Position numbers and translations under genes: made by a program. 64,000 bases of DNA from Klebsormidium nitens. Its lineage: Eukaryota > Plantae > Klebsormidiophyceae. The stretch spans positions 15,351 to 79,350 of the forward strand of contig DF237375.1 in the NCBI GenBank assembly GCA_000708835.1, in the 5' to 3' direction. Under the pieces are notes generated by a model. It ran no database searches and was not told the DNA's origin. It saw nothing but the letters and a program-made list of their open reading frames with translations. Below, piece by piece: positions 1-64,000 of the stretch (position 1 is its first letter; the number at the start of each line of letters is the position of its first letter).

Positions 1-41
1 AGTGTTCATCGCGTCGAAGTTTTGCGCTCTCCTCCGTGCAG

Positions 42-3000
42 TATCATGTCCAGCTGGCACCTTTGTAGTGGTTTACCTGGGCAACCCGTCGTGCCAGCAG
101 AACTGCACAATCGACCAGACCTTTGTGAGTGCCCCTCGAATTTCCCCTGTCTCATTCGAGCCCCTCTTTTGGCAACAGCGCAATGTCACGAGATGTTCAA
201 TCTAGCATTTCAGCTTTATGGGTCTTTTCTTCAATGCAGGAGAACGTTCTCGAGGCAGTAGTAACGGGTCAGAGGTTTTCTCAAGGATTTACTCTTTTGT
301 TATGAACGGCGGTTTCTATTATTGGGAGAAGCAGAAAACTTCTGGCTACAAGCAATCAAACCACATCCAGATGAACGTTTTTCCGAGCAAACGCACTACA
401 TCCAGGTCGAAGGTAACGACAACTAAACAGCCCAAAAAAGCAGAGCCCAAGAATACCCCATTCTAGGCTTCAAGACCCCGAAAGCCAAAACTTGCCCGTT
501 CTGACAAACCCGATTCCGTTAACTCAGGTGAACGACGGTGTGAACCGGCCGAGCTGCGTCCAAGTTGACTGCGCCAAGAAGTATGCGAGCAAGCCGGTGT
601 ATGATCCGGTGACGCAGCTTTGCATAGCCACCACCGCCACCGACTGCCTCCTGGTGAGAATACGCTCCGTGTACCACGATCGCACGGTCCGAAGGCTTCT
701 GGTGGCAATTAACGGTTGATTGCTTCTCCGCTTTGATCATGTTGCAGTTTCAAGATATTGACCATATTTGTACGAAGGACTAGAGGGCCCGGCCAGCGTA
801 AACGCTGAACGGTGGAGATGTTTCAGAACCCATCAATGTCTAGACACACCAACTAACATGAGCTCTGGATCTGGAAGTTGATAAAGTTGATTTGACACGT
901 GTCCCCGCCGTCGCTTGCTGACCAGTGAGCTTCTCTCGCAGAACTGCAATACCCCTTCGGGCAGCAGCGGCGGGGGCGTTCTGGTGGCGGGGCCCAGCGC
1001 GGTGAGTGTCCTCAAGAAAATGACCATGTTGTTTTAGTTAAGCGGGAATCTTAGAGGTCAGCTAGGATGTCTCATCGTAGCAATCGCTTACCAGTCCTGA
1101 CCAAGATGTTATCTTTCAAATTTTAGTCGATTTGACAACTTTAGACCGTGCGTAATATAAGAGCCGCTCCGCCATCTGCATTTGCTTCTGGTTAGTGACC
1201 CGTGATTATCAAACCCTGGGTTACCCGACCTCAAATGCAAGTTTTGGCCGTCCCTAATCGTCCGCACAACCAGAGCAATCCGGGCTCTCATTTGCCACCG
1301 CGGACCTCTTACCGCAAACAACACCAGCTGCTTTTGCGGTTGCTATGGTATAACAACGGTTGTAAACCCGGTTCTCGCTAACTATCCGCAGAACCAGACC
1401 GTTTCTGCCCCCAACTGTCACCACGGCACCCCCACAGCGGACAACTCCAGCTGCGTTTGCGATTTGGGTTACCAAACCGCGGCGGGTCAGGACTTCAGCA
1501 AGTACCAGTGGTGCACGGTGGTCGCCGTGGTCAACGCTAACCCGAGCGGGTCAGGCAGCAACGGCTCCAGTTATGTCGTAACCCAGGCGGCGAGCAACAG
1601 CACATCGACGGCGGTAGGTTTGATTTCACCAGATCTTAGAAAGAAGCAATTTCGAAGGTCAGGTGGCGACTAACACTGCGTATTCATCGCATCTCTGTCG
1701 CCGGAGAATCGCGTCCGGTTCAACCTCTTGGAACAGCAAGTACGTTAAGTACGATAAAAGACCTCGTAGGATTTGAGATGTTAAAGAAAGACGCCGTTGA
1801 GACAGCCCGCTCCCAAAGTCTACCATTTGACGAGTAACAAAAGATCGTGAGAGGCAAAGATGTCAAGACGTCGAAGCCGAGTCACTCTCCGTACGCTATG
1901 TGCAAAAGGAAGCATTCTCACCGTTCAATTGGCCCTCAAACTTTGGCCACGGGCAAATGAAGTAATCAAACCCTCCTTTCAATTTCGTTGCGACCCGGCG
2001 CCCTTCGCTTTTCCCATCATCTCAATTTCAATGAACGTGTGTGAAGATCCACAGTCGTTATTTCCACCTTAGGGCCCTTCGCTTTTAGCAATTTCTCAAT
2101 TGTAGATACGATAGCTCGATTACCACGTGACATGTAGAATAATTGCACAGGCGATCCTGGGGGGCGCACTTGGCGGCAGCGCTTTCCTCTGCTGCACGTG
2201 CGGGTGCTGCTGGTACTGGCGCCGGCGGCGCGCGCGCGCGCGCGAGTCGGAGGACGAGGAGCGCGAGCGGCCGCGCAGGAAGAAGCGCGGAAAGAAGGAC
2301 GGAAAGAAGGGCGAAAAGAAAGAGCGGAAGAGGAGAGGCAGCGAATCGGATGGCGAGGTGAAAAGGATATGATGCGAAAGTGGCGAAACTGACAGTTTAC
2401 AATTTGGGCCGGTCAAAGTGGATTGAATTATCGTGCCTTGTTGAGTGCATAGTCTACAAAGCGGTAATCTTTTTACATCCGCGGATCTGGGGGTTGCTGA
2501 GAGTTCAAAGTAACCAACTCGCCAAGGATCGTCACTTCATTGACAAGAGTTTCCGGAGCTACTGAGATCAACGTACAACAGTTGCAAATCATGCATGCTC
2601 GTAAACGCTGATGCAGGAGTCGAGAATCTACAAAATACAAAGCATTAATCCATATGAGGAAACGTTCGGTCGTATCTGCTTGATTGAAACTTGAGGAGAG
2701 CGTGGTGTGGACCGCTACGTCGAACGAAGCCTGGTGTGAACCTAGTTTCTTTTCCTTCGAGTGAAAACGGGGCCATCCCATTCTGTGCCAGATCGAGACG
2801 GGTTCCTTAACCCCCACATACTTCGTAATTCTCCCCGACCTTTCATTCATCCTCGAACGCGGTCAAAGACGAAGTCATCAAACTGCTGCAGAGATCATAT
2901 TTCTCGCTTCCGTTGCTCACAGGAGCCGCCCGCGCCTTCCCCCGGGCCATCATCGCCGAGCAGCGGCACGGCCATGCTGAGCCCCCCGGTCTCTCCACCC

Positions 3001-3489
3001 GGGCAGTGGAACGTCCCCCCCCAAATGATGTATCCTCCGTACGGTGACCCCCGTTTCTCCATGGGGGGGTTCCCGCGGCATTCTGTCATGGGCGGCCCTA
3101 CCCCCCTGATGCCGATGATGGGCGGTACAGCTTACCCGGGGTATCCGCAGCAGCCGGTTGGTACCGTCATGGGACCGTCGGGGGAGGTTTACCTGGAGCA
3201 GAACCCGTACCTCGTGCAAGACTTTCGTATGGGCGCCCCGAGCGTGATCGGGGGGATGCGCGCAAGCGGCGCCAGCGTTTTCCCGGGAGATATGCGCGCA
3301 AGCGGCGCCAGCGTTTTCCCGGGAGATATGCGCACGAGCGGCGCTGGCGTTTTCCCAGGGGACATGCGCGCGAGCGTGATGGGGCTTCCCCCGGGGGGAA
3401 TGCGCGCGAGCGGCGGGAGCGTTTTTCCGGGCGGGGGAGCGTATCCGATCCAAATGGGACTTAACATGTACGAACCGTATCGGGGATGA
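42..3489 (+). CDS. 5'-partial single-pass membrane protein: Cys-rich and EGF-like ectodomain, TM helix, basic linker, Pro/Gly/Met-rich tail
   Basis: Phase-consistent GT-AG exons 42-124, 528-653, 942-1001, 1392-1613, 2151-2357, 2923-3489(TGA). EGF-like CHHGTPTADNSSCVCDLGY...QWC; TM AILGGALGGSAFLCCTCGCCWYW followed by RRRR. The start lies upstream of the window. Confidence 0.75.
3256..3432 (+). repeat. Coding tandem repeat, 36-nt unit (MRASGASVFPGD), about 5 copies
   Basis: Seen directly in DNA (atgcgcgcaagcggcgccagcgttttcccgggagat) and in the translation. Confidence 0.9.
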
Positions 3490-4889
3490 GCTGAAACATG
3501 ACTTCCACGCTCAACGAGAGTTTTCAGTCTCCAATTGTAACACCAGAACAACCTGAATTGATTCGATCAGCGACAGGCGCAACAGGTGACGTATGTGAAC
3601 CGTCTCAGCTATTTCTACTGCAGTAGGCCGAGAGTTCCTGAAATCTCCGATCCGGATGTAGAATCACTATTCGAGCGATTATGTTGTCGGCCTGTTTGCT
3701 TTCCCCGATAGGCGCGCTCGCCGACTTCAAATGGGGTTGAGAGACTGCCACAAGTCTCTAAGCAAGTAGACTCATGAAACGAGCACCGTTGATCTGAAGC
3801 CGCACGTCCCTTTTGGTAGAAGTGTTGCTTTGTCAATTGACCGAATGTCTGGACTTCTTTGACGATCGGCTGGGTGGCCCGCCATGCATGGATCGGAAGC
3901 GACTGTCGAAGCTCAATTGTCAATTTGGCCCGTTGTCGGTACCTTTTGCTAGCGAATTATTTTTGCCTATTATTTCCAACTCGTCAAGAAAAAACTGAGA
4001 CCGTGTAAAGCGTTGATTTTTACCGACCTGAATTGTACGGGTTTGGGAAACCCCTTTTTGACAAAATTGTACGTAATCTGAACATTCGAAGGCACTTGTC
4101 CGCCTCGCTTATATATCTGTGCTTGCCAGTATAGGTATAACATATGGTACACACTTTATCATGGTCTACATGGCGACCAACGGCCGGCGCCTAACAGAAC
4201 GTTTTCACACTTACAGATGTGCAGATGTAAAGCCGGTAGCAATTTAATTGGTAATCGAGAGATACGTTGCGCTTCTCCATGTTCTTCCAAAAGTTACAAA
4301 TATGTTCGCAAACCCGTACAAGACAGCGATATCAATCCCATTGGAAGCACGTCATCACTCGTCTTGCGGAACGTGCGTCTGTCCGAGCATGGGATTACAT
4401 TGTTCATGCAAATGCCGCAAATCGAACTGTCGACCTATGCACGAGCTTCGCTAACGCGTGCCCGGTTACCAACGAACAGAGGCACAACATAGCCATGGCG
4501 ACTTGCCACAAATGATGGTTTCCGCCTTAAAGTTGGTTTGGAGCTGAATGAAGACACCGAAAATTTGATTGCAGATGCGAGCTTTCAGCGCCCGATGATG
4601 CGTTCGGGACGCCATCGTGTGCGACATGCAATTCATATATTCATGCCAACTGATGCATGCGTTTCAGTAGACGTTTGTTTGTCCACTGCATACCTTTGAC
4701 CGCATACGCCCCTCAATGCTGTTGCACTTTCGGCCGATAACCTGCGCTCTACTCCGTCCACTAAACCGAACCTCGCGATTTTCGCACAATAAACTCCTCA
4801 AGGGGCAAAACAGTAGACTCGAGTCCGCGTCACCTCCCATCACATATCCGCTTCCTTAAAACCCCCCAGCCTGGCACTCAAACCCACTC

Positions 4890-7800
4890 TCATCTCCCCG
4901 ACTCCATCGCCGATCCCCCTTGAGCGGCCGCCTGCTGCGCCTGCGCGGTCGCGACCTCCGTCTGCGCGGCCGTCAGCAGCTGCGCGGCCGCGTCGGCCGC
5001 CATGCCCGTCGCCGCCGCGCGCGCCATAAACGCCTGGTGCTCGGCGGGCCCCCCGGCCGCGGCTTGCAGCGCCGATTGCCGGGCGTCTGCCAGGGCCTGG
5101 GGGCTGAGAGCGGCGCCCAGGGGAGGCGTACCGGGGACAACTGGAGTTGGAACGGGCGTTGGAGCAACGACAACTTGCGGCTGCGTGGAAGGAAACGAAA
5201 GTAAAGTGTCAACGATGTTTTGAAGAAGCGGCCCGTAGTCTGCACAGTAGAGCGCCCAGATGAGACAATCCGGGGAGCAATCGGGGCTGAGACGGGCGTC
5301 GGGGCGATGACAACTTCTTCGATCAGCGGCCTTCGCTAACATGAAAGAACCAGTTAAAAGACCTTTCTAAACTTGCTGCGGCCCTTATTGCCCACCGCTC
5401 ATCGAGCAACTAATTACTAAATCGAACTGTTTTGGCTTCATTTTCCAAATGTTTCAAAGAACGGGTGCTGAGATTGTTTTCAGTGCTGCGTTGACCTCGT
5501 AACTTGCCCCAGTCTATCCGCAGTCGGAATCCTAGCTCAGCATCGACGACATTGATCGTGTGGGATTGTTTTCTGTCAGGGTGAAGATTTCGCCTGTTGT
5601 TAAAACTTGATGAAGAAGTACAATTCTCCCCGAACTTGTGAAGAGCGACTGAAATACAAACCACCCAACCATTCAAAACGGGCTTTGCCCCGCGAACAAC
5701 TAGGTTCGAGAATCTTCCTCACCTGCTGCGGCTTCCCTTCCCCACAACCGACTGCGCCGCTTGGGCTGCCAACAAGGACAACTAGAGCGAGACCTTTCTC
5801 ACCTGCTGCGGCATCCCCGCGACCACCGACTGCGCCGCTTGCGCTGCCAGCGCCTGCTGCGCCGCCGTCTTCGCCATCTGCTCCTCGGACGTCTTCGCGG
5901 CCGCGTCGCGCGTCGCGGCCGCCTGCTCCGAAATGGCGCTCGCGGCCGCCTCCTTGGCCGCGGTCTGAGCGGCTTCCGAAGCCGCCTGGATCAGAAACGA
6001 AGCCCCAGTTACGTTTCAGTCAAACCCGCGCTGAATTGAAGAATTTTTAGGACTTAAATGAATCCATGTCAAAGACACTCTAGGCGGAGGTCGAAAAGGC
6101 GCCAAGAGGACTGTGAAGATACAGTGAACGACGAAAGGCGAAGCTAGTCTCGCGGTCTGAGCGGCTTCCGAGGCCGCCTGGATCAGAAACGGGCTCCGGT
6201 AAGCTAAGGGGTCGGGATCGCGGAGTTTCGTATCTAGGATAAAATCTAAGCGCGCCTCCTCTAGAGGTCGAGGAAAGCATTTTGATCGGGAAAAACCGAA
6301 CAGAGAAGCGGAAGCAAGTCTCCTCCTTGGCCGCGGTCTGCGCGGCTTCCGAGGCCGCTTGATAAAAAAACGGGTCCCCAGCTAAATTAGAAGGCTTAAA
6401 AATAAAGACTTTCGAGACTCAAGCGCGCCTCTGGTGGAGGTCGATAGTTGCGTCATCAACACATCCAAAGACCAGAAGACCAAAAAGGATTACGGTAAGC
6501 AAGACGCAGACGGTTAATCCGAAATACCTCAAGGCGCTCCGGTCAAAAACGATTTTCGAACCGAGACAAGGAAGAGACTGACTGTTTCTCAGAAATATAA
6601 AGACCTGTGAGCACATTTTTCTGCCAAGCAATTAAAAGCGACGCCAGTATCTAAAGCCGCCTTTGACGCCTCGTCTGACAACAAACATTTTCGGGTCGAG
6701 AGTTGGGTCCAGGATAAAAACTTCCTGTTCTGAAGTGACTACTGCGAGAGCAAGCTTTTGGAAGATCTTGCGTCATTTGAAGAGCGTGTCGAGAGGACGG
6801 AAATCCAACGCGCCCTCCCATCAGTCGCGATCGAGTTGCTTCTGCTGCCGCTGGAGCAAAATGGTGCTCACAAATGTCGGGCTAAAACAACGTACAAAAG
6901 CTTCATTATTTGTAACTTCGCTCGACTGAAAACCTGTTTTGAGAAACGGGTCTGAAGGAACGAAGACACGAAGGTAATCTTTGGCCACGAATTGAGCTGC
7001 CCATCCTCGAGGCCGTTTGAAATCCAAGAGGCACACGCTTCGCTTCGCATGAAATAAAGGAGCATAAGCAGAAAATTAGAAATGCTCCATGACGTGAGCG
7101 AAGCCCATTGACATAGCCAGTGGCCGAAGCCGTTTCTGGAACCGCAGTCAGAGGTCCAGAGCAGGGGTGCCAACACTTTATGTCTGGCACGAAGTGGATA
7201 TTAAGACGTTCAATCAAGCCCAGCGTCAAGAGACCAGAGCAAAGCTTTGTGGCCATGTTTTGGACCAGTCTTTATGAGGTGCCTCATTCTGAAACCTTTC
7301 CCTGAGTTGCAACCATGGAGAGAAAAGACTTTGAACAGAAGGGGAAAGCCGAAATCGAAAAGTCACAGGGGGGGGGCTCTCCGATTCAATCGGTGCGGAT
7401 CAACTTCATGTGGAGTATGCTCTTTCCCAAGGACCCAAAAACTCCCACCACAGATAACCAAATTCTAATGAACCGAGTGTCTCGATCTGTGCATAAAAGC
7501 ATCCAACTTGTGCACAAATCCTGAAAATGCATTTTCAAGAAACAACGGTGGATGTTTCCCGATTTTAGGAGAGATTTCTATAACAACATAGCGCAGGTTA
7601 CAATTACGGAATACTTGACACTCCTCACAGAATGACACCTCCAATCTAACCCCAAAACGAGCTCATAGTCAAAACCCCACATTGTATGACGGTATTCCTC
7701 AATACGACCTCCTCAGCTTGCAACATCACCGCAGCAGGTGATGCCGTAGAAGGTAAGAGCTTTGGTGCATTATAAATATTCGATTGCGAACTCCTCTCAC

Positions 7801-8590
7801 TTGAGAATCCGGCGACAAGTTTCATTGTCTCCAACTATCTTGGACCAACAGCACACCAACGCTTTCAAATCTTTCAGCTACAAGTAACTTTATCTCTCAA
7901 AGGATCGCACCTGCTTTTTGGTGTTCTCCTCCTTTGGCAACTCTTACAAAAATTGCAATAAAAGGATCAACCATATTGAAGACAAACTGACACCATGAAA
8001 ATGCGCGCTTCGCACCAACCACCAACCAGTCCTGCAATTCGTTCTTATCTCAACGTGCATGCAAATGTGAGTACTGTTCAGGCCCTTGGAAAGCCCATAT
8101 CGAACCAGAAAGCAAAAGGGAGACAACAAACCCAATTTTGTCAGCATAAATGAAGCGTTCTTATAGACATTAAGTGGCTCTCTTGCTCAGCTCACACCCA
8201 AACCCGAAACCCAGACCCAGACCCAGACCCAGACCTGGAATTAGATCCAAAGTTGCTCACCTGCACCGCCGCCTGTTGCTTGACCTGCGTCTCCTGCGCT
8301 GCCTTCATCCCCAGCTCCTGCGCCGCTTGCTGCTTCTGCGCCGCTAGCATAGCCATTTCCTGAGCCTGCTTTTGCGCCTGAACCGCTGCCATGGACGCCT
8401 TCTGCGCCTGTTCTTGCAGAGACAGGGGCCTGGGTTCTCCCTGCTGCTCACCCCCCCCCTGCTGGCCCTGCTGCTGACCCCCCCCTTCTTGGCCCTGCTG
8501 CTGACCCCCCCCCTGCTGCTGCTGCTGTTCACCCCCCTGTTCCGGGGGAGCCTGCTTCTTGACGGCCGGTCCTTGCCCCTGGGATGCCAT
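4890..8590 (-). CDS. Low-complexity Gln/Ala/Gly-rich hypothetical protein (~267 aa)
   Basis: Exons 8590-8261 (ATG...CAG|gtgagc), 5985-5803 (tccag|GCG...CAG|gtgag) and 5180-4890 (pyrimidine tract + cag|CCG...TGA). All are phase 0 with coherent Q/A composition. Extra exons in the 2.3-kb intron cannot be excluded. Confidence 0.7.
5360..6450 (-). repeat. Degenerate tandem copies of both splice junctions of exon 5803-5985
   Basis: Donor-side copies at ~5713-5771 and ~5360-5385; acceptor-side copies at ~6150-6192 and ~6321-6373, within a ~170-200 bp unit. Confidence 0.85.
8196..8235 (+). repeat. Hexamer microsatellite (ACCCAG)n in intron 1
   Basis: acccaaacccgaaacccagacccagacccagacccagacc. Confidence 0.85.
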
Positions 8591-10334
8591 TGCTAGAAAA
8601 GGTGCTGAATGAATGTGGACTTGGAGTCTTGCTGTCAGGCAGCTGCCAAAGTGCATGCACGAGTGACTCTAGCTGAATATGAATCTCAGTCTCTAAACGT
8701 ATCAAGCTGTGCAATTTCGATGTGCTTCAGCTTTCAAACGGTTCAAAAGCTGCCCAACAAGTTTCTGCCTCTGGAAGCTCGACCTTCTTCCACTTTGCGA
8801 AAACGAGTCAGCCTTCTTTCTGCCAGTCCCTTTTCCAACGATTTGTCGGGAAAACAAGCGGTCTTCCTTCGACCCGTCCGTTTCACTGGAAAGCGGGTGA
8901 ACCAGGTTCCGTGTGCAATGCTCTAATACGGGGTTTGACGCGCCAGGAAGACACAGCGCTCTCGTGTGCGTACGAAGGCAAGGAATCCTCTCGGAGAAGT
9001 ACGAACTCATCAGCGCCTCAGGTTCGACGATTGGAAAGCGCAATCTGAACTCAAGGCCTCTGGCAGCAAGCTGCGAAAGCTAGATTGCACGGCAAGCAGC
9101 TGAGCAAATAACAGCCAGCAGCTCGAAGCCGCAGTGGACAGTTCGATACCCGCTGGTTATGATCTTCGATAATCTTAGCTGCAGATCCGCCACATTCGAC
9201 TCGAGTGGTCAAATGAAGCAGCGAAATTGGCAAGCTAGGTAGCCTGAACGGCTCAGCTGCGCGCTCAGTGTGCATGCAAGCTGCAGTGTCGGCGCGACGT
9301 ACGCTGGGCAACGAGGGACCACGTTGCATGATTGACACGAGTGAAACCGGTGCATTATACAGGCGCGGCGCGCCGGCCGGTCGGAGCCCGGTCGGAGCTG
9401 CCGGTTTGTCACGGTCGACTTCGATACGGTCTGACTGGTCACCGGGCGTGCCGTCGTGAGGAACGGCACTCCGACCGACGACAAGTCTGGGAAGCCGGCC
9501 CTACCGTAGCTCGCGGACAGGCAGATTGCAAGCTCCAAAGCTGAAAAGCTACTAGGTAGCTAGAGCTGATTAAGCTTTGTTTCCGGATTGCATGGATTGA
9601 CTGATCATTCGCTGGCCGCGGTGGCACGATGCCGATGCAAGATCTTAATTTGCATACCGTCTCGTCGTACAGTTGGTCAGCTACTCCATGATACATCTGG
9701 CTTGCAGATCTCGAAGTGCCAGCTAGGTGTTCTTTCTTTTTTCTTAATTACTCTAAGACGATAAACGTGCACATATGCATAGATTCCCTATTAGTATGAT
9801 TTGTATTTACTGGAGGCCTGCATGGAGATCATATATGTTTGCAAATGCTGGAGCGGCAGACAATATGACTGGAGCCGTGCGGGCGCCGCGGGCCACTGCC
9901 ATACTATCCAAACATGCCATCATGAATACTGATATGTTACCGCCGCGATAATAAGGCCACAACCTGATGTTATCGACACAAGTGATCGATTGGCTATCCG
10001 TCTAGTCCGATAGACAAGCGAACCGCTCGCGAACGAGAAATGGATTCCCAAACAAATGAGCCTTGCGATGGCGAGAAACTGACCAACATTCGAAGTCAAT
10101 AAACCAATTGGCAAAGCATGCGTGCAAACAGTACCTGATATGCCTCGGAAAGCGAGTGAAAATGGGTGCAATCAATGCAAGTTGCTGCGCGACGACCCAG
10201 AGCTGAACTTACAGGTAGTGCTTACAAAATTTTAGAAATTGGAGGCAAGCTCGCCCGGCATCATATAATGCGCCGGGGTTCTATCTATGTCGCATAAAAG
10301 GCCGTTGTCCGGTTTTCCTTGGTGTTAGCCAAAC

Positions 10335-13250
10335 TCAGAGATGCCCTTTGGAAAGAGCTGCCGCCACTTTGACTAGGAGTGTAGGTTTCCTCTCGCCCGC
10401 TTCAAACGTGCTTTGGCTCACATGTGCGCTTTGCTCAAATAGCCGGTCCCGTTCATGTCTCAACTGCTCTCGCAGCTCCGCATGGCTCGTCAGCAGCCAG
10501 AGCTGGCACTCGAGGTCCTTATCTAGCGACCGGAAACCAAAGTTCGGGCTCCCAATGGTCGTCAGGCATGGAGCCGACGAGGAGCCTCCCTTAGGCGAGA
10601 CATTCCCGTTCTGTGAGGCGCTTCCGTTTTGCGACACACTTCCGTGCTGCAAAACGCTTCCGTTCTGCGACATGTGTCCGGTCCGCGACACGCTTCCGTT
10701 CTGCAAAGCGCGTCCGTTTTCTGAGGCACGCCCGTCCTCTGCAGCCAGTGAAAGCCACAGCCCCTTTGCGTGGAACGTCCACCCCTCCCGGCTGTATTCA
10801 AAGATCTCCAGCCCCGCCTGGTGGTCTCCCCCCGCCCTCTCATACAGCCGCTGCTCCATGAGAGAGTACGCCCCGGGGATCAGCCCCGAGGGCCCTCTAC
10901 TGCCGTAAAAGCCGTTGGCTGTTGGGGCAGCTGTGACTATTTTCACGCGGAGCGACTCGTGCAGCGCCTCTAACAGGGCCTCCTCGTACGGCGCCGCAAG
11001 ATTGAAGTACGCGCTGGCCAGATGCACTAACGAATGACGTGGAAGGCGCCGGAAGAAGCTCAGAGTCGCGCGTTCGTCTTGCCGGACGCCGAGCGGCCCC
11101 ATCTGGACGGTCGGCAGAACCCACGTATCCGCAGCCGTCCGATCGAGCAGAAGACCTCCTGAAGCCGTCCAATCTGACTCCAGGCGTTCTCGTAAGGACT
11201 TCTTCGATGGGGAAACGCTATGCTCGCCTGGAGGGGTGAGAGGCTCCTTGCTGACATCGGCGGCCGTTTTGACGAAGTCCCGAACGGCGTTCCCCGCGGT
11301 TTGTTTGAAGCGTTCAGGGTCCGTGATAGGGTCTACGCCGCAAGGGGGGGGGCCGAGCGTGCCGTCGGGTTCTAGCGGGTAGGAGAAGTGGGAGACGGTG
11401 TCAACGAGACCGGTGAGGTAGGACGCGAGGGCGGGGCAGTCCTTTAAAAGCATGTAGCGGTCCTGAAAAGAACACCAGGGAAGTACGTCAGAACTGCAAT
11501 TGCATATAGCGGCCCTGAAAGGAAGAACGTTGGTAATACGTGAGAACTGATAGCATGTAGCACTGCAGGAGGGGTAACATGTGAGGGTTGACCGAGAATG
11601 AGCCAAAGATGTGATATGGGGGCGTTCTTCACTGAGAGCTTTACTTTGCAAGGTCCCAGTGGAAGTGATTGACTATTCTTCTTTTTCTTTCTCTAGGACG
11701 ACAGAAATGACAAGATTTGGCAAAAGGATCGCTGTTGTTTATTACCAAGGTGCTTGGTTCCTTTTCGACGACCCTTCAGCAAAGCGAACTAACTCTGGTT
11801 GCCAGAAATGAACAACCTGATTCGCGTACCCTTGTGAGCGAGTAGGAGGGACGAAGTCGAAATGACCCCCAACTCTACGGTTCACGATCTAGAAGCAGGA
11901 GATTAAGCGAGAGACATCATCGGCATGTTTCAAATGGATCGAGCCGCAAGCTACCAGTACACACGGTATTTCAAAAGAAAGAGCGGAAGTAAAAAAAGGC
12001 GAATCTGTGGAAGGGAGATTCAGGAGAGTCTGCCCTTTGAAAGCATTATGTTTCGACTCTGAGCGGGAGGCACAACATTCTGCATTTCGAAGGTTGTGTT
12101 GACGAAACGAAGATGTCGGATTTGCAAAAAACATGCCCGAACTAGTTCACAAAATAAGGTCGAAACATTTCTGGTGATGCTGCAAGCATCCGCGGCATTC
12201 AGCTTCTGAAAATCTGCTGTTGAGCTTCTGAAAATGTTCTTGTCTCCGACCTTTTGCTTCTTTCAACAGATGTAGAACACTGTTCCAATAACATCGTCGG
12301 GAAATGATTGTTGAGATACAAGAATGTCGTGCCCCGACCCTCACCTGTCGGTCAGTGAAGTAAGATGTGCTCAGGTTTGCCCCGCTCATCAGCGTGGTGT
12401 CGTCAAACACGTACGCCTTCAGGTGCATGATCCCAACAGTCTCATTGTACCGTGCCGGCAAGAACCGCTTCCAAAAGCCGCTCAACTCGGGTGTGTGATA
12501 CAGGCTGGCTTTCACCCAGCTCCCTGCTTTGCTCAGGACAGACTTGCAAATGAGGTCAGCAGTGGATGTCGGGGTCCCATCTTTGCCCCCGGTCGGCCTC
12601 GTGCCTCGAAGCGCATCAAACAGCAACGTGACCTGGAGTTCGGGGTTTGCGGCGGCTGCTTCCCCAACCGCATCCGCCAGTCGCTGCTCCATCTCATCCG
12701 TGCCTAGATACAGAGAAGCCAGCACGATCCTGTAGCGCGCCTTTGTGATCCCTTCTAGTAGTGCTTCGAAGTATTCGCTGGGGGATGAGAGTACTTTGAT
12801 ATTATCCCCATTGATGGGGAAGGCGGGGGCTTGGCTTGCGAGGTCACCCAGCAGTGCGTGCATGGCCGGGTCTACTTCTGGTCTGGATGACGAGGTGAAT
12901 GGTCTGACAGTGTGATTGTTGACTGCTCTTGCACTTGGAGCGAGGACTCGGAGTTTGCCACCGTTCAGACCACTCGCTTTCCTGGCCCCTTCCTGTGCAC
13001 CACCGCAAAGTGTTTGCTTGTTTTGCAAGCGCTGATCAGATATGTTCCAAGAAGGACTCTGTCTTGACAACAATTGCAATGAGGAGCTTCTAATTGGAGA
13101 AACAAGGAGCTGCTTTCTGGAGCATGTCCTTGTTGATGGCTTCAAGGGGTGTCCTCCAGTGCAGAATGAGTCCGCCCTGGTGCCCCTCGCCACAGTCCAG
13201 GAGAGCAAGCGCTGTAAGCTTGGTGACTTCACAAGACTTGACAGTGCCAT
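10335..13250 (-). CDS. PGS1: CDP-diacylglycerol--glycerol-3-phosphate 3-phosphatidyltransferase (PLD superfamily, mitochondrial type), ~677 aa
   Basis: Exons 13250-12345 and 11462-10335 join as YFTDRQ|DRY. Motifs HLKAYVFDD, GANLSTSYF, HAKGLW...IGSPNFGFRSLDKDLECQ, VTLLFDALRGTR. The N-terminal R/S/L-rich stretch looks like a presequence. Confidence 0.93.
10601..10727 (-). repeat. Coding 18-nt tandem repeat (QNGSxS-like), about 7 copies, inside PGS1
   Basis: Translation SENGRALQNGSVSRTGHMSQNGSVLQHGSVSQNGSASQNGNVS; DNA unit cttccgttctgcgacacg-like on the + strand. Confidence 0.85.
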
Positions 13251-14110
13251 TTGCTCTCAAAATCAAGAGCCATAGACCGTGCTACTCAGAATGCACCCTG
13301 AAGCGCCCCGGTGGAGGACCAGGTCCCTCGTTGCACCACCCTCTGGCCTTTGAAGAAATTCGTGCGAGCCTTTCTTAGCCAGCCTCAGAATGACTACCTA
13401 TCTACCTATCTTAAAGTATCTATGCCTATGGCGGAAGCTGCCTGCAATTTGCAAAGCGCAACGGGCCACAACTTAGCCACCTGGCCAGAGCAGACTTTGT
13501 CAGAAAGCTCGAGTACAAATCATGTCAAATGGCACTGTTGACATCAGTCCAGCACTGGCAGCTCCCATACTCTTATACCGATTTCCTTGCTCTTATTAGC
13601 TCATATTCAACAGCTGATATAGCTGTAAAGGGCCGCATTCTGAATGCTTTTTGAAATTCTCAGCACCCGATTCAACTAGATCTCCAGCCATACGTCTTTT
13701 AGAACCAGCCTAATAAGCCTATCTCAGGCCAGAGTCCATCTATGTTTTCCCATCTATGCATTCCCGCGGGGATATATAAGCCTTTTGTTATATGCAAATC
13801 TCTCACAAGCGCACCTGTGCACCACCAGCTGCCACCATCTTGAGCAATCGTTGCAGGCTGCTGTGAAAGTGTTGGCTTGCAATTATGGTGCAATGCCGGC
13901 CAATTGTGCTCCCAGGTTGGATGCCGCTTCGTCTTTTCAACTGAATAATCTTTGCAAGTGAATCTGGCGTGGTGGTCAATGACCGCGACGAATGAAATGC
14001 ACACATTCTCTGAGTCTGAGCTCAGGAGCTTTGCTTGACGAAAGCGTCCTATTGTGAATCTCACTCATAGCAAGCAGGGGTGCCCCTTGGACCAGACCAC
14101 TTCCATCACA
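13251..14110. promoter_or_regulatory. Intergenic region between divergent PGS1 and endo-beta-mannosidase (probable bidirectional promoter and 5' UTRs)
   Basis: Inferred from head-to-head gene orientation only. Confidence 0.45.
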
Positions 14111-17100
14111 ATGATCACAGGAGCTGAAAGCTTGGTTCTGGATCAAGGCTGGCTTGCTCAGAAGGCTAGCAGCATCAACGTAAGTGGGGAGGCGCTGACA
14201 GCAGATACAGGGAGAACAATTGGGGCATGGGTTCCAGCCATTGTTCCTGGAACGTAAGTTCACAATCCTCCAGAAGCCTGCCATGTGTAATGCCACCATG
14301 TCCTTGCTATCCTGAAAGAGGGGATGATATTCTGGGTTGTCCCTGGGCAAGAGGCAAGTCAGAATGTTAGGGCCTCTACTCAAGACTGCATAGTAATTGC
14401 TGCAGCCTCGGAACGAACTTCAGACTACCAATTATATGGAATTCAGCTTCAAGGTCAGCATTGAAGGCTGGGATCCTGGGGAAAACAGCTTTACATCGTG
14501 TCTTATGCCCTTGACCAGGCGACAGTGGTCATCACAAAACAACGGGACACAGACGCCAGGCTTGCGTCCGAACTGCTTTCCGCAGAACACACAAGCAGAT
14601 TGCGCACCACCTTTCATCAAGAGAATTTGTTCCAAACCCAATCAGAGTTATGATATAGGCTGCCTTATTTAGTTACCCCTACAAAGCGGCAATATTGTTG
14701 AAGTCCCTTGAAGTACAATGAGGACATTGGCTCAAAACCGCTCTTACAGTTTCTCACTTCTATTTCGACTTCTTTCGAATTTCCAGGGTGTTGACCACTC
14801 TTGTACACAACGGCATATTCCCTGAGCCACTTTATGGCCTGAACAACCTGGAAGTTCCCGACATCTTCCATGCTGGAAGGGAGTTCTACACGTACTGGTT
14901 CCGGACAGTCTTCCAATGGCCTTACAACGCCAGACTACTGAAGGTAAGATGAGCTTATGGCCTTCTTATGGCCTTTTTTTCTGTCCTCTACTGTTGCCAG
15001 ATGTTGGATTTATGTGTTTTGAGGCACAGTGGTTTGCAAATCCCGATCTAGTTCATGCATAGAGTCATCCTTCCTTTTCAGAAGTATAAAGAGGGCCAAC
15101 TCAGCGCTGGAAGATCCTCTTGCTACTTGATATTCAAAGAACCGTGTTTGGTCAATAATGCTGGGAACCAAGAGATGGGGCTGGTACAGCGGATGTGGGG
15201 TTCAATGTCCATCCTCAGCTCAGCTTGTATTGGAGACTCGAAGTATATAGAACAAGTTCAACTCTCCTTAAGGCCTGGTATGATCGAGCTGGCAGCTGAC
15301 TCGATCATGGTGGCATCCAAATGGACTGTATTTGATGTCGTCACGGGCAATCCAGTTTTTCTGGTTGCGAGGTCTTCGCTCAGTACAATCTCGCCAGTCT
15401 TACTATTCAAACCTCTTTTGCTTAATAAATCAGCCTCCTCACGTATCTCGTTTCTTTCGACAGGCAGACTCCAGGTTCTGGCTCCACTTCCGAGGGATCA
15501 ACTACTCTGCGGAAGTCTTCCTGAATGGAAAACAAGTCCCCTTGGAGCAGCCGAGGGGAATGTTTCTGCGGAGGGCTCTAGATGTGACAGCGCTCGCAGA
15601 GAAGCGGAAGGAAAATCGGCTCGTGGTTTTGGTACATCCGCCGGACCACCCAGGGTGTGTAGATGTACCCGGACAAGGGGCAGATCATCAGGTGAGCTTA
15701 CCCATACTTTGGACCGATGATTCTCGTACAGTCTCATCATTCGATCTTGTGCGGCTAGAAAGTGGAAGAAGTTGCGGTGCGTGTTGTGTATGCAAAGTGC
15801 CTTCTTGTCCGGATAAAGGAAGGGTTTGATCTAAAGCAAGAGTCAGGGGGTTCCAGGAGCTGGAAGCTTCGATCACCTTTTATTTCGTCTAGAATTCTTC
15901 CATTCGTGACTCCTCTGTGGTGCACCATGGCTACCATCACAAGTGAGCAGACTGCTTAACCGTTCAAAAAATCTGTTTTTCTTGTACTCTTTTCTACAAT
16001 AGCTCATAGACGTTGACGCCAAAGCTTGGAGCTTTCCAGCGGGAAGTTTGTCAAGTTACGGTAGTCAACAAGGACATTGCTATTTCATTTTCGAGAGCTG
16101 TGCCTACATCAGAACCTGCGTCTCAGAATTCAGTACATCAATCGACCATCGCCAAGGACTCGGCCTAATTGAGCATACTGTGCAGATTGCCCACGACGTC
16201 GCTGCGCAATACGTGGAAGGTTGGGACTGGATATGCCCTGTCAGGTAATTTACATATTCATTTCAAACCTTCCGCAAGAGCATCAATCAACAGATTTTGG
16301 GGATCGTGCTCAAGCCTTGACAAGGAGGTTAGGAAGAGAGCCACTTTCAGCATCTTTGTGTTGGTCTGAAATTCTGGCGTGCTGTCGAATCAAACGTTGA
16401 CGCGATTTTATCAGTCATGTGCTCTCTCGTACACCGGCATCCTTGCCGCTCCGGTAATCGAGAGTCTTCCGCTCCTCGACCTCGCAGGGACCGTAACACC
16501 GGTATCTGGGATCAGGTGGACGTCGAGATCACAGGGGTGAGCACAGTCCCAAACTCCTTCCTCCAAATTCCGCCCTCCGATTCCTTGTCAGTTGGCAGCT
16601 CGTTCAGCTGATTCAAATCATAACCTTTCGGAAAAGTGGCAACTAGACACAGTTGCAGCATCTCATCCCCGAGACTGAGAGAAAGGAAGTGAAAAGCTGT
16701 GTCCGAAGCGTTGTTAACCCGTCGCCGGTCGATCTTCCTCCGCTCACTTTGGCCTTCTGCGCAGCCCGTCGCGATCCGCAACCCGCACGTGGTTACCCGT
16801 TTCCACGACAAGGACTGCACACGCGCGGTGCTGTGCGTGTCTGCAGAGCTCGTGAACAACAGCGATCGTGATTGGAAGGGGACAGTGCACCTTTCGGTAA
16901 GAATCGCTTCCGAGACCAGTCCCCCTCCTGAAATGAAGGCAGTTCCCTTGGAATTTCTGTCACGAGCCGGCACGTTAGATAGACTGTCTGGACCTTCTCG
17001 AGAGTTGCCTGGCAAACGCAGCACCCCTGTGGCGTAATTTGATGAAGCGACGACTTTCCGAACCCTGATAATTGTTCGGTTAGCCTCAAAGTAAGGACAT

Positions 17101-20100
17101 AGTTCGTTGTGTCGAGATTGGAAATTTGAGTCTCGCAACACGTGTTAGCCAAAGGTCTGGCATAGCTTTAAGGCTGCCAGCTGAAACGAGCTTTTTTCGA
17201 GCCTCTTTGTCAAAGCTCGTACCAAGACGGTCGAAAGACTTGGGGGGGATGCGGACACAGTCGATGCAAGTCAGGGGCACTTTGCCAGCTCGACTACCGT
17301 CAATGTTGAAAGCTGCTGGTTGGTGGTTTGAAAGGAACTGACCTACCAAATGTTCAGAATGCTAGACCTCGTTGCACAAGCTAAGGCAGCTGGTCTGACA
17401 TGGAATTTGGCGTGCTTGGCAGGTCACTCGCAAAGAGGGCGGCTTCTGCTCAGTTGAGCGTCTTCACACCGCCTCCGTCCAAGTGGAAGCCAGCAGTGCG
17501 AACGAGCACCTCCTTGCACAGGTGAGCCCAGAAATAGTCTAATCAAAAAGATGACCAACCGTTTCTCTTCTTCAGTCCGCTCGTCCGTAAAACTTGCCTC
17601 TACATTCTGAGGCGACCTCCTAGGACATTTTCAGTAGCAGCGCCGTCACTCTGCTTCCTTGAGACAATCCCCGATTATCATGCAGCGTCAACTTTGTGTC
17701 AGAAGGCGAAATAGATGCATACTGACTGCTCTCAATACTCGCAGCTGGACTTCGACCGCCCCGAGTTATGGTGGCCAAACGGCCTCGGCGCCCCGGCCCT
17801 ATACGACCTCAGCCTCGATCTCGTACTGGACGGCTACGGCGACTCGGACTCATCCGAGGTCCGCTTCGGCTTCCGGCACGTGACCAGCTACATCGATCCG
17901 AAGCTCCAGGGCCGCCGATTTGAGGTCAACGGACGGCCCGTGTTCATCCGGGGGGGCAACTGGATCGTGTCCGATGCGATGCTGCGGCTGTCCAAAGAGC
18001 GCTACGAAGAGGAGGTGAGATGTCGCCCTCCGTTTTCTCGCTGTCGTTTTCCTTTTGCTGAGTGATGCGAGCAACACAGGTGGGCTATCCGATATTTGGC
18101 AATTTAAGAAGCGGAGAATGCAGAAGGCTGTAGAGGCGTTCGTCATACTGTGGTTGCAGAATCGAGTTGGCAGTCTCTGGTGGTAGCGAATCCGAGTTGA
18201 CAATCTCTAGTGCTGTAGAAGGTTTCTTACTCAAGTCAGTCCGTGCATCCGGGTGGCGCCATGATCTTATCAAACTCCCGAGTTCCGTCTTTTGTTAGTA
18301 CTAACGTTAACCCGGTTGAGGAACGCCTTCCCGTCTTGAAGCCCTGTTTCCAATGCTCTTGCCGAACAACACCGCCAACCCTAACCTTCAGCGTGCTTCG
18401 GAAGTCAAAATCGAGAACTCCATCAATCAAATGTCGACAATCTCGCAACCCTTCTTGCCAGATGCGCTTCCATGCGGAGATGGGCTTGAACATGGTGCGC
18501 GTCTGGGGGGGCGCTCTCGCCGAGCGACCCGAGTTCTACGCCGCATGCGACGAGCACGGCCTGCTGGTGTGGCAGGAGTTCTGGATCACGGGCGACTGCA
18601 ACGGCCGGTAAGCGCCCACACTTTTGCGGGAATACAACTTTCGGGGCACAATACAAGTATGTTATCGGTACTGATTAGTTGCCCAACTGATCGCTCTCTA
18701 ACTGTATCATGGCACTTGTCAGCACCATGATACAGTTCCCCGCTTTCAGAACAAGCACGCACGCTCGTACCCGGCCCTCGACTCGTTCCACTACGGCAGC
18801 TTTTTCCCCTTGCAGACACCTCCCTGGTCTTCAGGACACCGGTGCAATCGGGCATGCCAGTGTGCTACTTTCTTGTGACTATTACACCTTCGGTCAAACC
18901 TGGCCGCTTGACCCAAGTCCGATCTCAAATACTTTGCCCGATGCGCCGAACTCGGACCCTCGGATAATTAGGACGATACTCATCGAACGGCCCCAAATCT
19001 GCGCTTTCGGCCAAGTTCTGCGGTGGGCTCAAAGCAAAGTCAAGTCAGGCGGGCAGGTTTCACCGAACCTGCAATAGAAGCTACACTTATATGTGAAAGT
19101 TTTCGACTTTGAAGTCGCACGTTCCCCTCCCCTGCGCAGGGGCGTCCCTCCATCGGAGGCCAGCTGGCCCGACGACCACTCGCTGTTCCTGGAGTGCGCG
19201 CGCGACACGGTGAAGCTGCTGCGGAACAGCCCCAGCCTGGCGCTCTGGGTTGGCGGGAACGAGCAGATACCTCCTCCAGACATCAACGAGGTAAAAGACG
19301 TCCGTTTTGGTTCGGGGACGAAGGCAGGGGCTTGACTGACGGGGCGAGCTCACAAAGAAGATGTTGAAGATGCCCTGCTGTCGAGAGTTGGTGTCTTCGC
19401 ATTCGGGCAACTTTGAACACGCAGCCTCGCTGGACGTTTGCCTGTCAACGCGCAAGGAAGAGGAGAGACAAGTAACAAGTTTCTGATGTATGGGATGTTG
19501 GTCGATCTACCCGTCTCGTTATCTTCAAGGTCGTGCAAGAAACGTTTCGGTGAGCCATATCGCGCGCTTGATGGCGCTCTCCCAACCATCGCAGCAAACA
19601 AAGACATCGGATTAGTATTCTATCGATACCCAACATCGACTCTGCACCTTGTGCGTCTCCGAAATCGGTTAAGAGAGATGAATGTTTGCAAGCGGATCAG
19701 GAACGGTACTGGGCCTCAAAACATCCGGGAGCACAGTTTAGAGCCATTTGGACAAGCGGCACCGCCTTAAATTCTTGACGCTCTTGTACACCTTTCTTGC
19801 TTGTCTTACGCACAGTAAGACATGCAGGTGGTTAAAACAAGGGTACCATCTTTGCAAATAAGCGGAGATAATGGCGGAAGACTTAGCGGTCCTCCTGAAG
19901 TTCGCGAGAACGTTCAACTAAAGTTCAATCCGTCTCTTTCTCGCAGGCCTTAGAGAAAGAGCTCCGCCTGGATGACGGCTCGGGCCCTGTCGGTTTACTG
20001 GACGGCACCCGGCAGTACTTCTGCGGCTCTTTGTGGGAGGGCTTCGCCAAGGGCGACGGGGCCTTCCGTGACGGGCCCTACACGATCCAAGTAAGAAAGT

Positions 20101-23100
20101 GGCAATCTGTGTTGGCAAACCCTGACATTCTGCCAAGGTACCGAGTCAAATGATTTTAGGCGCAAGATACGCCTGTTTGCAGATGAGCCACATACGTATG
20201 TGTCAAGTCAAGGACGAGCGCACACGCGTGCTAGCACGGAACTAGTATCATGGTCGAGTGTCTGAATTGGTCAAGAAATTGGTCACAATGCTAGGTCTAG
20301 ATCGCTGTGGAACCTACCCTAGATTCCAGATGTTCCTGCAAAGCCTTCGCTGATTTTGCACAGTCGGCTTAACGACGTGACGTAACGCTTTCGAACATGC
20401 TGCCAGGATAAAGTTTCTTGCTTCGAACCCCACCTTTCGAACCTCAGAGAATCGACAACGCTCAACAAAACTGCACCGGACCCATTCGAGACCTGTCCCA
20501 CTTCACGAGTGGAGACTCTCCGCAGACTCAGCAGCGAACGAGTGCCTTGACAAGCTTTCCCGCTTAGTGATTGCGTCAGCCCCACCTTCGAGAGTGACGT
20601 CAGCGAGCGCTCTGAAATGCGTGCTCGCTCGGGGTCCTCTGCAGGAACCCAGCCGCTTCTTTGAGGACGACTTCTACCCGTACGCTTTCAACCCGGAGAT
20701 CGGCAACGTGGGGGTCCCGGTCGCAGGTGAGGGCTGCAATAAACCCCCCCTTTTTGGTATGTGACGTCTGATAATGCTTGCTTCCATCCCTCAGCTTCGC
20801 GGTAAAAACAGAGTACCTAGGGCTTCAGATTTCAACGCAAGTTTGTCGGGTCGCCAAAGCTGTGTCTACATCCTGACGGTCCCCGTGAGGGGCCGGCTTT
20901 TCAGGTCACCTTTTTGACTTCAAGACGTCTCGCTCGCTCTGTGCCAGCGGACCGGTTGTTTGTAATCGCACCGTGGCGTCAGGCTGTGATGACGTCCCCG
21001 TGACGTCAGCGCTTGCTCCGCATTTGCAGAGACCATCCGTGCCACGATGGACGAGGCGCACTGGGCGCCCCCGACGTTCCACACCCTGGACGACGGATCG
21101 ATCGTCGAGACTCCGAACGAGTGCTGGGACTATCATACGTAAGTCAAGCTACTTGTGTGGTGGTGTTTCGAGCTCTGATAAATTCGTAGAAGCATAATGA
21201 TTCCCTTACTTTGATATACTTTCTTAAGGTTATTATGAGACGAAACATTTCAATCGTTCCTCGTGTCATCTTCTTGTCTCGCTCCCCTTCCCATCAGGGT
21301 CGCAGCTCGAGACGCCTGAATTTTGCCATGTCGGCAAGACTATGTATTTCTGCTTATGTTGCCTTTTTGTGAGAGATATGTACTGATTGCTGAGCCACTC
21401 TGATGCGCTGGTCTCACCATGCGCGGCCGCCGGGTTTTGTTCAGCTGGTCGGCCTGGGTATCAAACGGAGGCCAGATCCAAGCAGCCCACACCGGCTTCC
21501 ATTATCCTTACTTTTCTTCCGTTCACGGTCTGCTATATAGTCCGCAGCCGCTTTGAACCAGAGGAACGATATCAGCCGTTGATAAAGGAGGCTGTGTTCA
21601 GAATCAACGGCGCTGCCCTTGCAGGTACATTCCCTACTCGCAGGCGGGCGTCGTGCGCAACCAGATTGCTCTGTACGGTATCCCCACCACGCTGGACGCT
21701 TTCTGTGATCAGGTGAGGCAGCATCATAATCTGTTGACACCTTCCTGATCCAGCTTGAACGTTGGGAAACGGCTGAAATTATGGTTGAAACATTCCTCCT
21801 CTTCAATTGTGTCATTAAGGGGACTCTACAAGAAGCGTTTCCGCTTCCATATCCGTTAAATGCTGCCTTTCGGCCACTATCCAGACATGGATTGGCAAAT
21901 TCCTGATTCTAGCCTGGGACGACACTTTCCGGGTTCTGCACCCTTCACTTGTCACCAAAGTGCAGTTTTTTCCATCTGCTCTCCGACCACAAACAGAGCT
22001 CGACCGACGGGCTCCAACCATTCTTCGATATAGCACTTTCTTGTCCTTGGTTTTTGCCGTAGATTACAGGTTGGATCTTTCTCTTTTCTTTCTCGAGCCA
22101 GAATTTTTGAAAAGGGGACAGACGCTATCACAGCTCCCTTTTCTTCACGCTTCCTACAGGCCCAACTGGTCAATCCTGGCAAGAGTGGGCCCCAAATCGT
22201 GGCCGAAGCACTACCGGGCCTTGCTGATCACCAATTCTTTATTTCCGGCAGGCCCAGCTGGTCATGTCGTCCAAAAGAAGGCCCCTTCCCGAAAGTCGGA
22301 ACGGCCGCGTTTGCCACCGCTGCAGATCTGCTTCGCCCCGAAAGCTCACCACCATCGTCGGGCCTTGTAAAATTACAGATCTCTCGTTTCTGTAGGCCCA
22401 GCTGATCGAAGTCGTTCAGTACAGAGCCCTCCTCAAACGTCGGAAGGGTCGCGTTTGCCATCGCTGCAACTCTGCTTCGCCCCAAACTTTCACTTTCAAC
22501 GTGGGCCTTCTTCCCCTCAAAAGCCTCTCGTTTTCGCAGGCCCAGGTCAACTCCAATCAATACAGGGCCCTCTTGAGGTTTGGAACGGTTGCCCATGTCC
22601 AATACAGGGCCCTCTTCGGGCTCTAACAACGATTGCATTACGAACCTTAATTTTCATAGTGGCCTTGTAAATTACAAACCTTCTCTCTTTTTCCGCAGCC
22701 CCGGCTGGTCAACCTAGTCCAGTACAGGGCCCTCTTCGAGGCTTGGAACGTTTGCCTGTGAACGTCACTTTATAGTGGGCCTTGTAGATCTGAAGATCTC
22801 TCTTTTTTGCAGGCCCAGTTGGTCAACTTCGTCCATCACAGAGCCCTTTTCGAGATTTGGAACGGTTGCCCGTGAACGTTTCTTTCAGAGTGGGCCTTGT
22901 AATCCGGAAGATCTCTCTTTTTCGCAGGCCCAGTTGGTCAACTTCGTCCAGTACAGGGCCCTCCTCGAGGCGTGGAACGCGCGCATGTGGCGCCGCTACA
23001 GCGGGCTGCTCATCTGGAAGACGCAGAACCCGTGGCCGGGCCTACGTGGGCAGCTGTACGATTGCCAGCTGGACCAGACCGCCGGGTTCTTCGGCGTGAA

Positions 23101-24698
23101 GTCCGCGTGCGAGCCGGTGCACGTGCAACTGGACCTTCATTCGCGAGACGTTCAGGTACGGCGGCAAGGTTTTTGCTCACTCTCGTCAACAGTTTGTCCG
23201 GACCAAGGCGTTGGCAACTCTGGAAGGAAATCTATCACGTGGGCTGCTGACTTCGCTAAGGACTAAGGTAAAACATTAGCAAAGCCTAGTTTAGAGCTTT
23301 GTAGAGGCCTCACTCTGTTCTTGCCAACGAGCAATCAGCTTCGCCAAGAACACCTTGAAGTCGAGCAGAGATCGAGCACCCAGCGATTTGTGACCGCTTT
23401 CAAGGCGAGCTTTAGTCAATAGTATCGAGGTTACCGTTGCAAGCTTTGGCTCTTTCATTGTCGATTCATTTTGCAGGCAATTTCTCGTGGCCTTGAACCT
23501 CAGATAAACTCTCTATATTGACCACTCAGGCAATAAGCACCGATACCTGCCTGCGTATCATGGAAGTCGACGCGCGGGCTACAATCATCCATACAAGTGC
23601 ATTGCTCCTAGGATTGATGACCTGAGTTAGGGTCAGCTCTTGGAGGAATACTGGTTCCGGAACGAACATTCGGACGGAGGCTTCGAAAATCACTCACCGT
23701 TGCTCGCTGACCGGTTGCAGGTCATCAACACAACGTTTTCGGACGTCGACGCAATTGTTTCGGCGACCATCTACAACATGGACGGGGCCATCATTCGCCG
23801 CCTTGAGCGCGGGCGCGCTCTTTTCCCGGCAGATTCCGCTTCCGTTTCGTTCCGGCTGCGAGAGGAAACGGAACTTGACGTTCCGCCCGTGTACTTCGTC
23901 CTTCTCGAGCTCAAGAGACCGGAAGGCGGAAAGGTTTTGTCGCGGAACTTCTATTGGCTGTCCAGAAACAACGGGGATTTTCGAGCGTTGCAAGGGGGTT
24001 GGCGGAGGCGGCACGTGGATGTCCACGTGCTGGTCAGTGGGCGCTTCGTGCCGCTCCAATCTGGCGGCAGTCAACGGTCGGAACGGAAAGTTACAAGGTT
24101 TGGAGGGAATGGACCGGGGCCCGAAGTGAGCGGAATGGATGCGGAAGGAAGCGGAACGGGCGTGGGCGGAAATTATGAGGTGTTGATAGAAATCAGCAAC
24201 GGGGCGGATGTAAGGGGAGAGGTTTCGAGTCTGACGGACGGATGCGCTTCTGAACTGGAGGATCGACGAGCGGGGGTGAGGTTGGTTGGGGTGGAAAAGG
24301 GGCAGGCCGATGCAGGCCAGGAATCATGGAAGCACCAAAGTGCCGTCATGAGTGACGTCATGAGCAGTGGTCAATGCGATGAAAGGCCGGACGTCCGGTG
24401 CCGTGAGGGTAGGTTAGAAAAAGACGTGAGTGCGTCTGGTGTTGCGTTTTGGTTGCATATTGGCGTCTTGAAGTCGAGCGAAGGAGTTGGTGTCGGACCT
24501 TCGGATAGCAAGTACCTGGATCCACGCGTTTCACCTGTGCATTACTCAGACAACTATTTCTCTTTGGTTCCTGGAGAGAAGAGGTTGATCACGGTGGAGT
24601 TTACACGAAGGTTGGAGAAGGTGAACGAGCATCCGTCGATCTTGATTGAGGGTTGGAACGTACAACGGAGGGTCTTTGAGCTGAAAGCCCGTCGATGA
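14111..24698 (+). CDS. EBM: Mannosylglycoprotein endo-beta-mannosidase (glycoside hydrolase family 2), 16 exons, ~1020 aa
   Basis: Exons 14111-14253, 14787-14943, 15464-15691, 16186-16244, 16488-16536, 16765-16896, 17423-17521, 17745-18014, 18462-18607, 19140-19290, 19947-20090, 20645-20726, 21030-21138, 21625-21712, 22928-23155, 23721-24698, all phase-consistent. Motifs [68 protein letters not shown]. The start codon is tentative because an upstream exon is possible. Confidence 0.95.
22140..22990 (+). repeat. Array of six decayed copies of the acceptor plus exon start (real exon at 22928)
   Basis: Copies start at 22160, 22252, 22396, 22540, 22699 and 22813 (ag|gcccag.tggtcaac...tacagggccct). 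Confidence 0.92.
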
Positions 24699-25970
24699 AA
24701 CTGACGATTGTCGCTGTGCTGACCCTTTTCACACACGCTTTCAGCGCACTTTAAGAAAATGTGTGTCGAGTCGAGCTAGAAGTTGCAAACTGCATGCCGC
24801 CAGCTCAGACTATTCTCCAATATGGCATCTGGTTGGAAGCTCAGAAGTTGCTTCGAGCCCATAAGCTCGGTAGGCCGGGGCTGCATACGATGCGGGATGC
24901 CAGCGGCGCCTGCGGCAAGGGCGGCTGGAAAGTGCGAATAAGTACGAAACTTGAAGCTAGACGGTTGGTGGAGGCAGCTTCACGTGTTGGGTATATAATC
25001 ATCTGAGGCCATCTTTTGCAGAGCAGTGCGCATGCATGATGCTGCATGCAGCATTCCGTGCAGCGTGTATACACATGCATGTGCATCATGCAAGTTGTAA
25101 CCAACGCTTCCCCATGTACACAGTATAACTGCAGCAAACATTGCAGTACCAACCTACCGTCACGGACCCTGCATGTGCGCGCGTGCGCGTACCGTCCTAT
25201 ACATACGTATACTTGGATATCTAATTCAAGCCTGTAGGTCATGGGATTGTAATACGTATAGCTTATATAAGTACATGCGCATGTATACCGTATGTTGCTA
25301 AGTTTCATAATTGGTGCCACGCAGGCTGGCCCACATGCTTCCGACCACGACGATATCCGTATGTGCAGCTCAGTGCGCAAGCTTTCTAGGTACCCCGGAA
25401 TCGATTGAGCATATTCATGTTGCATAGCAATGAAAAAGAACCCAGCGGACATTTACAACCAGTACTTGGGAATGGCGACATAAGCAGTCTGATCAGCAGC
25501 CAATGCAACGAACCCAGATAAGCTCTCGCCTAATTGCAATGTTTCTTAATTGCATCACGATTGCTGGTAGCGATACATACGAAAGCGACAATCGTCCAAC
25601 AGGCCCGGTTTAATGGTCGCCGATTCGAGTGGCGCATGCCAATCTCGGAACATACTTTCAGTCAGAAGCTGGCCAACAACGCTCCCCTAACGAATCCATT
25701 CTAGCTGCCCCTCGGTTGGAGTTTCCTTGCGGATGACTACGCGTTGATCCCCAACATTAGATTGGACAGATCTAGGGGCGCTGGTTCAGTGATTCAGAAG
25801 CATGATACAGTTATGCTCAACAACTCAATTTCAACTCGTCAACCGTATACCTCATCGAAACATCCCAATCTGGGAAGCTTCGAGTTGGACAAAAAGAGAA
25901 GTGCCTTTCTAAGATGGGCTTTAAGATTTCCTTTCCCATCTATATCCTTTTCACGACTTGACTTTGAACT

Positions 25971-28900
25971 CTACTTGACTTTCAGTAGCAAAACCTCGAA
26001 CACAAGAGGCTCCTTGGCGTGCGAATAAAGGCTGCGTTGCGGACCAAACTGCAAGAATCAAAATCGAGTCAGACTTTACGAACTTTTGTCAACCGTTGGG
26101 GCCCTGTGGCTGGAGATTTACTATGAGCTTAGCATGTGAGAAAAACCAAGTCAAATGCAGAGCCAGTCTCTGTACGGCAGGACGAAGGCAGGTTTCCTTC
26201 AGTCCTGCAAACCTCCTTAGTGAAGCAAAACCTCTTCGAAAAGGAAACCTCTCGCTTTTCAAACGAGCACGACTTCAATGGTCAGGAAGGCTGTAGCCAC
26301 ATGGTGAAAACCCGTACCCTCGAGTCGAAACGCGAGAGAGAGCTTCTTGAAAGAATCAACGGACAGCTGCTACATAAGACTCAGATTACACAGGGTATCA
26401 GTTGACGCTGCCTTAAAGCGAGGATGAAAAATCGAGAAGCAGAACCAGAGTCCAACTACTGATCTCTCCCAGAAAATCGCCACCGCTTACCCCTGGTGGA
26501 ATGGGTTCCAGTATTTGGTCGACATACCCAGCGGACGGCGGAATGAGCGCTCTCCGCTTACCTGAAACAACATGGGACAGGCTGGCGTGACTTACGTCCT
26601 GATTCCTGGGTGTAACGTCCACACTCCTCACGGCCTGTTCAATCGAATTCGACAGTTCACTGAGGTAGGGGATCAAGCTGTGAGATCACTTCCCCCAGAA
26701 CAAGAATAGAACGCGACCTCCAGTTCCATCCACAGCTTTCTATCCATTCGGCTCATAAACAGTCTTTACGCTGCCCCACGCAATACGTTCAAAGTAAAAA
26801 CTCTGGACGGGCGTTGATGCTATAAGTTGATACTTCTCCAACTATTCATGTTTTAGCGGTTCGTCTGATCTTACCTCCTGCCCGCATACCCGAAAGAACC
26901 TCTTCTAGGCCTTGGATCACCTGTAGCGGCAGACAGCGGCACCCTTTGTTTATAAGCGAGGGCGAGAGACAGTTTGTTTGGACAGATTCAAAGCCTTACC
27001 TGCTCCAAGTCGCGCCCTCTGCTTCTCTACGAAAGTTGCCAGAGTATGTTGAGGACTGTGGACGGAGCATCTTGGTTGGACTGGTGCAAGCTTGAAATCT
27101 CCAAAAAAAAAGAGGGGATGTGGGCTGGGATAGTGCCAATGACCGGTGAAATTCTGAGCCTATTTCACTCAAGCTATTTCTCCCAACCGGGTTTCCTCAA
27201 CCGAGCATAATAGGTGCGGTGCGTCTGTTGCCTGATAAGGGACCATGATACGACTAGATTCGGCCAATCTTAGAAAACTCTCAGGGAGTCACAGGTACTC
27301 AAGGGCAGGTCTTTTATCCGTGGGTGAGATTTGGTTGATTCACAATCGAGTAGACACAAGCTGCGCATTGTCGCAGTATTGCGGTATTGCGTATGCCAGT
27401 CAGCGAACTCCCCCCAAGGCGCTGCGTGTGGCCAGATGATTGCATCCAGAAAGAAAGAAAGCACAGAGGAAAATAATAGAAAAGACAAGAAAAGCAAGAA
27501 AGAAAAAGAAAACGGATGGCGCGCGCTCACTCGGCCTTGCCCCAGCGGAAGGCTGGCCGGTGTGTTGTCCCCATCCACCGTGCTATACACGTAGTAACCG
27601 TTGGAGCGCCGGCACACGTAATGGAACGTCACCGTGTTGCCCGCCTGCGCAGCGGGGCCCGTGCCTTCTAGCAGTTCTGCGGGGGTTGTGGAGGGGGTTT
27701 AAAAAACGCGGGTGTTTGGGGGGGGGTGTTAAAAAGGTGGCGTTTAGCAGGTTCTTAAAAAAGGGGGGGGTTGGGGGGTTTTACAAAAGTGGGGTTTGAG
27801 AGGAGATTTTGAAAGGTGCGGGTTTAGAACGGGTCTTTAAAAAGTGGGGGTTACAGAGGGGCGCCCGGAGTTAGCATTGAGGACCCTGTGTATAATCGTA
27901 CAACAGGAGCTACTCAACGTGTTTCTTCTTGAAGGTGCCAGGTGTCTTGTGATTGAGGCAAAGCGGTGGTCGAAGGGCACGGTTGACAAGCTAGAGAGGT
28001 AGCCTGTCTCAATCTGAGTCTAGCATGAAGTTGACCTGGCAAACGCGTGCACCGTTCAAAAAACATTTCTGGGGAGGATCTTTACTGCCTTATTGGGGCA
28101 AAAAACGCTGAGCCTCAAGACAAAGGCAGATCAAGTGGTCTCCCTCTATTTAGAGCCCCACGCTTAATGGGCTCCCAAAGACAGCGGTATTATGAGATTG
28201 GACTATGAAAGATCTGTAGAAAGGCAAATTGGCTTTGTGCAGACTTTCACGCGTTGGTATGTAGGTGATCCACGATGGCTCATTGACCATCAAAATCAGC
28301 AGCGAGAGCAAGCGTCTCTCTGGAAGATGTTGGTGGAGAAGCATGTATGAATCGGCTTACCTTGAACTTTGGTGCCGCTTGGGGTCTTGAAGAAGCTGCA
28401 GGCCAAAAGGAAGAGGATTCTGAGTTGGGAGGGGGAAGGAGATAAGTATTGATCGGACATGGACGTCCTCTTGGGCTGAATTACGGAAACATGTAGACTG
28501 CATTGCTGTAGCCCCACTTAAACAGCTAGCAGGTTGACCTGGGCCTGCCTTCCGCCCTGCTAGACCCAGGGAATGGGCGCCACACTAGTAAGCGGTCGGA
28601 ACTGAGCCACTCACACTTGGGGCTCAGCTTCTCGCCTGTCGTCCGGTCCAGGGAACGCAAGCGCCTCTTGAGTAGCGCCACTCCAGCTCAGAGCAGCCAA
28701 CGAAGCGCCCAGCAACCCAACGGTCTGCCGCCGAGAGCACACCGCGCCCAATGGTCCTTCAACGTCAGCATTGCTGTGACTCTGAGCTTCATTGACACTG
28801 GCGCCACAACAGATCCTCCGTGAACGAGCTGGCACAAGCCCTTGTTGTCCACGATAACGCTCACAGCAATGATCTGCGCAGGCTACTCTATGTTGGTCGG

Positions 28901-29078
28901 CTCTAGAGCGCAGAGACGAGCCCGCATTCTTCACATTGCCTTTGGCATTGTTGCTCGGGAAACCCGTCAAGCTTGGGGCCGCCCCAGCCCAGCTCTTGCT
29001 GTGTGCAGAAGAGGAACCAGGACCAAACTGAGGCACGCTGCACTGGTGGCAACCAAGCAGCTGACGGGCAGCCGCCAT
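25971..29078 (-). CDS. FKBP17-1: Thylakoid-lumen FKBP-type peptidyl-prolyl isomerase, FKBP17-1-like (~279 aa)
   Basis: Exons 29078-28615, 28395-28361, 27676-27531, 26920-26875, 26561-26491, 26048-25971. Bipartite transit with SRRQTVGLLGASLAAL...ALA. Motifs TPSGTKVQE, HYVCRRSNGYYVYSTVD, VIQGLEEVLSGMRAGGKRRALIPPSAGY, EPLVFEVLLLKV. Confidence 0.92.
27660..27865 (-). repeat. C/T-rich degenerate tandem repeat at the 3' end of an FKBP intron, probably decayed acceptor echoes
   Basis: Sense-strand units end in aag|aacctgctaaacgccac and aag|acccgttctaaacccgcac, resembling the real cag|AACTGCTAGAAGGCAC. Confidence 0.6.
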
Positions 29079-30154
29079 AACGCGGAAAGCTAGAGAGGGC
29101 GCCACGAAACCCCTGCAGATCAGACTGAGCACTGTACCGGTATCCTGGTGTATGTGCATTGTGCGCTGTGGGCAAGGTAGGTTATTTTAACCAGGTTTTG
29201 ACCGGCCTAGCTTGCAAACCGCGCGCTGCACGGCTGCATATTACAACCGCGCGCGCGGGGAAGGTGCGACTTGCAGGTTTGGGAAAAGACGAGACAGCGG
29301 CCGCGCTGCTAGCACTGTAGCAGCTAGGGCGCCTCCGACAGGCCCGGCCCGCCCGCTGCAGGCAATTTACCGTAGCTGCATGCCGCCTCCGCGCTGCATA
29401 TGCGGCCCGGCCTGTCGCAGCCATCATATCAAACACTGAGAATGCCAAAGATGTTCGAGTTGGAGAAGCTGTTCTGCATCATGATCAAGTCGACCGATAT
29501 TTACCCTGAATTGCGCGTCTATAGTATGAAACCTGCAGTTTTGGACGGGCCATGAGGTTTTGCGCTACGTCAGTGAGCGTCGGTGTGCATTCGGAGGAAG
29601 AGTTTGATGAACCTTCTTCAACTCCACTCAGATTACTACGATCGAGGTCTTTTCAGTTCTCTATTCATTCTTGAAACGAATGAACATATATGTGATTCAA
29701 ATGAAGCAGAGTTGACCGTTGTTCAGAAAGCTGTTCATATCACTGGATCGATGCATGCCAGTGATTCGTACCATAGGGTAGAGGAATAATCAACTTCAGA
29801 TCGCATACCATGCAGTGTACTGTAAAGAAACGCAACAATTGCTGGTTTTCTTTGAGAGTTCAGCAGCATCGTTGATTGTTTCAAATGAACAACAGATCCT
29901 GAAAATTTTCGATCTGATTGCAGAAAGGAGACGTCTGTCTCCACAGTTGTCCACAACCAAGAACCCTCGTCGACTCTGCGACGAGTCACTACCCAGCTAG
30001 ATCTAAGCGAGAAAGAATTCTCTACGTGCTCGTTGCTCAATGATCTTCAATGTCTTCCCTCCGAGCTCAACTGATCCACTCTATTGCCTCCCAGTGACTG
30101 ATTGAATAAAAGTACATGGTGCGAGCCTGCGTGCCTCCTATCTTGATCACTACT

Positions 30155-30215
30155 GTAACCCTCTGGTTACTGACCGTGTAACCCTCTGGTTACAGCTCGT
30201 AAACCCTCTGGTAAC
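30155..30215. repeat. Three tandem copies of the palindromic 16-mer GTAACC-CTCT-GGTTAC
   Basis: Copies at 30155, 30178 and 30199 (the third has variants), separated by 5-7 nt. Confidence 0.85.
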
Positions 30216-30639
30216 TGATCGTTGGCACTACAACCCACTGTCAAACCGCCGCTGCTGCAGAGGTTTGAAGCAACACTAATGCACAACTCTCGGAAGAAGC
30301 CTTTCGGCTATTCAATCGAACAGCCCAACTCGCTCCTTGTTCCGAAGTCCAGCCGACAGGCCGGAATGGGAACGCACACGACTCTTTAAACTACAAGGGA
30401 CGCTGCTAGTTTATCTATGCGAGGCCTGGTCTTCGTTTTGGGGGGTGGAGAGTACAAAATATGCGTGCAGCGCTGGGGCCCCTCCACTGCTGTAGAAGGC
30501 GCCCTTTACCCCCCGGGTCGGACACTCAATGTCACAGGAATTCCCCTTTTTGGGCACAGCAAACAACTCGTTTTCTCCCCCCTGGCTCGTTGAGGGCACG
30601 TGTAACCCCCCCGCAATCACGTCTCTTTCCGTTCCCCCC

Positions 30640-33532
30640 TTAGCACGCGGACGGCAAGTTATCAAACACATTGTACACGTTGCCCGTGCCCCACAGGCTG
30701 TAATCGGGGAGAGGGTAGCTGTCAGTCGTGAACGATTTCCCGTCCTTCATGGTAATTTCCAACGCAACCCCCCCCTGGCCCCCCATTCCGGACGTGGGCG
30801 CCCACCAAGCCCCCCACCCCGCGACTTTCACGCCTGAGGTGAACCCCCCGTTGCGGGTTTTGAAGTTAACGCCGGCAATCTCGCCGACCCCCCCGACGCG
30901 AGAGATGACGACCGCCTTGGCCCACTGGTTGTAGGCCTGGGTGCGGACGACCATGGCGTGGTCGGGGTAGTCTGCGTAAAAGGGGGGTAGGTTTTAGTTT
31001 GACGGAAGTTGCACAACGACTTGATCGAATTTGGCCGAGGTTTCAACAAAATAAACTTTGCGACACGTCACCGTATCTTTATCATACAGGTTGATACGAA
31101 CTTGCCCAGCCTTGAAACTTGAGATGAATGAGAACATCGGAAGACAACAACAGACTGGAACACGAGTTCAAAACTTGCTGAGCTCACGCATTCTCAGAGA
31201 CCATGTGATGTGAGGACCTCCGTATTCGACCTTCTCGACTCTGAAGCTTTTGGTAAAACAAACTGAACGGACTGTTTTGTTCACTAGGATAAACGAATCT
31301 TCTTACGGATTTTAAGAATCACAGTCAGACCAGAATCACTTCGCTGCAAGCCTTTACCTTGGCAAAGCCTACTCTCTGAAAGCCTGCAGAATTTATGCAC
31401 CTAACATTGGCCATAGGTACTTTCTGATAAGAATCAACAGCAGGCTTCTCACCAGGGGCGCCCATGCAAGAACAGTCCACCCTCGTCCACGTTCCGGTGA
31501 AGATCCCTCCGTGACTCCCGTCGCCCGCCTGTCCGTTGGTGAAATAGTTGAACGAAGGCAGGCACAGGTCAATGTGCCACCCGTCGCCGCCGATGTCATC
31601 CTTGTGGTCAGTGACGTCAGTGATGACGAAGCCGCGCGACTTGCCGTTGTAGGTCAGGACGCCGCAAGCGCCGCACCCGCCGAGGTAGCCAAAGTTGCCA
31701 GAGGCCGCGTGGTAAGGATCTGCGGAGAGGCAGGCAGCAAGTCAGGATTGTGACAAGGACAACTCCAAAAACCCGAAGCAATGTTCAGGTTGATATACAA
31801 CCACCAAATTCTGGTCTGGGACCTGAGGTTTATGTTGGATTTGAGTCAAGAAGTCGACCATAATCAGAATTTTGCGTCAGAATCTCGCGTCAGAAACCCA
31901 GATCCAAACGGTTGACCAGTGAGACGACGAGGCTCTGGGGAGTCAAGCCACGCCAAGGAGATCAGATTACACAGTGGCTGAGCAGGGGTCTGGATGGGGC
32001 TTCTCAAATAGACTGTTTGAAGACGTTAAGTAGAGAAGCAAGACTTGGCTGAAGAGGAGCTGAGGCTTAGTAACAGAATCAGGGAACAGAGGGGTGAGGG
32101 GGAGGTGGCAAGGTTCAGGTGAAGGGAGCATATTGTTTGGAGGCTGGGGCAATGATGATATATGATGGTGGAGAATAGAGCAGAGCTGAACAATCCTTTG
32201 AAAGTTACAGTCTGGCAAGGCTCTCAAGGACTTGATGTGTGAGGGGGGAAAATAACTTGGGGGGTTCAGCACGACTTTAGGATTGGAAGCAACTTATCTT
32301 AGTGTTATCCACGTCCAAAATTGAGCACATAAGACACTGTGCCCAAAAGGCGGGAAGATGTCAGGAGCAAAAAGACCAGCTTTGTGTGCCCGGAACACCT
32401 CAATCAAGACAAAGCTTCCGATGAGTAGTGGGACTTACAGAGAGAGGTCTCCACGAAAGGGCCGCCGCCACCGTAGGCATTCCCGTCAACATCATTACCG
32501 TAACCGCATTGGCCGTTACCTGGCACAGCACAAGACTTGATTAGAAAGTCCTCGAGCAGACGAGGTCGGTAAAAGGAGTCTTTGCGCAAATTGCGCCTTG
32601 GTCCTCAGAAGCGCAACAAAGTTGACACTTGAGATTCAGCCTAAGAAAAGCAGAAGCTGAAAGAAGTTATAAATAGAGTGTCAAATGCGGGCTGCCTTAA
32701 AAGCGGGTTGTTCAGGTCAAGGTTGCCAAGCGGACAAAAAAAACAAGATGAGCTTTTCAATCCAAGCAGCTCCCACGATGCTGAAAAGTTATGTTCCTGA
32801 ACCAACTGACCTAGGAACACCTCTATGAGGACAGTAAAAAGTTCCTATTCCTGCCCCTACATTACACAGCTTTTTCTTTAAGTCCCCTCTCAAAGGTAGA
32901 CAAAGCATAATCTTTCAGTGAAGATTCAACCAACAGCCTTCTGGAATCAGCTCAACCTTGACAAACAGCGAGAACCGTGGACTTTTGAAACTGCTGCTGA
33001 CAGCTCTCAGTCCCTGCTTCTAAGACTTGACGTTATCCACTCAGAACCGCAGCACAACAACAGTTGCAGTCCCTTTTCCAACTAAGCTTGCTCATATACC
33101 CAGCAGCACTTGGAGCTACAGTATGTATCCACGTTTCGCCTTCTAATCGGACAACTACTGCCCAAACTCAATCGGTTTTCAAAAGGGATTCCACCGAATA
33201 GCGGATGACCACATTCTCCGCCTTTTCCAAGCCCCCAAGATCAGAGCTGGGCTCCCACACCAAATGACCAGATTCTCACCCGTCGTGCAGTCCATGCCAG
33301 GTGAGTTGTAAAATGTCGCCGACACCTGGCTGCTCTGGCCCAGGCCCAGCGCCTTGCGCCTCGGCGCCTCCACTGTTTCATTGGAGATCTGGAACCTCCC
33401 TGACTGCGGATCAAAGGATGCAGTTGGGATCTCCTGCTTCTCGTCCCCCTGAATGAAAATGCTGTCACGGGCGGCCGAGACGGCGACCAGGGAGAGAGCC
33501 AGCAGAGCGAGGAGCTGGAGCTTGGTCGCCAT
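30640..33532 (-). CDS. Secreted expansin-like protein (DPBB-like domain plus C-terminal expansin beta-sandwich-like domain), ~310 aa
   Basis: Exons 33532-33280, 32519-32439, 31719-31453, 30971-30640, phase-consistent. Signal peptide MATKLQLLALLALSLVAVSA. Motifs ATFY, GQCGYG, GCGACG, VITD, HIDL, SRVGGVGEIAGV, WGAWW. Confidence 0.82.
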
Positions 33533-35284
33533 GGCTGCAGCAACGGGCAGCTGGGCGAGAGAGGAGAATGGGGAGCAAAGTGACTTTGGAGATGTGGCGA
33601 GTTTTGTGCGATCACCAGTGCTTTTGAGGGTGCACGAGACTGCAGAGCATACCGACAGTGTCCAAAAGCGGAGCTTTCGCTTTGGGCAGATCTCGAGTCA
33701 GCGGTAGGTACTACCTAGTACCACCTACCTGGATAGACTAGGTATAGTCGTGCTAGCTACTGTAGAGCTATTAGGTAACCCGTTACCCTTACTTTTCAAA
33801 AGGGCCCGGTGATGGTTAGGGTTAAATTGGTTATGACTTCTGATGTTACGGTAGGTGACTTTGCCAGCGAGGAGCCTGATGGGGTGCCTTCGAGACGAGA
33901 CGTGGTCATGCAAGATACCCGGGCCCGGCCCCGGGGCGTCCATTTAACACCGGCCGGAATCTCAGTGCTCTGTATAGACTGCAGTGTGCTGGCGGTGAGT
34001 CGCTCTGCACATGACAGCTAGCGGCCTCCACCAATTATTGCAGCAGTTACGACAGATTCCCTGCTCGCGCACCTCATAAATGTATGTACGTGTCGATCAG
34101 GCATGAATAAAGACAAACCCAAAGAATCGAAGATCCATCCACAAACGACAAAAGTTGTTGCACATGGGCGCCGTTCATCTAAGCACAACAAGATCGATCC
34201 ACGGCTCAGGAATCTCGTGCCTTGAGGCTTTCAGCATGTGTACATTGCTGATTGGTCACGCGTGTTGACCATCAATGTTTTTCGGGACCAATGGGATTGT
34301 GCCGTACCGGAAAGCTGCAATCTGAGTCCGTAGATGCAGCATACTCTAGTCTCTCAGAGTGTTGCCGCGATGAAAGAAAACTGTCGACGACGGTACAGGC
34401 TCGGAGGGCCGCGCCCGAAAGCGCGAAGTGAGCAGCATAACTAGGTAGGTAGGTGAGTGCAACGTGAGGGCATGTGATTGTATGGCTTCAGAAAATCAGG
34501 TTCTCAAGATGCATACCATACAGCTGTCACTCTGGCAACTCTCGTGTGACTTTATCGAGGCGTGTGACTTAAGATAGGCGCCCGGAGGACGGGCGGGGTA
34601 GGCCTAAGGTGGTTAGGGTGGCTTGGAGTGCGGAGCGCATGCATGATTGTCTCGGTTAGGATTTTTAGTTTGTGTACCCGGTAGCTCGAATCAAACGCCC
34701 GTTAGGTCGCACTGGCAAGCGTTGCCCGTATATAGCTATCGTGGTCGCCCTGCATCTCCGAAATGCTGGAGTGGGATTGGTATGTTAAGTACACCAAAGT
34801 ACGCCGCTCTTGCTATAGCCATTTGCATATCCTAAGGGTCTGGCAAGCTGATTAATAATCCCGCGCGGCACTAGTAAGCATCTCATTGATTTCTCGTTGA
34901 GTGTCATGCCCTGAAAATGGTGCATCCAAACGATTCTTTGTTACCAACTACCAAGAACATTTTCGGGAGACATGCCAGGCGCCAGCACACTCGCACCAAC
35001 TCAGATCTCGCAATGCAACCTTGTGCCAAACGTGGTTTCATTGAGCAATGACAACCGGCATTCACCTCGCTGATGAGTCTTGTGGGTACAGGTGTCTGCG
35101 TATCAAGATGAATCATTCAGGGCAGTGCAAGCCCACACTTTTTCTTGCAAGGGCGGTAGCTTCTCATCCCGTCCCAGTATAGACTAGACCAACCAAACGG
35201 GGCCTTCGGCCAGCATGTCGCTGCGATCTCGGATTCGGAACGTCCTGTATGAGGACCTTGCTACTTCAACACGGTGGACAAGAT

Positions 35285-38200
35285 TCATGTCTCCATCTCA
35301 TCCTTGGACCAAGTGCCTTCGCCGTCGCCCCGAATGTGCACAACTTGCGAGTGCCATCTCTTGAGCGTGTGCCGGTGTGAGATGGTCAGAAGGCTGGTGT
35401 CAAGAGCAGCGAACTGGGCGTAGATACGCGCCTGCAAGCAGAAACTCGAGGCCTGAGCTTTGCGATTTCCAGGAATTGCCACATGATACAATGGGATAAT
35501 TGGGACCTTTCGACTTACATGCAGTCAGATCTCACCACTCCTTGATGTCACTCAGATCCTGCAATGGGGCTGAGAACTTCTCGAAGAAACTCTGAAAGGG
35601 ATGCGCAATTATTTTTGACACGCGGCACACGCCGCGATATCCGAATGCACAACCTTGGGTAAAAGCTTTCGTAAATGGCATCTCCCTTGGCCCGCACCTT
35701 CTTTGTGTATGACAATTCATGATACTGGTAGCCGTTTTCTGGCCCCCGGCTCGCATCTACACCCAAGCAAACCAGATGAATGCTGGCCTTTCCTTTGCGA
35801 TACACCACAAGTGCGTTTCCGCTCGCTGAACACGTAACACAAGAAGAACGCGACATATGCGCCACTCCACGCTACAACCCACCCTCGCCAAGACGTGGGT
35901 CATGAGCGACGTCACATCAACTAGGATGGTCGCTCGCAGTCAAAGTACTAATTTTGACATCAGAAAGAGAAAAGCCAATTGCCCTTGCCGCACGGCTCGT
36001 GAGATTTCGAAGAAAGTGCCAACCCAGAATTTGTGGATTAGTCAAGTGGGCGTAGGCATCGTACTGACGGCATCGACGGAATGTGACGGCAACCTCACCA
36101 TCCCATAAATCCACTCGGTGTTTGTTGCCGTCCAATCGGACATTGAATTTCGAACCCTACGCCCACTTTGGAAAAGTGCGTACCTCCAGAGCTTCGCCGA
36201 TTGCACTGGTGGCTTCGTCCAGGATCGCCAGCCGGGGTCGGTGGAAGAGCACCCGGGCGAGGGACAGCCGCTGCTGCTCGCCCGGGGAAAGAATCGCCGG
36301 CCAGTCCTCGTCGCGCTGTAAAAAGAAAAAGATGACCTATTGAACCACTCTGGACCGGAATCCTGATTAATACCGGGCAGCTGAGAAGGTTGCTCCTTGC
36401 GGCTATCCTTCGTCTAGGGAAAGAATCGCCGGCCAGTCCTTATCGCGCTGCGGTAAAAATGATAGACCGATTTGAGAAAATGATAGACCGATTTGAGAGA
36501 AAGATAGGCCGTGTGAAGAAGAAGAGACCGTTTGAAGCACTCGGGAGGATCTAGGGCCAAACTCTGTTTGCTAATGGGCAGCTGAGAAGGTTACTCCTTG
36601 CGGTTGTCTTTCGTTCGCGGAAGGGATTGCCGGCCAGTCCTCATCGCGCTTTGTAAAAGGAGGATAGACCTTTCGATGCATCTTGCAAAGTTTAGGACAG
36701 AACTTAAGTGATAACGGGCAGCTGAGAAGGTTGCTGAAACTTTAGATTTGCGGCTGTCCTGCATCGCTGAAAAACTGCGTCATAACGTGGTGATCGCACA
36801 CACTGCCTCGCCTCGATACGATCAAGTCCGGCTGGCCTTTGCACTATTGCAAGATCTGAGAGACTGATGCGCTCGAAGCATGCAAGTTCTATTGGCGGGC
36901 GTCAAGAGTGTCAATTCTTATTTGACTTTTCGTTTTAACGGCTCTCGACGTGGACGACCGAGCCCACTGGTTTCTGTCGGGCAGCTTTGAGACCCGGCTT
37001 CTCAGTATCCACCGGAGGCCCTCGCCACTTAGGCAGAGGAAGAAAGACAACGCAGCAAAGGAAACATATCTGACACTCAATGCAAAGCATTACAGTGGTC
37101 GATTACATATCTCCTCCTCCTCTTCCCAATAATAAAGACTGTCCTTATCCACGGAGTTCAACTGAACCCCAGGAAGATAATCGTAGAAGAAGAGCGTACA
37201 GAGAAGACCTTATGAAGCCGAACGACATTAGGTAAAGAAAACTACGGAGTCCGACTTACCGTCCAGTTGCCGTCCACTCGATGCAAAAGGCTGTCCAGTT
37301 CCACGATCGTCAGAGCCTCCCGCATCCTGCTCTCGACGTCCTCCGTGAAGGAAGGCACTTCCCGGGGGTACGAAAGCTGGGCCGCGAGACCCCCCCGGGC
37401 CAGGAGCGGCGTTTGGGGGAGGAACAGGGTGCCACTTCCACCGGAAGGAAGACCTGTCCGTATCAAACCTGCGAAGGGACCAGGATGCACTCCTCAGAAA
37501 CAGACGTCGTTCGTGATAGACGGTATGGAAGGCGGCAGCCGATGCCCACTCAAAAGAACAGACTGGCGGGGGGCTCGATCAGGTTTTCGATCCGGAGCCT
37601 CGAAAGGACTTGCAAAAAGCCGTCGAGAAACGGACTGGGCGACTTCAACCCACTTCTGCAAAGGCCATCTGCTTAGGCTGTCACGATAAGCACAAACTGC
37701 AGCTTATTCTCGCAGGGAAAGGGATCCACTAAGATAAGTGAGTCCGAACCTTTGATACATAAAACATCACAAGATTTACACTAGGTTTGATGTCCAGACC
37801 CAGTAAGATTCGGAAGCAACGCTATCCAGGGACTGCAAGAGATTTTGGCCAATGCTCAGCACGCTTGATGTGATAACTGCGATGGAGAATTTGAAATGAT
37901 AGACCGAATGCCCACACCTTGAAAGACGCAAACTCCAAAACCTTAAGAAGTGGTGTGTACACATGCGGACACCCACCTTCGACCTGCGGCCACAGCCCGG
38001 CAATGGCCCGTACAAGTGTCGTCTTTCCGCAGCCGCTCGGGCCCATCAGCATAACCCGCTCCCTAACCCCAATCCTTAGGTCGAATGCTCGCACCACCAA
38101 AACGCCCCCGGGGGTCTGCACCGTCAGGTTGCTAACCTCCAAAACAGGAGCACTAATGGCGTCGCTAACCCCATCTGCAAGCTCGGCACTTATTCCGTGA

Positions 38201-41200
38201 GTTGATCTGGGCGAATCGAAAGGCGGGCTCCGATCGGAAACAGATATCCTGGCCTTCTCGATCGCTTTGCTGAGCACGTCCAGTGGGGCGTTGGTGAAAA
38301 GCGAGGCGGGATACGTTCTCGACCCAAACCGGGGGTGGAACACGACAGGACACGTGCCTGAGGTGCCGGTCTCGTAACCCAACAAAACTTCAGCCCCATG
38401 GACTTCGCTGTACGCTGCTGTTAGCTGATCAGAGGACTCTAACCCTAAAACTAAACCTGCTTCTGACCCTTGTGCATCTTCGACAGTGACTATTTCGCCG
38501 TTGCTAGAGTGCGGACTGAGGTCGGCTGAGCGCAAGAGACTGCTTTGCAACCTGGCGCTGTTGGAGGGGTGATTTGAGGCAGCGCTCGTTTCAACCAACG
38601 CTGGGTTAGAGGACAAACCAATGCCTAAACTACTGCTGAGGCTGCCGAACGAGCTCTCATCCCCTAGCGAATCGGCCTCCTGAAACTTCCCAGCGCCTCG
38701 CCCATCCCGGCCGTTACTGCGACGGTTCCCCAAATTGACGCCAAGACTATCTCCCAGATCCACAAGAGCCTCAGGCTTCACTCCACATCTCAACGGCTCC
38801 GCCTCCGCAAACCTTGAAGAGACCGCTAATCCGGTTCTTGGATCGACCGCTGCCGCCCAAAACCCTCCCTCGCGGAGCGCCCCGCAAACCGCGCCCTGCC
38901 AACTCAGGAACACGTCGCCTAACCGTGCCATCTCTTGAGACACGCTCAACTCATCCCCTGCCCCTTCCAAAACGTCCGAAGACGGCCCTGAAGCTCCCGT
39001 TCCGTTTCGATCCACACTCTTGCCGCCGCCGCTAATTCTCCCCTCCCAAAGATCGACTTTTGCGCCCTGAAACGTGGGAACCACTAAAAGGGGCTGCGTC
39101 CACAGGCCCGGCGCCCCCTGCTCCAAGAAAACCTCTTGGAGGATCCCCCGCAGCTCGGGCGGCACCGTGTGAACGCTGAACTCGAGGGATCCCCCTCCGA
39201 GAGATTGCGTTAGCGGCCCTAGCAGAAGCCCGTTAGGGAATCCCTCTTGGACGGGCGCGAAGGGGTTAGGGAGGGTTTGCGTCCAGGGGAACGGGTTTGA
39301 GAACTGGGCTAGGGGGCCTTGGTCTTTCAACCCCGGGAGGGAGGGCGTTAGGGCTACAGACTGCGCAAGGAAGTGCGCAAGCGAGTCTCTTTCTTGCGGG
39401 CCCTGTTTTTGAGAGCGGCACTTCTCATCAGGTTGGACTTTTGCTTCGGTCGCCGTGCCCCCCATCCTTTCCAGGGCCTCAAACAACCCCGCAACACGGC
39501 CGGTCACCCCCGCCACGTCAGACAGCACTTTCGCTGCATCAATCAGCTGGGTGAAGCTGTAAATCAGGGTCAGAATCGCAAACGACGCATTGCTAACCAG
39601 CTGTGCTATCGCGCCCTTGTCGACTTCTGCCCCTTTCCCGTAGATCCCGACGAAAATAGGGAGTGCGAGGATGGCGTAGTTGAGAATTGAGCCACTGTAG
39701 TCATAGGCCTTGCTGCCTAGCTCAAGGATTGTGTGGCGGATGACGAGCGAGCGCTGGTTGGTTAGGACGTGGTTAAGGTCCAGGTTAAGGGCGGTCCGCT
39801 CGACGGGGCTGGAGGCGTACAGAGCCACTTGCTCGGCGTTGTTGCGCAACCTGGGGCACAAAGGGGCGGGAACGGCGTCAGAATCGATAACATAAAGCAC
39901 TTTGCAAAGTCAGAAACTGCATCTGATTGCACTTGTGTTGCTCAACATCAAGTTCCATTGATGACGTTGCTGAACACAGTGCTTCTGAACGCGTGCCTGG
40001 ACGGCTTCTTGGCACGTTGGAACAACGTGAGACCAGGGACCGGTGCTTTGACTGGACGGACGACGAGCTTGCTATCCATTATAGCCAGCAACATGAGAAG
40101 TGCCTCGCTTTTCTTACTGAGTTGCGGCCCTTCATCTCTTTCTGTCAGCCAGAAGGTCATCCACGCTGCTCACCTGACGTGTGCAACTCGGAAGTCCCCT
40201 TCCAGCTTCTCTTGCTTTGCCACAAGGGCCGCGATTGGGGAGATCAGGCAGCGCGCCCCCAGAGTACCGACAGAAAAGAACAGGTACACAGCGAGAGGCC
40301 CTGTCCAGCCGACGTACGACCAGACAAGCACCGTGTAGTATGCAATCATGAGCGGAGCAACAACGGTCTTGTGGAGGAGTTGAGCGAGGCCTGTTGAGAA
40401 GAGCTGGATCTCCTGCAGCAGAGAAGAGCGCAGGGTGGTGTCAGGAAAAGAAAGGGTTGTCATGAGGGTAAGACGACGATTGCCAAGAACAGGATGACCT
40501 CCTGAGACATCTTTTTGCGTACAGTGTTGTGAAGAAACAAATAGTTTGGTGTGGCCTTTGCGAAGCTCTTCGTAGGATTGAAACCTGGTCTCAAAGTGCG
40601 GTTTACAGATTGCCAGAGCGCAATGACAAATTTTGCGATTTTGATTCGTCTCACGGCCAGTTTAAGATAGTTACGAGGGCGGCCAACTGAAACCAGTTAC
40701 AGTTTTTGGGACCGCCAATACTCTGCCAGATGCGACCGCCAATACTACGTATGATTCACAAATAGGGTCCCAAATGCAAGCACTAGTGGCCTTAAAAGAT
40801 TCCATCTGGGAGCCCCCTTCTTCCATCAGATAACCACCAAAATGCTCAAACGTCAGACCCTACCTGAGCCACACGCTGATCCGGGTTATCCACCGCTCCC
40901 TCTTTCATGAGGTGAAACACGTTCGAGTCACGGCAGTATCGGCTGTGAGCGGCCAGTGTCAACCGCTTCCGCCACTGCAGCGCTAGCATCTCCGAGACTC
41001 CGAGCTTGACACCAGCGCACAGCGCGGCAGAGCTATACCAGAGCAGGGAGCGCCACATGGCGGAAGCAAAGAGCTACAAGAGGGGCAACCAATGGGGCAC
41101 AGATCAGTGAGTGTTCACGTGGTGGTACTGAAGCGAGCAAGGAAGAATGCTCAGGCAAGCTCATCCAAATAGAGGAACGCTCTTGAAAGCTGTGTGGTGC

Positions 41201-41796
41201 TCTGATGTCTTCTCCCACTTCCAAGTTCGTCAGCTGTCCTAGGGCTGGGGGGGGAGCTTAGGTCATGCTGTAAGCCATTCGCTTATGAGTTAGACGATAC
41301 ATGCCTCGAGGGCTCTTCAATTGGCTGATCAAGAACGGAACCTTAAACTGACTTGAATGCCAAGTCCTCTGAAACACCCATCCTCTTGAACCCTCTTGAG
41401 GTCCAAATGACACCCTCTGAACCCTAACCCTAAAATCTTGCAATCACAAACAATGTGAGCCTCCGCAGCGCTCACCTTCACGTCATTATCCAACAAGGCC
41501 TTGTAGAACAGCCCGGGAAGCACGCCGACCTGCGCAATCACGAGCACCTCCAGGACTGAGAGGGCCGCTAAGAGCAGTGCACCCTGAGCTCCGGCAAGCA
41601 CCATGAGTCGCCCCAGTCGCTGCACAAAGCGCAAGTCAACGCCGTTGTCTTGCCTAGGAGTGGCATTATCTGGAGCTCGCGCATCCTTGCTATCTTCGGA
41701 GGGCTTGGAACCAGCCAAGATCTGGTCAATGGAGATGCATTGCTCTTTGGCCCCATTCTGCAGGTGCGTGTACCCATGAAGCAAAGGTGTCTCCAT
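35285..41796 (-). CDS. ABCD4: ABC subfamily D half-transporter, ABCD4-like, with an internal MMADHC(CblD)-like domain (~1038 aa)
   Basis: Exons 41796-41476, 41073-40864, 40412-40174, 39850-37977, 37453-37260, 36315-36184, 35431-35285, all phase-consistent. TMD motifs [37 protein letters not shown]. Walker [10 protein letters not shown]-loop FLPQ, signature LSPGEQQR, Walker [10 protein letters not shown]-loop ISHR. Confidence 0.9.
36270..36770 (-). repeat. Decayed tandem copies of the acceptor plus start of the ABC signature exon (real start 36315)
   Basis: Copies start at 36447 and 36648, interleaved with three copies of gggcagctgagaaggtt.ctcc. Confidence 0.88.
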
Positions 41797-42487
41797 CTTA
41801 CCAGCCCCGACTACAAAGAAGAAAGGGTGGCCTTTCCTGCCAGCATTTCCAGACCATTGGCAGCTGGATCTGCAGCTTTAAAAAACTGGCCTACTTCAGG
41901 TAACGAACACCGCTTGCAGTATGAAGAGTTGGTGAATCGCTGTCATTTGGAGCTAGGTATTTAGGTACCTCCTATGCATTTGTGAGGACCTCAGCTTCAG
42001 AATGGTTTGTGCTCATACTTTGAACAGTCTTCAGCGTTCAGGCCCAGGGCGGCTTTAGGCATTAGTCCTAATGGCCTGCCATGAGGGCCTGGACCTGGGT
42101 TTAGGGTCAAGGTTGGGTGCTTGGTCAAGCATCATGCTATTATGTAAATAGCATGGTTAAAGAAGCTGCCATGCATGGCTTGAGGGCTGAACCGTTTAAC
42201 CGTAAAGGGTTAACGCAAACGGAGGTTTAGAAGTAAACTAGCAGAACTTGAACTTGAAGCGAGCGCGGTCAGAAGCGAGCGCGATTCTAAAGCTCATAGC
42301 TAGTAGGGGCAAGGTGCTCAACAAAGCATTGCAACAGGCAAAAGGACAATCACAAAGCTGTGCCAGCAGCAAGAAAGGGCGGCCGCTGCGCTGTTCACCC
42401 TTTCGCTGAGCCAAGCATCAGCCCACTGGCGATTTGATATGCCGCTGCCTTAAGTTAACAGCCGCAGCATTGTTCTGATATAGATCG
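41797..42487. promoter_or_regulatory. ~690-bp head-to-head intergenic region (probable bidirectional promoter)
   Basis: Divergent starts at 41796(-) and 42488(+). Contains a telo-box-like gggtttaggg (~42097), a GGCCCA site and a duplicated gaagcgagcgcg; motif function is inferred. Confidence 0.5.
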
Positions 42488-45400
42488 ATGGCGGTGCGAG
42501 CGGCCCAGCGAGTGGGCGCCAGCAACACTGCCAAGTGGTTTGCCGACCGCACACGAATCGCAGCCTCGCCAGTCAAAGCAGGGAATTGCTTGGTTACTGC
42601 TCTAGCTGTTGAAACAGATTGCTCAAGGGGGGTCAGTCTGTTCATCTCAGCACTTAGCAGGAAAACCACTGTCTCCAACTTGAAACAGTGTGCTTCAGTC
42701 GCCGGATTCCCAATCGTCAACCTAAGTCCACCACTCAGGGGCGTCCGCAATAAAAGAAGGAGCTCCGCCATCCCACGAGCTTCGGCCACCGCTCTCACAT
42801 CATCGAATGATGAAGCAACTCACAACAACTTACAGCAGGAGCACTACGACAGAGACTATGCAGCCTACATCCAGGAGGTTCCACCTAAAGTCACGGAGTC
42901 CTTGGAAAAGATTGTAAATGCCGCCAGTTTGAAACCGTCTCACAAGGTGTTAGACTGCGGCTGTGGACCGGGCCGCTTGATCCCCCATATACTGGCGGCT
43001 GGAGTGGAAGATGTAGTAGCGGTTGACCTGTCTATCATGATGATTGCCCTGGTGAAAGAGCAGTTTGACAATGTGCGCTGCTGGCAAGGGGATATAGTGA
43101 ATCTGCCTCCAGCGTTCGGGCCTTTTGATGCAATCTTTGTGAACGAAGTCCTGGAGAGTGTGCATTCGCAGGAGGCGGTGCTGAAAGCAGTGGCCGGATT
43201 GCTCCAACCAGGTATGATATCTACTGTTTTTGGCTTTCCTTGCTCTGCTTACTAGACTGAGAAACCCATGGGGGGTTGGTGCAGTGGTGATGGCAAAGTG
43301 CTTGTGCGGTGCAGGTAGACAATGATAAGTACACCACCTCCTTATCGTGCTTCTATTTCAAGGGAAAGTTTATCTCTTGGACTTAAAGGAATCATCCCCT
43401 AAAACGACGTATGGTCGGACATTCAAACTTCAGACCTTCCTGTCACTGTACCAAGGAGAAGCACCCCATCAGATGACGTCTGGTCGTACATATTGAACTC
43501 ACAGACTATCCTGTCAGTCAAAACATCACGCAACAGAAGACCTGTCTGCCTGCAATGAAAGGAGAGTCGTGCCAGGGGCAGTTGCTGAGGAGCTTGTGGT
43601 GACCTCGTCATCGCCATCTCACATGCAGGGGGAGCAATCATCATCAGTCACTCGCAAGGGCGGCGAGTATCTGAGTTCTACAAGAAAAAGAGTCCTGAGC
43701 TCCACCCCCATAGTCTGCCAGATACAGAGGAGCTGAAGAAGCTGGCGGAAGGCGCCAGTTTAGATGTAGAGGCGTTCACAGATGCTGAGGACTTCTACCT
43801 GGCTGTCCTGAGGGTGAGTATGCGCACAGGCGTCACTGTTGATTTTGCAGGAGCATGTAGCAGTTACTGAATATAATGGGGCAGTGCAGATAGAGACGAT
43901 GAGCGTCTTTTGTTTGCCTGGGCTCAATCTCCCTTGACGCCCTGCTTGAGGGTTGTGAAAAGGTCGGGTGCAGGGTGCTCATAGACCCGATTTCCTTCAG
44001 GCAAAGACGGCGTTTGTGCCTCCCTAGTTTCGAACAAGGACCGGAGAGTCAAAAAGGACAAAAGCTCGTGATTGCTGCAAGCTGGATAGCACATGGCCCT
44101 TGGGCCGACTGTCATTGTCAAACTCCAGTGTCAATCTGGTGTGGATGCTTTGTCCCACCAACTCTTTACTCGCCCTGGCCATCTTGAAAACAGAACATCT
44201 TCTTTGCCCATGTGCCAAGCACGTGCCACTGCACTGGATCAAAGTGCATACCATCTTTTAGAACACCTTGCAGGACTCTCGAGCATCAAGCGAAACGCCT
44301 AGGCGAAGGGAAGAGGCGGCAACGTCTGATTGGGAAGATGGTAAGCACCGAATAGCCTTCGTTTGGAGACACCTATTGGGGAACCGCTCTAGTTCTCGTG
44401 GTCAGGGGGGTTCGGAGAATCAAGACTAACTGTACGTTTGAACCAGATTTTTGAAAGGCCCGAGCAAAGAAGGCGTCGGCAAAAAGAGTATGTCGCATCT
44501 GCAAAGCGAGAACACCATCCTGAGGTGTAATCACGTACTTCTTGGTACGAAGCGGGTGATAGACTGGCATCGAAACAGCAGCAGAGGACCAACTCTCAAC
44601 GCCACTTTGTCGTTGTTTTCAATAAACAACTACCACGTTCTTCGTCCTCCAACGCTGACACGGCTTTCACATGTGCAGATTCTTCTGCTGATGTCGGCTT
44701 GACACGACCGATTTCGATACGTTTGCATCCTTGGTGCGCGGCAGTGTTATGCTTCCCCAAAACCTGACGTTCCTGCGTGTACAGATCCATACTACTTCGC
44801 AAAAGCGCCCCTCTACATGAAGACGCCCGTCGTGTCTGGATTCGGCCGGGGGAGCCGACAGCTTGGATTCCCAACTGGTGAGCTAATGACTCCATTCAAA
44901 GCTCCCGAAGAAACTGTAGAAGCGTTCTTACGACACATGTAGTCGAAGTTCTGGAGTCTTGCGTCTTGATTTTGCAGTTTACAGCGTTGACCAATTGCCC
45001 GTACCTAGCCTACTGAAAGCAGCAAAGTCGGTATACAATTTTTCCTTCCACGCGAATGCACCTCTGGTTCTTTCGTACCTACAAGTAGTGTCGACAAATC
45101 AGTTCGAATTGCGGCTGACGCTTTCAGAAGGAGCCTCGACTCGAAGATTGAGTAGATTCGAAGGGCACGATTGTGTGCGGAACAGGGCCGATTGTCAGTT
45201 CCACAACCTCCTCCCTCGTCCCGATCGAATCATTGTTCCATACCCTTTAGAGCATTAGGTACAGTGTGTTCAGAACACTCTCTCGACTTTTGATAAGTCC
45301 CGTTTGATCAGTGATATCCCTCAGCAAGGTCGTGTGATGCAATCACGTCCATCATATTCCGCTGTCCGTTTTCCTTCCGCCAGCAAACCTGGCGCCGGAG

Positions 45401-46608
45401 CTGCTGGTCAAGGAATTAGACGGGCTGATGAACGGGGTCTACTTCGGCTGGGCGCGGCTAGTGGCAGAAGGGAAGGACGACAAAGTCTACAAAATGGTCA
45501 TGAACGTGGGCAACCGACCGACGTTCGCGGACGGCGCCGGACAGACGATCGTAAGTGACAAAAGGCGGCGGTTGTCTGTATCGTGCGTGGCTCATTTGAG
45601 GCGACCGGTGCAGCGCGTGTAGCTGGCACAGGTCGCCTTCGTGGCTGTCTTGGTGGATAGCAGGCTGTGAGCCTTGGTCCTTTGAAAGGGCTACACTACA
45701 TTGAGAAAAGCTGGCTTCAGATACTGGCTGGCCAACACATGAGATACTGTGTGGCGGATGTGGCGTCAAGCATGAAAGCCCCGCTTTCTGAGTCTCCTTG
45801 CGTAGGATCTGCTGCCACGAGGAGGTTGATTGAGGGACGTCTATTGTTGGTTCTCCGTGTAGACACTCGACAAGGGGGACCTCGTCCGGTCATTTGTGTT
45901 TGAGGTTTCGAGAGTGGACGTATCTCGGCAAAGCACTTGCCCACGCGCCATTCTCTTGATTTTAAGGTAGCACGTTGGCTGAATGCAGAATGCCAATCGA
46001 GGAACCTGTTCATAAGCATCCTCAAAACTTCCTTGACAGCTCAGCGGCTCAGCAGGATACCCACTATTTGTGCGTCGTCATTGCGGAGGCTGCCGTAGTG
46101 CTAACCGTGAAAGTACCCTTGACTCTGGGAGCTCACTCCTTCCATTTCAGGAAGTTCACGTTTTGAACAAGTACGAGGCGGATTTCTACGGAGATGAGTT
46201 GAGGGTCGTGGTTCTAGGCTGCATACGACCGGAGCAGAAGTTTTCGTCCGTCGGTGAGCGACCTCTCTTAGTGTTCGTACTTTTGAAACAAGTGGGCTTG
46301 TGTGAGAACGGCCGCAAGCTTTGGTAATTCCCAGACAGCTTTGCTGCTTTCAGCTTTTCTATTGGTTTGATTCCTTATTGAGAGTCAAGCTGAGCCGACT
46401 GATCCCTCTCAATAACGCCATTTTGACCCCTTCGTTGAATGCTCCTCAAGAGAACAGGCACAAACGACCTTCGTTTGATTTCATAATTGCTTTCTGTGAT
46501 ACAGCGGATCTAGTGAACCGGATAAAGGAGGACGTGGCCATCACGGAAGAGGCTCTCGAAGATGACAGTAAGCGACAATTTAGCCGAGACACGTTTCTAC
46601 TCGGCTAG
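42488..46608 (+). CDS. Plastid-transit-like N-terminus + class I SAM methyltransferase fused to riboflavin kinase (~480 aa)
   Basis: Exons 42488-43211, 43629-43813, 44274-44340, 44785-44877, 45384-45550, 46151-46253, 46505-46608 total 1443 nt with no stops. MTase motifs VLDCGCGPG, VVAVDLS, LLQPGG. RFK motifs VVSGFGRGSRQLGFPTANL, GVYFGW, MNVGNRPTF, EVHVL, DFYG, IRPE. Both domains are secure; the fusion depends on the 67-nt linker exon. Confidence 0.8.
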
Positions 46609-47445
46609 ACGTGCTATCCTTATACGTGACCACCCTCCATATGCGCAGCATCAATGCTGCCGGACTAGATCCCAGCTTTCTGCCTGATGTAACGACTTGG
46701 TGGTAAGGTCAAATTTGGCCATGCACATCCGGATCGGAATGCTTGGGTGGGGCCTTCGCTTCATTGACAATACCGTATATGAAGCTCCGAGCATTACTAG
46801 TCCTTCCATGGTCTGACCATGATTCTTTGTGCATCTTAGGGTGATTCTCAATTGTCAAGCATCCGACCAACATCGTGAATTTCAATTTATGTCTAAGGGG
46901 CGCTGACTCCTTGCGAACCGTCCGTCCATCATGAAGCGAACCATAACCTATGCAACACCGTTGATTGGTTGGCGAGGCTTTGCAGCGTTCGTCGTGAAAC
47001 ATGCACTGATTGGTAGCCTTGCAATATGCATTTGAGGGCCGCGCATATCACTTAGGACAACATGTGTTTCAAATGCACACCCGCGTGTAACTTGCATTCG
47101 CGAGGGGCATAAGTTGTTCATCAGAATCCGTTCCCGCAGGAGTCACTATTCAGCGCGTGTGTAGCAGCTAGTCAATCATGACTCAGCCCCAGTGTAGATT
47201 GATTGCAGGCCTGCACTGACAGCTGCATATGCCGACTCGATTATGCAAGGGCCGTACCCAACAGCTCTTAGGAGCAACCTTTGTCTGACCTCTTCAGCCT
47301 TGGAACTTTCTAAGCCATTCGCTTGTATAAGCAATTCAAATCGAAAACTCGTATCCATCATGGAGGGGTTATTGCTGACGGTTAGTCCTTCTAGTTCCTA
47401 GTGTCCACCTGCTGCTGCAGAAATGATCTTGACAGTAATGATGCT

Positions 47446-48788
47446 CTACTCCGGCTCGCAGAACTCTGCTTCTTGGGGCTCCTTGAAAGCCTTTTTGGGC
47501 CTCGTTTTTGGCAACGCCGTAGCTCTTGTCGCTCCTACGTACCAGTAAAAGTTCTCCTTGTCGCCGTCTACTGTAATCGAGTGCACCGGCAGCCAGAAGA
47601 GCAGCTTCGTTTTCATGCCTTCAATCTCGTCTAGACCTTCCACTGCCACTCTTGCCGTTATCTTCTGTGCATAGTACACTACCGAGTTGTCAGCGTACGT
47701 CACCTCACACTCACCCGGCAACTCGACTACGAATTTGCACGTGTCCTCGTTGAAGCTGAAGTTCGTCACGCCCTTGGGGAAGATCCCCCTTGGCAGACCC
47801 ATGGACTCCAAGTAACCATACGCGTCTTTCTTAGAGGCGCGGGTTCCTGTCGAGTAGAGCGGTAATCAAAACCAAAAAAATCAAGGTTGAGAAAGCACAG
47901 CAGGCATAAGACCAGGATACACTATGAAGCCAGATCGAAAAGATGAGCCCAGACAGCACAATCAGAAAGCTGATCCAGACTCGAACTCAACCAAGATGCT
48001 AGAGGTCTAGCAGTGTTCATTTGAGCACCTGGGATGTCAAGGATCTAAATGAACCTGGAACCAGCTAAATCCTTTGTTACGAGGCACGTGGCATGATAGA
48101 ACAGAAAAGACAACGTGGGCTCGCATAGATACTTTTGAAAGAAAGAGGATGATCTGACTTTGAGCTCTTGACAAGAGCACCTGAATGCTCTTTAGCTCCC
48201 GTTTCAGGGCCACGCAACTTCACTCACAGAACAAGAGAGGTACCGACACCCCCGACACGAACGGTTCCAGAATCAAGCGCCTCTATAACTAACAGGAGCC
48301 TGTCTAGCTGGAGCTTCGAGAAAGAATGAACGGTGACATCATGCTGTGGGGACTTACCCAGCGAAGTGAATGCTTTCCCAGCATTCTTTGCCATGTTCTG
48401 CGTATGGTACATAGAACAATCAGAGTCAGTCCGGCTTTTAGGAAGACACAGCCTTGGAGCCATCTGTCTGCAGTTGTAATCCTGCCTCCCTGACCTCATC
48501 AGCATATAATGAGGCACGGCTCTTTAACAACCATCATGTCTCGGTCAACCATTGAATTTGATAAGCATCAAAGCTTTTGAGCACCAAATTTCAGCTGGCT
48601 TGAAAACCAGAAGCCAATAGAAGTGCTCCTGTCTTGAAGCCTAACAACAAACCAAATGGACCCCATCCGTACAATTCAGTTCGATGGCGGCCAATGCGCA
48701 CCTTGAGATCTCTTGCGGTGTCGTCTGCAAACTTGTCCATCTTGTTTTTCGTCCGCCCGAACAACACCTGACTGGCAAGCTTGTCCAT
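47446..48788 (-). CDS. DUF538 family protein (~175 aa)
   Basis: Exons 48788-48702, 48397-48358, 47846-47446. Motifs YLESMGLPRGIFPKGVTNF, CEVTY, YAQKITA, LDEIEGMKTKLLFWLPV. Confidence 0.85.
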
Positions 48789-49270
48789 TGCAAGGTGTCA
48801 CTTACGAGGAAGAGCTCAAGCTAAGATGGCGCAAGGAATCACAGAGCAAACCTTGATGCGGAGGTGAAGAGATGCTGCACATGGACCTCAGAACTACCTA
48901 CGTTGAGACGATTGTAACGTTTGACATCAGGAATTCAGAAGTTGTTCGATCTTTCATGAATATTTAATAACAAAATCTGCACGAAGCACCAAGACGAGCA
49001 AGAAACGATAAGGAGCAGAACGGAAGAACCGGCACAGTAACGGCTTTACAGACAAAGGCTTCTTGGCGCACACAGAGAGCACACACGGGACGTGAGCTCA
49101 AGACAAAAGATGGCGGTTGAAGAACCGGCAGCTATTAGGTGCCAGGTTTTAGGGTTCATAATTCAAGCTACATATATATGTAGGTTTAAACGATTTGTCA
49201 AGTTTTTCGCCTGGTTTTCCAGAATCAAACACTGTCCTCGACCAAAAATCCTGACTCACTCCTGAGCTAG

Positions 49271-49330
49271 GTTCCGGATCCATCGATCACTCATTGGCGG
49301 GTTCCGGATCCATCGATCACTCATTGGCGG
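49271..49330. repeat. Perfect 30-bp direct tandem duplication just upstream of malic enzyme
   Basis: gttccggatccatcgatcactcattggcgg twice; contains ATTGG (CCAAT on the other strand). Confidence 0.95.
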
Positions 49331-49355
49331 GCCTGCACCCAGCGCTGGTCCAAAA

Positions 49356-52300
49356 ATGCAGGCATCTTGTGACATCGTCATGGCTACTGCAAGGCCTTCC
49401 TTCTTGCAGTCTGCGTTGTTTACACGCGGTCTTTGTGGTGAGGCTCCGGGGTCTGATGCGCGGCGGTTTCAAAATCCAAGGAGGCCACATCAGAAGGCAT
49501 GTCCAGCTGCAAGGAGGATCACAAGAGCTTATCCTAGTCACAGGGCTACCCTGCCAGCCCCGAGCACACCTAATCCAGCAACCCCTAATGCTAAAGACAC
49601 CTCTTCAGCTCACAGCATTCAATCTGCAGAACCTAATCAAGCAAACGGACAGCAAGCAGAACCTATTCCTGGCTCTGAAGCCGCCCCTAGCAAGGAAGGC
49701 ATTGATTCCCCAGGTAGAGCTGCTAGCGTCTCAGGGAAGAATGGATTGCCAGCATGTCAAGCTGAGAGAAACCCATCGAGAAGACAAGTCCTTTCCACTG
49801 TTCTTACAGCAGCAGGGGGGAGCTGCATTCTCGATCAGGCCCCTAGCACAGCTGATGCCGCTTCTCTTTTCCCCACCCCCCCAAGTGACACTTTCCCCTC
49901 ATCCTGGTTAGGCAACACCGTGAGCGAATGCAGTATCAGCGGAGTGTCTGCTCTCAGAGACCCAGTTCTAAACCGGGGCCTCACCCTGACTGCAGCTCAG
50001 AGACAGAGCCTGGGGATCGAGGGCCTGCTGCCCCCTGTGTTTGAAGAACTAGGTACGGAGATAGAGCGCGCGTTGTGGAACCTGGAACAGTGTACGACGG
50101 ATCTGCAGAAGTACCAGTATCTGGTGACGCTCAAGGAGACGAACGAGGCGTGCTTCTACGCACTGCTGATGGAGAGGACACAGGAGCTGCTCCCAATCGT
50201 GTAAGTGATAAGTCATATGGTCTTGTGCTGTTCAAGCAAAGCAAGAAAGCTGAAAGTGAGATGAGACTCAGCAAGTGTAGCATCTCCCACCGGGATCGGC
50301 TGCAAGGATATCCTTCCGTTCTACTTGTTGTCTTGAAACAAAATGCTTCGGGTTTTAGGCGGCTGTCAGACTTTTGGACGGAATGCGCAAACTTGGGTGA
50401 CAAGATGAGTACATAGCGAATTGAGTACATGGGAAAATCTCCTTGGCTGATCGAACCAGCGTTTATTATGAATCAAAGCAGCGATTGTTTTGGAACGATA
50501 ATGACACTGCAAAGGCCAACCACTAGAATTGGAAACAGGGTGTCTGCTGGCGGATACACATCAGCTTGCATGTTCCACAATCTCTGCTATGCAATAATGA
50601 CTGCTCTCACAATTCCACAGGTACACTCCAACCGTAGGCGATGCGTGCCTTAACTTTGGGACGCTTTCGCCGAGGCCAATGGTAAGTCAGATGATCCCGC
50701 AATACCCGGCCTTGCTTGGAGATGTTTATATGTTTATATGAGCAGCTGCTTTCCCAGGTCGCATATGCTAAAGCAATGGAACATCCAGAGCGATGGATTC
50801 TTTCAAAGCGACCTACTCTTGTGTATGACAAACACAGTCGTCATTGTCCCCAATGATGTGAGAATTGGAATGGTTCCCTAATACATAGGTTTGTAAGAAA
50901 TCAGTCACATTAATATCCAGCTCACCGTCTTCAGTCGATCGAAACCGAAGCGAAATTCGCTGATTCTACTTCGTGCCGTTTCTGCCAGGGGCTCTACGTC
51001 TCAGTAGCAGACCGCGCACCCGAGCGGATGATGCAGAATGTCAGCAGTTGGCCGGAAGATGACATCAGGATTGTGGTCATCACGGATGGGGAGCGAATAC
51101 TAGGACTTGGGGTGAGCTCCGCTCTCCAAAAACGTTAATTTTTCAACTTTGAAGTCCCACCTGTTTTCGAGTGACTGAGGGCTTTTGTCCGTGGTCCTTA
51201 GGACGTGCGTCTTTGAGTGAGGGGGGTCGAGAATCTGAAGTATCTGTATACGGTGGAGTGAAAGAGAACAACCTTTGAAAGCTTCTCCAGAGAGTTGCCT
51301 TCGTCTTCCAGAAGGACGGAAGACGCTCTCAGCCTGTCGAACCTCAGAAGTGTTTCTGATTGAGAACCGATCTGACAGCTGACCGGAACGTTGCTTGCAG
51401 GATCTGGGCGTTTATGGCATGGGGTGAGTGCCATCATTCCGTGGCTTGTTCCAATTTGTCCCCGCTTAATCTTCATCGTTCCAAGTCACCGCAAGCATTG
51501 CGATCCAAGAAAATATTTGATCATCCATAAAGATGAGTCTTCGAGCCGTCTGCACCAGCACTGAAGTGGTGATGAACTCAATCTGAAGGCTTACGCTGAT
51601 ATGTTTTTGATTCTGCATTCACTCTTGCGTCTGAATGACTTCCAATGCTGCACGCAGCCCTGTTACAAAAAGACGCACCTACCTGTTTTGGAGTACAGAG
51701 CAGACATAATTCTTCCGGGCAGCATTCTCCGGAATCCATTTTCGGCGGCCCCCCAAAACTTTGTCCGAGAGATTGCTCAGAAATTGCTTTTGCGGTCTGA
51801 TCTTAATCGCCTTCGCTATTCGTTTTCCGGATTCCAGAGACTTATTCTTGAAGTCGTAGGCTCCCCGGTGTTTCTGATCGGGCCTGCATAGCTGTTGGTG
51901 ACATAAGGAGGGAATCTTTCAGGACATTGCAGCTCTTGTTGCCTCCTGATCCTTCGTCCCGAGTCCTGGATTGTCTGTCCGGCCAGATCTCTCTTGCTCC
52001 CCTCCGAAACTCCTAGATCAACTCAAACGTTGTGTACGGCTTTTGATGGCGTCAGCACACTTGAGCAAATGCCAAAATCAGTGTTGCGTTGGCAGTGGCT
52101 GAAATCAAATTTCGGGATCTGTGTTTCGCTTACAATTTTGGTCTGGCGGGATGCAATGGGTTCTTCACCCTTTTTCTATTGCTTGAGCCTCAAATAGAAG
52201 GAGCGAGTCAAACTAAACCCAGTTTCTAAGCGAACCATTTTCAGTGGCAAACCCCGTTCCTAACCAGCCGCTCTTTTTGAAACCCCGTCAGGATTCCCGT

Positions 52301-55300
52301 GGGCAAGTGCATGGTGTAGCGGCTTGTGGTGGCGTCAGCCCACGTCAGCTGCTGCCAAACCTTGCTATCATTTTCGACTTCAAAGATAAGGAGCGAGTCA
52401 CTTTGAAGCCAGTTCCTAACCGACTTGAACGTGTTTATCAGCTAACCCGACATTTGGGGACCCCGTCAGAATTCCTGTGGGCAAGTGCATGGTGTACACG
52501 GCGTGTGGTGGCGTCAGCCCACGTCAGCTGCTACCCATCACTGTTGATGCCGGCACCAACAACGAGGCCCTGCGCAGCAGTCCGTTCTACTTGGGACAAC
52601 GGACGGAACGAGTCAGGTGGGTGTCAATGTTTCGAATCTGTAAGGCACGCTGAGAGCTTTGACACTTTCAATCAGCAGTCCGTTCTACCTGGGCAACTGA
52701 CGGGCCGAGTCAGGTGAGTGTCAATATTCAGTTTCTGGAAGGCAAGCCAAGAGCTTTGACAATGACCATCAGCAGTCCTTTCTTACCTGGGCAACTGACG
52801 GACAAGTCAGGTGGGTGTCGACGTTTCCACTCTACAAAGCAAGCAACAAGGTCCGACGCGTTCAATCGGCATTCCGTTCTCGGGCAACGGACGGAACGGA
52901 ACCTATGGGTGTCCATGGATTTTCTGCAATGCAACCGAAACTTTGCGCTGCCCATCCACGTTCCGCTCTGTCAGGGGCACCGGACGGAACGGGATACGAA
53001 AACAAGGGGGCAATAAGATTCGACGGATGTGATCGCGACCAGAGCGAAGATGGGGACCTGTCGATCCAGAGGGGTGGAACTTATAGTAGTTGTTGAAGTC
53101 TTCAATATCAGACGAAAGCTATTGATTCTCTCTGGATTTCTAGGGGCGTGCTTCAGAACTTGGAATGTAAGTAGTACGGGTCGTTTTATTCGGACCTGCA
53201 TCACCCCAAAGATAGGCATGCTACTTCTGCCCCATATCTACTCCCGGGCTCTTCCTGCATACGCAGGCGCTGCTTATATGAGCGCCTCCATGTTTCCAGC
53301 TTTGAAAAGGCCGCTTGTCCCTTTATGTGGGCTCGTCTTCAAGGCGAAGTCTTGGCTGATCGAAAGCGGCCGGCGGAGGAACGAAAACGCTTAGCAGCTT
53401 ACCGCCACAGGATCTACGGAGCAGGACGGGAAACCCACGGTCTGATTCGCGGCTTGCGAAGGAGCTCCTGAACATCATGGTCTGGGGACGTCGACCACAT
53501 ACTTCTCGATTTCATTTTGACTAAGAGCGCGTTGACTAAGGACAGTGCTCGGGGACTAAGGACAACAGTTACTAAAAACCTAAACCCAAAATTGACACGC
53601 TCCGCACCCGTACCCACCCTAACCCCCGAACCAACCCTACCCGTCCCCCGGGCGCCCTCCTTAGTCAACATGAAATCGAGACGAGTGTCGACCACTACTT
53701 TGTGCGACGAATTTTTGCGGACGTGTTCCTTCTGCTGTGCTTCCTAGGGGTGAAGAGTACGATGACGTCATGATTTCGTTGCTAGACGCGTTGCAGCGGC
53801 GGTACGGGTGCGGCGTGGTGATCCGCTGAAGGCAAAGCAAACTTCAGGGTTTGGGTGACGTTAGTCACTTACTGATGTCGTCTTCGTTCTGCTATGTATT
53901 CTAGGGGCGAGGAGTATGATGACGTCATGGACTCGCTAATTGACGCGCCGCGGCGGCGGTGCGGGAGCGGCGTGGTGACTGACTGAAGGCAAAGCAAACT
54001 TCAGGGTTTTTGGAGACGTCAGCCACTTACTAATAACGTCTTTTTTCTGCTATGTATTCTAGGGGCGAAGAGTATGATGACGTCATGGACTCGTTGATCG
54101 ACGCACTGCGGCGGCGGTATGGCGGCAGCGTTGTGATCCACTGGGAGGACCTTGGGGCGGGCAACTCGTGGCGCCTCCTCGAGCGGTATTCTGCGCGGCA
54201 GGTGCGCTGACGTCATTCCGCTCTGATGTGACGTCAGCTATTGTGCGAACAGCATCTTCTTTGCCCCGCTCATTCTGGAGGACGTTTAGCATGAGAGATG
54301 TCGGGACAACCATACGAGAACATACTAGCAACGACGCCAGGTGAGTTTATTAAGTCGTCACTTTGTTTGCCCGCCGAACTCACTCGATGTAAAAGTAACA
54401 TTCTGCGACATGATGCAACATCCTGGGAGGGTTGGTCACATGACGAAATGTTATCCTTCAGCGCGAAAGAAGACGTGAAGGCCATGCCAGAAGTTTGACG
54501 AGGAACAAAATCGAAGAGAAGAAGCAGACGCAACGCGGAAGTGAGGATTATGACGAACAGTCATCTCGAACAATCATCGCGAAACAAGGCAACGCCACAT
54601 CCAAACATTTGAGATGGCGTCAACTGAGACGTACTCCTCGTCAGGTGTGTACGTTCAACGACGACATCCAGGCGACCGCGGCAGTCGTTTTGGCGGGTCT
54701 GCTGAGCGCGCTGCGCATCACGGGGGGGCGGCTAAGGGACCAGCGGGTGCTCTTCTTCGGGGCCGGCCAGGTGAGGCCACGCCGCGTCACCTTGACCCTG
54801 ATGCTGACGTCATCTTGACTTTTTTTGCATTGGAAGTCCGGAGGGGTCCGAGTAAGGGACCAGTGACGTCTTTGCGGAGCTGATACTTGACGTCATCTCG
54901 ACGTGGGTGGTCTGTCATGCGGCGGAAACATGCCAGGGTTTCGTTTGTTGTAGCCTTTGCGGCTGCTTGTCTTTGGCGCCCAGCTGAGTTGCTGCCGCTG
55001 ATTGTCAGGCGGCGAAACGCCTGGAGTGCAGCTGTCGCCACCGCCTATTGTTTGACGTCAAGAATTTGACGCGACAGATTTCGTTGTTACTGAAGAGTTG
55101 AGCCCTGTTTGGCCAGCACCCCTTGTGAAATCGAGTCCATATGCGATTGAGTTGCCTTTTGGCTAAACCTTCAGACGGGGGCTGGTATGTGAAGATGGAA
55201 CGGCTGCGAAACGATTTTGACCCTTGTGAACTTCTGCGATCCGCCTGCTGTAGATCTCTCGAACAGGCGAGCATTGGCCCCGCCGATCAGATCATCTACG

Positions 55301-57237
55301 TCTCGAACGGGAGGGAGTCCCCGAGGTCGACGCCCTGGCGATCTGCTGGCGGTTTTCCTGCTTTTGGTGTCAATGATGTAGACTATTTCACTCAAGCAAC
55401 AGACCAACATATCAAGACTATATTTTACACCAAAGCTTGGAAGAGCATGTATTTTCTCTCGCACAGGCAAGCATTGGCACCGCCGATCAGATCACTTACG
55501 CCCTCCCGAAGCCGACGCCCGAGCAATCTGCTGGCAGTTTTCCTACCTGTGTGTCAAATGTAGACAATCTCACTGCGCAAGTGACCAACAACTTTAGAAT
55601 TCTGTTCTTACCAAACCCGAGAGAATCCTTGGAAAAGCGTGTAATATTCCTCGAACAGGCGAGTATTGGCACCGCCGATCAGATCATCTACGCTCTCACC
55701 CGTGAAGGAGTCCCCGAGGCCGACGCTCGGGCGATCTGTTGGCAGTTCGACTCTCGGGGCCTCATCTACCGGGGCAGAAGCTCCCTTACCGACCGGAAAG
55801 CGGCGTTTGCACATCCCTTACGGGAGAACACGTTCGACCCAACTTCGCTTCCTTCGACGATCGAGGCGCTGAGACCGACGATCCTGATTGGGGCGGCGGG
55901 AGTGAAGGGCGCCTTTGATGAGAAGGTGAGGTGGTTTGGCATCATTCTGGGTGTACGTATTGGAATAGTGTTCTGGTAGAGCTTGCGCTGCTGTTCTTGA
56001 AATCCGAAGTCTTTTCCAAGGTTGGCGTTGCTTCAGTGGGACGTTTCGCAGTTGCACGAAGGTTCGGCCTGCGGTTCTTCAGATTCGAACCTTTTGTGGA
56101 GGTTTGGAGCTCGCGGGTATCCACGTTGAAGACCACAGCGTTTCCTTTGACAACAGCTCGGCCCGAAAGGATCGCTCTTATTCCGCCCATGACTGGCGGG
56201 GTTCTTGCCCGGTGCAGTCAGTTGAGTGGCCGCAGATCTATACAAAGATACTGCAGATCTGTTTTCCCGCCCTTAGCGCCAATTAGTGGGAAACCTAAGT
56301 GTAGTGAACTTGTCTTTGTTGTCACCTTTCTTTTCGTCCCCTGCGTGGAACCGTTGAGTCTGATGGAAAAACTCACGTCGAACGATAGTTCGTTCCTCCT
56401 CGTAAAGGGCATTTGTACACGGGCTCCCTCTCCTTTGACCGGCGCAATCCCTTTTCAAGAATATGACAGTTTCCTCCTTACTGATTGGCTATGCCACGGC
56501 ATCACCTCTTTTTTTCAACGGCCCTGCTTCTATCTTCCGGTTATCCATACCTCTACAGACTGTTTTCCTTATCCGGTATCCATGTTCCCTGTCAAGGTAT
56601 ATGTCCCACTGTATCGCTTTTAGTATTATTTCCCCAGTACAGCCCATCCATCAACACCGAAACACCCCGTCCGCTCCTCGGGAACTCTGAACCGTGCATG
56701 TTTCTGCAGGTCCTGAAGAGCATGGCAGCAGTCACCGATCGCCCAATCATTTTCGCTCTATCGAACCCTGTGTCGAAATCAGAGTGCACTCCCTGGGAAG
56801 CCGTCTTCGAAACCAAGGGCCGCGCGGTTTTCGCCAGCGGAAGCCCCTTCAAACCCATCGTTTACGATAACCAGACCATGACCACAGGGTTTGCAAACAA
56901 CGCGTTTATATTCCCCGGGGTCGGGTTGGGTACAATCTCCTCGGGAGCGACAGCTGTCACCGACGAAATGATGTATTCCGCTGCGATAGCGCTGGCGGAA
57001 TGTGTAACGGAAGCGGACCTTTCCGCCGGAAGCGTCTATCCGTCCGCTAGTGGGATTAGGGACACCGCGTTGACAGTAGCGGCTGCCGTTGCGGCCAGTG
57101 CGGCAAGCGAGATGGTGGCGTCGTCAGTGAAAAGCGCGCAGCTTTGTTCTGCCGCGCAAGGACGGGACGCTGCCGCGTGGAGGCAGTGCATTGAGGGGCA
57201 GCGGTATCAACCGCAGTCCGCAGATCAGACAAGATGA
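49356..57237 (+). CDS. NAD(P)-dependent malic enzyme with a long N-terminal targeting extension (~752 aa)
   Basis: Exons 49356-50200, 50621-50681, 50989-51111, 51401-51423, 52470-52616, 54063-54201, 54645-54770, 55659-55925, 56710-57237 (2259 nt). Motifs [65 protein letters not shown]. The true start may be the second Met (MATARPS). Confidence 0.95.
52200..53000 (+). repeat. Acceptor echo (52292) and donor echoes (GT at 52714 and 52811, decayed copies further on) around malic enzyme exon 52470-52616
   Basis: ccccgtcag|.attcc.gtgggcaagtgcatggtgta is repeated; cagtccgttctac.tggg.caac.gac...gtcag|gtg is repeated at a 97-bp period. Confidence 0.9.
53720..54140 (+). repeat. Two acceptor echoes (53748, 53905) of malic enzyme exon 54063
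   Basis: ctag|ggg.gaagagta.gatgacgtcatg...gcggcgg recurs at a 157-158 bp period. Confidence 0.92.
55255..55760 (+). repeat. Two acceptor echoes (55267, 55467) of malic enzyme exon 55659
   Basis: acag|gc.ag.attggc.ccgccgatcagatc recurs at 200 and 192 bp spacing. Confidence 0.92.
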
Positions 57238-58517
57238 TGTTGTATGTAGGTCCTCGATGAGTGAACTAGGACGCGTTGCAGTTTTGTTAGATTAGGTTGC
57301 GCGCTAGATAAAGCGTTACCAGTGAAGTTGCTGACCATATGACAGCTTCATGGGGCAATCTGGCCCATTCAAATTGACGGTACTTGTTGAGCTATCGCTC
57401 CGGTTCCGTCACTGTGAACAGAAAGCCTCACCGTCATGGTTGCATAACGTAGTACATGATCACTATCTGCATTACTCCGCGGCCGCCGCGCCATGCGAGC
57501 TTCCAATCATATAGCGTCTGCAGCTAGCTATACTGCACGGTCGATATGTGCGCAGCCCCTCGTACTAAGTTCGAGCGGACGGACTGTTTTTAGCTGTTCA
57601 GTTTCAATGAATCGCTAGTCCGTATACTGATCCAGACAACGACTCTTCGCAATTGCAATGCTGCCCGAGCATGCGAGCGGATCGATGAATGGAACGTGAT
57701 GATCGGATGCACACATATTATGGGTTTGCACAATCGGCTTATCATAGTATAGCCAGAATGGTACTAGACCACATGGTATACTAAGCTGATGATTGATCGC
57801 GGAGATGCCAACAATGTCAACGATTCAGTCTAAGTTCGCCGTCCGACATCTTCGTTAGACGACAACTTGATGTTGTCGATGCTCTCTCGATTCCATGAAC
57901 GGTAAAACTCTCAGCTTGTACACAACTGTCACCTAACTTCCGTTAAAATACAAATGGTTCGCTTGTCTATCTGTCAACCTCAAAGCCCGCTATTCAGGCA
58001 TGCCCTTCGAGGAGCGCAACACAGCATAACAAGCGTTTTGTACAATAAACACAGTCGTGGCGCGACACAGCGTAACAAGTGTTATGTAAAATAAAAACCT
58101 TTCGTCACTCAATCGGAACCTGAGGAGAAACTGCTATTGAATGTCAGTACCTGACGTTTTGGTTCATCCTGGATCTAATTCTGGTAACCTGCGCAGAAAA
58201 GTACTGAACCCAGATCAGTACCGAAGTAAGCGCAATCAGCCCGCACAAGCAGGCTAGCAAGGATAGGCTGATTGACTCGGGTGACAGCTGTGACTTTCAA
58301 AGGTCAGACGGAGCCAACAATCGCACAAGAAGCACACCAAAGTGGGTGGCCATCGAACGAGAGTGATCGACGAAACAAAGTGGAGGCAAGCGCAGGAGAG
58401 CAGTGGAAGAGGTTGCCTCCTGCAAGATGCATCTCCTGAAAACGAACGACTATCTGAAAGAGCGGCCTGTGAGCACGCAATGACACAGTGAAGGATGTAT
58501 GCGTTGACAGCACTTCC

Positions 58518-60741
58518 TCACCCTTCCGCTTCGATCTCCGCCCTTTCGAACAGATACTCAGCCACGATCCCCTCCTCTTCCAAATCTTCCGCCGTCTGAT
58601 TTACTTCCCTAGAAATTTCCCCTCTTCTTCTCGCCTCAGCATCTTTGTTCACCCTCACAACCTTCCCGGGCGTAATCGCCTCCGATCGGACGGCCGACTC
58701 TACCCCGGAAAACACATTTGACCGGTCCAAAAAGTGTACGAACGCGCCCAGGGCAAGCAGGTCCGAATCGCCGACTCGGACGCCGTTCACTGTGAGCCGG
58801 CCGGACTTCCCCTCTCGGAGGAAAAGCAGAGGGTACCCGTTTAAAGAACGTAAAATTACCGCGCGGCGGGCGGGTATGTCACGGGTGAGAATCTGAGCCT
58901 CGACAGTGTAGAACGGGAGGAGCTGCAAGAAGAGCGAAAAGCATAGACTGACTGTCGAAGCGATTCAGAAAACAAGAGCTAGAAGGGGTCGGAGATAAGT
59001 AAGGCTGACGCCCAACAGGGGAAGCTGCCGGGAGCGCATGGGAATCAAGCCGATACAGAGCATGGGGGCTCCCTAAAACGGGAGGGGAGCGCTACAATAG
59101 ATGCGGTTTTCAATCTGAGGGCCGGAGTTGCGGCGCATGAATCGCCAGTTTCAAACTCGGAGATGAAGCTCGAGCACAGCTGTCACTTCGATTGTATAAC
59201 GGCGAAGTTGTTTGACAATGTGAAATCAGTTGCCGACGCTGAGGTCGAATCATTCTGTCAAGCAAATAGACAATCTGAAATCTGTCAAGAGATGCTGGTT
59301 TCAAAAAGTATCCGTATAATCAGAATAGGACTTGGATCAACCCAACGTCCACAAGTGAACCATTATCTGACGTCTTCAACTTGCTTTCCTGACTTGCCAA
59401 TCCCTCCGTTATGTTCCAAGGGGTAACAACCAAATGGGATCTTTCTTCAGGCCAAGAGAGTCGCGGGTCACGACTCGAAAACTTACCACCTTGCTTCGCT
59501 GACAGGTTGCCGTTCCTAAGGAAAAGATGAAAAGAATGAAACGAAACACACTGTTTTCCCTTACCCTAGGCAGCAACCTAGGTACATTCCGCCAATCTCC
59601 AGTGTCACCGAAGATGGTATGGGCCAGGGTAATTAGGGCCAGGTCGGAGGGGACAAACAGTGTGAACGGGCCTGGCCCATACTCCCGCAACTCCTTGAGC
59701 ATTGAGCCTGCAAGGAAGAAAATGGGCGGAGAATGGCTGCCCGCTGCTAAGATTGACATACGTATAAGAAATATAGAAATCCGAGAAAACCTGCTTTGGT
59801 TGACCGACTGTGGACTCATTGCTGGTATGACAGCTTGAAAAGTTTTCGTAAGCATCAAAAACTCCAAGAACCAAGCCGTCCCCGAATCAGTGTCCACAAA
59901 GTGATCCACTTGAGCTTTCTGTACCACAAGCTTGAAAGCCAGGAGGATCTAGAAAAAAGTAAGGCAGGCAATCAGGGAAAGTTCGACACTCTGTTGTTGA
60001 GAAAGCTTCCTGTGGGTCACAGGGCTGGGGACGATCTGAAGCCCACCTGCGAACTCTGGCATGTCCCTTTGTGCAAGCACCCTTGGTTCAAAAGGTTTAG
60101 GGACGGGTTGTGGTCTCAGAAACTGATGAGTCCCATGTTGTGGCCCCAGAGGATGATATGGTGTATGCTCTTCAGCGTCCTCATCTGGAGAAGCATGTAA
60201 TAATCAAGTCAACACGAAGCCGTTCAAGGTGACGGGAGAGCCACACTTGCAGCCTAGTGTAGATCATCAGAGGCACTTGTCATTCTGAAGTGTAAGTATC
60301 CAGGCTCTACGGGAACCTGTTCAGGATTGAACGGTCCACAGTTCATCATGGTGAATCATCACGTGACAAGAAAGTTGGTTGAAATACTTTCTGGTGATGG
60401 CAACAAGTTGGGCGAGAGTCTGGTAGAATCCAAGAAGGCTTGCATAAAAGAGACTGTCTACACACTCTCCTACAGTATCCAAAGCTGGTAACGTCAGTGA
60501 TTGGAGCAATCCTCCGTGCATAGGTAGTAAAGTAGCTTATTGCCATTCCCCTTCAGCTGGACTCACCATTATAACCAAGATAGAACAGGATCCCAAAGAT
60601 ACAGGCGAGCACGAAGAACGCCCCCCGTGCCTGCTTGCGCGCAAGCTGCCCCCTCTTTGCTGCTGTATTTGCATCTATCCAAGCTGGTTGGTTGTCATTC
60701 AGTGGTGCTGATTGAGCTGAGGAAAAGTAGAATTCGTCCAT
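58518..60741 (-). CDS. Fasciclin (FAS1)-domain protein with an N-terminal signal-anchor (~286 aa)
   Basis: Proposed exons 60741-60567, 60184-60047, 59707-59565, 58922-58518, phase-consistent. TM GAFFVLACIFGILFYLGY; FAS1 H1-like GPFTLFVPSDLA and H2-like TVNGVRVGDSDLLALGAFVHFLD. The exon structure is less certain than the domain call. Confidence 0.7.
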
Positions 60742-62151
60742 GATCAACAGCCAGGAAAGATCTGGCTGGACCTAAAGTATTATAGTATTCCTACATGTTA
60801 CCTTAGTTTCCATCTTCATCACTAGCCAATCACAATGTCGGTTGCAGCTAGAAACCAGCTTTCTACATTCTCGGTTCTTCCCAACGGACTCTTTCCTGGC
60901 AGCAGCAAAGCGCAGCCAGCACTCAAGTTACTGAGGCGCACATGTATCAAGCAATTCCGACTCCTGCAATATCACTGGCGCTGAACTCTGGACATTGAAG
61001 TCACAACGTATGGCATTAATAGATGCAGGCGAATACACCTGATGCTACACACTTTCACCCTTCCACCAAGATGATTCCATATAAGTCACCTGCTTTAAGT
61101 TGTGTCGAACAGGAGAAAGGCGTGGTCTCATAACACTTTTACAGTGACGGCACGAACGCCGACGGGCTGTGTCATGGGTCGGGGGCTTGGCGGCTGGCGG
61201 GCTACTCACCCTCGCTTGCGGGGGGTGGGGCACGGCGGCGGGGGCGTAGCAGAAAACGGAGTGTCGGTGAGAGGTCGGGGGGTTGGAGGTGGCGGCGGCG
61301 GCGGCCGGCGGTGCGTATAGCAAGCGCTTCAGCGGCGTGCTGCCATGGGCAGCGCTTTACAAATGAAGTCGATCTTGAATTTGGCCTACTAAGTTAAGTG
61401 GAAACATACATCACATATGATGCACACAACGATTATCGGGTGAAGACCTCAGACATATTCATATACAATGATAGCGAACAATGAGATCGAGATCCCTGTT
61501 CGGCCGACAGCTAGGCCCGGGGCCCGGCCATGCATATAGATTGTCTGGAACCCCCGCTATGCATCGTGAGTCATCATAGGCGTTTCAGTCAATTGCGACA
61601 CAATCAATAATGTCAATCAAAAATTTGTGGTAGGATATTTCAAGTCACTGTATATGTTTTCAAATGTATGCCTTGTCGACAAAAAGATGAGTACGTCGCA
61701 CAAACATTCATCTGCTAGTATGCATGCTGAACGTTCGTAATCCATATGCAAAGCCAAATAAATCCTTCACTGAGTCAAGTTGCAGATCCTATGAACACAG
61801 CATTCGCCAAATAAACGAGCTTAGACATCCCGCGACTCGCCGCCAATTGGTCGCGCGGCCCTGATTCAGCAAGACAATTCACTTGGCTTTATAGTATAGT
61901 GAATCATTTGTGATCTTCATCATTATCGTTCATCTGCACAATGTCGAAAGATAGCGGACTTCTGCCCTGACACCAAAGGGACAATGTGGGTTCTATAATC
62001 GATGTAACATCGATAGATGCTAGCGTATGATCCCACTCAAACGATCATATACCGATTCGGCTATAATCCTCTTCGTTATACACAATAAACAGACTACACT
62101 TACAGTCAAGCCCTTCCTGCAATAACATAAGAAAAGTCCACCCACCCGCGT

Positions 62152-64000
62152 TCATCGGAATCGCGCGGGAACTTGTACAGGCCGACCTGACCTGCTGGCC
62201 TTTATTCTCGCATCCTTTGCGGAGACTCTCTCTGCTTCCGCCGACAGGGCAGACTTCTCATCACAACCAGAGCACAACCATTCGACCCCGTCTTCTAAGA
62301 CATCATCTGGATACTCTATTTTCGCCTGATCTAGACACTCTAAGTGGAAGCCTCTATCACACCCATCGCAGAGAACTTGCTCGTCTTCTTCCCCGTGGTT
62401 AACCTCACACAACCCGCACAGGTCGGAGAGCGAGCGCCCTCGTTCTCGCTCCTCGACCAACGTCTCTCGTGCTCGAAACGCCTCCACTGCATCCAGGACT
62501 TTCCTGCGCTCACTTTCGGGCAGCCTGTAGCCACCCTCGCACGCCTCCATTCTGATGCCCTCAACCGCACGACGAGCTTTCGCCTCCGTGTCTTCCCGTT
62601 CCCAAACGTACACCTCCGGCGCCGCGGCTCCGATCGACAACCATTCGATGCTCAACTCGGTTCTGCTGCCCGGTTCAAACCCGTTGTCGACCGCTAACCA
62701 GAAGTCAGCGTCATCACCAATCGCTGCACTTCGTCCATGCCAGTCCACCGAGACGACAAAGGCGGAGCACACCTTTCCACTGTCGTGAGCGCCCCTGCTG
62801 GCCGCACCATCGTCGACCGTTCTTGCCGGGCAGGCCGCCTCCCCGTGGCCGGTTTCTCCGCACAACGGACAACCAGCCCGTGTCTCTCTACCGGCCGCCC
62901 CCTGACGTTCCCCTCCCCCCAGATTCGCAGCCCGCCTGCTTGCGGTTGCCCGTTTCCGAGCGTCCGCTTGCAGCTTTTGGACCTGCCAACGCTGCACTTG
63001 CGCAACCGCGTCCGCTGCCTCGCAGCAGCCGTTGACGTTGTGCTCCACAAACAACTCCACCTGGGCCGCTGGAAAGTTGAAGTCTCGCCTCTCGAGCTCT
63101 GCCCTCAGCAGTCTTGACGGCAAGCACCTGGAAGCGAAGAGTATAAAGTCACTGACCTGTAGCTCCCACCCCAGTCACTTAACTGACTTCAGTAACTTAG
63201 GTCAGTCAACTTAACCCCAACCGACTGCCTACGTTACCTTTAAACTGTTGCTCTGTTAGTTGCTTACCCAACCGGATAGTAATCTGGTCAGTAACAAGTC
63301 TCTTTGACCGAAACCTGACTATCTGAGTGGATGCGTTAGCGCCGACCTGCAGTTTGCACGACCGTCTTCACTAGCTTCCGTAACCTGGGCAGTCAGGTTG
63401 ATTACTGACCGAGCTGAGTAATCAGGTTAGCTTGAGCACCGACCTGTAGCTGTATTTAGTTGGTCTAACTGACTAATGTAACCTAGATTGGTTAAGTTAG
63501 TCACTGCCCTAGCAGTAATTACCTAAAACTGACGGTTAGCTGACCTTTGACTGACCAAGAACCTAGTCAACCAGGTCGGTCAGTGACCCATTTAAGTTTG
63601 GCCAGTGCAAACGATGGACGTACATGCAACTCTGGCCAATCAGAATGAAATCTGAACCGAAGAAACGAGCGCATGACCCAAAAGAATTGAACCCGTGGGA
63701 CGACAACAAACGGCGAGGGAGACAGGAGACTCGAACCAGGAGCAACAGAAACAGCCGGCCAGGGCCACACGAAGGCCAATTCAGAAACCGGAACCTGATC
63801 GCTTTCAGTACTGGACAAAACCGGACAGATATTGAACGACCGACCAACCCATGCAAAGAAACAGAATGCTTACCGGTCAGTCGACGACGCCTCCCCGGGC
63901 GGATGATCCCCGTTTGCCGCCCGCTCTTCTGACGTCTGAAACTTACCGGTTTCCGCAAATTGCGGAGTGCCGAGGAAGGCCCTTTCCCGGCACTCCTCGT
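62152..64000 (-). CDS. 5'-partial protein with a CCHC zinc knuckle and a C-terminal PHD finger
   Basis: Terminal exon 63127-62152 after cttccag; a probable upstream exon ends at 63947 (CG|gtaagt, phase-compatible). Motifs CPLCGETGHGEAAC and CGLC...CDGCDRGFHLEC...WLCSGC. Confidence 0.75.
63140..63600. repeat. Cryptic low-complexity tract built from short ACTGAC/GTCAGT and TAAC/GTTA words in both orientations
   Basis: Visible motif enrichment, with small hairpins such as gattact...agtaatc. Confidence 0.55.

Follow-up and report, generated by a model that had tools for sequence, protein, structure and literature searches.

Human ABCD4 (PDB 6JBJ and later structures) is a half-transporter in which an ABC_membrane_2 transmembrane domain (TMD) is joined by a linker of ~46 aa to one nucleotide-binding domain (NBD), and it releases B12 from lysosomes (PMC11311337). 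Human CblD (MMADHC; C-terminal domain PDB 5CV0, 5A4R and 6X8Z, and 9MRS with MMACHC) is a separate gene product. A CblD cysteine thiolate ligates the cobalt of B12 bound to CblC (MMACHC), and the human C261S substitution abolishes complex formation (PMC12501144). Far more distant are the SbmA/BacA-type bacterial transporters, such as the mycobacterial B12 importer (PDB 6TQE), which belong to the same ABC_membrane_2 fold family but bear the SbmA_BacA signature (PF05992) and lack a CblD domain. Another B12 trafficking chaperone fused to the protein that it serves is found in bacterial IcmF, where a B12-dependent mutase and its G-protein chaperone of the MeaB type form one protein; that fusion revealed a physical partnership that unfused homologues also have. 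It differs from the protein described here in that other, bacterial proteins are involved and in that the step served is cofactor loading of a mutase rather than exit from an organelle.

In the alga Klebsormidium nitens, ABCD4 and CblD are parts of one 1043 aa protein, encoded by seven exons on the minus strand of the window (the whole 64,000 nt stretch of contig DF237375.1 that was analyzed; Table 1). The half-transporter layout and the ATPase motifs are intact, but the TMD-NBD linker is ~453 aa long and contains a whole CblD domain. An earlier note on this DNA had put the insert at ~370 aa; the extra sequence is larger, at ~450 aa (residues 389-841).

Table 1. Coordinates of the ABCD4-CblD fusion gene and its protein domains in the window.
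Feature	Position	Strand	Evidence or remarks
Whole coding region	35285..41796	-	1043 codons + stop; tblastn of NCBI protein P0001, RNA contigs
Exon 1	41796-41476	-	
Exon 2	41073-40864	-	
Exon 3	40412-40174	-	
Exon 4	39850-37977	-	TMD end, whole insert and Walker A; ORF, contigs X1, X2, X10, X15
Exon 5	37468-37260	-	
Exon 6	36315-36183	-	
Exon 7	35430-35288	-	last junction from contig loose end mapping to 35401-35430
Stop codon	35287-35285	-	
ABCD4-type TMD, residues 54-388	39457..41637	-	exons 1-4; Pfam ABC_membrane_2 4.5e-51
Linker 1, residues 389-463	39232..39456	-	no family match; conserved in Klebsormidium relatives; dN/dS 0.22-0.29
CblD/MMADHC blocks 1-2, residues 464-608	38797..39231	-	profile match, pLDDT >90
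Low-complexity loop, residues 609-734	38419..38796	-	Ser/Leu/Gly-rich; pLDDT <50
CblD/MMADHC block 3, residues 735-795	38236..38418	-	identical in 4 relatives; pLDDT >90
Cys757 codon, lone hairpin cysteine	38350..38352	-	translation = C
Linker 2, residues 796-835	38116..38235	-	variable (alignment); dN/dS 0.33
NBD, residues 836-1043	35288..38115	-	exons 4-7; Pfam ABC_tran 2.6e-17
Walker A GPSGCGKT	38020-38043	-	motif scan, direct reading of P0001

Gene structure and transcripts

The fusion protein is encoded by one spliced mRNA in one reading frame. Exon 4 lies within an uninterrupted 692-codon frame (37822-39900, minus strand). The RNA contigs place it at 37975-39848 and, with a cut ambiguity of +2, at exactly 37977-39850 between GT..AG introns, the same exon that had been proposed from the open reading frame to carry the TMD end, the insert and Walker A. 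The summed exon lengths (3129 nt) correspond to exactly 1043 codons. Contigs X1, X2 and X10 (3.5-3.6 kb, from three studies) cover exons 1-6 and continue as loose ends mapping into exon 7, while X15 (2.6 kb, from a fourth study) covers exons 3-5. No splice junction within exon 4 was found in the assembled RNA contigs of these four studies, a negative to be read with the caveat that assembled contigs drop rare isoforms.

That same loss of rare isoforms is what could be said for an annotation or assembly artefact, or for splicing that removes the insert, either of which would leave two proteins or a plain ABCD4. This is extremely improbable. The contigs of four independent studies are collinear with the exons and retain the insert, the single frame of exon 4 is also open in three relatives (P0002-P0004, by alignment) despite many in-frame indels, and the same architecture recurs in over 10 genera whose genomes were annotated independently. 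The earlier note's prediction of a single transcript was borne out, and transcripts lacking the insert were absent from these contigs.

The transporter

Judged from its sequence, the gene should be the orthologue, in the green lineage, of ABCD4 (CblJ), the lysosomal exporter of cobalamin; its product is an ABC half-transporter that is expected to form a homodimer. The TMD scores 207 bits against human ABCD4 (residues 17-356 of the latter), 55 against ABCD3, 49 against ABCD1 and 119 over two halves against Arabidopsis CTS; matches to SbmA/BacA-type transporters are weaker (36 bits in one search, 60-75 in another). The nearest non-green relatives are unfused ABCD4 proteins of fish, cnidarians and early fungi (33-37% identity). 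The NBD alone scores slightly higher against ABCD1 and ABCD3 (121-131 bits) than against ABCD4 (117-119 bits), which would suit a peroxisomal ABCD1-3/CTS-type acyl-CoA importer with the CblD-like domain in an unrelated role. We consider such an importer very improbable because it is the TMD that defines the substrate and because the closest non-green homologues are all ABCD4; a B12-chaperone domain in the same protein itself points to a B12 context. The earlier assignment to ABCD4 rather than to ABCD1-3 or CTS thus holds by pairwise scores.

The NBD matches ABCD NBDs in the PDB and, with a Q-loop (FLPQ), signature (LSPGEQQR), Walker B (AILDE) and H-loop (ISHR) in addition to Walker A, has a complete ATPase set. 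Hydrophobic segments are confined to the TMD, the maximum hydropathy in residues 389-841 being 0.95. As it has no hydrophobic segment, the insert must share the cytosolic side with the ATPase domain. Signal peptides were few among the algal CblJ and CblD proteins of a published survey (PMC11439496).

The inserted domain

What is inserted is a genuine C-terminal domain of MMADHC/CblD. Pfam analysis of the exon 4 frame identified ABC_membrane_2 (4e-8), MMADHC (4e-6) and ABC_tran with Walker A, in the order that had been predicted. The MMADHC score is 27.1 bits for this frame against a Pfam cutoff of 27, and 25.5 bits (just below cutoff) for the full-length protein, with the best stretch at residues 560-599. 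The region proposed earlier as MMADHC-like (38278-39186) scores 28.3 bits by itself and gives a two-block match to the solved CblD chains 5a4r/5cuz (PDB phmmer). Blocks 1-2 match profile blocks 70-135 and 160-210, which are common to standalone MMADHC. A profile of 71 homologous domains matches CblD structures (5a4r/5cuz/6x8z/9mrs) with an E-value of 6e-35 over residues 13-160 of 170. In the AF2 model, 144 residues have pLDDT >90 and all core elements are confident; when the AlphaFold model was searched with Foldseek, CblD entries were the only significant matches (target-normalised TM-score 0.70-0.75). The recognition of this domain from its letters alone was therefore correct, with profile and structure in agreement.

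All three blocks align in order with standalone MMADHC proteins, and the fold and block order are those of the human C-terminal domain. Blocks 1-2 contain beta strands, a helix, a variable loop (~520-553), a long helix and a DPRTG turn; block 3 contains a beta-hairpin with GTCPVVFHP and a final strand/helix ending in LFTNAPL. The algal domain differs from human MMADHC in being tethered, in lacking the N-terminal region (residues 1-115, including the mitochondrial leader) and in having its fold split by a disordered, low-complexity loop of ~125 aa. This loop is variable, with in-frame indels among relatives, and is specific to Klebsormidium-like species.

Selection

The CblD fold in the fusion is under purifying selection. 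Across its blocks dN/dS is 0.08-0.32, with blocks 1-2 (including the variable loop) less constrained than block 3, for which the value (0.08-0.12) is on a par with those of the NBD and the TMD (the latter 0.06-0.11). Block 3 is identical in four relatives of ~50-75% overall identity. The low-complexity loop, in contrast, has a dN/dS of 0.44-0.89. That loop, together with the borderline Pfam score and a Trebouxia ABCD4 that has a mere low-complexity linker at the site, could suggest that the insert is a decaying, functionless remnant in a protein that works as a plain ABCD4. This explanation is already disfavoured and we regard it as improbable, given the constraint on the fold blocks, the unchanged block 3, the confident model of all core elements and the retention of the fusion across Streptophyta and Chlorophyta.

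Distribution and origin of the fusion

The ABCD4-CblD fusion is widely shared by green algae and is not peculiar to K. nitens. Of the best 150 profile matches, at least 22 are long proteins in which TMD, MMADHC and NBD follow one another in this order; further fragments have MMADHC followed by NBD. The order is found in Chara (P0005), Spirogloea (P0007), Mesotaenium, Closterium, Chlorokybus (P0016), Chlorella, Micractinium (P0015), Myrmecia, Tetraselmis, Pedinophyceae and Chloropicon (P0091), all of which are Viridiplantae; animal and fungal ABCD4 proteins are unfused. In the other fused proteins blocks 2 and 3 are adjacent, and compact fusions score 45-52 bits for Pfam MMADHC, whereas the Klebsormidium lineage has the extra loop and longer linkers. 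The occurrence in both green-algal phyla, together with purifying selection, strengthens the "Rosetta-stone" reading of the earlier note. The note knew of no published description, and our literature search found no paper describing an ABCD4-CblD fusion, although database domain annotation already shows it; the proteins are named only "ABC transporter D family member 4" or "hypothetical protein".

In the domain tree, the fused domains are split from all standalone MMADHC proteins by a branch with UFBoot 100 / SH-aLRT 92, and the streptophyte fused subset is likewise set apart by a branch with 100/92 support, which speaks for a single origin of the fusion. Volvox (P0012) and Trebouxia (P0014) carry canonical standalone CblD proteins with a vicinal cysteine pair, which the tree separates from the fused domains. 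The fused domain is thus a paralogue rather than just the sole CblD. In Trebouxia, ABCD4 no longer has this domain. Judging by this loss and by the standalone proteins, the fused domain can be dispensed with in some algae, and its role may differ from the canonical hand-off.

The hairpin cysteine and proposed function

The earlier note had pointed out that one cysteine of the segment through which CblD can ligate cobalt is retained. The codon does encode a cysteine (Cys757), but its counterpart is human Cys-262 and not the cobalt ligand Cys-261, whose position is taken by Thr756. The hairpin cysteine is kept in 66 of the 71 aligned homologues; here it lies in G-x-C-P, a motif that typifies the fused clade. 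Chloropicon (His) and P0032 (Ala) are fused proteins without it, and no fused domain among the 71 has a vicinal pair. H762 and P763 are invariant in the set. Human MMADHC also has the conserved cysteine and then histidine, but the next residue is Ser. The placement of Cys757 opposite Cys-262 and the existence of cysteine-less fused proteins are points against a tethered hand-off.

Tethered B12 export and chaperone hand-off is nevertheless the best explanation for the fusion, and we judge it reasonably probable, the hand-off being the inferred part. If it is correct, the fusion joins a membrane pump for B12 to the cytosolic chaperone that normally receives B12. The CblD C-terminal domain is inserted in the cytosolic linker of ABCD4, which runs from transmembrane helix 6 to the ATPase domain. 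The transporter would release B12 from the endolysosomal or vacuolar lumen, and a dimer would carry two tethered CblD domains at the cytosolic exit. There the Cys757 hairpin thiolate may cap the cobalt of B12 on the processing enzyme CblC, and the cofactor would then be handed to B12-dependent methionine synthase with no free diffusion. Permanent tethering would be tolerable because streptophytes, in which methylmalonyl-CoA mutase was undetected (PMC11439496), have no mitochondrial form of this enzyme and need only the cytosolic branch; the fusion also lacks the N-terminal region of human CblD. With a single cysteine, release could not go through the disulfide of Cys-262 on Cys-261 that has been proposed as a step in human CblD, and would need a different nucleophile or a change of conformation.

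Rather unlikely, in our estimate, is that the transporter has recruited the CblD-like domain for a regulatory or structural role. As a gate or sensor between TMD and NBD, with some resemblance to the CFTR R region, the domain would act on ATPase activity, on dimerisation or on the docking of partners, while a putative separate standalone CblD would hand off B12. Conformational coupling in ABC transporters takes place at the junction of TMD and NBD, and such a role would agree with the canonical standalone proteins of Volvox and Trebouxia and with fused domains that lack the vicinal pair or, in two cases, any cysteine. However, strong conservation in the fused clade extends to the hairpin cysteine, the invariant His-Pro pair and the fold in its entirety, in keeping with a function towards cobalt or CblC that has been retained.

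Gene structure and transcription

The 692-codon open frame at 37822-39900 on the minus strand of the window corresponds to exon 4 of a seven-exon gene. The product is identical to P0001, a 1043 aa NCBI protein named 'ABC transporter D family member 4 [Klebsormidium nitens]', the coding span of which lies at 41796-35288. Both parts of this protein belong to known families, and its three Pfam domains (PF10229, PF06472 and PF00005) are already precomputed in the NCBI entry.

RNA contigs assembled from libraries of four different studies were aligned to window positions 35900-41850. In three of the studies, exons 1-6 are crossed by a single contig of 3.5-3.6 kb, while in the fourth a 2.6-kb contig (X15) spans exons 3-5. 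Five GT..AG junctions were found, and none of the assembled contigs from the four studies has a junction inside exon 4; the last junction follows from a loose end common to the contigs at 36183, leading to 35401-35430. The summed exon length of 3129 nt is exactly 1043 codons. An earlier note, made from the sequence alone, had proposed a single exon at 37977-39850 encoding the end of the transmembrane domain (TMD), an MMADHC-like region and the start of the nucleotide-binding domain (NBD) with its Walker A motif. The RNA contigs agree exactly with these boundaries, and the same order is seen by Pfam in the exon frame (ABC_tran being the NBD family). An artefact of annotation or assembly was considered and rejected, as exon 4 is unbroken in the RNA contigs of four studies. 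Because assembled contigs can omit rare isoforms, a minor form lacking the insert may also exist.

Features of the ABCD4-CblD gene and associated loci. Exon coordinates are based on RNA contigs with cut ambiguities applied; the first dN/dS value is against L002 and the second against L001 (loci of two relatives)
Feature	Coordinates	Strand	Residues	dN/dS
Exon 1	41796-41476	-		
Exon 2	41073-40864	-		
Exon 3	40412-40174	-		
Exon 4	39850-37977	-		
Exon 5	37468-37260	-		
Exon 6	36315-36183	-		
Exon 7	35430-35288	-		
TMD				0.06 / 0.11
Linker	39232-39456	-	389-463	0.22-0.29
CblD blocks 1-2, including variable loop			464-608	0.32 / 0.25
Low-complexity loop			609-734	0.44 / 0.89
CblD block 3			735-795	0.08 / 0.12
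Upstream neighbour	42488-46608			
Trebouxia sp. C0009 loci (contig JBJFZA010000008.1)	L005:3001-8280 and L003:3001-4000			

Identity of the transporter

The protein has the layout of a half-transporter, with PF06472 (4.5e-51, residues 74-323) followed by PF00005 (2.6e-17, residues 846-988). TMD residues 54-388 align with residues 17-356 of human ABCD4 at 207 bits, compared with 55 bits for human ABCD3, 49 bits for human ABCD1 and 119 bits over two halves for Arabidopsis peroxisomal ABCD1 (CTS). When the TMD alone was used in a protein search, fused green-algal proteins ranked first, followed by ABCD4 proteins without the fusion from fishes, cnidarians and early-diverging fungi (33-37% identity) and, below these, by bacterial SbmA/BacA-type transporters; the best non-green matches were all ABCD4. 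The NBD scores 117-119 bits to ABCD4 and 121-131 bits to ABCD3/ABCD1 and does not discriminate between them. A peroxisomal transporter, on which the NBD is silent, was rejected because the TMD gives 207 bits to ABCD4 versus 49-55 to ABCD1/ABCD3. By these differences in bit score against solved structures, the transporter part is predicted to be an ABCD4 orthologue.

The ATPase motifs are complete (GPSGCGKT at 860, FLPQ at 897, LSPGEQQR at 960 and ISHR at 1012), and the Walker B motif AILDE was read directly in P0001. Human ABCD4 is a lysosomal cobalamin exporter; for the Klebsormidium protein, membership of this family would entail a lysosomal or endosomal location with an LMBD1 escort and cobalamin efflux to the cytosol. 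The two differ in that approximately 46 residues separate the aligned TMD and NBD in human ABCD4, whereas approximately 453 (residues 389-841) do so in Klebsormidium.

Identity and fold of the inserted domain

The segment at 38278-39186 had been put forward as an MMADHC (CblD)-like insert. Pfam MMADHC scores are close to the cutoff of 27 bits: 28.3 for this segment by itself, 27.1 (in two stretches) for the exon ORF and 25.5, which is below the cutoff, for the full protein. The insert also aligned in two blocks with the solved CblD chains 5a4r, 5cuz, 6x8z and 9mrs. When the entire exon ORF or the insert served as query in word-indexed protein searches, only four Klebsormidium-like proteins were returned; as low-complexity words had crowded the candidate list, an exhaustive profile search was required to reveal the wider family. 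A profile of the insert, built from four Klebsormidium-like sequences and scored on 1.84 billion representative proteins, gave 531 matches at E<=1e-3. Three blocks are collinear with standalone MMADHC (residues ~464-519, ~554-608 and 735-795), and a 71-sequence domain alignment (A3) matched the solved CblD chains with an E-value of 6e-35 over residues 13-160 of 170 (148/170).

An AlphaFold2 run with four close relatives only (mean pLDDT 34.6) was replaced by one with A3, in which 144 residues had a pLDDT >90 and low confidence was confined to loops. Foldseek comparison with the PDB gave eight matches at E<=1e-3, all of them CblD (target-normalised TM-score 0.70-0.75), and the first non-significant match had an E-value of 1.7. 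The A3 profile and these CblD-only fold matches bear out the proposed identity: the MMADHC match is marginal by Pfam alone and decisive by family profile.

Between blocks 2 and 3, the CblD fold is interrupted by a disordered loop rich in Ser, Leu and Gly (residues 609-734); in other fused proteins, these two blocks adjoin. There is no hydrophobic stretch in residues 389-841 (hydropathy maximum 0.95), which places the insert on the same, cytosolic face of the membrane as the NBD. Homology starts at block 1 (residue 464) with the TMD upstream, and the region corresponding to human CblD residues 1-115, with its mitochondrial leader, is absent. The insert is therefore the CblD C-terminal domain and not full-length MMADHC. 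In human CblD, the adenosylcobalamin branch of the pathway depends on residues 1-115. The linker at residues 389-463 contains motifs common to the Klebsormidium-like relatives (NP.PW.Q.LPNP ... NGLLLGP) and had no family match; it may serve for docking or extend the CblD domain as a structured element.

Selection on the fused gene

The single open exon is common to three relatives: P0002, from a public sequencing-run assembly (79% identity over the exon), and P0003 and P0004, both from JGI metagenome contigs (60% each). Identity over the insert alone is 50-75%. In the alignment of these relatives, the CblD blocks are nearly invariant, while the linkers are variable and carry in-frame indels. 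Among the dN/dS values computed against L002 and L001, the highest belong to the low-complexity loop. A pseudogene was rejected given the low values of CblD block 3, and the chaperone fold inside the transporter is kept by selection.

The upstream neighbour of the gene encodes methyltransferase and flavokinase domains. Two related genomes have this neighbour in the same position beside the fusion gene (L001:401-3538 and L002:255-3499).

The hairpin cysteine

Human CblD has a vicinal pair of hairpin cysteines: Cys-261 is the cobalt ligand when B12 is bound to CblC, and Cys-262 is proposed to take the place of Cys-261 in displacing it during release (PMC12501144). In a gapless alignment, Cys757 of the Klebsormidium protein occupies the position of Cys-262 and Thr756 that of Cys-261. 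The codon at 38350-38352, previously assigned to the retained hairpin cysteine, does translate to Cys. The Cys-262 position is a Cys in 66 of the 71 homologues, while the vicinal pair is present in 15, none of which is fused; fused proteins mostly have G-x-C-P, and two are without Cys. With a single Cys757 at the Cys-262 position and no vicinal pair, a cobalt-thiolate role for this residue is plausible rather than secured, and the human disulfide release step is predicted to be unable to operate in the Klebsormidium fusion. The lone hairpin Cys of the fused proteins points to a variant of the cobalt-sulfur release chemistry.

A standalone MMADHC of Volvox reticuliferus (P0012, 218 aa) has the animal-type vicinal pair (GCCKV). 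Fused and standalone green-algal paralogues differ at exactly the residues of human Co-S chemistry.

Distribution and origin of the fusion

The order TMD, MMADHC, NBD was found in at least 22 long proteins among the best 150 of the 531 profile matches, and shorter gene calls contain MMADHC then NBD, or TMD then MMADHC. All named carriers are green algae. Those of the Streptophyta are Chara braunii, Spirogloea muscicola (three copies), Mesotaenium, Closterium and Chlorokybus, and those of the Chlorophyta are Micractinium, Chlorella sp. A99, Myrmecia, Tetraselmis, a pedinophyte and Chloropicon. A search of the ESM Atlas with the Chlorokybus protein matched clusters of ordinary ABC transporters and none with the fusion; as the search covers only clusters with at least 50 members, this result carries no information.

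In a maximum-likelihood tree of the domain, one branch (UFBoot 100 / SH-aLRT 92) separates all fused sequences and one fragment from 41 standalone MMADHC proteins, and the streptophyte fused sequences lie on one side of a branch with support of 100/92. Provided that the tree is rooted among the standalone proteins, it implies a single fusion before the Chlorophyta-Streptophyta split and vertical inheritance thereafter. Volvox P0012 and Trebouxia P0014 group on the standalone side, and the green lineage has thus had a canonical CblD alongside the fused paralogue. This standalone CblD is a distinct paralogue, retained and lost in a pattern of its own.

No published description of the fusion was found in the literature searched, which comprised papers available without subscription. 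In PMC11439496, CblJ (ABCD4) is identified by PF00005 and CblD by PF10229, the two are treated separately and the overlap is not commented on. A survey of early fungi (PMC8085122) likewise treats CblD and CblJ separately, with no mention of a fusion. ABCD4-CblD is apparently an undescribed, conserved domain fusion of two B12 trafficking proteins. Surveys of B12 metabolism in algae and early plants that list 'CblD' and 'CblJ' as two proteins, such as PMC11439496, may often be dealing with a single gene.

Proposed function

The fusion bears on a question of human B12 biology, namely how the cofactor passes from ABCD4 to CblC and CblD without loss or damage. ABCD4 releases lysosomal B12 to the cytosol, where CblC (MMACHC) and CblD take over (PMC11311337). 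A fusion that is present in both green-algal phyla and sets CblD where ABCD4 opens to the cytosol amounts to classical Rosetta-stone evidence for direct contact, and a system on one polypeptide offers structural and biochemical access to the hand-off.

From the established architecture, we infer the following mechanism. A homodimer would carry two CblD domains at its cytosolic face, the hairpin thiolate would cap B12 on CblC once the cofactor exits the transporter, and B12 would then be handed to methionine synthase. PMC11439496 reports that streptophytes are without methylmalonyl-CoA mutase. As the fused protein also has no N-terminal mitochondrial leader, only the cytosolic route would be left to serve, so that permanent tethering could be tolerated.

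In the main rival explanation, the fused paralogue serves for regulation or docking, and the hand-off falls to a standalone CblD. Standalone proteins do occur in Volvox and Trebouxia. A further possibility, which we consider unlikely, is that the fused CblD domain is mechanically coupled to the ABC cycle. Positioned between TM6 and the NBD, it would capture emerging B12 (with CblC), and ATP-driven closure or opening of the NBD would be the force breaking the single-Cys Co-S bond, replacing the vicinal-cysteine disulfide chemistry of animal CblD. If such coupling were true, the green-algal protein would be a one-polypeptide 'export and load' machine, and direct docking of human ABCD4 and MMADHC at the lysosomal surface would be predicted.

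Other domain arrangements

The ABCD4 of Trebouxia sp. C0009 (P0197, 742 aa) has a Q/P/H-rich linker of approximately 180 aa at the CblD site, and no MMADHC match was found in this protein. The standalone MMADHC of the same alga (P0014, 179 aa) is encoded approximately 455 kb from the P0197 gene on the same contig. Two fused-gene models carry additional features: P0181 of Closterium sp. Yama58-4 (1150 aa) has an extra PP2C domain (PF00481), and P0006 of Chara braunii (1924 aa) has the UniRef label 'reverse transcriptase'. These extra domains probably stem from the merging of gene models or from transposon insertion rather than reflecting true architecture. A second kind of CblD fusion is seen in P0031 (822 aa), from a 3.6 kb JGI metagenome contig, in which MMADHC (residues 118-216, 64 bits) is N-terminal to a complete MmgE/PrpD 2-methylcitrate dehydratase; this arrangement would link the B12 chaperone to propionate catabolism.
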